Source of the DNA: Octopus sinensis
Taxonomy: Eukaryota
Reading direction: 5' to 3'
Assembly: GCF_006345805.1 (NCBI RefSeq)
Contig: NC_042998.1
Location: forward strand, 33,356,001-33,420,000
Length of the DNA: 64,000 nt
Part shown: positions 1 to 64,000 of the stretch, piece by piece
Numbering within the stretch: the stretch's first letter is position 1
How the letters are laid out: every line of letters begins with the position of its first letter
The notes under the pieces: model-generated
What the model saw: only the letters and a program-made list of their open reading frames with translations
The model's database searches: none
What the model was told of the DNA's origin: nothing
Program-made: the position numbers and the translations under genes

Positions 1-292
1 AGTGGATAAATCTCACTCAAAGATTACAAGTAAGCCCACGACAATTCCTTTCTCATTGTACACTTTTTATTTTGTGCTTTATGCAAAATACTTGCTTTAA
101 TAAATATATTTTTATGTCATTATTCAAAATGTTTGACAGAAAATTTTGAAACATCATGCACACACACATAAACACTCATATGCAGCCCCATGTTAACCAG
201 TTCACTGTTATCTCCCCTTTCAATGGCCTATTCTTTCCAGTCATTTCAACATGTAGAACCTTTAATCCTGATACAGTTTATTTTTCTCTCTT

Positions 293-676
293 TACTCTTT
301 TACTTGTATCAGTCATTTGACTGTGGCCATGCTGGAGCACCGCCTTTAATCGAGCAACTCGACCCCGGGACTTATTCTTTGTAAGCCCAGTACTTATTCT
401 ATCGGTCTCTTTTGCCGAACTGCTAAGTGACGGGGACATAAACACACCAGTATCGGTTGTCAAGCAATGCTAGTGGGACAAACACAGACACACAAACACA
501 CACACACATACATATATACGACAGGCTTCTTTCAGTTTCCGTCTACCAAATCCACTCACAAGGCTTTGGTCGGACCGAGGCTATAGTAGAAGACACTTGC
601 CCAAGGTGCCATGCAGTGGGACTGAACCTGGAACCATGGGGTTGGTAAACAAGCTACTTACCACACAGCCATTCCT
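293..676 (-). mobile_element. tRNA-derived SINE family A (CORE-like domain)
   Basis: A-box TGGCTGTGTGG, B-box GGTTCAGTCCC, CORE-like CCTTGGGCAAGTGTCTT, internal CA/TA microsatellite; more than 10 copies in the window. Confidence 0.85.
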
Positions 677-839
677 CCTTCTCACACCTTTCTGTCAAAG
701 AGCATAAAGCTTGAGGCGTCAGTCTTTTCCATTTTTCCCAAGCATCAAATGAATACATGTGATTGTTGTTCCCTCACCTCTCTGTCTTTTGCTTCCTGTA
801 TATTTGATCCATATATATATGTACATATATATGTACATA

Positions 840-1861
840 CTGGGTAATCCCATGAATAATGTGGTATTTTTAAAATTCTTTTATTTTTCAAAATTATGAT
901 AAACAAAGTTCTTTTTTAATCTAAAATATACTCTCCTTCATTTTCTACTATGCTCTTCCTGCTATTTGGCAGACTTGCAAGGCCCCTCTTCCAAAATTCA
1001 CTTGTCCATGACGATAAAAATAATCCTCCAGTACTGTTCTGACCTTGTCTACAGAATTCATATTTTTCTTGTCCAAATGATTTTGAAAACTGTGGAATAA
1101 ATGATAATCAGATGTGGGGCATCGTTTCTCATTCAAACTGCTCCAGCCTTTAGAATGTCATCCTCGCTGTATGTGGCGGAGCATCATCCTGGTAGAAGAA
1201 CACCTGTCGTTTTGAAATCAAAGATGGTCGTTTTTCTTCTAGCACTGACTTAAGCCACTCAAGCTGCTTGCAGTAGATCTCCTTTGCTATCATTTGATTT
1301 GGGTTTAAAAGTTCAAAGTGGACTGAACTTTTCATATCCCACCACAGATAACAACACCTTACGTGGGTGAAGACCTTTAGCTTGGGATGCCAGTGTTTCT
1401 CCTTTCCCTACCCGTTTTCTTCAGTGCTTGACATCTTTATAAAGAACCCATTTCTTGTCACCAGTCACTATTCGGTCCAATAAAGGTTCATTCATGAGAC
1501 GTGACAGCAAAGAAGAGCAAACATTCACTCTCAGCCTGTGATTAGACTCAAAGAGTGTGTAAGGAGCCCATTGACCCAATTTGCTGACTTTTCGATGGCA
1601 CACAAGTGTCGACGAATGGTTGAATGACCAAATCCAAGTTTCTCTGATAGTTTTCCAACAGTTACAATGGGATTTTGTTCCACCAGAGTTTGCAGGATGT
1701 CCTTGTCAAGCTCTACAGATCTTCCTGGATGAGGGTCTTCTTCTAGGCTGTAGTTTCTGGTTCAGAAGTTCTGGAACCACCATTGACACTGGTTTACACT
1801 TATTGCCTGATCCCCATATACTGCATTAATACACGCATGTATGTATATATATCTATGTATG

Positions 1862-1901
<40 letters not shown>

Positions 1902-1960
1902 CATTTGCAGATTCTATGAATAAAGTATTACTATTGGAGTAATTTCCCATTATTCAGCAG
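840..1960 (-). mobile_element. Degenerate mariner (DD34D) transposon
   Basis: Frameshifted pieces KVSKLGQWAPY..., LLDRIVTGDKKWVLY, VHFELL...QMIAKEIYCKQL...FFYQDDAPPHTAR; TA then TIR-like sequence at 838; right end uncertain. Confidence 0.85.
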
Positions 1961-1980
1961 TTTTTTTTCCATAGTGTTTT

Positions 1981-2051
1981 GTCTTAATAACTGATGAGAA
2001 GCTGGAGCAGACTTCAGCCCCAGTATCCGAAACTCTGAGTTTTATTATGAC
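1981..2051 (+). ncRNA. Type I hammerhead ribozyme candidate, sense-intronic in CHST15-like gene
   Basis: CUGAUGA 1991-1997, GAAA 2029-2032, stem III ACUC-U-GAGU, triplet GUU, stem I GUC.UAAUAA/UUAUUA.GAC; stem II has a G-C closing pair and a 7-bp hairpin but is imperfect. Confidence 0.6.
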
Positions 2052-2154
2052 AACCAACTAATTGTCACATATTATATTTATAGATAAATTCCTCTATTTT
2101 ACATAATATCGAGGTCTCATTCATTCTTTTGTTGTCATATTATTATTATTATTA

Positions 2155-2237
<83 letters not shown>

Positions 2238-2269
2238 CAAGTATTACAAAGTTTTTGTTTCTTTACAAG

Positions 2270-2426
2270 GTGATTCAAGTGCTTCAACATTATGGGACAA
2301 TGATTTTTGGCGTTCATTCCCTGGCAATGCTAACCTAGATGAACCAGAATTGTTAAACGCTCATTATATTCATCACTTTACACCTGACATTAAAATCATT
2401 GTACTTCTAAGAAATCCTATCGAAAG
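2270..2426 (+). CDS. CHST15: Internal coding exon of a carbohydrate sulfotransferase 15 (GalNAc4S-6ST)-like gene
   Basis: ctttacaag|G acceptor and AG|gtaagc donor; 157 nt, phase 1 to 2; translates (G)DSSASTLWDNDFWRSFPGNANLDEPELLNAHYIHHFTPDIKIIVLLRNPIER, which contains the start of the 3'-PAPS-binding motif. Confidence 0.93.
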
Positions 2427-2796
2427 GTAAGCCTCTTACATTGCAGATCATCAATCAATATTTATGTGTTACCACGGGAGTAGGCAATATATTTTTGCAA
2501 GTATATATATAGTCATTTATTCTTTTACATATATTTTACTTATTTCAGCCCATGTGGCTGTAACCATGCTGGAGCACCAGTATATATAGATGTGTGTGTG
2601 TGCGTGTTTGTATGTATATATTTACATATACATACATACATACATACATGCATGCATGTATGTATATTTTTGCATATGTGTGTGTGCATGTGAATACACA
2701 CATACACATGCATTATATGTACATATATATGCACACATACATTATATATACATATATATACATATATATATGTATATACATATATATATATATATA

Positions 2797-3203
2797 TTAC
2801 TCCTTTACTTGTTTCAGTCATTTGACTGCGGCCATGCTGGAGCACCGCCTTTAGTCGAGCAAATTGACCCCGGGACTTATTCTTTGTAAGCCCAGTACTT
2901 ATTCTATCGGTCTCTTTTTGCCGAACTGCTAAGTGACGGGGACGTAAACACACCAGCATCGGTTGTCAAGCGATGGTGGGGGGACAAACACAGACACACA
3001 AACTTATACACACACATACATATATATATATACATATATACGACAGGCTTCTTTCAGTTTCCGTCTTCCAAATCCACTCACAAGGCATTGGTCGGCCTGA
3101 GGCTATAGCAGAAGACACTTGCCCAAGGTGCCACGCAGTGGGACTGAACCCGGAACCATGTGGTTGGTAAGCAAGCTACTTACCACACAGCCACTCCTGC
3201 GCC
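2797..3203 (-). mobile_element. SINE family A, full length
   Basis: Colinear with 293-676, head GGCGCAGGAGTGGCTGTGTGG. Confidence 0.85.
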
Positions 3204-3310
3204 TACTTAATAAAAAGGGTTCAGCAAAGAATTTGCTTTACCACATACCAAAGTTTAGAAATGTGGTATGTGGTAAAGCGAATTCTTTGCTGAACCCTTT
3301 TTATTAAGTA
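3204..3310. repeat. Near-perfect 107-bp palindrome
   Basis: 47-bp arms (3204-3250 and 3264-3310), one T/C difference, 13-nt loop, TA at both ends. Confidence 0.9.
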
Positions 3311-3424
3311 TTACTTAAGTTTACCGTAAGTTTTTTCATACCGAATTCTACTTGGTGAAATTATTGATTACTTCTTAATTAATTAATTTTACCCTTTGTT
3401 ATTATATATATATATATATATATT

Positions 3425-3550
3425 AGCGGTTCAGCAAAAGAGACCGATAGAATAAGTACTAGGCTTACAAAAGAATAAGTCCCGAGTTGCTCGACTAAAG
3501 GCGGTGCTCCAGCATGGCCACAGTCAAATGACTGAAACAAGTAAAAGAGT
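3425..3550 (+). mobile_element. SINE family A, 3' fragment
   Basis: Reverse complement of the 3' part of 2797-3203. Confidence 0.75.
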
Positions 3551-5356
3551 ATATATACTACACACACAAACATATATAAGTATATACATCATTGTTTTCA
3601 TCTCTTAAGATGGATGCATGCATGTATATCTGGATGGATGGATGAGTTTTCTTTGCATTTTATTCAAGTTCTTTTTGAGAGTGTTCAAGCTGATTGCTAA
3701 CAAAGTGACAAGTTGCATAAATCCAAGTGTGTGCATCTGTCCACATAGAACCTCAGATTGAGAATTTTCGGAATGTCTTAGAAATCTTATGCCACAAATA
3801 GAGTGGATTTTGGAGAATCCGTGTCAAGTTCTTTTACTCTTTCTTCATGAAACCGAATAGTTCTAGGTTTTTATGTAAATTTGTTTGGTACATAATAACC
3901 TAATGTACCTATGATGTATTTATGTATGTTTGTACGCACATACTTGTGTGTGTGTGTGTGTGTGTGTGCGCGCGCACGCGATCAGACTTTGAGGAATGAA
4001 ATCATAAGTAAATGCCGTGTCCGGCGACGAGAGAAGATATAAAGCAATCCGGCTGAAGCTGTTCTTTTTGTGTAAATGATACAACTTGGACATCTAATTT
4101 CTACAAATGCCATTGGTTCAGACTGTCAGTGGACTCGCGGTCGAAGGATTGCGGTTTCGATTTCCGGACCGGGCGTTGTGTGTGTGGTTTATTGAGCGAA
4201 AACACCTAAAGCATCACGAGGCTCCGGCAGTGGGTGGTGGCGACCCCTGTTGTAATCTTTCACCCCAGCTCTCTCTCACTCTTTCTTCTTGTTTCTTGAG
4301 TAACGCTGCGATGGACTGGTGTCCTGTCCAGCTGGGAGGAACACATATGCCACAGAAACCGGGAAACCGGGCCCATGAGCCTAGCTAGGCTTGAAAAATG
4401 CGTATAAATTTATAAAAATCAGACTGTTAAACGTTATATTCTCACGACACAGCAGTGACAATTTAAGCCTTGCCACACATTTCTTCCAGAGCTGAGGAAG
4501 AAGAGAGATAACTCTAGATCATATTATATTGTTATGGATGTATTGCCTTTCAATTATCTTTGACACGTTACTTTACCCACTGTTTATCATATTTCTGGTG
4601 TCCCGGAATCTTTTAATTTCTAATAAGATTTTTCCTTTTTTTTTTTTTTACTGTCATCCATATCCTTCAGCAAATTGTTTAAACAATTACATTTCGCTGA
4701 AAGTATGCAAGAGAGATAACTCTTAAATTGTTCCATTACTTCCCTTCGATTCATTTAAGAAATTTTAGTTGGTGTCTTGCTTACGCCTTTTAGCTAACTT
4801 AAAATGCGGAATGTGATTGATGTAGGTTAGGGAACGAATCGAAAGGCCTTGCTGATCCATCCCTCTACTTCCTCATACTAAATCCTAACACATATTGTTG
4901 TATTTCGGGACGGTCATTTTGTTCCCATTTTTTTCGATAAATAAACAGACGCACTGTATATTCGTTCTTCCCTCGTTTATTACTGTTCTTATTCTAACTC
5001 ATGTCCATTGTCCAAAAATCTTTCGTCACACACCTGTGACTTCTTCTGTGACACTTTTCGTCTTCGTGTGTGCTTTTGTTCCACTTATTTCATCCTCAAC
5101 ACTAATCCTAACACCTTTTTCCTTTTCAATCATCTTTTAAATATCAATGAAATGAATACGATATTGTATTTATTGGTGCAAGCATATAGTATGCGGTCTA
5201 CCACGTTGTCAAACAGTATAGCCAGGGTTATCTACCTTAAACGTTCAGTTCGCAAAGGAAACCAATTTTCCCATTATACGGACATTAACAACAAATTAAA
5301 CTGCAAGCTGAGCTTCAGTGAGATTTTAGAACTAATATTTTTCTTTGTCATGGATA

Positions 5357-5725
5357 TACAGGAGTGGCTGTGTGGTAAGTAGCTTGCTTACCAACCACAT
5401 GGTTCCAGGTTCAGTCCCACTGCATGGCCCCTTGGGCAAATGTCTTCTAGCATAGCCTCGGGCCAAACAAAGCCTTGTAAGTGGATTTATGTGTGTGTCT
5501 GTGTGTGTATGTATATATGTATATGTTTGTGTGTCTGTGTTTGCCCTCCCAACATCGCTTGACAACCAATACTGCAATACTAGTGTGTTTACATCCCCAT
5601 CACTTAGCGGTTCAGCAAGAGAGACCAATAGTACTAGGCTTACAAAGAGTAAGTCCTGGGGTCCATTTGCTTGACTAAATGTGGTGCTCCAGCATGGCCT
5701 CAGTCAAATGACTGAAACAAATAGA
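5357..5725 (+). mobile_element. SINE family A
   Basis: Head, CORE-like box and tail GGTGCTCCAGCATGGCC..CAAATGACTGAAAC present. Confidence 0.8.
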
Positions 5726-5759
5726 ATACCACAGCAGTGACTCTAACAGTAAAATCTAA

Positions 5760-6275
5760 GAATACAATGTCTGATACAATATTTGCCGTGAGGTGTGTGG
5801 GGCCATTGTTTATCATGAACCACGAGGGAAGATGGTTGGAACAAACGATAATCCCATTCAGATCGACGAAGCAGGATTTGTTGGTCGACGAAAATACAAC
5901 TGAGGAAGAATGCTAAATGGCGATAAGTCTCCTCCCTTCGAAGACAGTGATGCAGAAGAACGAAACAACAGGAATCATGGACGTAGAATTGATGGGTCAT
6001 GGGTTTTGGGTCTCAAACAAGGCTCAGACTGTCGATACTTTTGTGTGGAATGGCATGACGGGAACAGTCTGATCCCAATTATTGAGAGAGAATGTGAAAA
6101 AGGTTCATTAATTCATTCAGATGAGTGGCCTGCTTATAATAATTCAAATGTCATAGGTCATCACCATCTGATAGTGAACTATGAGCGACATTATGAGGGG
6201 TCCAGTGACCGGAGCACACACTCGGGTCATTGAGTGATCATGGTTAGATGCTAAAACTATGATTCTGAAAAAAAA
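5760..6275 (+). mobile_element. Merlin (IS1595/ISXO2-like) transposase relic
   Basis: CREVC..IQIDEAGFVGRRKYN*GR..WVLG..LIPIIERECEKGSLIHSDEWPAY..H.IVN. Confidence 0.85.
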
Positions 6276-6551
6276 AATGATCTCTGAATTATCTTAAGTT
6301 TTTTATCTCTGAAATATCTGAAAGATAAGGTAGATAACTCTGACTGACACCGTGGAAAACCGCATACTATATACTAGCAACGAATTTATTTAAGTAATCC
6401 CATTGTAGTTAAGTGTGAAATCGCTTTTGCAGAACTGGTAAAGGGAAGTCAGAAAGAAACTGAATAACTGCTTTACTCTAACTTATACTTGTTCCTTTGC
6501 GCTCAGGGTTCAAAATTATATTTTTAGAATCAGTAATATAAATACAACAGT

Positions 6552-6810
6552 GGAGGCGCGTGGCTTAATGATTAGGGTATCAGCACCATGATCGTAAGAT
6601 TGTGGTTTCAATTCCTGGACCGGGCAACGTGCTGTGTTCTTGAGTGAAACACTTCATTTCACGTTGCTCCAGTCCACTCGGCTGGCAAAAATGAGTATCA
6701 CTGCAATGGATTGGCTTCCTGTCCAGCTGGGGAACACATATGCCATAGAAACCGGGAAACTGGGCCCATGAACCTGGCTAGGCTTTAGAAGGGCGCATTT
6801 ATTTATTTTA
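6552..6810 (+). mobile_element. tRNA-derived SINE family C
   Basis: Head GGAGGCGCGTGGCTTAATG..GGTTTCAATTCC, body TTCACGTTGCTCCAGTCCACTC, (TTTA)n tail; copies at 26958-27212 (+) and 60495-60727 (-); variants at 4125-4410, 24548-24856 and 31815-32080. Confidence 0.8.
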
Positions 6811-7675
6811 TTTAATATAAATACAATTACACAATGAAGTCTAATCAACTAACAATGATATCTTATTGATATAAAAATTGGTAAAAAAAAAATAAATCAA
6901 TACTGTTACACGTTTGCTGTGCACCCACAGGATTTTCCGGCTTGATCTAATGGGGCAGGGCTCTTGCAAGTGTAACAACGGAATTCTTCGAGAGGGAAAT
7001 TTAGCTTCATGTGTGTACGTGTGTATGTATGAGGAGGCACATGGAGATTACATGACTGGCTTGCATTTATCAGTTTCCATGCACAAAGCATTAGCCAGCC
7101 TAAGGATACGGTAGAACTCACTTGCTGTGGCATGACATCGAACTCAGAACCCATGTAATTGTGAAGTGACTCAGCCTTTTAGCATTTAACCCTTTTGATA
7201 CTAACCTGCCTGAAACTGCCTCCGGTTCGTTAGTACAAATGTCTTGTTTTCATAAGTTCTGAATTAAAATATTCCACCAAACCTTTGTCACAATTTATGT
7301 TCCTAACACTAGCTTAATGATAACTAAGTTATTTTACTAAATTCTTTGTTATATTTCGAATTAATTGAAAGAAACACAGAGCAACTCCATAGAAATATAG
7401 TAACAGAAGGGATAGAATATAGAATAGAGAAACAATTCTTAACCCTTTTGATACCAACCTGCCTGAAACCACCTCTGGCTCTGAGTACAAATGTCTTGTT
7501 TTCACAAGTTCTCAATTAAAATCTTCCACCAAACCTTAGTCACAATTTATGTTCCAAAGAGTAGCTGAATGATAACTAAGTTATTTTACTAAATTCTTTG
7601 TTATATTTAAAATTAATTGAAAGAAACACAAAGCATCTCAACAGAAATATGGTGACTACAGAGTTAAACAGCCCA

Positions 7676-7732
7676 AAACTATCCCAAATATTCAAACTAT
7701 CCCAAATATTCAAACTATCCCAAATATTCAAC
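7676..7732. repeat. 18-bp tandem repeat x3
   Basis: (CAAACTATCCCAAATATT)3. Confidence 0.85.
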
Positions 7733-7814
7733 CTGTTTTATGCTCAAACCAGCTAGATCTGACCTTTCAGATCACTGAAATCTCATAGCTACAAGATAAT
7801 CCCTTCTACTGGAA

Positions 7815-8200
7815 GCACAAGGCCTCAAATTTGAGGGAAGGGATTAAGTCGATTACATTGACCCCAGTACGTAACTGATACTAATTTTATTGATCCCAAA
7901 AGGATAAAAGGCAAAGTTGACCTCAGTGGAATTTGAACTCGGAACGTAATGGCAGATGAAATACCTATTTCTTTACTACCCACAAGGGGCTAAACACAGA
8001 GAGGACAAACAAGGACAGACAAATGGATTAAGTCGATTAGATCGACTCCAGTGCATAACTGGTACTTAATTTATCGACCCCGAAAGGACGGAAGGCAAAG
8101 TTGACCTCAGTGGAATTTGAACTCAGAATGTAGCAGCTGACAAAATACCACTGAGCATTTCGCCTGATGTGCTTATAATTCTGCCAGCTCGTCACCTTAC
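7815..8200 (-). mobile_element. SINE family B dimer
   Basis: Two units joined at GAAATACCTATTTC (7958-7971). Confidence 0.8.
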
Positions 8201-8460
8201 ATAGTTACAAGATAATAAATGTTTAATTTCGAAACAATGTGAAGAAGTAAGTATTGCATTTAGTAGAATAATTTTGATGCTAAAAGGGTAAACCCCTAAA
8301 AGAAAACGAAAGATAAAACTAATCTCTTGGTTTATTCTGATCCTTCATTTCACATTCCTTCAAGACATCTTGGATTGTCTTGGAATTATAATGCAAAAGC
8401 AACAATGTTCTGTTACATTGCTAATGTCCTAAGGAAAAACATATACATCCCACTTCCAGT

Positions 8461-8682
8461 TTAACCCTTTTGTTACCACATTTCGGTTGAGATACTCTGT
8501 GTTTCTTTCAATTACTTTAAATAGAACAAAGAATTTAGTAAAATAACTTAGTTATCATTAAGCTAGTGTTAGGAGCATAAATTGTGACTAAGGTTTGGTG
8601 GAAAATTTTAATTCAAAACTTATGAAAACAAGACATTTGTACTCAGAGCCAGTTTCAGCTGGGTTGGTAATGAAAGGGTTAA
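8461..8682. mobile_element. piggyBac-type MITE (TTAA-flanked)
   Basis: TTAA-CCCTTT...AAAGGG-TTAA; same family at 11743-11972 and as a tandem pair at 7187-7667. Confidence 0.8.
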
Positions 8683-8986
8683 TCACTCTTGAATTAGAGG
8701 GGTTTATGTTGTTGTTATGACAGAGCCCTGCTCTTGAAGTTCTGAGTTCAAATCCTGGCAAGGACAATTTGCCCTTCAGTCTTTTAGAGAAGATAAAATA
8801 AAATAAATTGTTAAATACTGGGTTGATCTGATCAGACTAATCATCTCTTGATATTTGTATCCTTTTGCCTATGAGAGGAATTACTGTATGAACACACCAC
8901 CACAACCACCATCATCATCATCATCATCATTATCATCACCATCATCATCATCTGATTTATTTCTTTATTCTGTTTTTTCCCCCTAG

Positions 8987-9143
8987 ACTCTTCTCCGACT
9001 ACTTGTATTTTGGCAAGCTCAACAAATCCGTGGAAAACTTTCATGAGAGAGTCGTGGATACCATTGCATTATATGAAAACTGCTTCAAAAATGAAACGCT
9101 ACGGAAATGTGCATATGACTCCAAACTAGGGCTTCTGTCGGGA
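8987..9143 (+). CDS. CHST15: Internal coding exon of CHST15-like gene
   Basis: ttttcccctag| acceptor, |gtaagt donor; 157 nt, phase 2 to 0; (R)LFSDYLYFGKLNKSVENFHERVVDTIALYENCFKNETLRKCAYDSKLGLLSG completes the RNPIERLFSDY motif. Confidence 0.93.
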
Positions 9144-9251
9144 GTAAGTGGCAGATATTTTTCTCCTTAATGATATTAGCACAAACACCACTCTCAATGT
9201 AGTTTTATGTTATACATACATGCATACAAGCATGCATGCATGCATGCATGC

Positions 9252-9282
<31 letters not shown>

Positions 9283-9289
9283 ATATATG

Positions 9290-9517
9290 AACAATTTCAG
9301 CATGGAAGGTGTTTATAATCCATTTAAGAAACACATGAAATCCGTTAGATTCACTTCAACATTTAAATTTAATTTGTCAAAATATTTTCATCGCTTTGAG
9401 ACCGCCACCTATTCACCTACAAAATTCCGTGCTTATAAACACCTTCCATGCTGCAATTGTTTTCGTTCCAGTACATGATCTCAGATCAGGTCACTTGCTA
9501 TGCAAGTACATCTCCAT
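9290..9517. mobile_element. Fold-back element family F with internal (decayed) hammerhead
   Basis: Inverted arms 9290-9318 and 9433-9461 flank a core that is homologous to 20870-21005; the right arm extends to 9517 and is the reverse complement of 20810-20870. Confidence 0.65.
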
Positions 9518-9550
9518 AATATATATATATATACATACACATATATATAT

Positions 9551-9603
<53 letters not shown>

Positions 9604-9799
9604 CAAAGTCTACCTGCATAAATCAAAACTAGTCATGAACTTACCAAGTATATACATATAATCTTTTTTAATTTTCTTACCAAATTTACCTGCATAAATC
9701 AAAACCAGTAAATTTTAATCTATTTTTCAAGAATGCTTTTTCGTATATTTTTCTAATTTTAAAAAAGCATTCAATATATCATAAAAACTTTATCTTCTC

Positions 9800-9895
9800 C
9801 ATTTCTGACGAGCGGCAGTATTGTTTATCAGTGTGTATCAACAATGGATTGATTCCATTATAACGATAATATTTCCATGAAACGATTGTAAGATG
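9800..9895 (+). ncRNA. Type I hammerhead candidate with extended stem II, sense-intronic
   Basis: CUGACGA 9805-9811, GAAA 9879-9882, stem III ACG-AU-UGU, triplet GUA, 5-bp stem I CAUUU/AGAUG; long decayed stem II. Confidence 0.5.
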
Positions 9896-10047
9896 CATTC
9901 ATTAACAAATTTCTAAACTGTCACATTTCATATATTCACATATATTTTTAACACAAAACTATTTTAAACATATATATATCTTCATGAGGAATTTTTTGAC
10001 ATTGAATCTCATGCTATTATTTCAAAATACAGCATATATATATATAG

Positions 10048-11346
10048 ATAATATAAATTGGACATGGGCAATCATTGTATTCTTTCTTGTCTTGAGGTTC
10101 ACAGCCAAACTGCGGGGTGGATTCGCATAAAAAGTGGCACATATGTGGAGATAGGTGCATAGATTGGAATGCAGTTTGTATTTTTTTCCTAACCCTAATA
10201 CTTACCGAGAAAATTGATTAAAACTTTTTCTAATGGAATTCCCCTCTTTCTTCCGCCATTAAAACAACCAGTTGCTTCTACTTTAGCCTTGGGCCAAACA
10301 AAGCCTTGTGAGTGGATTTGGTAGACAGAAACTGAAAGAAGTGTGTGTTTGTGTGTCTGTGTTTGTCTCTCCAACATCGTTTGACAACTGATGTTGGTGT
10401 GTTTACGTCCCCATAACTTAGCGCCTCAGCAAAAGAGACCGACTGAATAAGTACTAGGCTTACAAAGAATAAGTCCTGGGGTTGATTTGCTCTGACTAAA
10501 GGTGGTGCTCCAGCTTGGCCGTAGTCAAATGACTGAAACAAATAGAAATAAATGAAAAATAATTCTCCTTTGGTAATTTTTAATTTTTACGATAAAAATA
10601 AATGGGTATTGTGTGCGTTTTCTGTTTTTCATAACTGCATACCTACTTTTGCACCTGTCCTGTATGTCTTGGTGGTGGGCTGGCAGAAACGTTATCACCC
10701 TGGGTAGGATGCTTAGCAGCATTTTGTCTGTCTTTATGTTCAGAGTTCAAATTCTGCAGAGGTTGACTTTTGCCTTTCTTCCTTTTGAGATCAACAAAAC
10801 GGGTAACAGCTGAACCGTGGTGTTGATGTAAATCACTCCACTGTCTCACTCCACTGAACTTGCTGATTTGGTTCCAAAACTTCATGCCACCCTACAAAAC
10901 TTTGTTTTGAGCATAAAACTAATTTTCCGATAATGATTACTAGCAGCTAAGCCCAGTTTCACCTGGTCTGTTTGGATGATGTGGCTGTGATAGTTTTTGG
11001 TCAGGCATAATCTATAACAGCGTTTGTCAACCTTATCATTTTGGGTCAACCTCTTTCGATTGGAGCCTCCAGTAATATGAAAATTTCTTGACCCCACCCT
11101 GTCAGAAAACAGCTTCTAAGCAACTGGTTGTTTTAATGGCAGAAGAAAGAGGGAAATTCCATTAGAAAATTTTCAATCGATTTTCTCGGTAAGTATGGGG
11201 GTAAGAAAAAAAAATACAAACTGCATTCCAATCTATGCACTGTCTCCATATGTGTGCCATTTTTCATGCAAATCCACCCAGCCGTTTGGCTGTGAACCTC
11301 AAGACAAGAAAGAATACAACAATCACCCACGTCCAATTTATATTAT
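10048..11346. mobile_element. Element with approximately 230-bp terminal inverted repeats
   Basis: 10048-10277 is the reverse complement of 11118-11346; SINE A and B pieces are nested inside; superfamily unknown. Confidence 0.65.
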
Positions 11347-11455
11347 AGATTAAATGCAAGCAGAGAATAACTTCTTACTAAAAAAATTATAATAATAATA
11401 ATAATAATAATAATGTAAACCATTTATTGTAAGATGTATTTGTTTTTTCTTTCAG

Positions 11456-11603
11456 GTTAGACTTCGTATAGGCCTATACTGGATCTACTTAAAGGACTGG
11501 TTCAGTATTTTTCCAGTGAAAAATTTCTTAATCATTCGAAGTGAAGATTACAAACGATGCGTTTTATGTGTCTTTAAGAAAGTCTTTCGCTTCCTTGGAT
11601 TAA
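11456..11603 (+). CDS. CHST15: Internal coding exon of CHST15-like gene
   Basis: ttttctttcag| acceptor, |gtgagt donor; 148 nt, phase 0 to 1; VRLRIGLYWIYLKDWFSIFPVKNFLIIRSEDYKRCVLCVFKKVFRFLGL resembles the VRLQVGLY..YL.DW..VF segment of CHST15. Confidence 0.93.
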
Positions 11604-12231
11604 GTGAGTATTAAAAAGGGTTATAGGAAATCTTCCAGTAAACGTTTTTACCTTAGGAAAATTCAGCAAAAGAAATTTCATTTTAAATGACCACATCATG
11701 ATTTTTGCTTTAATGTTTGGCATTGAATAAAGACATGACTATTTAACCCTTTCGATACCAGCCCGGCTGAAACCGCCTCTGGTTCTGTAGTACAAATGTT
11801 TTGTTTTCATAAGTTCTGAATTAAAATCTTCCACCAAACCTTAGTCACAATTAATGTTCCTAACACTAGCTGAATGATAACTAAGTTATTTTACTAAATT
11901 CTTTATTATATTTAAAATAATTGTAAGAAACACAGAGCATCTCAAAATAATATACAGTAATAATAGGGTTAAGGCTTTTATAAAACTTTTTCATCATTCC
12001 TATTTTTAATTTTCAAAAGAACTGATATCACACACTTTATTATTGTCCATATGGTGGATTTGTTTTATAGTGGATTTTCCTATTCAGCAAAATTTCTGAC
12101 AACAAATTTTCCACAAACAATTGAAAAGATCAACAAAAGCTATTTCCATTTAATTTTTTAATCTAAAATCATTTTTTTTTTTTTTGTAGCTTTGAGTGTG
12201 TCTTATATGGAGGTTTTTCTCTTGAAATGAA

Positions 12232-13995
12232 TCATCATCATCATTATCATCGTTTAACATCCGCTTTCCATGCTAGCATGGGTTGAATGAATGACTAAGG
12301 GCCGGAAAACCAGATGGCTGCACCAGGCTCCAATCTTGATCTGGCAGAGTTTCTACAGCTGGATGCCCTTCCTAATGCCAACCACTCCAAGAGTGTAGTG
12401 GGTGCTTTTTACGTGCCACTGGCACGGGGCCAGTCAGGCAGTACTGGCAATGACCTCACTCGAATCTTTTACACATTCCACTGGCACAGGTTCCAGTAAG
12501 GCGATGCTGGTAACGATCACGCTCGAATGGTGTCTTTTACATGCCACCAGCATGGAGGCCAGATAGCCACTCTGGCAATGATCACGCTTGAATGGTGCTC
12601 TTAATACCCTACTAGCACGGGGCTCGAGTGCCAGTAAGGCGACACTGGTTACGATCATGCTCGAATAGTGCCTTTTAAGTGTCACTGGCACAGAAGCCGG
12701 TCAGCCGCTCTGTCAACAATCACACTCGTATAGTGCTCTTTGCACCCCGCTAGCACGGACGCCAGTCATCGAATTTGATTTTGACTTTGATTACAGCAGA
12801 ATAAAAATTCAGTTGCCAGCTCTACTCCCCTTGTTTCTTCGTTACAGCTTAAATTACTTGCCTTAATCAATAGACCAATACACCAGATTGAGTTGTCCAT
12901 GACATACTAAATGGTTTCAAAAGGCTTTGATAATCATCATCATCATCATCATCTTCCTTTAATATCTGCTTTCCATGCTGGCATGGGTTGGACGGTCTGA
13001 CTGAAAACTTGTAAGCTGCGGAGCTGTACCAGGTTCCAGTCTGATTTGGCATGGTTTCTATGGCTGGATGCTCTTCCTTATGCCAGCTACTCCAAGAGTG
13101 TATTGGGTACTTTTTATGTGCCAGTTTCACAACACCAGCATCAGTCATGGCTATGATATCACTTGGCTTGACCGGTCTTCTCAAGCGCAGCATACAAACC
13201 AAAGGACTCGAGCATTTATCACTGCCTCTGTGAGGCCCAACATTCAAATGGTACATTTTATGTGCCACCAGCATGGGTGCCAATTACTTGGCACTGCTAT
13301 CAGCCATGACTACAATTTCACTTGCCTTGACTGGTCTTCTCAAGCACAGCATATCGCCCAACATTCAAGGGTACAGTTTGCAAGTCAGTTATGGGAGGCT
13401 GGCATCAGCCATGACAATGATTTCACTTGGGTTCATAAGGATGAAAGATATTTTTAGTCATTGTTTAGCAAGAGAGCCAAGAAATTTTATGAGTTTTGTT
13501 AGTGAGTTGAGTTGAGCTAAATTCAATTCATAAACATGTAAAAATCACACATGCTGGTATCACATAAAAAGCACCTGTGCTGGTGCCATGGAATATAAGC
13601 AGCCATGGTTACTCCATGTGAAAAGCATCCATGCTGGCTCCACAGAAAAATCTCCCATGTTGATGTCACATAAAAAGTATCCCATGTTAGGAAGGGCATC
13701 AAGCCATAGAAACCATAGCAACATGGAAGGCAGCGAGCTGGCAGAAACATTAGCACAATATTTCGTCTGCCATTGCGTTCTGAGTTCAAATTCCGCCGAG
13801 GTCAATTTTGCTTTTCATCCTTTCGGATTCGATTAAATAAGTACCAGTTATGCACTGGGGTCGATGTAATCGACTTAATCGCTTTATCTGTCCTTGTTTG
13901 TCCCCTCTATGTTTAGCCCCTTGTGGGTAATAAAGAAATAAGAAACCATGCCAACATGGAAAATGGACATTAAATGATGATGATGATGATGATGT
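12232..13995. mobile_element. Cluster of RTE 3'-UTR-only copies (- 12232-12790, - 12935-13420, + 13560-13995)
   Basis: Homologous to 19130-19625, each ending in (GAT)n; further copies at 15400-15875 (+) and 22345-22700 (-). Confidence 0.75.
13729..13941 (+). mobile_element. tRNA-derived SINE family B, monomer with target-site duplication
   Basis: A-box TGGCAGAAAC, B-box GAGTTCAAATTCC, central CTTTGCCTTTCATCCTTTCGGGGTCGAT domain; flanked by GAAACCATAGCAACATGGAA (13709-13728) and GAAACCATGCCAACATGGAA (13942-13961). Confidence 0.85.
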
Positions 13996-14473
13996 GTGCG
14001 TGTGTGTGTGCGCATGAGAGTGTTTGCGTTACAACTTTTACGATGGACCAAAACATTATACAAAGACCTCTTGCATCATAACTAATCTTTGTCAGGAATT
14101 CTAATGTCATGATTGCTTTTGAGTGTCACCATTAATATGGACATAATGAAACTGTTTGTGAAATTTGGAGTTTGTCATCATGACGAAGATGACTCGAATC
14201 TACTTAGGGATGAGATTTGCATTATGAAATAATTCAATAAAAAATATAAAATAAATGGAAAAAGCATTTGAACTAAGTATTATGCATTCCGAGAATTAGC
14301 CAAAGTTTTCATAATAATTAACATACCTAAAACTAGAAAGAACTTAAAAAAAAAAAAAAAAAAAGAGGAATTCAGAAACCCATTTGTTTTTATAAATTGT
14401 AAATTTGCATAGAAAAGATAAAATGATTGTATGCAAAAAAATTGTATGTAAAAAAAAAATGTATATGTATCAG

Positions 14474-15005
14474 GCATAGGCATGGCTGTGTGGTAAGAAG
14501 CTTGCTTCCCAATGACATGGTCCTGGGTTCAGTCCCACTGCATGGCACCTTGAGCAAGTGTCTTCTACTATAGTCTCTGGCTGACCAAAGCCTTGTGAGT
14601 AAATTTGGTAGATGGAAACTGAAAGAAGCCTGTCGTGTGTAGTTGGCATTAGGAAGGGCATCAAGCTGTAGAAACTCTGCCAAATCAAGACTGGAGCCTG
14701 GTGCAGCCATCTGGTTCGCCAGCCCTCAGTCAAACCATCCAACCTATGCTAGCATGGAAAGCAGATGTTAAACAATGATGATGATGATTTATATTTGTGG
14801 GTCTTTGTGTCTGTGTTTGACCCCCCACCATCGCTTGACAACCAATGTTAGTGTGTTTGCGTCCCCTGTAACTTAGCAGTTTGGCAAAAGAGACTAATAG
14901 AATAAGTACCAAGGTTGCAAAGAATAAGTCCTGGGGTCGATTTGTTCGACTAAAGGTGGTGCTCCAGCATGGCCAGTCAGATGACTGAAACAAGTAAAAG
15001 AATAG
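14474..15005 (+). mobile_element. SINE family A with a nested RTE 3' end (about 14640-14788)
   Basis: Family A sequence is interrupted at its internal microsatellite by GGCATTAGGAAGGGCATC...(GAT)n. Confidence 0.75.
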
Positions 15006-16316
15006 AAAAATCATATTGGTTTCAAATTTTGGCACAAAACCAGCAATTCTGAGGGTAGGTTGATTACATCAACCCCTTAAAGGATGAAAAGCAAAGTGGA
15101 CCTCAGCAGAATTTGAACTTAAAATAAGGACAGACGAAATACCACTAAAATATTATGTCCAGCATGCGATTGATTCTGCTAGCTCAATTCTTTTTTGTCT
15201 TACATAATATTTGATCACTTTTAGCATCTGGTCTCCAATTTTGAAAATTATGGTAATCTGTAGAAGAAATAGTTACCATTGCAGGAATGGATTGAATTCT
15301 GTGAAGGATTTAATCCTCACATTGTCTTTTATCTGTGCATATTATTTATGCATGATACACCAGTGTCACATAACCAGCCCCCTAAAAATTTCCTTGGATT
15401 GTAGGGTGACGTGCCATGCTTGAGGAGACCTATTGAGTCAAGTACATCATCAAAATGAAATCAAATAGAAATTGTAGTTGTGCTCCCCATGCCAGTGGCA
15501 CGTAAAAAGCACTATCCAAGTGTGGTTGATAGCAGCCCCCTTGCCCCAACTGGCTTCTGTGCCGGTGGCATGTAAAAAGCACCATCCAAATGTGGCCAAT
15601 GCCAGCACTGCCTTGACTGGTTCCTGTGCCGGTGGTACATAAAAAGTACCATCCAAACGTGGTTGGTGCCAGGCCCTCTGGCCCCTGTGCTGGTAGCATA
15701 TAAAAAGCCCCCACTACACTCTCGGAGTGGTTGGTGTTAAGAAGGGATTCCAGCAGTAGAAACATTGCCAGATCAGACTGGAGTCTGGTGCAGCCTCCTG
15801 GCTTTCCAAATCCCAGTCAAACTGTCCAACCCATGCCAGCATGGAAAACGGACGTTAAACGATGATGATGATGAATGAAGATACTCAAACTGGAACAAAT
15901 TTGGTCACTTTCATCTGCTTTTGATTGTCCCAAAAACAAGAAAAGATAGATTAATTGTAAAACCATTGTTTATAACAGATGAGATCCTTTATTTGGAATA
16001 ACAGTAAACTCTCCCTCAAATAACACTCTAGCATTTTAAAATATGAAGGATACAAAGGATAATGTGATCCTAGGTACATTGTGTCTGAAAAATGCAGATG
16101 GGGTGGTATGATAAGTTTCGTGAATAAAGAATGATTAAAAATTAAAGAATGACAACTGATGAAAGCCGAGAACTGAATTGCCATCATGTCGTTTTTAACC
16201 CTTTAGCACTTGAACCGGCCACGTTCAGCCAAAGTAGTCTGCCTGTTTTATGTTCAGACAAGCCAGATCTGACCTCTCACACCTACAGTACAATGTCAAT
16301 CTAAAAATAAATGATA

Positions 16317-16580
16317 CAGTTCTATATTTAAGAGATGAGGAATTATGTACATTATTTACATTTGACGGATATTTGACCTCATCTTATTTGTTGCGAACAC
16401 AACGTTTCGGCTGATATACCCTCCAGCCTTCATCAGGTGTTTTGGGGAAAATTTTGAACCTGGGTTCTCATTCCTAAGGTATTTTTTGATGTTATTATTC
16501 AGGTCACTGCTTGGAATCGAACTCAGAATCTTGGGGTTAGTAGCATGCGCTCTTAACCACTACGCCATATGCCCGTGGGC
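16317..16580 (-). mobile_element. tRNA-headed SINE-like family E carrying a hammerhead ribozyme
   Basis: A-box TGGCGTAGTGG, B-box GAGTTCGATTCC, (AAT)n linker, then a tail containing the hammerhead; copies at 19628-19856, 37182-37662 and 40610-40740. Confidence 0.8.
16396..16441 (-). ncRNA. Minimal type I hammerhead ribozyme in a tRNA-headed repeat
   Basis: AACAC CUGAUGA A GGCUG-gagggtatat-CAGCC GAAAC GUU GUGUU: all three stems pair; palindromic AACGUU stem III. Confidence 0.8.
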
Positions 16581-16876
16581 AATTATGGAGTGAATTTTAG
16601 AGCTTTTAAAAATAAATAATCGTGTTATATTATTCTTGAAGCTACAAGACATTATATAATTAATCCAAAGCCACATGAATGAATAAGCAATACATTCAAC
16701 AGAATATTATGAATGCTAAGGCTTTAAAGGTGAATTTTGCAGACATTTGTGATATTGTCATCAACATTTGGAGTAAAAAAGTGTTTCTTACTTTTTGGAA
16801 GACTAACAACTTGCTTCCTCTTCCAAATATATACTCACATTTATTCTGTAAGGAAATGTCTTTCTTCTATTTGCAG

Positions 16877-17076
16877 AGAAACTGGATAAAGTTAAAGAGC
16901 GAACTCTGATCAGTCTTCCCCCGGCAAACACTCGAAAGGATGCTACACGGAATATTGGACCAATAATGAACGAAACATATGCACTATTGCAAAAATTCTA
17001 TCAACCTCATAATGAGGAATTGGTAAAGTTACTAAACAGAACAGCTTTTAATTGGTCTGATGATACATTAGACTGA
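16877..17076 (+). CDS. CHST15: Terminal coding exon of CHST15-like gene
   Basis: ttctatttgcag| acceptor, phase 1; KKLDKVKERTLISLPPANTRKDATRNIGPIMNETYALLQKFYQPHNEELVKLLNRTAFNWSDDTLD* with the GP...L..FY.P.N..L..LL C-terminal pattern; TGA at 17074-17076. Confidence 0.92.
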
Positions 17077-17560
17077 AAAGGAAAAGGAACTCACGAGATT
17101 CTACGAAGTCTCCAAGCACAAATGCATATCATTTGAAAGAATGATAAATTTAGGGTTTCTTTTCATTTCATCTGCCAGATTTTGGTATATTTCTCACCAT
17201 TCTTTCCAAACATCTATCAAAAGAACTTTTATTTCCTCTATGAGGATATGTGTCTTTTAAGGTAAAAGTATATTTGGTCACCTCAGTTAATTTTAATTTT
17301 TCATTTTTCAATTTTTACATGGCATTTTCAAGAAAATTTGTGTATATTTTAATTCTGAATATATTTAAGTTAAAAACAAATATAATTCTTTGTGGTTACT
17401 ATAAAAGAAAATGTAAATTTCAAACTTCATTCACATCACTCAATGCACCCGTAAAAACTTTTTACTGCCATCGTTTGCCATGACCACCTGGGTTGGTTAC
17501 TTAAGCATAAACATTCATAAATACTTACTCTTTTCATTTATTCGTGTCTTAATTTACTTC

Positions 17561-17566
17561 AATAAA
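17561..17566 (+). promoter_or_regulatory. Candidate polyadenylation signal of the CHST15-like gene
   Basis: First canonical AATAAA I could find downstream of the stop codon; weak evidence in AT-rich DNA. Confidence 0.3.
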
Positions 17567-17786
17567 GTGAGAGAGAGCAGTTTCCAAACATAGTAAACAG
17601 CTTGCTTCAAATTGTATCACCTCATTTACAAAATAGTCAAACACTGTAAATATTTCAAGTCTAAGTTTATAATTCCACTGTTAAGAATGCATGTCTGTGT
17701 GCATGTATATATGCATATGTTGCTTGTTTTATTTTCATTACTTTTAGGCTCTTTTCAGAGTTCAGTTCTATATTTAAGAGATGAGG

Positions 17787-19625
17787 AATTATCAAGTTGT
17801 TGGATCAGGTTATGAAGGTCACGGAAAGGGTCATAGCCCAACTAATTAGGGAGAGAGTTTAGATGAGATGCAGTTTGGGTTCGTGACAGGGAAAAGCACC
17901 ACTGATGCTATATTTCTGGTAAGACAGCTGCAGGAGAAATACCTAGCCAAAGATAAACCTCTGTACCTGACTTTCGTTGACATGGAGAAAGCCTTTGACA
18001 GGGCCCCCCGATCCCTTATCTGGGGGTCAATAAGGAAACTAGGGATGGATGAATGGTTAATGAGAGCTGTGCAAGCCATGTACAGGGACGCTGTCAGTAA
18101 GGTGAGGGTTGGCAACAAGTACTGTGTTGCTCTAATTGCTGAGTCACTATCAGAACTAGATGAGAAGTTTCAATTGTAGAAACAAGGATTAGAATCGAAG
18201 GGCCTTAGAGTCAACCTAGCTAAGTCCTAATAAGTAGGAAAGCAGGAAAACCACAAACCCCTTCAGGTAGATGGCCCTGCTTGGTCTGTAGAAAAGGCGT
18301 AGGTAGAAACTCTATAAGATTTACCCAGTGTAAGCTATGGACACATAAGAGGTGCAGCAATAACAAAGGAAGGCTAACTGGGAAGATAGTTTTGTATGTG
18401 GCAGATGCTCGGGAGCAATAAACACTGAAAATGCGCAAAGACCAACTTCCACCACATTCCAGGGAGAAAAACTAGAAGTAGTTGATAGCTTCCATTACTT
18501 AGGTGACCAAGTCAGTAGCGGGGGAGGATGCGCTGAAAGTGTAGCTGCTAGAATAAGAATAACCTGGGCAAAGTTCAGAGAGCTCTTACCTCTGGTGGTG
18601 ACAAAGGGCCTCTCGCTCAGAGTAAAAGGTAGATTGTATGATGCATGTGCATGAACAGTCATGCTACATGGCATTGAAACATGGGCCGTGACTGCTGAGG
18701 ACATGCATAAGCTCACAAGGTATGAAGCCAGTATGATCTGATGGATGTGTAATGTCAGTGTGCATACTTGACAGAGTGTAGGTACCTTGAGAGAAATGTT
18801 GGACCTGAGAAACATCAGATGTGGTGTGCAAGAGAGAAGACTGCACTGGTATGGTCATGTGGTGAGAATAGATGAGGATAGCTGTGTGAAGAAGTGCCAC
18901 ACCCTAGCAATTGAGGGAACCTGTGGAAGAGGTAGAAGCATGACCTTCGAACATTAGGCCTCACCAAGGCAATGACTAGTGACCAAGATCTTTGGAAATA
19001 TGCTATGTTTGAGAAGAATCAGGAAGTTCAAGTGAGACCATAACCTTGTGGCCTATACCAGGGGTGTAACAAGCCTACTTATGCGTACTTTTTCTTCATT
19101 GGACACTAAGCTCTGCTTGCGAAAACCTGTTGAGGCAAGGGAAATTGAATTCAAATTAGATGGCTGACATCTGTGTTAGTGGAGCACTAAGAGTACCATA
19201 TGAGCGTGATTGTTGCCAGAGCAGCAAGCTGGCCTCCATGCCGATGGCATGTAAAAAGCACCATTCGAGCATGATCATTACCTGCGTCACCTGACTGGCA
19301 TTTGTGCTGGTGGCACGTGAAAAAAACATTCGAGCGAGGTCGTTGCCAGTGCCACTGAACTGGCTCCTGTGCAGATGACACATAAAAAGCACTATTTGAG
19401 CATGGCTGTTGCCAGTACCGCCTGACTGGCCCTCATGCCGGTGGCACATAAAAGCACTCACTATTCTCTCAGGGTGGTTGGCATTATGAAGGGCATCCAG
19501 CTGTAGAAACTCTGCCAGATCAGATTGGGGTCTGATGCAGCCATCTGGTTCGCCAGACCTCAGTCAAATCGTCCAACCCATGCTAGCATGGAAAGCGGAC
19601 GTTAAACAATGATGATGATGATTTA
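17787..19625 (+). mobile_element. 5'-truncated RTE-clade LINE with 3' UTR and (GAT)n tail
   Basis: MQFGFVTGKSTTDAIFLVRQLQEKY..FVDMEKAFDR, then a deleted RT core, then SFHYLGDQVSSGGGC..RIRITWAKFRELLP..; continuous into a repeat-bearing 3' UTR. Confidence 0.9.
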
Positions 19626-19655
19626 CCTTTGACGGATATTTGTCCTCATCTTGTT

Positions 19656-19701
19656 AATACAATGTTTCGGCTGATGTATCCTCCAGCCTTCATCAGGTAT
19701 C
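19656..19701 (-). ncRNA. Hammerhead motif in a second copy of the tRNA-headed repeat
   Basis: GAUAC CUGAUGA A GGCUG..CAGCC GAAAC AUU GUAUU; stem I covaries with the other copies, but stem III has a C-A mismatch. Confidence 0.65.
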
Positions 19702-20809
19702 TTGGGAAAATTTCGAACCTAGGTTCTCATTCCTATGGTATTTTCCAATGTTGTTGTTGCTATTATTATTATTATTATTCTGGTCACTGCCTGGAATCAA
19801 ACTCAGAATCTTGGGGTTAGTAGCCAGCACTCTTAACCACTACGCCATATGCCCATGACATAGTAATGATAATAATAATAATAGTTTAGTGGATTACCAT
19901 TTAGTGAATTACTGTTTTCACTAACTTTGGAAACCATAAGCGAACCAATTACCTTCCAATAAATTTAGTTCCGCTAACGACAAGACATGATTGGTCGATA
20001 CAGCAGCAGCTTCCTGAGCAGCTTTGTGTAATCCTGCAGTTTTGAGATGTGTTCACTTACAACGTTGTCCCACTACAGACTGTTTGGCAGTGTCAGCGAC
20101 AGCAGTGTATGTTATCAGCTTATCAAGCTATCGCTTATCATTATGGAAGGTGAAGACGTTTTTGTTTGGCTTGTTGAGGAGTCTGCAACAGCTGTGGATG
20201 AGGCAGAGGTCACTTTGGTTGAGAGCCAGGAGTCTAGAACCCAAGGCCCCACCTGGAGGACTATTTTGTCCTTACGTCAAGGGATAAGAGGAACACAAAA
20301 ATCCTGTATTACTGGTGCATCGTATGCCAGCCCAAGGAGACCACCATCAAGGGACAAGCAGCAAGTCTCTACAATTTTAAGTCGCATGTCAAGAGGAAAT
20401 ACCCAGCCCAAGCCATCCAGTTTGAGGTAAGGATGAAGGCCGGCTCTTCCTGAGAGAAATAAAGGCAATCTTCTGGTAGCAGTGCTAGTAGCCTGTCATT
20501 GCAGCCATGTGCAAAGAAAGCTCGCCAGCCCAGCATTGGCGAGGTATTTGTCCAAACTGCTGGCAATGGCATCTGCCAGTCTATGGTGGGCAGAAGGATT
20601 GTAGACCTGTTTGCTGACAACATGCTACCGCTGCATGTGGTGGAGTCCTTCACCTTTGTCGGCTTGATCAAGACACTGACCCCCAGCATGATGTCAATGT
20701 CTCTGGGCAGGATGATCTTGGCCAGCCCTAAACAGCTGGAGGAGTATCTTACAAGGTATTTATAAATTAAAATTAAACAAGTTTATTAAATCACTAATAT
20801 GGCATACTT

Positions 20810-21005
20810 CGGAGATATACTTGCATAGCAAGTGACCTGATCTGAGATCATGTGCTAAAGCAAAAACAATCGCAGCATGGATGGTGTTTATTAGCCATTT
20901 AAAAACAAAAAAGCCTTTAGATTCACTTCAGCATTTAAATTTCATTTGTCAAAATATTTTCGTCGCTTTGAAACCGCAACATGTTCACTGACAAGATTCC
21001 ATGCT
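20810..21005. mobile_element. Family F copy (left arm plus hammerhead core)
   Basis: Homologous to 9290-9517; inserted in the hAT relic. Confidence 0.65.
20946..20994 (-). ncRNA. Minimal type I hammerhead with G3:C8 core variant
   Basis: UUGUCA GUGAACA U GUUGC-gguuucaaa-GCGAC GAAA AUAUU U UGACAA: 6-bp stem I, 5-bp stem II, palindromic AAUAUU stem III. Confidence 0.7.
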
Positions 21006-21243
21006 ACATCTTCATATTCTCTTAACTTAATTTAATTATTTATTAAATAATTATTTTCTTAATGTAAAAAATGTATAATGGCTAACTGAAATAAATATCA
21101 CAATGCATAATATACAGTATATATAATATATTATATTATATATATATATTATATTTTGTGAAATTTGATGTAGTATTTCTAAATTGAATTTTTCCCTGTA
21201 AGTTTGGAATAATATTCCCTCATATTATTATTATTATTATTAT

Positions 21244-21274
<31 letters not shown>

Positions 21275-21998
21275 TCCACTCATGATTAAGTCTGTACAAC
21301 CGAAACAGCAGTCTTAAGTGAAATAAATATAAATAAATGAACCTTAAGTTATGAACTTATCAAATTCCAACCATTGTTTCATTCCCCATCTCGGTTATTC
21401 AACCACCTCCCACCCCATTGCATCACCTATTGGTGCAGTGTCAGTATTTTCAAATGTTTTATAACAAGGCTTTAAATCATAAGCAATATTTCCATGACTT
21501 TAGAACAGCCTAGTAACAAATGTTAAACTACAATCTGTAGGATTTCTTTAAACAAAATATGGTTATAAGATACTGTGATTCAAATGTTCTGCCTCCTCCT
21601 TACCTGTGAAAAATTGTACACACCACATGCTCACAAAAACCATTGCAGCTTGTGTGGAGATGCAGATGGGAGGTTAGTTTGTTGGAGTTTTTTTTAGTAG
21701 GCCTTGATCATACTCTGCATCAGTTTATATATATATATATATATATAATCATCATCATCATGAACCATATTTGGAATACAGGACAATATAATGGATTTTA
21801 TACATAATTATGGATTATTAATGAAGACTAACCAAGGAAGTATATATGGATTTCAAGACTCTCGTACTAAAGTGTACTTACCAAAATCAAAAGCAGTAAT
21901 TTTTAATTTATATTTCAAGCAAACACCATTTTATAGTATTACTTCAAATTTTAAAAAAAACCCTACCATTTGATATATTATACAAAATTCAAATTTTA

Positions 21999-22090
21999 TA
22001 TCTCTGAAGAGCAGAAGAGTTGTCTATAAATGCTTATCAATATAGGATTCCATGATAGGGACAGTACATTTGTGAAACGATCGTAAGATG
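21999..22090 (+). ncRNA. Type I hammerhead candidate with extended stem II (same family as 9800)
   Basis: CUGAAGA 22004-22010, GAAA 22074-22077, palindromic stem III ACGAUCGU, triplet GUA, stem I UAUCU/AGAUG. Confidence 0.5.
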
Positions 22091-23247
22091 CTTTAAAATT
22101 CGAAACTTTTAAATTGTCATATTTATAATTATATATATTTATATTTTTAATACAACAATTATTTTACACAAGTATATATCTTTCTGATGAATTTTCTAAT
22201 ATTGATTTCCTGATATTAATAATAATATTTTATATAAAATATATATAATTGCTCATATTAAATACATAAATACTTTAATAGAATAGAGCACGCAATATAA
22301 ATTCAGTATATAATATTCTCATTGAATATATTTAACTAAAGATTCATATATCATCATCATCATCATCATCATCATTTAGCATCTGTTTTCCATGCTGGCA
22401 TGGATTGGACGGTTCAACTGAGGTCTGGGAAGCCAAGGGGCTGTACTAGGCTCCAGTCTGATCTGGCAGTTTTTCTACTGCTGGATGCCCTTCCTAACAC
22501 CAACCACTCTGAGAGTGTAGTGGGTGCTTTTTATGTGCCACCGGCACAGGGGCCAGAGGAGTGACCATGATCAGTTGGTGCTTTTCACATGCCACTGGCA
22601 CAGAAGCCAATGAAGGCTGCACTGGCATCAGCCACGTTCAGATGGTGCTTTTTATGTGCCACTGGCACAGGGATCACAACTAGAATTTCCATTTGATTTA
22701 TATATATATATAATTTTATATACATAATTATATACATATATAAGTTTTTAACTTTACAGCTTGTCTGTTCACAATTTAATATTTTTAAATTACAGATTGC
22801 TCAAGGATGTCCCCTGGGTGGTGACCACAGTGGACTGTAGGTTGGCCCGCAACAGATCCTTCCTGGGGATGATGGCACACTGGCTAAACCCCAACACCCA
22901 CATGAGACAACATGCTGTCCTGGCCAGCTCTTGGCTCAGAGGACATCACACCTTTGATATTCTTGTGCAGGCCATGGTGGACACCCATTACAAGTTCCAT
23001 CCAAATGACAAAGTGATCAGGACCATGATGGACAACAGCAAAAAGTTTGTTATGGCATTTATGTAGTTTGGCACAGAAGTTGAACTCTTGTCACACACTC
23101 TTGAGGCTGCTTCTGATCCAGATGTGGAGGGTGCTGAGGATGTGGATGAAGTTGAGTACATTTCTGTTGATACCATCCTTGACGAGTCCAGCAACCTGGG
23201 CCTCATCCTGCCAGGGCACATGAAGTGCGCAGCCCGTACCTATTTCT

Positions 23248-23652
23248 TTACTACCCACAAGGGGCTAAACACAGAGGGGACAAACAAGGACAGACAAACG
23301 GATTAAGTCGATTACATCGACACCAGTGCATAACTGGTACTTAATTTATTGACCCCGAAAGGATGAAAGGCAAAGTCAACCTCGGCGGAATTTGAACTCA
23401 GAACGTAATGGCAGATGAAATACCTATTTCTTTACTACCCACAAGGGGCTAAACAGGGAGGGGACAAACAAAGACAGACAAACGGATCAAGGCGATTACA
23501 TCGACCCCAGTGCATAACTGGTCCCTAATTTATCGACCTCGAAAGGATGAAAGGCAAAGTCGACCTCGGCAGAATTTGAACTCAGAATGTAATGGCAGAC
23601 GAAATACGGCTACGCATTTCGCCCAGCATGCTAACGTTTCTGCCAGCTCGCC
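23248..23652 (-). mobile_element. SINE family B dimer inserted in hAT transposase
   Basis: Junction at 23417-23430; interrupts the transposase between HMKCAA and the downstream homology; a further fragment lies at 23887-24010. Confidence 0.8.
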
Positions 23653-25572
23653 ACCTCATACCTTCTACTTGGTAACCAGTATGGATGCTGACACTACTGT
23701 TTGGTAGTGCTTTGTTCAAGTCGGCCTACAGGAAGGCCATGTCCAAGGCACAGAGGCTGTGGAATCTGCAGAGCTGCAGCACAGTGGTGGTAGACAGCAT
23801 TCTGGATGCATTGAAGAGGAGGCTGGTGGTCTCCAACAGTACTGGTTGGAACTCTACCTAAGACTTTGTTGTTGTCCTCAACAACCTATTTCTTTACTAC
23901 CCACAAGGGGCTAAACACAGAGAGGACAAACAAGAACAGACAAACGGATTAAGTCGATTATATCGACCCCAGTGCGTAACTGGTACTTATTTAATCGACT
24001 CCGAAAGGATGCTGGAGAAGAATAGTGGAGCTTGCAGACCTTCATTGATTCTGATGTCAGCTTCTTGGCAGAGTATACCCAGGTGATGTCTAATGTTGCC
24101 AAGGCCTTGCATAAAATCCAGGGAGATGACCAGGCCTATCTCGGGAGCCTTATGGTAACTGTAGTGGCTACCGTCATAAGGTTAAACGAGGTCAAGTTCA
24201 AACATCTCCTGTATTGCAGTCCCCTTGTAGACACAATACTAGCAGACATCACGAAAAGATTTGGGCTCCTCCTAGAAGACCTGGAGCGCCAGCTGGCTGC
24301 TACCTTCCACTCCAAATTTTGCACGTTCTGGCTGGAGCAGTATAATAACAGTCAGGTTAGCAGAGTAACTCTCTCTCTCTCCCTGGGATAGTAGAGAGTT
24401 CTCTCCCCGCTTGCAATATATATCGAGTGTGAAGCGCACTGGTTAACTAGCTGGTGGAGGAGTCCTCCTGGGGTGAAAATAGTAGAGTAGCAAATGCCAT
24501 GGAGACCGTCAAAGAGACAGTGCTGATGGAGACCAATGAGGAGGGCAGCAGACCGGGCGTTGTGTGCGTTTATTGAGCGAAAACACCTAAAGCTCAATGA
24601 GGCTCCGGCAGGGGGTGGTGGGGACCCCTGTTGTACTCTTTCGCTCCAACTTTCTCTCGCTCTTTCTTCCTGTTTCTTGTCCCCGACTTCCTACGCAACC
24701 GCTGAGCCTGGATGCATATTCATCCATCCGTCGATGCTCTCGGTGTCGGGGGTTGACCTGCTTTCTCTTCCGCGGGTCTTACGAATAGCAAAGGACCACA
24801 TTTCGGACTTCTCCCACGAGGACGAAGACCGCTTCACTCAACAAACAAACAAACAAGCACCACCAGCAATGTGGATGTGGATGATTATTTCTTCAGCAAC
24901 GTTGCTCAATTCCGAGAGAGCAGGTGCCACAGGTCACTGAAGTCTAAGGTGCAAAACTTGGTGAAGACCTGGCTGGAGGCAGTCTCAAACGAGGTCCTGA
25001 CTGGAGGCTTCTTTTTGGGTGAACAGATCCTGATCAACCTGTTCACCAAGTATAACACAGCTTTTCCATCCAGTGCTGCAGTTGAGAGCCTATTCCCTAT
25101 AGGCAAAGATATTTTTAGGGCCAAGAGAGCTACGCTGTCAGATGGTAACTTTGAGAGGCTGATGTTTATGAAGGGCAACCAGCATCACATGCTATACTAT
25201 ACGTTTTTGATTCGTTTAGTACTTTTAGTACAGTAAATAAAGTGTATGTTGACTGAAAAACTAATGTTTAATTTCATATGCTCATTTAATTATTTGCGTA
25301 CACCTTGATAATCATCTGATCTTGGCATGCTATACTTTTTTGGAAAGCTCTGTGTCTAAGCTACAACATGAAAATTTCCTCTCTCTAGATCTGGTTTTGA
25401 GGGGTTTAGAGCCAAAAAAAAACAAACTAAAGCTAAATTCATATGATAAATGTTAGTGGTTATCAGCTAGTGTTAGCTTCCACTAATTTTTTTTTTAGCT
25501 GTTTAGCAGTTTTGAAGCTAACTTTTTTAGTTAGCGGTTAGCGAAGCTAGCTTCTTCATTAGCTGTAACCAC

Positions 25573-25639
<67 letters not shown>

Positions 25640-26109
25640 ATACATACACACACATCAAAAGGATGTGTTATAATACTACTCCACAGCCATACCAACAAAC
25701 CAACCAACATGCCTCCCTCATCAGCTGCCCCACAGATATCATTATGGTTTCAACACATTCTTTTATTCTTTTATGTTTCAGCCTTGATGCTGCGGCCATG
25801 TTGGGACACCACCATTGTGAAACCTTATAATTATGATTAATGCCCCGATATGGAAACACGTGATTGAAATCTCTTTTATCTCTTCTCCTAATTCAGTGAA
25901 ACAAGTTTCGATACGATTTCGATTGGTGAAGGGACTGAGACCCACTCAAACCAAGGACTGAACCGCAGAGCTTCATATTGGGTTGGTGCATAATTATTGC
26001 ACCTTTTTTACAACAAATTTTATTCAACAAAAACAATAACATGTAACATCTTTAAATGATTATTCCGGAGCATATTCACCATCTACTTCAATTACTGCTT
26101 CTCGTTTGA

Positions 26110-26530
26110 GGACACCCCGTAAAGAAACGAAGAAGAGACAACAATCAATGCACAGATTTATGCCAACGGGTAGATGTTGTGTATAGAATACAATGTAACA
26201 AATGCAACAAGTTCTATGTGGGTAGCACAAGACCGTTACACGTCCGCATCACATCTGAACACGAAAACATCTAAGCAGATGCTGGAACACCGACAAAAGC
26301 ATAGCAGTCACAACTGAGGCCTATGAAAGAAATTTGGGTAATTTAAGAATTAAGGAAGCTATACTAATACACAGACTATGACCCCAAATTAACAACAGGC
26401 TGGAGGTTGGTAATCAATATATTATTTAGCTACATCTGGATGCGTATAGGTTCATCTTTGATAATATGCTCATTTATTGTTTATAATATCTGAAGAAGGA
26501 ATTTTATTCCGAAATATTATCAGACTATGG
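26110..26530 (+). mobile_element. Penelope-like element 3' fragment (GIY-YIG endonuclease)
   Basis: CQRVDVVYRIQCNKCNKFYVGSTRPLHVRITSEHE and IKEAILIH..PQIN, followed by a hammerhead core. Confidence 0.8.
26483..26520 (+). ncRNA. Partial hammerhead motif downstream of a Penelope-like endonuclease fragment
   Basis: CUGAAGA A GGAAU-uuu-AUUCC GAAA UAUU; only 2 bp of stem I remain. Confidence 0.5.
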
Positions 26531-27262
26531 ATGACTAAATTACTACGGGTATATAGCCTATTGTCTGTATTATAATGCATTGTTGTACCATTCAAAACTT
26601 TTTATTCTTTACAAACAATACACAATGCTTCAAGCGAACTACAATACTCTCCAATATTGTTATTGTTTTTGTTGAATAAAATTTGTTGAAAAAAAGCTGC
26701 AATAATTATGCACCAACCCAATACGTTAAATATATTAATCCAAACTCTCCCTGACATATTCTTTGTTAAAATGGATACTAGAATTGGGAGAGCATAAAAC
26801 ATAAATGTTTTTCCCCTTGAAATATTCATATAATTCATAAGTAGCTTGCATCATTTCCACAACTTCTATTTCAATAAAGACAATCACTCATTGATGAAAT
26901 ATTCGGATCATGAGCATTTGGGAGATTAACCCTGTTCCATTATATCCAAATAAGTGAAGGCGCATGGCTTAATGGTTAGGGTGTCAGCACCATGATCGTA
27001 AGATTGTGCTTTCGATTTCTGGACCGGGCGACGCGTTGTGTTCTTGAGCAAAACACTTCATTTCACGTTGCTCCAGTTCACTCAGCTGGAAGAAATGAGC
27101 AACCCTGCGATGGACTGGCGTCCCGTCCAGCTGGGGAACACATACACCATTTAAACCGGGAAACCGGGCCTATGAGCCTGGCTAGGGTTTAAAAGGGGCG
27201 CATTTATTTATTTTTTTTATTATTATATCCAAATAATATATTTATTAATCGAAATATTAATC

Positions 27263-27395
27263 AGGTGCAGGAGTGGCCGTGTGCTAAGAAGCTTGCTTCC
27301 CAGCCACGTGGTTCCGGGTTCAGTCCCTCTGCGTAGCACTTTGGGCAAGTGTCTTGTGAGTGGATTTGGTAGACGGAAACTGAAAGAAGCCCGTC

Positions 27396-27431
<36 letters not shown>

Positions 27432-27610
27432 ACATATGTTTGTCCTCCCCAACATCGCTTGGTGTATTTACGTCCCCGTAACTTAGCGCTTCGGCAAAAG
27501 GGGCCGATTGAATAAATACTAAGCTTACAAAGAATAAGTCCTGGGGGGTCGACTTGCTCGACTAAAGGCGGTGCTCCAGCATGGCCGCAGTCAAATGACC
27601 GAAACAAATT
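27263..27610 (+). mobile_element. SINE family A
   Basis: Colinear with the other copies, with a small deletion. Confidence 0.8.
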
Positions 27611-29466
27611 TAAAAAATAGCAGAAGGGATTCAGTAGATCATCAAATTCTGAATCGGATGCCACTCATATTGTGAACGGTGTTTGTGACAAGGTCAGGGT
27701 TAACCAGGGGAAAAACATAGCTGTGATTAACTACATAGTAATGGTGTTAAGTATCTTCTCTATAAACAAACATGACGAGCAGGAAAACATGAGCCAGGGT
27801 GATTCAGGAACTCCAGGATCTGAAGAATTATATATAATACTTTAAATTCTTTTGATAACCTAGTTGAAATAATACTCCATTTATTTACTAATTTATTGTA
27901 GTCCTGTGAATGGAAAACCACTGAGAAATTGTAAAGCATATCCTGACCATTCAGTTTCGGTACAAATATTTGTACTTATTGGTTGTATTGACGTCATTCC
28001 ATGACATGGAATTAAACAACAGTATTGTTCTTCAAATTATTCTAAGAATAACCACTTTTAATTATCAGAGGAATTATTTTGACTTTAAAACCACCGTTCC
28101 TGGAGAAATTTTGTAGAGTTACGTATTTCCATACAAAACAGTAATTATTATTATCACGTTACCGATACAAATCTATTTATATATGAATCGGTGCAGTGAA
28201 ATTATAACAATAACTCGGATGTAAAACAAAATAATTTCTTACACGTGGACATAAACGAGAGCGCGAACACACACACACGCACACATCTGAATTTTAGAGA
28301 TAAATTATGGAAACGCCGGATATATTATAAGTATTGCTCTTCAACTCGAGGGAAATAGATTCCTTGGCAAACTAACAAGAAAACATAATGAAAGAGGATC
28401 TTATCATTAATTTCCACAGTAGTTTACCGATAACTTAATAGGAAAGTTTTGTTCTTATAGTATTTACTTCGATTGGTAATGCGAAATTCTGTTATGACGT
28501 CAGTACGGAATTTCACGACAAGGAGGACAATTCTGTACAAGGACGGACGACAGTAAATGGGAATTAGAAATTAGAAGTCAATGGGGATAGTAAGAACGCA
28601 CCTTCGCCATTTATCTCATATCTGTCATCTTAAGTATTGTCAAAAGACTCTCAACACATACCGTTTCAGGCTGTCACTTTGTAAACAGGAATAAAAGCTA
28701 ACTGATATTATCAGCGGAAACTGTATAAATGCTTCTCGTTAGCTTTCTATCATATTCCTTCTGTTTGGAAAGAGTGAATGCCTCAAGTTTAATTTACCTT
28801 AAATATATGGTATAAAAACTATTTACATAATGCTTTAGCGTGAAATTCCCCGTCGCTAAGCCCCTGCAATGCCTGCTGTCGTAGGGGGCCTGTGCGGTTC
28901 AGCTGCTCAATGTTAAGATTAAAGAACGTAGATGAGTCACCTATTTATTGGGTTGGTGCATAATTATTGCGGCTTCTTTTTCAACAAATTTTATTCAACA
29001 ATAACAATATTTAACAAAAACATCTTTAAATGACGGTCTGACCGTCAGCCAGGCAAATGGAAAGCAGTAATTGAAGTAGATGGTGAATATGCTCCAGAAT
29101 AATCATTTAAAAATGTTTTTGTTACATGTTGAAAAAAAGCTGTAATAATTATGGTTAAGGTGTTGAACAAGAATTAAGCTATTTATGTTGACTGAAAATT
29201 TCAAGAAATAAAACTGTAACACATTGTACCTGCAAAAGTTCTTGTAAAAATATTAGATTGTTCCACGAACGTCCTCACCTAAATATGTGAAATATTGAAC
29301 TTCAGATAGAAGAAAGTAAAATATAGCTATGAATAAAAAGTGCGTAGATTATGAATTTTGATCGTAGGAATGGGGCCTCGAAACAAAATGATGCAGGAGA
29401 GGGGCTCTAAAAGTCACGCGATGTATTAAAATGTCCAAAACATTGTAGAATACCCATAATATTCTT

Positions 29467-30222
29467 TTGTACTCTAGGCACAAGGCCCGAAATAGATCGA
29501 TCGCAGTACGCAACTGGTACTTAATTTACCGACCCCGAAAGGATGAAAGGCAAAGTCGACCTCGGCGGAATTTGAACTCAGAACATAAAGACAGATGAAA
29601 TACCTATTTCTTTACTACCCACAAGGGGCTAAACACGGAGAGGACAAACGGATTAAGTCGATTATATCGACCCCAGTGCGTAACTGGTCCTTAATTTATC
29701 GACCCCGAAAGTATGAAAGGCAAAGTCGACCTCGGCGGAATTTGAACTCAGAACGTAACGGCAGACGAAACACCGCTAAGCATTTCGCCCGGCATGCTAA
29801 AGATTCTGCCAGCTCGCCGCCTGTTATATTCTTTTCTACTCTAGGTACAAGACCCGAAATTTTGGGGGAGGGGGGCCAGTCGATTAGATTGACCCCAGTA
29901 CGCAACTTAATTTATCGACCCCGAAAGGACGAAAGATGAAGTCGACCTCCGCGGAATTTGAAACCGGAACGTAAAGACAGACGAAATACCTATTTCTTTA
30001 CTACCCACAAGGGGCTAAACACAGAGGGGACAAACAAGGACAGACAAACGGAATAAGTCGATTACATCGACCTCAGTGCGTAACTGGTACTTAATTTATC
30101 GACCCTGAAAGGATGAAAGGCAAAGTCGACCTCGGCGGAATTTGAACTCAGAACGTAACGGCAGACGAAATACCGCTAAGCATTTTGCCTGGCGTGCTAA
30201 CGACTCTGCCAGCTCGCCGCCT
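29467..30222 (-). mobile_element. SINE family B multimer (about 4 units, two tail types)
   Basis: Junctions at 29597-29610 and 29983-29996. Confidence 0.8.
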
Positions 30223-30695
30223 TAGAATACCTGTAATATTGATCCTGGAATGGTAGTAATGCTGCAAGACAATAGGTTACTGATTGAAATAATAATTCAC
30301 ATCATTTGTTGCGTTCCGTTTCATTGCATTATTACAGACAGGGGTCGATTTTGCCTTTTCCTATCTCTAAGGCTTGATCAAGTAATTGTTCGTATTTTAA
30401 ATTGACATTATAGACTCGATATAACACAGATGCACAACGTGGTCCAGTTGGAACACTACAAGTCATTAACAGTTTTAAAATATAAACACAATTAGTTTTA
30501 TGTTTTAGCGCGTTGCATAATGCAATACAAGGGCCTCGGTCGATCAGGATTGACCTATATTTGTATATGCATGAGCAGGCCAAAATAAAGTTTTTTTTCT
30601 CTTTCTTCTCTCTTTTTAATCATTATGTAAAATATAGCTAATTGCTCTCAAGCATGCAAGTCTCCTTTCTCAATGCCAGCAATGTTGTGTTAGAG

Positions 30696-31218
30696 CAGGG
30701 ATCACCAACTTACAGCTGGGTTCGGCCCGCGCGGTCAGTTCATCCGGCCCACCGCCGCACTGTACCTTTTGTGTAAATACCTGCAATGAGAGTTCATTTG
30801 CCTCTGGCATGGCATCAGTGTTTGGAACAACTTATGTCTGTGAGCAAATATTTTCAATAATGAAGAATGTGAAGCCAGAACATCAAACGAGGTTGACTAA
30901 TGAACATTTGAAAGCAATCCTCTTGGTTGGATGCAGCAATTCCAAAGCAAATATTGATGTCTTAAAAGCTAAACACCAGTTTCACAAACCTTTTTGCCTG
31001 TTTAGTTAGTGAGATTCGGATATGTGCACACTGGGCCTGATATAACTATCTTATTGCTAACGTTGCCTTCTTTGATAACTTCTTTGGTAAATAAATATGT
31101 TGGTTGTCTTCATTTTCTATCTATTCACAGTATTGAATTGAAAAATATGGTTATGTGGCCCGCGCTCTTTATTCTCTCAGTTATTTGGTCCACCGTGAAA
31201 AAAGTTTGGTGACCTATG
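30696..31218 (+). mobile_element. Internally deleted hAT Charlie/Buster-type element
   Basis: TIRs CAGGGATCACCAAC and GTTTGGTGACCTATG; encodes MASVFGTTYVCEQIFSIMK..RLTNEHL; imperfect 8-bp flanks TGTTAGAG and TGCTAAGG. Confidence 0.8.
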
Positions 31219-34200
31219 TGCTAAGGAAAAGTCAACGCTTTGGAGGTGATACAGCTTAGCACTCGTGTCGTAGCAGGTGTTATTAGAAAGCGAAAGGCTG
31301 GAACAGATACCTCAAGATATTTCTTGAGACCGACGTTGTAACAGTTCCACAAGACTACTTCCCCTGTTTTCCCAAAGTATGAAAAATGAAGTTGACTTCG
31401 GTAGTATTTGAACTCAGATCGTAGAGAATAGGAACAAATAACAGGTGGTACTCTATCCGATGCTCTTCCAATAACTCAATTTGTCCTCTTCTGGTTGACG
31501 GTCCATAAAATTTTCCCCAATTCTTTTGTGTGGGTCACCTTCTAAAAATGGGTTTTCACAGCTTTGCAGAATGTATAGTCTTGCACACAACCGAGATAAA
31601 TATACGAGTTTGCCATCACAAAATGTACTGAAGAAGTGGTCAATTCTCGATAAGATTAGTTTACAAGTCGCTTTCGATTTCCGATTGAAATCAATTCGAT
31701 TCCTTTATGCCGCTGGTGTTTTGTGGAAAATCATGAACGCCACACCTTGCGACATTTCTCTCTTTTCTCTCTTTCTCACATCACGGTATCTCGATATCGA
31801 CCAGACGACCGAATATTGTTACACATTGCTGGTCACAATGCGCTTTCACATCGTTTTAGCTTTCGAAAGATGTTGCTACCTTGCTGACGAGACGGGCAGA
31901 CCAACGTTTCCCCAAGACCGGAAGGCTAATCCGTCACATGGTGAACCATTTACGGTTGAGTGGACTGGAGCAACGTGAAAAAAAAAGTGCTTTGTTCAAG
32001 AACACAACATGCAGCCTGTCTGAGAATTGAAACTACAATCGTGAGATCGTGAGTACAATACTCCTAACCACTAGGCCACGTTTTTTTTTTTCTGCTTTCT
32101 CAAGAAAAAGTCGTATAACCCATTGTGTCTTTCAAAAACAAAACAAAAACAATTAAATATTCCTTATAATTAGGTCAAGTGATTAGTTAAATGAAACTAC
32201 TTCTTGTCGGGTAAATTGTTTAGCGGCATTTTGTCTGTCTTTACGTTCCGAGTTCAATTTCTGCCGAGGTCGACTTCACATTTCACCCTTTCAGGGTCGA
32301 AAAAATTAGTACCAGTTGACCTCTGATATCGATGTAATCGATTTTATCCCTTCGCCGAACTTTCTGACTTTTTGCCAAAACTGGAAATCATTATTATACT
32401 TTGGTAATACTTCGTCTATATATAAATCTCGGTTAGAAAAACATATCTACTCTGTTGTGTGCTACTAAAACTCTTATTATGACTCGACGAAACTCTTTTG
32501 AACTCGACAAAAACAAAAAGTCTTATCACGGCAATATTTGATATTAATTATTTGGTGGCCGTGTTTTCAAGTATTTCCTGTTGATATCGATAAAACCGTG
32601 TTTACTGGTAAATATTTTCGGAAACGAACACTTCAATGCGTCAAGGCAGCAAAAGAGGAGAATTGATTCTACTCGGCCAGATTTTCATTGGCGTAGAATT
32701 CAAACGTGTATTCTTGCACCGTAAAGTTAATAAATTCCTGGTGTATTGGCAGTGCCGGATCTAAACGTAAGCTGAACGGCTTAGGGCCTCATGATGCGTA
32801 GGAGGCTCAAAATAGTTAACAAAGATATATTTTCAATTTTTATGACTGTTTCTGGTCCTCGGCATTGTGGGATGATTTCGTTTACGTTCAAACAATATCT
32901 CTTTTCTTAAGAGAGATCATGAAAATAATATCGCATTTTCATTTTCAATAAATTCATAGGAAGCCTTTGTAGCCTGTCAAAATATATTTTTTTAATGTAT
33001 CTAACGAAATTAGCGTGTACAATATTGTCCCCTATCCGCCATGAGGCTTCTTCCGAGCAGCTATGGGGTGTAAAGTAAATAGTGAACAACGGATAACCCT
33101 CCTTAGCTTATCAGCAAGATATAATTGACCAAATAGTTTGTGAATGGTGCTGAGCAGACTGAGACTGTTTGGAAGCACGTCGTAAAGACGTTACGTATGT
33201 ATAAAGTTAAGTTAAAGTCTTATCTAAGTTTCCATGACATTTAAGAAGCTCCCAAGTTGTTGGTATATTTTAGCTTTCCAGGACTATCATGAAAACATAT
33301 ATATAAAAAAAAATATGTGATGCACGATGAACTTTCTTTTGTACATTTATTAATTTTGGTCACCGAACTGTAGTCATGCTGAAGCACCACATTCTAAGAC
33401 TTTTGTCCATCATATCAACTCCAGTGCTTTGTCTTATATTTAATTTATCGATATCTATTTGTCGAACGACTAGTTGCGGGGCATAAAGCTACACATGCTT
33501 ATTTTTGCTGAATTGGAAACCTAAAATTGAACCATAGCTCCTGTCTCAGTTAAGAGCTTGGGACCCTGATAATCCGTTACAGCACTTACCCAGCGTACCT
33601 ATTCGTGTAGATCACCTGTGAACTACACACACATAAGAATAAGCATATTAAAAGGGTCTCATTTAAATAAAATGCTTGAGAGCCACTGATCTAGGGTCTA
33701 TTTCATTCTGTCCAGCCAAGATTTGGAAACCTCATTCTTCTGGTGTCTTCTACATCAGAATAACCAGCTTCACTTTCTGGGGTCTCCCTGACAAAATGGA
33801 AACGGTTTGGAGAATTTGCTGTCTTTCATGCAAAGTGTTGAGGCCACAAAAGAATACATGAAACATTTGGGCTTAAATGATACCAAAGAGCTCTTTCTCC
33901 CTGCAAATACCTGGAAACTTTGCGGATATGTGGTCCGCGCTCTTTATTTTCTCAGTTATTTGGTCCGCCGTGAAAAAAAGTTTGGTGACCCCTGTGCTAG
34001 GGAAAGGCCAACGCTTTGGAGGTGATGCGGCTTAGCACTCGTGTCGTAGCAGGTGTTATTAGAAAGCGAAAGGCTGGAACAGATACTTCAAGACATTTCT
34101 TGAGACCGACGTTGTAACAGTTCCACAAGACTACTTCCCCTGTTTTCCCAAAGTATGAAAAATGAAGTTGACTTCGGTAGTATTTGAACTCAGATCGTAG

Positions 34201-35459
34201 AGAATAGGAACAAATAACAGGTGGTACTCTATCCGATGCTCTTCCAATAACTCAATTTGTCCTCTTGTGGTTGACGGTACATAAAATTTTCCCCAATTTT
34301 TTGTGTGGGCCACCTTCTAAAAGTGGGTTTTCAAAGCTCTGCAGAATGTATAGTCTTGCACACAACCGAGATAAATATACGAGTTTGCCATCACAAAATG
34401 TACTGAAGAAATGGTCAATTCTCGATAAGATTAGTTTGACAGGGGTGAATCGGTTTAGTTAACCGGATCAAAATACTTGCATGTAACAAGTTCCTTTTCT
34501 CTATTGCATAAGAGAGAGAAACATCATTTCTAGCAAATCGTAGCACAAAATATTTCACTTGGTCGTGAAGAACATTTGAAATCTCATGCACAAAATTTGA
34601 CTTCTGATTTAGATTAATTAAAACCGATTGATATGGCCATTTCTAATGTGCATAGCAATATAATCGGCTGTAATGCAGTACTACATTGATCAAAGGATCT
34701 TTTCTATTTAGCTGCCAAGGTCAATTTTAGTTCGAATTAATTTCATATTCAATGTAATAATACACTTTTATAGGCTAAACAATGCTATGAGCATCATTTT
34801 CGTCATAATAAATAAAGAGTTGTTAACTATTAGAGTTTGAACATTTTGGGTAATTTTAGCCAATCGTAAGCCACAGACATATTCATACCTGTTTCCATAG
34901 TAACAAGCCGAACAAGAGATCTCTTTTGTCTATGAGAAAGCACGTGTTGACTGAAACCATTTATTGACGCTGTGTTCTATTGTTTTACCAACCTAGAAAT
35001 TTTACAGATTTGTTTGATTTTGTTTTTAGATAAATCTTTTAAGTTCGTGCTATAAATCTCTTATTTTGAGAAATATTTAATTTGTAATGTGCTGTTTATC
35101 GCATTAAATTCGTATTGAAAGCTTAAAACTACAAAAGACGTGTTTTTACTTGTTTTCCGCGTATAGAAAACAAATATTAACAACAAATGCTTTTTTCAGT
35201 ATGTTGACAAAATGTGCAGTCACGCACAAAATGACAGCTTCCAAATCCTGTTTCCTGACTGGATGAAAATTATCAAACTTCAAACTTCAATAACTTTAAA
35301 AAAAAAAAAATTCTGGAAAAAGTGAATAACTGCAGCAATTCAGCATGGAAAGCTACATTAACGTACCAAATATTAAAATTTTCGATAAACTTCAATTTTT
35401 GAAATCTTGGCAGCCAAACAGAAATGATCATCCACTGAACGGAAATAGATAGCAAGAGA

Positions 35460-35492
35460 GATAGACGTATGTAGAGAGAGAGAGACAGAGAC

Positions 35493-35523
<31 letters not shown>

Positions 35524-35945
35524 AGAGAGAGAGACAGAGAGAGAATGGATGAAAGGAAGGAAGAAAGAAAGAAAGAAAAAGGAAAGAAAGAAGGAAGGAA
35601 TGAAGGAAAGAAAGAAAGAAAGAAGGAAAGAAAGAAAGAAAAGTAAGAAGGAAAAAAGAAGGAAGGAAAGAAAGTAAGAAAGAAGGAAATATGGAAGAAA
35701 GAAAGAAAGAAAGAAAGGAAGAAAGAAAGAAAGAAAGAAAGAAGGAAAGAAAGAAAGAAGAAAAGTAAGTAAGAAAGAAAGAAAGAAAGAAAGAAAGGAA
35801 GAAAGAAGGAAAGCAGGAGCAGGAAAGAATGAAAGAAAGAAAGAAAGAGGAAAGGAAGGAAATAAGGAAAGAAAGAAGGAAAGCAGGAAAGAAGGAAAGA
35901 AAGAAAGTGAGAGAGAGCTAAGGGATGGAAAAGAAAATGCAAAGA
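35460..35945. repeat. Compound (GA)n/(GAAA)n purine tract
   Basis: About 480 nt of almost purely purine + strand. Confidence 0.95.
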
Positions 35946-36127
35946 CTCCACATCGCAACGATTTCAATGAGGAGCATGAAGAGGAGCGGTTCTAAACTGC
36001 GGCACACGGGGGCAGAATGCAGCCCTCACGCATCCTTCTGGAAAAGAGCGATACCTACATTCAAAAGAAAGAGACGCAGCAGAAAATAGCCCCATAACAC
36101 AAAATTTCTCAAATACACACACTTACA

Positions 36128-36204
<77 letters not shown>

Positions 36205-36210
36205 ATATAA

Positions 36211-36811
36211 AAGGCAGCGAGCTGGCAGAAACGTTAGCGCGCCGGGCGAAATGCTTAGCGGTATTTCGTCTACCGCTACGTTCTGAGTTCAGATTCCGCC
36301 GAGGTCGACTTTGCCTTTCATCTTTTCGAGGTCGATAAATTAAGGACCAGTTACGCACTGGGGTCGATATAATCGACTTAATCCGTTTGTCTGTCCCTGT
36401 TTGTCCTCTCTGTGTTTAGCCCCTTGTGGGTAGTAAAGAAATAGGTATTTCGTCTGCCGTTACGTTCTGAGTTCAAATTTCGCTAAGTCGACTTTGCCTT
36501 TCATCCTTTCAGGGTCGATAAATGAAGGACCAGTTACGCACTGGGGTCGATATAATCGACTTAATCCGTTTGTCTGTCCCTGTTTGTCCTCTCTGTGTTT
36601 AGCCCCTTGTGGGTAGTAAAGAAATAGGTATTTCGTCTGCCGTTACGTTCTGAGTTCAAATTCCGCCGAGGTCGACTTTGCTTTTCATCCTTTTGGGGTC
36701 GATAAATTAAGTACCAGTTACGCACTGGGGTCGATATAATCGACTTAATCCGTTTGTCTGTCTTTGTTTGTCCCCTCTATGTTTAGCCCCTTGTGGGCAA
36801 TAAAGAAATAT
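36211..36811 (+). mobile_element. SINE family B trimer
   Basis: Junctions GAAATAGGTATTTC at 36438-36451 and 36621-36634. Confidence 0.85.
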
Positions 36812-37260
36812 ATATTGTAAATATGCGTGTGCGTGCAAGGGTGCACATCAGTTCGTCTGTCTATATGTTTCCATATCATTGTTTTTGCTGAGTGCTTTAT
36901 TTTTGCCAAATGTGTGAAGGAACTGCTTTTCATTCTCAAACGAATGCATCCTAGAGCGCAGACTTCAACTAACATCTAATCTCCATAGCCCACAACCATT
37001 ATCAAACACTTCACGCGTCAACATACACGACCAACATGTAGTGTCCCTAATGACCTTCAAGTACTTAGCGAAAAAATTACATTCTGTCACTCCTTAATCC
37101 TCAATTTCATCATAGGTTTTTATTCCCTTTTTTTGGGAGCTACTTTTTCTCTCTCGTTCTTGTATTATAACCGAATAAACTTTCAGTTCTATATTTAAGA
37201 GATGAGGAATTATGTACATTATTTACATTTGACAGATATTTGTCCTCATCTTGTTTGTTG

Positions 37261-37310
37261 TTAACACAACGTTTCCGCTGATATACCCTCCAGCCTTCAT
37301 CAGGTGTCTT
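37261..37310 (-). ncRNA. Hammerhead motif, left arm of inverted pair
   Basis: Same core as 16396-16441, but the stem II closing pair is G.G. Confidence 0.6.
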
Positions 37311-37398
37311 GGGGATATTTCGAACCTGGGTTCTCATTCCAAAGGTATTTTTCGATGTTATTATTATTCGATTCCAGGCAATGACCTGAATAATAATA

Positions 37399-37467
<69 letters not shown>

Positions 37468-37528
37468 TCAACAACAACAACATCGAAAAATACCTTGGGA
37501 ATGAGAAACTAGGTTCGAAATTTCCCCA

Positions 37529-37575
37529 AGACACCTGATGAAGGCTGGAGCGTATATCAGTCGAAACGTTGTGTT
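37529..37575 (+). ncRNA. Hammerhead motif, right arm of inverted pair
   Basis: GACAC CUGAUGA(37535-37541) A GGCUG..CAGUC GAAA(37563-37566) CGUU GUGUU; stems pair with one G-U. Confidence 0.75.
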
Positions 37576-37657
37576 AACAAACAAGATGAGGACAATTATC
37601 CGTCGAATGTAAATGATGTAAATAATGTACATAATTCCTCATCTCTTAAATATAGAA

Positions 37658-37722
<65 letters not shown>

Positions 37723-38944
37723 GTGACTGGAAGTGTTATCATGTACATTGTTTTGTCTTGGTATAAAAGATGGGCTCCAGCAAATATCCTGCTCAATACC
37801 ACAGATTTGCTTGTCAGTTGTTTGACCGTAACCAGTTGAGCATGTCCCTTAGTGGCTGACGATATGTGCATCTCTGATCACGAGTAGAAGTAGTGGGGGA
37901 GCATCATAGCCATGTGTTGAGAGGGATTCTTTGGGGTTTGAATGATTCACCTCTGGAACATGGGTGTTTCATTCAACATCCTTAAACAACCCTTAATCAG
38001 GGACCTTTTGAGTGGGATGGGTTACCCAACCAGAAGAAAATTCTAACTGGTCCCCACCCGCAAGGTCATGCGCTGTTTATCTTGTTATGAGATCACCATG
38101 TCGCGCACATATGGTTGTGATGCATGTGCCTGGTATACCTTTATCAGACGGGTAGTCATGATGGGTATATTGGGCTTCGTATATTTTACCCCAGTGTCAC
38201 TTTGATGGCATGAACTGCTCTCTCACTCAACAATAATAATAATAATAATAAGCAGTACCAGGCAGTGGCTCTCATGGCTTCTGATCTTAACTGATTGGAA
38301 GTGTTATCATGTACATTGTTTTGTCTTGGTATAAAAGATGGGCTACAGCAAATATTCTGCTCAATACCACAGATTTGCTTAACAGTTGTTTGACCTTAAC
38401 CAGTTGAGCATTTCCCTTAGTGGCTGACGATATGTGCATCTCTGATCACGAGCAGAAGTAGTGGGGGAGCATCATAGCCATGTGTTGAGAGGGATTCTTT
38501 GGGGTTTGAATAGTTCACCTCTGGAAACATGGGTGGTTCTTTCAACATCCTTAAACAATCCTTATTCAGGGACCTTTTGAGCGGGATGGGCTACTCAACC
38601 TGAAGAAAATTCTAACTGGGCCCCACCCGCAAGGTCATGTGCTGTTTATCTTGATATGAGATCACCATGTCGCGCACATATGGTTGTGATGCATGTGCCT
38701 GGTGTACTTTTATCAGACGGGTAGTCATGATGGGTATATTGGGCTTCGTATATTTTACCCCAGTGTCACTTTGATGGCATGAACTGCTCTCTCACTCAAT
38801 AATAATAATAATGATAATAATAATAATGATAATAATAATAATAATAATGATGATAATAATAATGATGATAATAATAATGATAATAATAATAATAATATTA
38901 ATAATAATAATGATGATAATAATAATGATGATAATAATAATAAT

Positions 38945-38992
<48 letters not shown>

Positions 38993-40260
38993 GATGCAGT
39001 TCCAGGCATTGACTCTCGTGGCTTCTGATCTTAACTGATTGGAAGTGTTATCATGCACATTGTTTTGTCTTGGTATAAAAGATGGGCTCCAGCAAATATC
39101 CTGCTCAATACCACAGATTTGCTTGTCAGTTGTTTGACCGTAACCAGTTGAGCATGTCCCTTAGTGGCTGACGATATGTGCATCTCTGATCACGAGTAGA
39201 AGTAGTGGGGGAGCATCATAGCCATGTGTTGAGAGGGATTCTTTGGGGTTTGAATGATTCACCTCTGGAAACATGGGTGTTTCATTCAACATCCTTAAAC
39301 AACCCTTAATCAGGGACCTTTTGAGTGGGATGGGTTACCCAACCAGAAGAAAATTCTAACTGGTCCCCACCCGCAAGGTCATGCGCTGTTTATCTTGTTA
39401 TGAGATCACCATGTCGCGCACATATGGTTGTGATGCATGTGCCTGGTATACCTTTATCAGACGGGTAGTCATGATGGGTATATTGGGCTTCGTATATTTT
39501 ACCCCAGTGTCACTTTGATGGCATGAACTGCTCTCTCACTCAACAATAATAATAATAATAATAAGCAGTACCAGGCAGTGGCTCTCATGGCTTCTGATCT
39601 TAACTGATTGGAAGTGTTATCATGTACATTGTTTTGTCTTGGTATAAAAGATGGGCTACAGCAAATATTCTGCTCAATACCACAGATTTGCTTAACAGTT
39701 GTTTGACCTTAACCAGTTGAGCATTTCCCTTAGTGGCTGACGATATGTGCATCTCTGATCACGAGTAGAAGTAGTGGGGGAGCATCATAGCCATGTGTTG
39801 AGAGGGATTCTTTGGGGTTTGAATAGTTCACCTCTGGAAACATGGGTGGTTCTTTCAACATCCTTAAACAATCCTTATTCAGGGACCTTTTGAGCGGGAC
39901 GGGCTACTCAACCTGAAGAAAATTCTAACTGGGCCCCACCCGCAAGGTCATGTGCTGTTTATCTTGATATGAGATCACCATGTCGCGCACATATGGTTGT
40001 GATGCATGTGCCTGGTGTACTTTTATCAGACGGGTAGTCATGATGGGTATATTGGGCTTCGTATATTTTACCCCAGTGTCACTTTGATGGCATGAACTGC
40101 TCTCTCACTCAATAATAATAATAATGATAATAATAATAATGATAATAATAATAATAATAATAATAATGATGATAATAATAATGATGATAATAATAATGAT
40201 AATAATAATAATAATATTAATAATAATAATGATGATAATAATAATGATGATAATAATAAT

Positions 40261-40305
<45 letters not shown>

Positions 40306-40590
40306 GATGCAGTTCCAGGCATTGACTCTCGTGGCTTCTGATCTTAACTGATTGGAAGTGTTATCATGCACATTGTTTTGTCTTGGTATAAAAGATGGGC
40401 TACATCAAATATTCTGTTCAATACCACAGATTTGCTTGTCAGTTGTTTGACCTTAACCAGTTGAGCATGTCCCTTAGTGGCTGACGATATGTGCATCTCT
40501 GATCACGAGTAGAAGTAGTGGGGGAGCATCATAGCCATGTGTTGATAGGGATTCTTTGGGGTTTGGATAATTAACCCCTGGAAACACTCA
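37723..40590. repeat. Tandem array of an approximately 520-bp interspersed repeat (family H) separated by (AAT)n
   Basis: About five units; dimeric higher-order period of about 1313 bp; dispersed fragments at 59975-60110 and 63850-64000. Confidence 0.9.
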
Positions 40591-40822
40591 CACACGCACA
40601 CACACAGGTATTAATAATAATAATAACATCGAAAAATACCATAGGAATGAGAACCCAGGTTCGAAAATTCCCCAAGACACCTAATGAAGGTGAAACGTTG
40701 TTAACAATAAACAAGATGAGGACAAATATAAATCAAATGTAAATAATATAAATAAACTTTATTAGGATAAATAAGGATAAATATAAATAAGGATAAATAA
40801 GGATAAATATAAAGGATAAATA

Positions 40823-41053
40823 AGGCGGCGAGCTGGCAGAAACGTTAGCACGCTGGGCGAAATGCATAGCCGTATTTCGTCTGTCGTTACGTTCTGGGTT
40901 CAAATTCCGCCGAGGTCGACTTTGCCTTTCATCCTTTCGGGGTTGATAAATTAAGTACCAGTTACGCACTGGGGTCGATGTAATCGACTTAATCCCTTTG
41001 TCTGTCCTTGTTTGTCCCCTCTGTGTTTAGCCCCTTGTGGGTAGTAAAGAAAT
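40823..41053 (+). mobile_element. SINE family B monomer
   Basis: Full head to GTAGTAAAGAAATA tail. Confidence 0.85.
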
Positions 41054-41452
41054 AAAAATATAAATAAACTTTCTTTAGACACCTACCACAAATACTAACA
41101 CCAAAAGTCAATTTCATCTAGAGCAGGGGCTCCTAACCGGTGGTTCTCGACCCTCTGGGAAGGGAGGGGTCGCGAAGCCTTGGCAAAATGAGATAATATT
41201 AATTTCAACTCATCAATAATATATTTTATGCTGATAGTAGGGGGTCGCGTGGGTTTCAAGCATTTGGGTAAGGGGTTGCTAGTGCAAAAACGTTGGGAAC
41301 GGTTGAACCAATTATTTTTTAACCAATGACCCCACCCCTATTCATTACTATTTTCTTCAGGTGAACCCTCATAGCCTATCGATATTTAAAAAAAATCGAT
41401 ACTTATAGATACGTGTTTCAAAATTCATTTACCTAAAACAAAAAAATAGAAA

Positions 41453-41830
41453 CTTGCGTGTGGTAAGGAGTTTATTTCGCAACCACATGGCTCCGGGCTC
41501 GATCGCACCTCAGGCAAGTGTCTTCTTCTATAGCTTTGGGCCGACCAAAGCCTTGTGACTGGATTTAGTAGATGGAAACTGAGAGAAGCCCGTCGCATAT
41601 GTGGTGTCGTGTGTGTGTGTGTGTGTGTGTGTGTGGTTTGTCCCCCACCATGGCTTGGCAACTGGTGCTGATTTGGTTTCGTCCCCGTAACTTAACGGTT
41701 CGGCAAAAAAACCGATGGAATAAATATCAGGCTTGAAAAAGTGCTTGAGTTGATTCATTCGACTAAAAGAATTCTTCAAGGCGCTGCTCCAGCATGGCCG
41801 CAATCAAATGACTGAAAGAAGTAAAAGCTA
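41453..41830 (+). mobile_element. SINE family A, diverged
   Basis: Recognisable head, body and tail. Confidence 0.7.
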
Positions 41831-41874
41831 AAAGATATGACAAAGCAAATTTAGCAGGAAAGTATATTTAAATT

Positions 41875-42424
41875 TTTTTCCCTACTCTATGCACAAGGCC
41901 CGAAATTTTGGGGAAGGTGGGGGGAAGTCGATTACATTGACCCCCAGTACGCAACTGGTACTTAATTTATCGACCCCGAGGAGATGAAAGGTAGAGTTGA
42001 CCTCGGAGAAATTTTGAACTCAGAACATAAAGACAGACGAAATACCATAGAGGGGACAAACAAGTACACACAAACGGATTAAGTCGATTACACCGACCTC
42101 AGTGCGTAACTGGTACTTATTTAATCGACCCCGAAAGGATGAAAGACAAAGTCGACCTCGGCGGAATTTGAACACAGAACGTAATGGCAGACGAAATACC
42201 TATTTCTTTATTACCCACAAGGGGCTAAACATAGAGGGGACAAACAAGGACAGACATAGGTATTAAGTCGATTACATCGATCCCAGTGCGTAACTGGTAC
42301 TTAATTTATCGACTCCGAAAGGATGAAAGGCAAAGTCGACCTCGGCGGAATTTGAACTCATAACGTAACGGCAACCGTTAAGCATTTCATCCAGCGCGCC
42401 AACGATTCTGCCAGCTCGCCGCCT
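41875..42424 (-). mobile_element. SINE family B multimer
   Basis: 3-4 units, junction at 42193-42206. Confidence 0.8.
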
Positions 42425-42944
42425 AAGAAAAGTATTGGGTTGGTGCATAATTATTGCGGCTTTTTTTTTTTTCAACAAATTTTATTCAACAAAAACAATA
42501 ACAATATTTAACAAAAACATCTTTAAATGATTATTCCGGAGCATATTCACCATCTACTTCAATTACTGCTTCCCATTTGCTTGGCATACGGTCAGACCGT
42601 GATTTAAAGATCTTTTTTGTTAAATATTATTATTATTATTATTATTATTATTGCTTTTGTTACCGCAATAATTATGCACCAACCAAATATATTAAACTGA
42701 AGATGAGACGTAGTGCACCGGATTCTATATATATTTCCATTAATTAGTTGCACGAGGTGGGAAGTTATTGGTTGAAATACATTGTGTAAATAATTCTTTG
42801 AATATATATATATCCTTCTATCGGAGCACGTAATATGGTTAGTTGGAGTGATACTTAATACAATTAGTTGAGTGACACTTTATTTTGATTGCATTAATTA
42901 AAGTCAGTGACGTACATACCGTACGATTATCTCTTTTAGTCTTT

Positions 42945-43357
42945 TATTCTTTTACTTGTTTCATTCATCCTGACTGCGACCATACTGGAGCACCGCCTTT
43001 AGTCGAACAAATTGACCCCAGAACTTATTCTTTGTAAGCCTAGTGCTTATTCTATTGGCTTCTTTTGCCGAACTGCTAAGTTACAGGGACGTAAACACAG
43101 ACACACAAACACACATACACAATATATATATATATATGTATGTATGTATGTATTTATGTATGTATGTATGTATGTATGTATGTATGTACGTACGACGGTC
43201 TTCTTTCAGTTTCCGTCAACCAAATCCACTGACAAGGCTTTGGTCGACCCGAGGCTATATTGTAGAAGACACTTTTCCAAGGTGTCACGCAGTGGGACTG
43301 ATCCCAGAACCTTGTGATTGGTAAGTAAGCTACACACCACATAGCCACTCCTGCGTC
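42945..43357 (-). mobile_element. SINE family A
   Basis: Colinear with 2797-3203. Confidence 0.8.
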
Positions 43358-43657
43358 TATTGTCCAACATCTTTTATGGGAGACATTTCAAAAACACTAG
43401 GAGGACATTTTTTTTTTTTTTTTTCAGAAATTAATGATTAGATCAGATTTAGAGTTTAGGTTGAGGTTCAATTAAATCGGTGCTTTTCAACCATATTTTG
43501 GCTTTGGAACCCTTTGATTCCTATTTCACACGAGTGGACCCCTATAGCCATTCGATGTTCAAAAAACCTTGTTGTTTTTATAATTAACATTATTAGGTAT
43601 TGTATTAAAAAATTGTCAACATATTCTTGTGCCTAGAGTAGAAGAGATTATTTTTAA

Positions 43658-45172
43658 AGGCGGCGAGCCGGCAGAAACGTTAGCACGCCAGACGTATTTC
43701 GGCCGTCTTTTCATTCTGAGTTCGAATTCCGTCGCGGTCGACTTTGCCTTTCATCCTTTCGGGGTTGATAAATTAAGTACCAGTTGCGTACTGGAGTAGC
43801 TCTAATCGACTGGCCCCTCCCCACAAATTTGGGTCTTGTGCTTATAGTAGAAAAGATTCTAAAGGCAGCGAGCTGGCAGAAACGTTAGCATGCCGGGGGA
43901 ATTCTTAGCGGTATTTCGTCTGCCGCTACGTTCTGAGTTCATATTCCGCCGAGGTCGACTTTGCCTTTCATCCTTTCGGGGTCGATAAATTAAGTACCAG
44001 TTACGCACTGGGGTCGATGTAACCGACTTAATCCCTTTGTCTGTCCTTGTTTGTCCTTTCTGTGTTTAGCCCTTTGTGGATAGTAAAGAAATAGATATTT
44101 CGTTTGTCTTTATATTCTGAGTTCAAATTCCGCCGAGGTCGACTTTGCCTTTCATCCTTTCGGGGCTGATAAATTAAGTACCAGTTGCGTACTGGGCTAG
44201 CTCTAATCGACTGGCCCCTCCCCTCAAATTTGAGTCTTGTGCCTATAGTAGAAATGATTTTGAAGACGGCGAGCTGGCAGAAACGTTAGCACGCCGGACG
44301 AAATGCTTAGCGGTATTTCGTCTGTCATTAATTTCTGAGTTCAAATTCCGCCGCGGTCGGCTTTGCCTTTCATCCTTTCGGGGTTGATAAATTAAGTACC
44401 AGTTGCGTACTGGGGTAGCTCTAATCGATAGGCTCCCTACCCATAATTTCGGGTCTTATGCCGAGAGTAGAAAAGAATATATTCTGTGTAGTGTAGAAAT
44501 ATAACCTGCTAATTGCAGATAAATTTTACCAACCAAACTTTATAAAGATCCCCAAGGCTAATATGGACCCCACATGAGAACCACTGAAATATATCAAGTT
44601 TTGCATTGTACGAAATGTGAATTTATCAAAATATTATGCAACGGGTAGAAAAATACCAAAGAACAAAATCTTTTCTGTACTGATGTTTTCTTGTATTCAG
44701 AAGGCAATGATTATATATGCTTTTCTAATCTAGGCACAAGGCCCGAAATTTTGGGGGATGGGACCAGTCGGTTAGATCGATCCCAGCACGCAACTGGTAC
44801 TTAATCTATCGACCCCCGAAATGATGAAAGGCAAAGTCGACCGCGGCGGAATTTGAATTCAGAACGTAAAGGCAGACGAAATACCTTATTTCTTTACTAC
44901 CCACAAGGGGCTAAACACAGAGGGGACAAACAACGACAGACAAACGGATTAAGTCGATTATATTGACCCCAGTGCGCAACTGGTACTTATTTAATCGACC
45001 CCGAAAGGATGAAAGGCAAAGTCGACCTCGGCGGAATTTGAACTCAAAACGTAACGGCAGACGAAATACCGCTAAGCATTTCGCCCGGCATGCTAAAGTT
45101 TCTGCCAGCTCACCGCCTTGTAAGAAACAAATATTCTTTTCTACTCTAGGCACAAGGCCCGAAATAGAAGCA
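43658..45172. mobile_element. Cluster of SINE family B units (+ at 43658-44478, - at 44722-45172)
   Basis: About six units, with variant junctions GAAATAGATATTTC and GAAATACCTTATTTC. Confidence 0.75.
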
Positions 45173-45174
45173 CT

Positions 45175-46440
45175 CTGGAACTTTTGGAGCCCTCACAGCC
45201 TTATTCGACCCTCACAATTTGGATTTATCTTTAACTCCAGCTGCTGTAGCCAACTCATCGAGTTTCTTGAGGACATCACCCGAGTTACTGATGGCAGCTC
45301 ATGGCTAGTTGTTATCTACTTTGACTTTGCTAAAGCCCTCAATTCTGTGCCACACAAACGACTCATGGCAAAACTCTCTGCAATGGGTGTGAAAGATGAT
45401 CTCTATAACTAGCTGAAGTCCTTCATTCTCGGTCGGAAAGAGGTAGCTACGGTTCTAGGACATCATTCTTCACCCTACGAGATGACGTCTAGTGTACCAC
45501 AAGGATCCGTTCTTGGACCCCTATTGTTTGTTGCATATATTAATGACATAGATGCCAACTTGAGGAATGTTACAGTGTTGAAATATGCACAAGACATCAA
45601 GCTGTATCTCGAATTAAAACGAACAGATCCTATGCGCTATAAATATTTTTCTGCAATTAGACCTGGACACAAATGGAGCAATGGATCTCTGACTGGCAGC
45701 TCTAACTGGCTGTGGACAAGTGCGACATCATGCATTTTGGAAAGAAAAACCCAGCCTTTACATGCTCCCTCGGCAACACCAATCTCAAGAAGTCTTCTAG
45801 TGAACTTGATCTGGGTATTATTGTAAACAGCGATCTGCGCTGGACAAACCACATCTCTAAGATTGTCAAGAAGGCTGAGGCTGTCCTAGCATCACTCAGT
45901 AAGACCTTTGTCAGCTGCTCTCTGGCTATCTGTTTAAAACTGTATATCACTATGGTACGTCCACACTTGGAATTTGCATCACCAATATGGAACCCTTATC
46001 TTGCTCAGCATATACATCTGGAAACTGTTCAGAAACGTGCAACAAAACGTATACCCGCCGTCAGGTATCTACTATACTCTGAACGTCTTGCTTCCCTGGG
46101 CATGGACACATTGAAGCTCAGACGTCTGGTAACTGACTTGGTTGACATCCACAAGATTACCACCATCTTTCCAGCAACTTTGGGCATCCTTTTGAATTCC
46201 ATATGTCAAACACTCGTGGACATGTTCAGAAAATCCAAAGACAACACAGCACCCATGACTTTCGGAACATTTTTATATGCTCAGATTTGTTGAAGCATGG
46301 AATAAACTGCTCGCATCAGTCGTTAGCTGTCGGGACACTACATCCTTCATAACTTCCATGCTTCTTGAAATCCGCGAACAATACACCTGATGGCCCTTTC
46401 TTTTTTTGTTGTAGTGCACGTGAGGGCTGTATACAACAAT
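45175..46440 (+). mobile_element. Degenerate CR1-clade LINE RT fragment
   Basis: SQFGF, IYFDFAKALNSVPHKRL, SSVPQGSVLGPLLFVAYINDI, MVRPHLEFASPIWNPY; stops and frameshifts. Confidence 0.88.
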
Positions 46441-46879
46441 TTCTTTCATATATCATGCATACATACATGTGTGTGTGCGTGCGTGTGTGCGCGTGCGTAT
46501 GTGCGTGTGTTCTCTTATGTTTTTAATTATTTGAAATCCTTCTCTGATGAAGGAGCTAGTTTCTAACGAAGACAGAAAGTTCCATCGTTGGAATGTCGAC
46601 AACAAAAACAAATTCACATTTTAAACTTGAGAATGACCTTGCATCCGCCCTCCCCCCCATTCCATCCACTTACAGACTACGTCTATAACGTGTGAATAGC
46701 TGGCTGGTTTCTTTTTCTGAAAATCTCATCTTATACAGATTCTCACTTCGGCATTTACTCACGAAACCAAGTGCACCATTTGTTATTGGTCTAAATGTGA
46801 ATTTATAATCAGGATACAGAAGCTGAAGATTCCCAAGCAGTTATCCGAAGTAATCCTCTTTCTTTATGATTTTCAAAAA

Positions 46880-48170
46880 GATATTCACGTCAGCAGGACA
46901 GCTGACCTCTCTAATAGTACATACTTTTCTTGTCCATCCCAAACAATAATATCCGGCCTGTTATGTTTACACTTAACGTATGTTTTGATGGGAACGTTTC
47001 ACCAATATTCTTCGTGTTGATGTTTGTGTATGCATTCACGTTCAGTGGGGAGGCCTCTCTATCTATCACAAGACAGTCTTTTCTTTTTAAAGCATTGTGT
47101 ATTATTTTAGCGACAACGCCGTGTCGCATAGGAAGGTAGTATCTTGGTGACATGTGTGATGCCTTCCACAGCTACGTGACAATCTACATTTTCCGTTGCA
47201 TCCTGAGGCCCCTAGGGGCCTTAATGTCAGTTTGTTTATTAGGTATTTTGTTGTAGGCGTGGCTTACAGGTGTGGGCGTGGCTGTGTGGTAAGATGCACG
47301 CTTACCAACCACATGGTTCTAGGTTCAGTTCCACTGCGTGGCACCTTGGGCAAGTGTCTTCTACTATAGCCTCGGGCCGATCAAAGTCTTGTGAGTGGAT
47401 TTGGTAGATGGAAACTGAAAGAAGCCCGTCGTATATGTGTACATATGCATATATATGTATGTGTGTTTGTATGTCTGTGTTTGTCCCCCTAACATGGCTT
47501 GACAACCAATGCTGGTGTGTTTACGTCCCTGTAACTTAGCAGTTTGGCAAAACAGATCCGATAGAATAAGTACTAGGCTTACAAAGTATAAGTCTTGGGG
47601 TCGATTTGCTCGACTAAAGTCGGTGCTCCAGCATGGCCACAGTCAAATGACTGAAAGAAGTAAAAGAGTAAAAGAGTAAAAGAATAATCTCTTGTCCTTG
47701 GATTGAAAATGTGTAGCCTTCGAAGAATGATAAGGTGTAAGTGTCACAAGTCCAAGAGAGGCTGCACTTTTTGTCTATATTACTGTCTCCTCTAAATATA
47801 CAGGAAACATACACATGCATAGATCTTGTATTTTTTCGTGTGTGTGTTATGCTGAGGTTTACTAATTCAGCTGTTCTGGGGTTGACTGAGAGATCGCGTG
47901 GGAGAGAGTGCTTTCGAGGAAGTCGTTGTGGCCACGTAGGATGTTGTTTATGTGTTAAGTTTATGTATTAAGGCTTATGTATTAAGTTTTGCATCTGTTG
48001 TTTAACAGATGTTCTCTGAGAGATTATGCGGCATTCAAAGGTTGTCTGCACTGGTCTAAAGCTTCCACCTCCTTCGTCTCTGTGGTAGAGCCTATCGATA
48101 TCACTGTTCCATCTTGAAGTCCCAGTTGATGTCGGGATTTTGAAGGGCTTTAATGTCTACAGACCAATCA
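46880..48170 (-). mobile_element. Second R4/Dong-like relic
   Basis: DSNIDKKCSLSW..FFEGYTFSIQGQEI and MSPRYYLPMRHGVVAKIIHNAL match the 61-kb copy. Confidence 0.7.
47272..47692 (+). mobile_element. SINE family A inserted in an R4-like LINE relic
   Basis: Colinear with the other copies. Confidence 0.8.
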
Positions 48171-48387
48171 AGTATCCTAAATATTCTTTTCTACTCTAGG
48201 CACAAGGCCCGAAATTTTGAGGAAGGGGGTCAGTCGATTAGATCGACCCCAGTACGCAACTGGTACTTAATTTATCAACCCTGAAAAGATGAAAGGCAAA
48301 GTCTACCTCGACGGAATTTGAACCCAGAACGTCTTTAAGACAAATAAAATACCACTAACGTTTCTGCCAGCTCGCCGCCCAAGTATC

Positions 48388-51300
48388 CGAAATTTTGGAA
48401 TTAGTACTGGCTCTGCAACGCATTGTGGGTTATTGTCTTGTTGCCGGAGAAAAGATCTGATGACCATATTTTCGTAGTGGGACAGTCTCTGATGTCTTGA
48501 AGAGTGGTGTCGAGAGCTTCGAGGGATCGCTTGTGGGCCATTGTGCATTCATCCCAAACTATCAGCTGGCAACTCCGGAGAAGCAAGCCCTTTCCAGACG
48601 TTTTGGTGATGTTACAGGAAGGCACTTCGGACCTTGCCAAATCAAATGTTAGCTTAAAGGTTGAATGCGCTGTCCTGCCATTGGGCAGTAAAGTTGCTGC
48701 AATGCCAGAGGAGACCACAGCTACGGCTACGTCTTTTCGGTGCCTTACTTTAGCAAGGAGAAGCTGAATAACCAACGTTTTTCCAGTCCCTCCAAGTGCA
48801 TAAAAAAAATGCCTCCTTTTCGTTTCTGCATGTGGTTGAAGATGGTACTGTAAACCCACTGTTGCTCAGGCAGAAGTTTGGGCTCATTTTGCTGGATGTA
48901 TTGATTAAGGGCTTCAGTGTCATAGGACGTTTCACGTATTAACTCTGTTGGTATTGAAGGCGTCCCTTGGCGCAATGGTTGCGGCAGCCCGTATGTAGGT
49001 AAGGTATTACCTCCCAGAGAAACAGTCTTGTTCTCTATGTCAAGTAAAGCACAGTTGTAAATTTAATCATTTTCAGCAGGAAAGCAGGTATGATGCAGTT
49101 GGGCCTGGTAATGGAAGTCTTCTGATAGGTCGTGTCTGTACTTTAACCACAATGAATCGGGATTGGGAAGTTGGCAAATGTGCAGGAGTACAGAAAACAG
49201 AGCTCTGAGACTTTTCGGTGACTGTGAAACAGCAGCCTCCGCAAGTGTAGCATCCCACTGCGCACCGTCTTCTAGCAGCCCACGTATTAATCAGGCCTCC
49301 CTGAATGTAGCACATGTATGGCCGATCACGGTCTTTAATTAGTCGAAGCAATTGGAGGTAGATGCATTCTTGTTGGCCCGGGTGAACCGTGTACACTCTA
49401 CCGAGGCAATTATCAAATTTAATCTCAGGGTGACCATCAACGGTTCTGCCTGACTTCCTTCGCTGCCACTTACACTTATTCCGTGTGTAGTATGATGGGA
49501 CTTGAGGATAAAGCAGATCTTGCGCAAACAGATTTACCTGGCAGAGTTCGAAGAAAGCCGTGAGTGTTGTATCTTTTTTTTCTTTTTCTTTTCTACTCTA
49601 GGCACAAGGCCCGAAATTTTTTGGAGGAGATCAGTCGATTAGATCGACCCCAGTACGCAACTGGTACTTAATTTATCGACCCCGAAGAGATGAAAGGTAA
49701 AGTCGACCTCGGCGGAATTTGAACTCAGAACGTAAAGACAGACGAAATACTGCTAAGCATTTCGCCCGGCGTGCTACCGTTTCTGCCAGCTCGCCTTTGG
49801 TTGCTTAATCAGTCAAGTAGCAGTGGAAGCGGTGAAGTACACACGCTGGCCGTTTTCAAGTGCACTGCAAGCTACTGGATTGGCGGATGCCTTTGTGTAG
49901 TGGAAACCCGAAAATGTGCCAAAGGGCTTCATTATTACTTATGTACCTGCTTACTTGGTATTGCGTTATTTCATCTCGGACTCCGTCAGGTTGCAGGCCG
50001 AACACAGCAGCATCAGCGCCTCTGTTGATGTACTTGCACACATATTTGATAGACTTTACAGAATTGCAGTGCTCGACATTTATGTGAGCATCGAATGCCT
50101 TCGACAGGATTGGGCAGTAAGGCACTCTCTATCTGTTGTCTACTTCATACGGAAAATCATGCGCACCTCCATCATTGCAAATCTTCTGCCCCTGGTCAGG
50201 TATATTATGTCCTGCCAGATAGGCCTAAGGCATTTTTCGACCGCTTCTTTTTATGCCAAGTCGATTTTCTTGGGTTTTTTTTATTACAAACGTCTTGAAT
50301 ACTATTGTTTCTCTCGATGTTGAATTCGAAACCTCGCTAGGAGGGGTCAGTTATTCTCATGCCCCCCCCCTTCTGAAGTAACTCCTTATATTTTTTAAGT
50401 TTTTTCTGATCAAATTTTAGTTCTTGGTTATTCCGGCTGTCGCAGCAAAATTTATTGTTTTTCTCTATTTCCAATTTCCATCTCTTTGGTTGGATCCATT
50501 TCTTTTAACTTTTTGTCTAGCTTGTTGCAGAATTGTGACAGTTCTTCCTCAGAAGAATCTATGTCTGAATAATTTATCATTTATCCCAAAAAAAGTATAA
50601 TACCCAACAAGAAAGCTTCCCAACTCAAGCAAGTAGTGGGGAGAACGTTAACAAATCCACCACAAGGCAGGAAACAAAGTTTCTTGTGCAACAAAAAGAG
50701 TTTAACAACAATAATTGTGTAATATATCTGAAATAACTTGAATCTTATCCTTTCAGACTGTAATAATAACGATATGTGTTTCTTTATTACCCACAGGGGG
50801 CTAAACATAGAAGGGACAATCAAGGACAGACAAATGGATTAAGTCGATTACATCGACCCCAGTGCGTAACTGGTACTTAATTTATCGACCCCGAAAGGAT
50901 GAAAAGCAAAGTCGACCTCGGCGGAATTTAAACTCAGAACGTAAAGACAGACGAAATACTGCTAAGCATTTCGCCCGGCGTGCTAACGTTTCTGCCAGCT
51001 CGCCTTTGGTTGCTTAATCAGTCAAGTAGCAGTGGAAGCGGTGAAGTACACACGCTGGCCGTTTCAAGGTGCACTGCAAGCTACTGGATTGGCGGATGCC
51101 TTTGCGTAGTGGAAACCCGAAAATGTGCCAAAGGGCTTCATTATTACTTATGTACCTGCTTACTTGGTATTGCGTTATTTCATCTCGGACTCCGTCAGGT
51201 TGCAGGCCGAACACAGCAGCATCAGCGCCTCTGTTGATGTACTTGCACACATATTTGATAGACTTTACAGAATTGCAGTGCTCGACATTTATGTGAGCAT

Positions 51301-51440
51301 CGAATGCCTTCGACAGGATTGGGCAGTAAGGTACTATCTATCTGTTGTCTACTTCATACGGAAAATCATGCGCACCTCCACCATTGCAAATCTTCTGCCC
51401 CTGGTCAGGTATATTATGTCCTGCCAGATAGGCCTAAGGC
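48388..51440 (-). mobile_element. Helitron RepHel relic (helicase 48388-49000; Rep pieces 49795-50225 and duplicated at 51003-51440)
   Basis: GGTGKT, SSGIAATLLPNGRTAHSTFKL, LIVWDECTMAHK (PIF1); [48 protein letters not shown] (Rep). Confidence 0.9.
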
Positions 51441-52299
51441 ATTTTTCGACCGCTTCTTTTTATGCCAAGTCGATTTTCTTGTTTTTTTTTTTTTATTACA
51501 AACGTCTTGAATACTATTGTTTCTCTCGGTGTTGAATTCGAAACCTCGCTAGGAGGGGTCAGTTATTCTCATGCCCCCCCTTCTGAAGTAACTCCTTATA
51601 TTTTTTAAGTTTTTTCTGATCAAATTTTAGTTCTTGGTTATTCCGGCTGTCGCAGCAAAATTTATTGTTTTTCTCTATTTCCAATTTCCATCTCTTTGGT
51701 TGGATCCATTTCTTTTAACTTTTTGTCTAGTTTGTTGCAGAATTGTGACAGTTCTTCCTCATAAGAATCTATGTCTGAATAATTTATCATTTATCAAAAA
51801 AAATTATAATACCCAACAAGAAAGCTTCCCAATTCAAGCAAGTTGTGGGGAGAACGTTAACAAATCCACCACAACGCAGGAAGCAAAGTTTCAACAAAAA
51901 GAACTTAACAATAGTAATTGTGTAATATATCTGAAATAACTTGAATCATATCCTTTCAGACCGTAATAATAACGATATGTGTTTCTTTATTACCCACAGG
52001 GGGCTAAACATAGAAGGGACAATCAAGGACAGACAAATGGATTAAGTCGATTACATCGACCCCAGTGCGTAACTGGTACTTAATTTATCGACCCCGAAAG
52101 GATGAAAGGCAAAGTCGACCTCGACGGAATTTGAACCCAGAAGAACGTAACGGCAGACGAAATACGGCTACGCATTTCGCCCGGCGTGCTAACTTTTCTA
52201 CCAGCGCGCCGCCTTCTGTAATAATAACGATATGATGATGGTTTCAGAGGCTGACGATTGCACGTAAACTCTGTGAAAATAGTTCGCTCATATGAGGGG

Positions 52300-52830
52300 T
52301 TCTCATCCATTTTTTTTATCTATGGATCCCTTTGATGACTATTTTATTCTTGTGGACCCCTCCCCATAACTGTTCGATGTTTAAAACCTAGTTTTATAGA
52401 AACTTCTTTCAAAATTCCTATTTTGTTTTGCCCACATTAACTTGTGTAGGTTGAACTACGTAAAATGTTAGAGAAAGAAATCTAGCTGTTTCTTGCAATA
52501 CGTACCAATATGTACATCTAAAACAGGGGTTCCCAACCATTTCTTACCTACAGGCCCCTTTGATTACCATTTTATTCTGATGGACCCCACCATAGCCGTT
52601 CGATGTTTAAAAACTGGTTTTATAGATACTTCTTTCCAAATTCCTATTTTGTATTGTCCACATTAACTTGTGTAGGTTGAACTATGCAAAATGTTAGAGA
52701 AAGAAATCTAGCTGTTTTTTTAAATACATACCAATACATACATCTAAAGCAAAAATTTTTCAGGGACCCTTAAAATACTATTGCTGACCCCTAACTTACT
52801 ATTTGGTTACGTGGGCCCCACGAACCCTGG
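52300..52830. mobile_element. Tandemly duplicated hAT-type MITE
   Basis: CAGGGGTTCCCAACC terminus; two approximately 220-bp near-copies; related pieces at 41120-41310 and 43480-43620. Confidence 0.55.
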
Positions 52831-52831
52831 C

Positions 52832-54411
52832 TTGGTCATCATGCGGGACGAAGTCGAAAGCGTTAGTCAAGGCCCCGATGTCAACAAGGGTCACGGCCCT
52901 GACGGCATGCACCCACGGGTTATCAAAGCGTTGACTCCGGTTGGCGAGCCCTTAACCCGTCTATTCAATATGTCATTGGTGACGGGTGTTATACCTGCGG
53001 ACTGGAGAACAGCGATAATCCGCCCAATTTTCAAGAAAGGGATCCGCGAAAACCCTCTTAACTACCGACCGGTTTCCCTTACATCAATAATCAGCAAGAT
53101 GTTCGAAACCATCCTTAAGAAAGGTATGATGCTCCACCTCCAAAACACAGCCTCTATCTCTGATTCCCAACACGGCTTCGAGCCGAAGAGATCATGCTTG
53201 ACCAACTTACTGGTGATGAAAGAATTGGTGACGCGCATCCTCGATGATAGTGATGCTGTTGACATCGTTTTATTGGACTTTGCCAAAGCTTTTGACTCGG
53301 TAAACCACCGCCTATTACTTGTCAAGCTTCAAGCAAACAGTTTCCATCCGGATATTGTACGATGGATTGGTGCCTTCCTCTCAGATCGCTCCTTCCAAGT
53401 CCAAGTTAATGGTTCGCGATCCGACGTCTCCAGTGCGAGCAGTGGCGTGCCTCAAGGTTCAGTGCTTGGGGCCTTATTGTTCTTAGTCTTCATAAATGAC
53501 TTGCCCGACGACCTCACGCAACACACCCTTCTATTTGCCGACGATGTCAAACTGGTCGCTCCTCGCGGTGATATAGAGGATCTTCGTCGATGCCTCCACC
53601 AAATTTGGAGATGGTCTAACGAATGGGACCTGTGTCTGAACGTGTCAAAGTTCTGTCATCTGCCTGTTGGCTCTCCTCCTGCAACTCAACTTGATTTTGA
53701 GCCGGGTCGTCTGCTGCTGGAGAGGACCGATCAGGTAAAGGACCTGGGTATCTTGGCGGATTACTCCTTTTCGCCTTCGGCCCAGTGCGTCCATGCTTCC
53801 AACAAAGCACGCGGAGTTCTGTTCTTGATTCGACGGTCATTCGGAATGCTCACAGCAGCCATATTCCTACCGCTCTATGTCACGCTGGTGAGACCCATAT
53901 TGGAGTACGGGATTCAAGCCTCTTCGCCTTATCTCCTCAAAGACATACAGCATCTCGAAAGAGTCCAGAAGCTGGCTACCCGCATGGTTCTTGGTCTCAT
54001 GAATTTGTCTTATGAAGAAAGGCTGAAGACGCTCGACCTTTATTCTCTAGAAAAACGACGACGCCGTGGTGATCTCATTCTTGCTCACAACATCATAAGC
54101 GGAAAGTGTAACCTCTCGAAAGAGCTGTTCTTCACTCCTGCTCCAGAGCGTCGGCTGCGGGGTCATTCCGAAAAGCTCTATCTGCGACGATTTCATCTCA
54201 ATCGAAGGGGAGGGGCTTTTTCCGTCCGGGTTGCGGATCCGTGGAATAAGCTGCCGGACGAGATGGTGAAGATGCCAACGACCGCTCGGTTCAAAGTCTC
54301 CCTTGACCACAAGTGGCCTGAACTCTTTACATGAACACCACCCTGTACATAACTCCATGTCCCCCTACATGGCCCTGCTTTTTGCTTTTTGAGCCAAAAA
54401 ACTAACTAACT

Positions 54412-54414
<3 letters not shown>
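52832..54414 (+). mobile_element. 5'-truncated CR1-clade LINE with an uninterrupted RT ORF
   Basis: About 500 open codons: GPDGMHPRV, QHGF, DFAKAFDSV, SGVPQGSVLG, LFADDVKL, YEERL, RRRRGDLI; short 3' UTR and (CTAA)n tail; about 50% GC by eye. Confidence 0.93.
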
Positions 54415-54447
<33 letters not shown>

Positions 54448-54829
54448 TGCTTTCAGAAAAGTGTATTATGATGCAGTGTTGATTAACATCAACATTAAAA
54501 AAAATTATAAAAAAAGAGTATTAACGAAATTCAATTGGGTATTTTTTTATTAATTATATATTTGCATTTGTTTACTCAAATTGAGGTATCAGTTGGACTC
54601 TCCTTGCAGAGAAAAAAAATTGACTAAAATAAACGAGCAATGAATTTAAATAAATTTTATTTACGATATATAAAAATATAGATTATAAATTATATTCATT
54701 ATATGTAATGAAGATTTTTAATATTGATAAAGAATTTCAAATCTTAATAAATAACATTGATTGTATGCAATGAAAAATTTTAATATAAATAAATTATATG
54801 TAATGAGAAATTTAAATATTAATAAATAA

Positions 54830-55480
54830 TCTTTCTTACTCTAGGCACAAGGTCTGAAGATTTTCGGGGGAGGGGGTCAGTCGATTATATCGACCCAGTA
54901 TGCAACTGGTACTTATTTAATCGATCCCGAAAGGATGAAAGGCAAAGTCGACCTCGGCGGAATTTGAACTTAGAACGTAGCGGCAGACAAAATACCTATT
55001 TCTTTACAACCCACAACGGGCTAAACACAGAGAGGACAAACAAGGACAGACAAACGGATTAAGTCGATTATATCGACCCCAGTGCGTAGCTGGTACTTAT
55101 TTAATCGACCCCGAAAGGATGAAAGGCAAAGTCGACCTTGGCGAAATTTGAACTCAGAACATAACGGCAGACGAAATACTGCTACACATTTCGTCTGGCG
55201 GGCTAACGTTTCTACCAACTCGCCGCTTTAGAATATTAATGAATAATATAAATTATATGTAATGAGAAATTTAAATATTAATAAATAATATTGGTTTCAG
55301 ATTAAGGCATTAAGGCCAGCAATTTCGGAGGAGTGGGTAACTGGCACTTATTTTATCGACTTCAAAAGGATGAAAGGCAAAGTTGGCCCCGATGGCATTT
55401 GAACTCAGAATGTAAAGACGGATGAAATGCTACCAAGCATTTTGTCCGGCACGGTAACGATTCTTCTAGCTCGTCACCTT
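54830..55480 (-). mobile_element. SINE family B dimer plus a diverged monomer
   Basis: Inserted in a degenerate AT-rich approximately 45-50 bp repeat. Confidence 0.75.
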
Positions 55481-56029
55481 AATATCAATAAATAATAAAA
55501 GTTGTATGTAATGAAGATTTTAAATGTTAATAAATTAAAAATGATAAGACATCACATGAAATCAAATGTTTGCTTTCAAAGTTCATCGTTTCCAACATCG
55601 TGGCACACCGTCGGTTACGACGATGAGGTTGTTGCACACATAAAAATGCCCTCTGACCCAGTAATCGATGATATTATTAGATTGATTATAAATTAGTTAA
55701 ATACGAATAAATAAAGGCTATATTTGTAAAAAAAAAATAATTGATTTCCTTAAGCAATTTTTTTCTTGAAATTTTTAAAATAATGCCATACATGACTTTG
55801 CTTTTTCGTATAATTTGTCCATGTTTTATCCCGTCACTTACATTTGATTAGTGAGGAAGCAAGGTAGTTTAGTAAATTTCTCAGATTTTGGTAAATTTTA
55901 TCAAGTAAAGGAGAGTGAGTGGAAACTCAAATCTCCAAAATTGTAACAAAAATATAAATAATTATTCTTTTTACAGGCACAAGGCCCAATATAATAAATA
56001 ATAGCAAAATATATATAAAATATCTGATC

Positions 56030-56198
56030 TTCCATCCATCCATCCATCCATCCATCCATCCATCTATACATACATACATACATACATACATACATACATA
56101 CATGCATGCATGCATGCATGCATACATACATACATACATACATACATACATACATACATACATACATGCATACATGCATGCATGCATGCATGCATGCA

Positions 56199-56232
<34 letters not shown>

Positions 56233-56262
56233 CATGCATACATGCATACATGCATACACACA
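56030..56262. repeat. Compound (ATCC)n/(ATAC)n/(ATGC)n microsatellite
   Basis: Directly visible; representative of many TA, CA, ATAC, AAT and GAT tracts in the window. Confidence 0.95.
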
Positions 56263-56581
56263 TCTAGAGCAAAGTATAACTGGACTTGTGTTCTTGAGGA
56301 ACACGATATCTGGGACTAATAAATCTGCAAGATTTTCTTAAGATTTAATGGATAATGCTTCCAAGTTGGTGGCTAGTTAAAATTTACTCTAAACGAAAAA
56401 GAGAAAGAAAACATACATACATACATATGTACGTACGTATGTGTGTATTTATGTATGTATGTAAGCATGTATGTATGCATGTATGTATACGCTTACATAT
56501 ATAGTAATGATAATTTTATAATTGCAAATACGTAATCGGTCTCTCTGTTCATTTGAAAAGGATGTTTCAAACTTATGTCCA

Positions 56582-56938
56582 TTACAAACTCTTCAGGACT
56601 TTGATCAGGTAGTATGTAGAATAGTGTTCCTGCAAGATGTTCTCGTATTCAGCGATGAAAGCAAAGTCTCTTTTATAACGTTTAAACGTGCTTCCCACTT
56701 CACGTAGGTTTTCTGGCATAAAAGAACGGTCGATTGTATCGAAGATCGCAAGATTAAAAATCCACATCATTTGATAAAGTTCGCATTGCATAGAAAGGTT
56801 ATCATACGTAAGATCGTCTAAGGTGTTTTTCATTTCTTCCTCGTTTTCATCATTATGTACTTGTTCCAGAACCACTGCTACTTTGGACAGGTCATTATAA
56901 TGGTCAAAGTATAGTTGTGTACTGATATTTTGTAAATA
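56582..56938 (-). CDS. Terminal coding exon of the putative cytokine-like gene
   Basis: ttcttttttcag| acceptor; 119 codons YLQNISTQLYFDHYNDLSKVAVVLEQVHNDENEEEMKNTLDDLTYDNLSMQCELYQMMWIFNLAIFDTIDRSFMPENLREVGSTFKRYKRDFAFIAEYENILQEHYSTYYLIKVLKSL*; non-repetitive, amphipathic-helix-like. Confidence 0.82.
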   Translation of the reverse strand, partial: YLQNISTQLYFDHYNDLSKVAVVLEQVHNDENEEEMKNTLDDLTYDNLSMQCELYQMMWIFNLAIFDTIDRSFMPENLREVGSTFKRYKRDFAFIAEYENILQEHYSTYYLIKVLKSL

Positions 56939-56954
56939 CTGAAAAAAGAATATA

Positions 56955-57320
56955 TATATATATAAACGACTTAATTTATATATAATTTCTTATTATAATA
57001 ATATAATATAATAATATAATAATTATTAATATATAATTCATATATAAACGACTTAATGTATATATAATTTATTATTATAATAATATAATATAATAATATA
57101 ATAATTATTAATATATAATTTATATATAAACGACTTAATTTATATATAATTTCTTACTATAATAATATAATATAATAATGTAATAATATAATAATTATTA
57201 GTATATAATTCATATATAAACGACTTAATTTATATATTATTTATTATTATAATAATATAATATAATAATATAATAATAATTAATATATAATTTATATATA
57301 AACGACTTAATTTATAAACA
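56955..57320. repeat. AT-rich minisatellite, about 80-90 bp unit
   Basis: TATATAAACGACTTAAT recurs five times (about 56960, 57043, 57125, 57215, 57296). Confidence 0.85.
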
Positions 57321-57889
57321 CCTTAAGAAATTATATTATTAGAACATTTAGAAAGGCGACGAGCTGGCAGAATCGTTAGCACACTCGACGAAATGCTTAG
57401 CGGTAATTCGCCCGTCACTACGTTCTGAGTTCAAATTCCGTTGCGGTTGACATTGCCTTTCATCCTTTCGAGATCGATAAATTAAGTACCAGTTGATCAC
57501 CGGAGTTGATGTAATCGACTAGTCCCCTCTCCACAAATTTCAGGCCTTGTAGAAAGGATTATTAGAACGTTTAGAGAATGGCCGTCGTGGGGTAAAAATT
57601 TATCATCGAACGATTGCAGTCGATGGCCAGGTTTCAGTTTCAATTTCAAGCCAATTTATTTCAATAAATCCACTAAATTCCTATGTTACTGAATATTGGT
57701 TTCAGTTTTAGGCATAAGGCTAGCAATTTCGGAGTGGGGTGCAAGTCGATTACATCGACCACAGTGCACAACTGGTACTTGTTATATTAACCTTGAAAGG
57801 GATGAAAAGCATGGTGATTTCGGCGGAATTTGAACTCCACTAAGCATTTTTCCCAACGTGTAAACGATTCTAGCAACTTGTTGCCCTGT

Positions 57890-58200
57890 GTCACTAAATA
57901 CTAAGAGCCCACCTACATACCTCATGTAAACTATAGAGTGTACATGCCTGTTTAATATAAAGCAATCAATCATTAGTCTGGTATCTTTTGCTGAAGATGA
58001 GAAAACCACTTCGAAATACATGTAACCAACAGTCTAGTTAGGGAGCGCTGTGAGCTGAATCGATGCATTTGTACCCCTTTTTCAAGTGCGAGAAATTTTC
58101 TCCATGACAAAATACAGTGAATTGCCTTCATACGAGTTTGAATATTTGAACTGGGAGCAAGTTTGGATTTACACACATCGCTGCTTTGCGGTGCCACCCT
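57890..58200 (-). mobile_element. Possible degenerate Penelope-like RT fragment
   Basis: LEKGVQM/GTNAS..TVGYMYFE and IVYMRYVGGLLVF resemble the G..MG..A and RYVDD motifs; heavily decayed. Confidence 0.4.
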
Positions 58201-58326
58201 AAACTCTATCTATGTTTACTGGTAGGCATGTATGCATGTATGGAGGCAGTGTGAGAGAAATGGTGAGCGTGACAGTTGAGAATTAAATCTACGTGTGTGT
58301 TATATATGGAAACAGTAAAAACTTAC

Positions 58327-58421
58327 CCCTGGATGCCGTCTTTCTTCGAAAATTCTGAACTATTTAGAACGGTTAAGTTGCGAAAAATTTTTAGTAATTC
58401 GGTTTCATTAAATCTTTTTGC
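58327..58421 (-). CDS. Middle coding exon of the putative cytokine-like gene
   Basis: ttttcttattag| acceptor, |gtaagt donor; open in phase 0 after the previous exon: AKRFNETELLKIFRNLTVLNSSEFSKKDGIQ(G); 95 nt, so it ends in phase 2. Confidence 0.65.
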
Positions 58422-58519
58422 CTAATAAGAAAAAAATATAGTTTTGAAAAATTAATTTTCAATGCAAAGAATTAATAAAATATTAACGATAATTGATAAG
58501 AATTAACAAAAAATACTTT

Positions 58520-58902
58520 TCTACTCTAGATACAAGGCCCGAAATTTTGGGGGAGGGGGCCAGTCGATTAGATCGACCTTAGTACACAACTGGTACTTAA
58601 TTTACCGACCCCGAAAGGATGAAAGGCAAAGTCGACCTCGCCGGAATTTGAACTCAGAACGTAAAGACAGGCGAAATACCTATTTCTTTACTATCCACAA
58701 GGGGCTGAACATAGAGGGAACAAACAAGGACAGACAGATGGATTAAGTCGATTACATCGACCCCAGTACTTATTTAATCGACCCCGAAAGGATGAAAGGA
58801 AAAGTCAACCTCGGCGGAATTTGAACTCAGAACGTAACGGCAGACAAAATACGGCTACGCATTTCGCCCGGCGTGCTAACGTTTCTGCCAGCTCACCGCC
58901 TT
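58520..58902 (-). mobile_element. SINE family B multimer, intronic in the cytokine-like gene
   Basis: Junction at 58673-58686; further family B copies at about 48187-48380, 49585-49793, 50775-51003, 51985-52213, 57353-57560, 57695-57885 and 60265-60490. Confidence 0.8.
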
Positions 58903-59366
58903 GAATTGGTAAAATATTAATCGTGAGTGTGTGGTTAAGAAACTATATGACATGAGATTTAGTTCTATCGCGCGGCACCTTCAACAAGCCTCTTCTACTA
59001 AAACCCCGAGACGGCCAAAGTTTTGAGGGTGCCTTTGGTTGATGGAAACTGTATTTGGTTAACATCATGCATATATGCGACCCCCCCCCATACACACACA
59101 CAAGCGTACATACACACAAGCATAAGACCAATACTTGGACAGACTCAGAGCAGCCCTTGGGGAGCGAGCGACGCCACTTAGAAAGTCGCGAACAGCGATG
59201 AAAAGACTTTGACCAACAAAAAATCGATTAATTGTTTAAACAGCATATTAAATGAACAAACGATTAATTATTTGGTTAGATAAAGAAGTGATATTAAATC
59301 AGTGCGTGTGTCATTATTATTGGCGTAATGACGCTCCCAAGACATAAAAAAAAAAGATGTAGTTAC

Positions 59367-59605
59367 CATAGTTTCACGTATATTCCTGACAAGTACCAAA
59401 GTTTCTTCAGTTTTTTCAAGTAATCTGTTGAAATATTTCGTTGAATTATCTCCTTTGATGAAATGTTGTCCATCTTCGTAAGTAAATTCTGAAGAAGGCG
59501 TGCATGGATGATGCCACGGAATCAGTGGTGCTTTAGTGACTGGTAATGCGATCGTGCATTGAACAGCGAACAAAACTGCTGCGACAGTACAATACTTCAG
59601 GATAT
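59367..59605 (-). CDS. Coding exon (signal peptide and N-terminus) of a putative secreted helical cytokine-like protein
   Basis: tctcttatttgtag| acceptor, ATG|gtaact donor; 239 nt, phase 1 to 0; ILKYCTVAAVLFAVQCTIA-LPVTKAPLIPWHHPCTPSSEFTYEDGQHFIKGDNSTKYFNRLLEKTEETLVLVRNIRETM; hydrophobic signal-like stretch. Confidence 0.8.
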
Positions 59606-59910
59606 CTACAAATAAGAGAGAAATTAAAAATTTTTTAAAAAATGGATTTAACAACAAATTTCAATGACGATTATTATCAATGTCTAATATAATTTTTTTC
59701 TTTCTTTCTTCAAATTTTCTTCTGTTTCTCGCCGAGTGTTTTCCGTAAACCAAGGGCAGAGAAATTCAATGGATGCATTCCCAGATTACATATGCAAATC
59801 CACAGGTAAAATATGTATTTAAAAATTGATAAATAAATAAATTCATGAATGGATGTTGTTTTCACAGCGATAATGCTCTTCTCAGTACATGAGCTGTTCC
59901 AGTTAATACG

Positions 59911-59956
<46 letters not shown>

Positions 59957-60960
59957 TATTATTATTATTATTATTATTGAGTGAGAGAACAGCGCATGCC
60001 ATCAAAGTGACATTGGGGTACAGATATACGAAGTCCAATATACCCATCATGACTACCCGTCTGATAAGGGTACATCAGACACATGCATCACAACCATATG
60101 TGCACGACATACAGGTCGTCCTCGCCACATAACCCACCTTTCAACAAATTTACTGGGGGCGTAGCAGAAATTCCTTCTCCACTCTCCTTTCAATAATTAT
60201 ACTAATAATGATGGACTCTCCCGTCGACGACGACATATGAATATTCAGCGTTTTTTGTTTTTGCTTTTTGCCCACAAGGGGCTAAATACACAGGGGACAA
60301 ACAAGGACAGACAAACGGATTAAGTCGATTACATCGACCCCAGTGCGTAACTGGTACTTAATTTATCGACCCCGAAAGGATGAAAAGCAAAGTCGACGTC
60401 GGTGGAATTTGAACTCAGAATTCAGCGGCGGACGAAATACCACAAAGCATTTCGCCCGGCGTGCTAACGATTCTGCCAGTTCGCCGCCCTAATAAATGCG
60501 CCCTTTTTAGAGCCTAGCCAGGCTCATGGGCCCGGTGTATGTGTTCCCCAGCTGGATGGGACGCCAGTCCATCGCAGCGTTATTCATTTTTGCCAGCTGA
60601 GTGGACTGGAGCAACGTGAAATGAAGTGTTTTGCACAAGAACACAACGCGTCGCCTGGTCCAGGAATCGAAACCACAATCTTACGATCATAGTGCTGACA
60701 CCCTAACCACTAAGCCACGCGCCTCCATATTGAGTATTCAGCGTTTGCTGAACGGCCAGCACAGATGATGATTTGTTCATAATGCTCAAATGTGGGTGCT
60801 GTGCATTTACTCGTTCTCGCCATCAAATCGACGTTGTCTGAACAGGTGCGCGTTGTAAGGGAGATAACTCTGAATACTTTTAGATTCTTTCATTGCAAGT
60901 TCTTAATGTTTGTATGTACGTACATGTACACGTTCTGGCATACATACATACATACATACA

Positions 60961-60994
<34 letters not shown>

Positions 60995-61019
60995 CATACA
61001 TACATACATAACCTCGATC

Positions 61020-61950
61020 CAAAATGTCCTTTGAATTTCGCATCATATCCCTTCGTCAACATCTTTTAACCACCAAGTGTCGAAGTGCATCCCTTGACCA
61101 AGTTTGTATACGTGAGGCTGATAGCTCCATAATACCTGGAAGGAAGCTCCCTGAGCAACATTCCTTGTCTGATAACCTTAAATACATGCCCAAAGAAGTT
61201 GCACGATTCTACCGCAACATATCATCAGATGAAAGGATGATCCTATATGAGCAGAAGACTATGCATGGATATGTTAGTAGAAAGTCCAGAGATAATAGTA
61301 ATATTGATCATCAAAGCAGTTTATCTTGGACGAATAGCCGGATTACTACCTCTCGCTTTGAAGGGTATTCATTTGCAATCCAGAAACAAGAAATATCAAT
61401 TAAATACCTAGGATAGAGATGCAGGAAAAGCCGTAAAATGTGACAATCGACGCAGAATTTGTGGAGTTAACACCAAAGATATCACCCGCATCATAAGCAG
61501 TTGTCTGAAAATATCATCACGGTATTATCTACCGATGAGACATGATGTTGTGGCTAGAACACTCTATAATGAAATCCGTCGGAAGGATAATCTCGAGGGC
61601 AAAGAAATAAAAACCCACGGTATGGTAGAATCCATAGCCACTCATAATAAAAAGGAATACTGATGCAATGTCCCAGTGAAGGCCTCAATAAAATGTAAGC
61701 ACAACAGACCTGATATAATGATTTGGGATAAAGAAGAGAAACTGTGTACAGTTGTGGAAATTAGCTTCCCAGCCAAGTTCAGGTTTATACCTGTAATTAT
61801 TGAGGCTCTGGGATATGTGACAAACTGCCTAAATACCAGTCTTGAGAAATTAGTCTTCTCAAAACCAGAAAGGAGAAAGCTAATTCGAAGACTACAGATC
61901 CAATCCATCACTGGAACTGTAAAAAACTGTATAACTTTCCAGAAGTTTAA
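61020..61950 (+). mobile_element. R4/Dong-like non-LTR retrotransposon C-terminal relic (zinc knuckle plus restriction-like endonuclease)
   Basis: FEGYSFAIQKQEI, RYYLPMRHDVVARTLY, KHNRPDIMIWDKEEKLCTVVEISFP, FIPVIIEALG. Confidence 0.8.
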
Positions 61951-61952
61951 CA

Positions 61953-62034
<82 letters not shown>

Positions 62035-63683
62035 TAGATATGTAACCATATGCATGAGAATACATACATAAAACAAAACAAACAAATCTGCACATATGCA
62101 TACATACATACATACTACATACATACATACAAACAAACAAACCAAAAATACCATGTTGTTGATGTTGAATTTCCAATGAAGGAGCTTTAGATCTAGGAGA
62201 GAAACTGGCTCTATCTCTACTAGCAAGAAATCTTGAAATAAAACTAAATAATTACATACATACGTACATTCATACATACATACATACATACATACATACA
62301 TACATACATACATACATACATGCATACATATATACATACATACATAAATGCATGCAGGCATACGTACATATATACATACAATATCTAAAAAAAATTATGC
62401 TTCTATGAATACCATTACAAAGCATTGTTCTTAATAATCCATCAGTTACACTACAAAATCAGTTACACTCCATTGTTTTCATCACTACTTTCTACATTTC
62501 TACATTCAATAGACTCGATCTCCAACTAAATAAAGGAACAAAACTTAGACAAACAAACAAGTTAAAAATTCAATGTTTAACACTTGGCATATTACTATGG
62601 TTATCAATATGGATACAAGCCAAAAAGCTGAATCCAATCCAATAAGCAGTGTGCATTCCTTCCAAGCTTTTTCAGCAGGTTTGTAAAACCGAGTCTTTGT
62701 TTCTGTGAAGGTTACCAATATGAGAGGTGTTCACTGCCACAAACAATCAATTCCTAAATAGTAGTTTCATATCAATCATATTAGTCATATATTCCTTTAG
62801 CCCTTTCTTACTGGTATCCCAATATTTTTCCAATAGATGAAAACGTTTTTTTTCTTCTTTCTTTTACTAGAATCATTGGTTGTATATTCTAAGGGAAAGT
62901 AAAACTGAGATTTTCCGATGCTCATACGTTTTCCAGTTGCATCAACAGTATAGGAGAAAAAAGGGACCCGACGGATGTCCTCCTTTATCCGTTTCCTGTA
63001 AAGTTTGTGGCTCTTAAATAAATGCAGTGCTTTATGTTATCAGATGGAAAGGTGTAAATTAATTGGGATGCTAAATTAGGATGTTGCTCCATTCATGCTC
63101 TCCTATATAGCTTTAAAATTGTCATGAGAGTAGCTCCAGCCAGAAGCGAAAACTGGATGACGGTTTCGGACCGCAGTACCCGTCTAATATACTCAGAAAC
63201 TAATTTAAAAAGAAACAATATTTGTAGTCGTTTAAATGCAGTTCAAATCTTACCGAGATTCATTTCGAGATTTATCAGTATGGACTCGATAGAAGAAGCA
63301 ATAATCTTTTCTACCATAAGCACGAGGCCTAAAATTTTGCTCAACTGGTATTTTTTCTATTGACCACGAAAGAATGAAAGGCAAAATTGACCTCAGTGGA
63401 ACGGTTACAACAGCAAATTCAAAATCTGGAACTTAGGTAACTAATTCCTGTGATATTCCTGTTTGAAGGAAAGAAACATTTAAATATTGTGTTGCTATTT
63501 AACGAAATACATTCATTTTTGACTTGTATTGAGTTCGATAAACGAACGGAAGCGCTAATAAGAATTATCCAAAGATTCTGACTGCCTTCCTTATCTCAAT
63601 ATACAATATCAGTACACCGCTTCAAACACTACATACACACACACACACACTCTCTCTCTCACACACACACACTCTCTCTCTTT

Positions 63684-63724
<41 letters not shown>

Positions 63725-63777
63725 CACACACAACACACAACACACACACACCACACACACACACAACACACACATAC

Positions 63778-63812
<35 letters not shown>

Positions 63813-64000
63813 AATACACACAAATACACACACATATATATATATATATATTATTGAGCGAGAGAGCAGTACATGCTATCAAATGACGCTGGGGTACAAT
63901 TATACGAAGCCCAGTATACCCTTCATGACTACCCGTCTGATAAGGGTACACCAGGCACATGCATCGCCACCATATGTGCGCGATATGGTGAACTCATACC

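What the first reader, a model, noticed from the sequence alone, without database searches (positions are those of the whole stretch)
56582..59605. Putative secreted four-helix-bundle cytokine (IL-6/CNTF/Unpaired-like) gene
Seen: signal-peptide-like N-terminus, roughly 230 aa, two mature cysteines (PWHHPC and MQCEL), amphipathic segments, and a phase 1 intron in the signal region followed by a phase 0 intron. Established: long-chain class I helical cytokines have this exon-phase layout and diverge too fast for routine annotation. From memory, the motifs W..PC, Y..L...AV.LEQ, CE, MP...R and R..RD match a poorly characterised invertebrate family annotated as CNTF-like; this is unverified. Inference: a candidate ligand for the cephalopod JAK/STAT (Domeless/gp130-like) pathway.
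Basis: partly seen in the sequence, partly recalled or inferred. Interest (0 to 1): 0.8.

Follow-up and report, generated by a model that had tools for sequence, protein, structure and literature searches.

The report
Octopus gene for cytokine-like helical protein
This minus-strand octopus gene encodes a small, probably secreted protein from an unnamed mollusc-only family; its predicted shape matches vertebrate IL-6, G-CSF and LIF-type cytokines, so it is a candidate for the missing mollusc ligand of the JAK/STAT pathway.

Summary
The described features are present on the minus strand. Three coding exons (59605-59367, 58421-58327, 56921/56938-56582) encode about 223 residues, and a short start exon lies upstream and is not identified.

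The protein belongs to a real but unnamed mollusc family. The best match is Octopus sinensis LOC118762197 (E 2.8e-19, 37% identity), and there is a full-length clam homologue. None is annotated "CNTF-like".

No Pfam or PDB sequence match exists. An AlphaFold2 model (pLDDT 77.8, pTM 0.77) has four long helices joined by long, short and long loops. Its top 25 Foldseek PDB hits are all long-chain class I cytokines: G-CSF, IL-6, OSM, IL-27p28, CLCF1, CNTF (target-normalised TM up to 0.78, E no better than 0.015).

Three features fit the gp130 cytokine family:
- a conserved cysteine pair, one before helix A and one in helix C;
- a conserved aromatic residue at the start of helix D;
- a phase 1 intron in the signal-peptide region.

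Caveats:
- The exon 3 to exon 4 junction is in frame only through a second, weaker AG, or if one G is missing from a GGGG run.
- There is no transcript evidence.
- The clam model was low-confidence and inconclusive.
- Receptor binding is untested.

The parts
59367..59605 (-). Coding exon 2. It encodes the hydrophobic core of the signal peptide, the predicted cleavage site TIA|LP, the N-terminal extension with W..PC (C15) and helix A. It is entered by a phase 1 intron and left by a phase 0 intron.
   Evidence: Reading frame and splice sites. tblastn to Octopus sinensis P0001 and clam P0007. The same phase 1 acceptor occurs in the paralogue and in the clam gene.
58327..58421 (-). Coding exon 3, 95 nt: AKRFNETELLKIFRNLTVLNSSEFSKKDGIQG. 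It encodes the end of helix A, a short helix A' and the long AB loop. The acceptor ttattag|GCA is phase 0 and the donor CAGGG|gtaagt is phase 2.
   Evidence: phmmer aligned query residues 79-215 to P0001 88-225, starting exactly at this exon. The equivalent exon is 96 nt and phase 0 in O. sinensis, and 99 nt and phase 0 in the clam.
58326..58329 (-). GGGG run spanning the exon 3 donor. One additional G would make exon 3 96 nt and phase 0, like the paralogue. It would then join in frame to the strong acceptor at 56938.
   Evidence: translations with and without the extra G.
56582..56938 (-). Last coding exon, encoding helices B, C and D, the CD loop and the stop codon TAA (56584-56582). It has two possible starts. 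The strong acceptor ttttttcag|TAT at 56938 is phase 0. The second AG, atatcag|T, gives a start at 56921 and is the only start in frame with exon 3 as assembled.
   Evidence: Best tblastn matches to all eight homologues fall here (E down to 1.6e-19). It contains invariant C138, R157 and Y195, and the motifs LSKVAVVLEQ, MQCEL, RSFMP and FKRYKRD.
63254..63263 (-). Candidate first coding exon (a): ATGAATCTCG|gtaagatt, phase 1. It would give MNL-D-ILKYCTVAAVLFAVQCTIA|LP and a 227-aa precursor.
   Evidence: Scan for ATG followed by a phase 1 donor; sequence and translation checked. It has the better donor of the two candidates. Not verified.
59751..59778 (-). Candidate first coding exon (b): ATGCATCCATTGAATTTCTCTGCCCTTG|gtttac, phase 1 (MHPLNFSAL-D-ILKY...). 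A TTTAAATA element lies about 45 nt upstream.
   Evidence: Read. The donor is weak (gtttac). Not verified.
56344..56349 (-). Possible polyadenylation signal ATTAAA, 232 nt after the stop codon.
   Evidence: Pattern search. This is a consensus match only.
56950..57316 (.). AT-rich tandem repeat (82/172-bp unit, about 4 copies) in the last intron. It ends a few bases upstream of the polypyrimidine tract of the 56938 acceptor.
   Evidence: Tandem Repeats Finder.
58513..58919 (.). Copies of an octopus SINE in intron 2. Further copies lie at about 57351-57550 and 57684-57837 in intron 3, and at about 60330-60480 upstream.
   Evidence: 82-94% blastn identity to repeats in the O. sinensis locus L003. 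The SINE core motif occurs 16 times in the window against 0 expected.

Best explanation
The locus is a four-exon gene on the minus strand. It encodes a precursor of about 230 aa that is probably secreted as a mature, N-glycosylated protein of about 204 aa, 24 kDa and pI 5.2.

The protein is predicted to fold as a long-chain, up-up-down-down four-helix bundle:
- helix A, residues 34-61;
- a 30-residue AB loop;
- helix B, residues 92-116;
- a 3-residue BC turn;
- helix C, residues 120-146;
- a 23-residue CD loop;
- helix D, residues 170-203.

It belongs to a small, unnamed, fast-evolving mollusc family with members in Octopus and a bivalve.

The proposed mechanism is as follows.
1. The signal peptide is cleaved after T-I-A.
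2. The N-terminal extension is pinned to helix C by a C15-C138 disulfide, as in LIF and OSM.
3. The protein binds the cytokine-binding module of a gp130/Domeless-like class I receptor through the faces of helices A and C.
4. A second contact is made at the 'site 3' end. There the family's most conserved surface motifs should cluster by topology: RFNE at the start of the AB loop, RS.MP at the end of the CD loop, and F171-x-R-Y-x-R-D at the start of helix D.
5. Receptor engagement activates JAK/STAT.

Status of each step:
- Shown: the gene anatomy, the family and its conservation.
- Predicted by computation: the fold and its neighbours.
- Inferred and untested: secretion, the disulfide, the receptor and the signalling.
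For: 1. The exons are real and homologous. Hits: phmmer E 2.8e-19 to O. sinensis XP_036356621.1, and a full-length hit to Tegillarca KAJ8317576.1 at 1.1e-4. All three exons align.
2. Gene structure is shared across molluscs: a phase 1 intron in the signal region, then phase 0, then an exon of about 96-99 nt, then a large last exon.
3. The AlphaFold2 model used 9 sequences and no templates. Mean pLDDT is 77.8 and pTM 0.77, with the five models ranging 73.5-77.8. Its loop pattern is long, short, long.
4. In Foldseek against 350,542 PDB chains, the first 25 hits are all long-chain class I cytokines. They include G-CSF 5zo6 (E 0.015, target-normalised TM 0.75, rmsd 3.3 A over 167 columns), IL-6 1alu (0.78), CLCF1 8d7h and OSM 8v2b. 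IL-11 4mhl (0.77) and CNTF 8d74 rank lower, and prolactin and GH follow. Probability is 1.00 for these.
5. Only two cysteines are conserved. One lies before helix A (W..PC) and one is invariant in helix C. LIF and OSM tether their N-terminal extension to helix C by disulfides (PMC10022904).
6. The first residue of helix D is aromatic in 10 of 11 family members (F or Y). [quoted passage not shown]
7. The hydrophobic core reaches a Kyte-Doolittle mean of 2.29 over 11 residues, and T-x-A|LP is conserved with the paralogue. There are five N-x-S/T sequons.
8. Molluscs are reported to have IL6R-like receptors, JAK and STAT but no recognisable IL-6-family ligand (PMC13203501). Upd2 homologues were found only in Drosophila species (PMC5385356).
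Against: - No sequence-level link to any cytokine family was found. Pfam gave nothing above threshold. PDB sequence and profile searches gave nothing relevant. hhalign against verified human LIF, IL-6 and CNTF gave probabilities below 1%.
- Foldseek E-values never reach 1e-3, and sequence identity is 10-20%.
- The alignment behind the model is shallow. Only 3 sequences cover the N-terminal half.
- The second model, of the clam homologue, was poor (pLDDT 61, pTM 0.54). Its Foldseek list mixes G-CSF, LIF and IL-6 with Dps and ferritin at E >= 0.67.
- The start codon and exon 1 are not identified.
- As assembled, exon 3 is 95 nt. Splicing to the first, strong AG gives a frameshift and a stop after 20 codons.
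- No orthologue of this exact gene is annotated in any genome in the databases, and no transcript evidence was available.
- The motif at helix D is F-x-R-Y, not FXXK.
- I did not check whether Octopus has a receptor.
Confidence: 0.55

Rival explanations
1. This copy is a decaying or non-functional paralogue (a pseudogene, or a gene producing mainly nonsense transcripts) of a family that is otherwise real. A 1-nt loss in exon 3 broke the ancestral phase 0 to phase 0 junction.
For: - Exon 3 is 95 nt here, against 96 nt in the O. sinensis paralogue and 99 nt in the clam, both phase 0.
- The strong acceptor at 56938 is phase 0. Joining it to exon 3 as assembled gives a stop after 20 codons.
- No start exon is evident.
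- No annotated orthologue or exact product is on record.
- The surroundings are dense in SINEs, reverse-transcriptase fragments and helicase fragments.
Against: - All three exons are open, with canonical splice sites.
- Every family-wide conserved residue is intact, including C15, C138, R157, F171 and Y195.
- An in-frame AG lies 17 nt downstream of the first one. It puts the junction at the same place as in the clam gene, to within one base.
- A single-base error in a GGGG homopolymer in the assembly would explain the discrepancy equally well.
Confidence: 0.2
2. The gene encodes a secreted helical protein whose job is not cytokine signalling, for example a hormone or pheromone-like factor, a carrier protein or a secretory-gland product. 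In that case the resemblance to cytokines is fold-level only, by convergence or very remote descent.
For: - There is no sequence similarity to any cytokine family.
- The family is very small and restricted to molluscs, with 8 hits among 1.84 billion representatives.
- The dibasic KR sites in FKRYKRD could in principle be prohormone cleavage sites.
- No receptor or expression data were available.
Against: - To my knowledge, the long-short-long loop pattern and up-up-down-down topology are essentially confined to ligands of class I and II cytokine receptors.
- All of the first 25 PDB neighbours are such ligands.
- The KR-containing motif lies inside the most confident part of helix D (pLDDT above 90) and is conserved as F.RY.RD, which fits a structural or binding element better than a processing site.
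Confidence: 0.15
3. The fold assignment is an artefact of structure prediction from a shallow alignment. The protein would then be a generic helical bundle or coiled coil with no specific relation to cytokines.
For: - The alignment has only 9-11 sequences, and most cover only the last exon.
- Residues 1-31 and 80-89 have pLDDT below 50.
- The clam model is low-confidence, and its hits include Dps and ferritin.
- Foldseek E-values are 0.015 or worse.
Against: - pTM is 0.77, and helices A to D have pLDDT of 81-95.
- The five models agree, with mean pLDDT 73.5-77.8.
- Near full-length sequential alignments to G-CSF and IL-6 give target-normalised TM of 0.75-0.78.
- The helix and loop lengths (AB about 30 residues, BC 3, CD 23) recur in the clam model. 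They do not fit the ferritin or Dps topology, which needs a long BC loop.
Confidence: 0.1

Closest known systems
G-CSF and IL-6 (Pfam PF00489 IL6/GCSF/MGF; PDB 5zo6, 1cd9, 1alu)
   Same: - They are the best structural neighbours of the model: target-normalised TM 0.73-0.78 and rmsd 3.3-4.0 A over about 165 columns.
- They are similar in size.
- They have the same long, short, long loop pattern.
- Their genes also have an intron inside the signal-peptide coding region (PMC13081863 for IL-6).
   Different: - There is no detectable sequence similarity.
- From my own knowledge, IL-6 and G-CSF have two local disulfides in and around the AB loop. This family has a single conserved cysteine pair, placed in the N-terminal extension and in helix C.
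- This gene has 4 coding exons, whereas IL-6 has 5.
LIF and oncostatin M (Pfam PF01291 LIF_OSM)
   Same: - The N-terminal extension before helix A carries a cysteine (here W-H-H-P-C; LIF has R-H-P-C), and helix C carries its likely partner. In LIF and OSM such disulfides tether the extension to helix C and go with independence from an alpha receptor (PMC10022904).
- An aromatic residue occupies the N-terminus of helix D.
- From memory and unverified: a short first exon and a large last exon.
   Different: - hhalign probability against human LIF is 0.1%.
- LIF ranks below G-CSF and IL-6 in Foldseek for the octopus model.
- The motif is F-x-R-Y rather than FXXK.
- There is one predicted disulfide, not two or three.
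CNTF, CLCF1 and IL-11 (PF01110, PF07400)
   Same: - They share the long-chain fold: 8d7h target-normalised TM 0.70, 8d74 0.72 and 4mhl 0.77.
- One family member (P0002) gives a colinear but sub-threshold match of its helix B-C region to the IL11 profile (E 0.069).
   Different: - There is no significant Pfam match, and the CNTF hhalign probability is 0.14%.
- From my own knowledge, CNTF lacks a signal peptide and disulfides.
- No family member is annotated as CNTF-like.
Drosophila Unpaired (Upd1-3), ligands of Domeless
   Same: They are invertebrate, secreted, glycosylated, predicted helical ligands of a gp130-like receptor, and they are unrecognisable by sequence outside their own lineage (PMC5385356). 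This family would play the analogous role in molluscs.
   Different: No comparison was run here, because no Upd sequence or model was available. From my own knowledge, Upd proteins are about twice as long and basic, whereas this protein is acidic (pI 5.2).
Octopus sinensis LOC118762197, its O. vulgaris and O. bimaculoides orthologues, and Tegillarca granosa KUTeg_005480
   Same: - They are true sequence relatives: 37% identity to the O. sinensis protein and about 25% to the clam protein.
- They share the same motifs, the same two cysteines and the same exon layout.
   Different: - The window gene is a distinct paralogue, not the orthologue of LOC118762197.
- Its exon 3 is 1 nt shorter.
- All of these proteins are uncharacterised.

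Membership tests
IL-6-type / long-chain class I helical cytokines (operational criteria of PMC13081863) | Predicted precursor length of 150-280 aa | tested here: met
   The precursor is 227-239 aa, depending on exon 1 and the exon 3/4 junction.
IL-6-type / long-chain class I helical cytokines | N-terminal signal peptide | tested here: inconclusive
   A hydrophobic core, VLFAVQCTIAL, has a Kyte-Doolittle mean of 2.29, and T-x-A|LP is conserved with the paralogue. The initiator exon is not identified, and no signal-peptide predictor was available.
IL-6-type / long-chain class I helical cytokines | Four-helix bundle with up-up-down-down connectivity (long AB loop, short BC loop, long CD loop) | tested here: met
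   The AlphaFold2 model has pLDDT 77.8 and pTM 0.77. Loops are 30, 3 and 23 residues. This is a prediction only. The clam model shows the same helix and loop pattern but with low confidence.
IL-6-type / long-chain class I helical cytokines | High structural similarity to known members by Foldseek | tested here: met
   The top 25 PDB hits are all members, with target-normalised TM up to 0.78 and probability 1.00, but E is 0.015 at best. The clam homologue was inconclusive.
Pfam IL6 (PF00489), LIF_OSM (PF01291), CNTF (PF01110), IL11 (PF07400) | Sequence match above the family's gathering score | tested here: not met
   The window protein has no hit at E <= 10. Among the other family members, the only hit is IL11 at 13.2 bits against a cut-off of 25.8, for P0002. 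hhalign against LIF, IL-6 and CNTF gives probabilities below 1%.
IL-6 / G-CSF subfamily | Canonical cysteine configuration (two local disulfides) | tested here: not met
   The mature protein has only two cysteines, C15 and C138, in a different arrangement. The IL-6 pattern is from my own knowledge and from the mention in PMC13081863.
LIF / OSM subfamily | [quoted passage not shown] | tested here: inconclusive
   The cysteines are at the right places and are conserved: 3 of 3 full-length sequences for the N-terminal one, and 11 of 11 for helix C.
gp130-family cytokines | Aromatic anchor at the N-terminus of helix D (site 3) | tested here: met
   F171 is the second residue of predicted helix D (residues 170-203). 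The position is F or Y in 10 of 11 family members. The definition of the feature comes from PMC10022904. Its function here is untested.
gp130-family cytokines | Binds a class I cytokine receptor and activates JAK/STAT | not testable with these tools
   No complex prediction or experiment was possible. The presence of a receptor in molluscs is taken from PMC13203501 and was not checked for Octopus.
Mollusc LOC118762197 / KUTeg_005480 family (unnamed) | Significant full-length sequence similarity, with the shared motifs W..PC, RFNE, LSK.AVFLE, MCEL, RS.MP and F.RY.RD | tested here: met
   phmmer E-values are 2.8e-19 and 1.1e-4. See alignments A1 and A3.
Mollusc LOC118762197 / KUTeg_005480 family (unnamed) | Shared exon layout: phase 1 intron in the signal region, then phase 0, then phase 0 | tested here: inconclusive
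   The first two introns match. The third is phase 2 as assembled, against phase 0 in both relatives.
Drosophila Unpaired | Sequence or structural similarity to Upd1-3 | not tested
Ferritin / Dps-like four-helix bundles | Antiparallel helix pairs joined by a long BC crossover loop | tested here: not met
   The BC connection is 3 residues in the octopus model and 7 in the clam model, while AB and CD are long. Dps hits appear only for the low-confidence clam model, at E >= 0.78.

The most novel reading that the evidence does not exclude
This unnamed mollusc family is the endogenous ligand family of the molluscan gp130/Domeless-like receptor. It would descend from the same ancestor as the vertebrate IL-6, LIF and G-CSF cytokines. 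That would place long-chain class I helical cytokines, including the LIF-type N-terminal tether and the site 3 aromatic anchor, in the bilaterian ancestor. It would also supply the missing first component of lophotrochozoan JAK/STAT signalling.
Probability: 0.35. Interest if true: 0.85.

Novelty: new variant of a known kind. Interest (0 to 1): 0.7.

Why it matters
JAK, STAT and IL6R/Domeless-like receptors are reported in molluscs, but BLAST-based surveys find no IL-6-family ligand there (PMC13203501). Upd2 homologues were found only in Drosophila species (PMC5385356). What activates the pathway in lophotrochozoans is therefore an open question.

This is a conserved, secreted-looking mollusc protein family. 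Its predicted structure specifically matches long-chain cytokines, and it has conserved residues at the positions that gp130 cytokines use for receptor contact. That gives a concrete candidate that can be tested by binding, STAT phosphorylation and induction after injury or infection.

It also shows that ordinary annotation misses such genes. This copy is unannotated, and its relatives are labelled 'uncharacterized'.

Tried and rejected
- **Word-index homologue search with the spliced protein:** nothing. With the family alignment it returned only two members. With P0001 it returned only the Octopus orthologues.
- **Pfam, PDB sequence and PDB profile searches:** no cytokine family and no relevant chain.
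- **hhalign of the family profile against human LIF, IL-6 and CNTF:** probabilities 0.1-0.9%. The three sequences were checked against the PDB.
- **Exact-product look-ups of the last-exon ORF in public assemblies:** not on record. I could therefore identify neither the species nor any transcripts.
- **Second AlphaFold2 run on the clam homologue as a cross-check:** confidence was too low to count as confirmation.
- **Foldseek against viral structures:** nothing useful.
- **Exon-skipping model (exon 2 joined directly to 56938):** it is in frame. I rejected it as the main product because it removes the conserved RFNE exon and leaves too short an AB connection for the predicted topology.
- **Extra 25-residue segment in O. 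sinensis XP_036356621.1:** I first took it for a missed exon. It is absent from the O. vulgaris protein and resembles a translated SINE in the window, so I did not look for it here.
- **Search for exon 1 by similarity to the paralogue's MLWVFRVMKEL exon:** no match.
- **Literature searches for a prior description of mollusc or cephalopod helical cytokines:** none found.


Full report
**1. What is in the sequence**

The feature lies on the minus strand.
- **Exon at 59605-59367.** It is entered through tttgtag|AT (phase 1) and left through ATG|gtaac (phase 0). It reads (D)ILKYCTVAAVLFAVQCTIALPVTKAPLIPWHHPCTPSSEF...NIRETM.
- **95-nt exon at 58421-58327.** Its acceptor is ttattag|GCA and its donor CAGGG|gtaagt. 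It reads AKRFNETELLKIFRNLTVLNSSEFSKKDGIQG.
- **Last exon, ending at TAA 56584-56582.** It carries YNDLSKVAVVLEQ, MQCEL, SFMPENLR and FKRYKRD.

The window contains no second copy.

The region is repeat-rich:
- 16 copies of an octopus SINE core against 0 expected, including copies in both large introns;
- an 82-bp AT-rich tandem array just upstream of the last exon;
- reverse-transcriptase and PIF1-helicase fragments nearby.

**2.

- *The start codon is missing.* The exon at 59605 has no in-frame ATG, so a short first exon ending in phase 1 must lie upstream. Two candidates exist, and neither is verified.
  - ATGAATCTCG|gtaagatt at 63263-63254 has a good donor and gives MNLDILKYCTVAAVLFAVQCTIA|LP.
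  - ATGCATCCATTGAATTTCTCTGCCCTTG|gtttac at 59778-59751 has a weak donor and a TTTAAATA element about 45 nt upstream.
- *The middle exon is real.* phmmer starts its best alignment to the Octopus paralogue exactly at this exon. The RFNE motif recurs in the clam protein.
- *The last junction is awkward.* Exon 3 ends in phase 2, but the strong acceptor ttttttcag|TAT at 56938 is phase 0.
  - Joining them as assembled gives a stop after 20 codons.
  - The frame is kept if the second AG (atatcag|T, exon start 56921) is used. This puts the junction within one base of its position in the clam gene.
  - The frame is also kept if the GGGG run at 58326-58329 is really GGGGG. Exon 3 would then be 96 nt and phase 0, exactly as in the O. 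sinensis paralogue, and would join 56938 to give ...DGIQG|YLQNISTQLYF.
  - A homopolymer error, a real 1-nt deletion rescued by the downstream AG, and a young pseudogene cannot be told apart without reads or transcripts.

**3. Relatives**

The word-index search found nothing. The exhaustive phmmer search of 1.84 billion representatives found eight proteins:
- Octopus sinensis XP_036356621.1, 'uncharacterized protein LOC118762197' (E 2.8e-19, 37% identity);
- Tegillarca granosa KAJ8317576.1, 'hypothetical protein KUTeg_005480' (E 1.1e-4, aligned over almost the full length);
- six last-exon ORF fragments from ENA and Logan assemblies of unidentified animals. Two of them lie on one 426-kb contig.

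A further search added the O. vulgaris and O. bimaculoides orthologues of LOC118762197.

The window gene is a paralogue of LOC118762197, not its orthologue. Outside the exons, the only nucleotide similarity to the O. sinensis locus is in SINEs, at 82-94%. This also indicates that the window comes from an octopod.

Family-wide conserved positions are:
- the W..PC cysteine, in all three full-length sequences;
- an invariant cysteine in MCEL;
- an invariant arginine in RS.MP;
- F.RY.RD;
- a C-terminal tyrosine.

**4. Gene structure in relatives**

- In the clam gene the introns are phase 1 (inside the signal region, G|GT), phase 0, and phase 0, with a 99-nt third exon.
- In O. sinensis, exon 2 is entered in phase 1 and left in phase 0. 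Exon 3 is 96 nt and phase 0, and the last exon starts at ttttacag|AAC.
- The extra 75-nt exon in the O. sinensis RefSeq model is absent from the O. vulgaris protein. It resembles a translated SINE, so it is probably an exonised repeat or a prediction artefact.
[quoted passage not shown] I could not verify the exact phases of vertebrate long-chain cytokine genes.

**5. Fold**

AlphaFold2 was run on the mature protein (204 aa, from LPVTKAP) with a 9-sequence alignment and no templates. It gave mean pLDDT 77.8 and pTM 0.77.

| Element | Residues |
|---|---|
| Helix A | 34-61 |
| Short helix A' | 66-75 |
| Helix B | 92-116 |
| Helix C | 120-146 |
| Helix D | 170-203 |

The AB connection is about 30 residues, BC is 3 and CD is 23. 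This long, short, long pattern is what an up-up-down-down bundle needs. It is the opposite of the ferritin/Dps pattern.

Foldseek against the PDB returned only long-chain class I cytokines in the first 25 places: G-CSF, IL-6, OSM, IL-27 p28, CLCF1 and CNTF. Further members (IL-11, more CNTF and IL-27), prolactin and growth hormone follow. Alignments are near full-length, with target-normalised TM up to 0.78 (0.70-0.78 for the best members), rmsd 3.3-4.5 A and probability 1.00.

The weak points are:
- E-values of 0.015 or worse;
- a shallow alignment;
- a poor second model, of the clam protein (pLDDT 61, pTM 0.54). It shows the same helices, but its Foldseek list mixes G-CSF, LIF and IL-6 with Dps at E >= 0.67.

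Foldseek against viral structures added nothing.

**6. Sequence-level tests of membership all fail**

- No Pfam family matches the window protein at E <= 10.
- Among the other family members, the only cytokine hit is a colinear but sub-threshold match of P0002 to IL11 (E 0.069, 13.2 bits against a cut-off of 25.8).
- PDB sequence and profile searches find nothing relevant.
- hhalign of the family profile against human LIF, IL-6 and CNTF gives probabilities of 0.1-0.9%. The three sequences were verified against the PDB.

This is therefore not a member of any defined cytokine sequence family. The resemblance is structural and positional.

**7. Positional features that fit a gp130-type ligand**

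- C15 lies in the extension before helix A, and C138 lies two-thirds of the way down helix C. LIF and OSM tether their N-terminal extension to helix C by disulfides, which is thought to strengthen site 2 binding and to make them independent of an alpha receptor (PMC10022904). The local sequence W-H-H-P-C even recalls LIF's R-H-P-C.
- F171 sits at the N-terminus of helix D and is F or Y in 10 of 11 family members. In gp130 cytokines this position is the site 3 anchor: F of FXXK in CNTF, CLCF1, LIF and OSM, and W in IL-6, IL-11 and p28 (PMC10022904).
- By topology, the C-terminus of helix A, the start of the AB loop (RFNE), the BC turn, the end of the CD loop (RS.MP) and the start of helix D all lie at the same end of the bundle. 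The family's conserved surface motifs would therefore cluster at the site 3 tip. This is an inference, because I could not read the model coordinates.
- The mature protein is 24.3 kDa and acidic (pI 5.2), with five N-glycosylation sequons.

**8. Context in the literature**

- A 2026 survey found IL6R-like receptors, JAK and STAT in molluscs but no IL-6-family ligand by BLAST. It explicitly left the ligand open (PMC13203501).
- Upd2 homologues were found only in Drosophila species, whereas Domeless homologues are widespread (PMC5385356).
- A 2026 preprint used the criteria that this protein meets (length, signal peptide, AlphaFold four-helix bundle, Foldseek similarity) to find lamprey IL-6 (PMC13081863).
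- My searches found no earlier description of a mollusc or cephalopod helical cytokine. The library is not exhaustive.

**9. Verdict**

The fold and the family are real as far as computation can show. The 'CNTF-like' label is wrong. Secretion, splicing, and receptor binding and signalling remain untested.
- Best explanation (confidence 0.55): a secreted long-chain helical cytokine-like ligand from a new, mollusc-restricted sequence family.
- Main locus-specific doubt: whether this particular copy is intact, given the exon 3/4 frame problem and the missing exon 1.
- Novelty: a new variant of a known kind.
- Interest: 0.7.

Noticed in passing
L003 14147-14221 (O. sinensis CM016860.1); compare window 58817-58864: The RefSeq model XP_036356621.1 contains an extra 75-nt exon (DIFCVTKRSEYLFPQFERASSIFRQ). 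It is absent from the O. vulgaris orthologue, and it resembles the translation of the octopus SINE found in the window's intron. It is probably an exonised SINE or an annotation artefact.
   Followed up: partly
L003 7821-8042 and 10001-10189: The signal and helix A exon of LOC118762197 is present twice, about 2.2 kb apart, in O. sinensis. The two copies are nearly identical, and so are their upstream acceptor regions. The sequence matching the first exon of the O. vulgaris model lies downstream of the gene, at 22994-23027, which suggests a tandem array or a local rearrangement.
   Followed up: partly
window, 16 sites, e.g. 57366-57382, 58873-58889, 60461-60477: A SINE core motif (GGCAGAAWCGTTAGCAC) occurs 16 times in 64 kb, against 0 expected. 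Copies share 82-94% identity with repeats at the O. sinensis locus.
   Followed up: partly
window 56950-57316: An AT-rich tandem repeat (82/172-bp unit, about 4 copies, 90-93% matches) ends a few bases upstream of the polypyrimidine tract of the last exon's acceptor. It might affect branch-point choice at the ambiguous junction.
   Followed up: no
window 52781-54334 (+), 45482-46293 (+), 48401-48859 (-): Transposon remnants. A 517-aa ORF carries a reverse-transcriptase domain (RVT_1, E 1.8e-29). Further ORFs at 45482-46293 may be related, but 45712-46293 had no Pfam hit and 45482-45826 was not scanned. A PIF1-like helicase fragment (E 5.9e-31) may derive from a Helitron.
   Followed up: partly
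window 49916-50323 and 51125-51535 (+): Two nearly identical 135/136-aa ORFs lie about 1.2 kb apart, which indicates a local duplication or two copies of one repeat.
   Followed up: no
L001 10001-10573 (ENA ERZ21867824 ctg122701l): The database protein P0003 was called with three in-frame TGA codons read as Trp, so its last 50 or so residues are spurious. The contig looks like animal (mollusc-like) DNA filed in a metagenome assembly. It carries two family members, P0003 and P0005. A ~91-bp tandem array upstream gives repeated weak 'MCEI' matches.
   Followed up: partly
window 56033-56263, 60939-61010, 62253-62380, 63626-63834: Long (CATA)n/(TACA)n and (AC)n microsatellites flank the gene on both sides. 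They generate many spurious 'MYVCMYV' ORFs.
   Followed up: no
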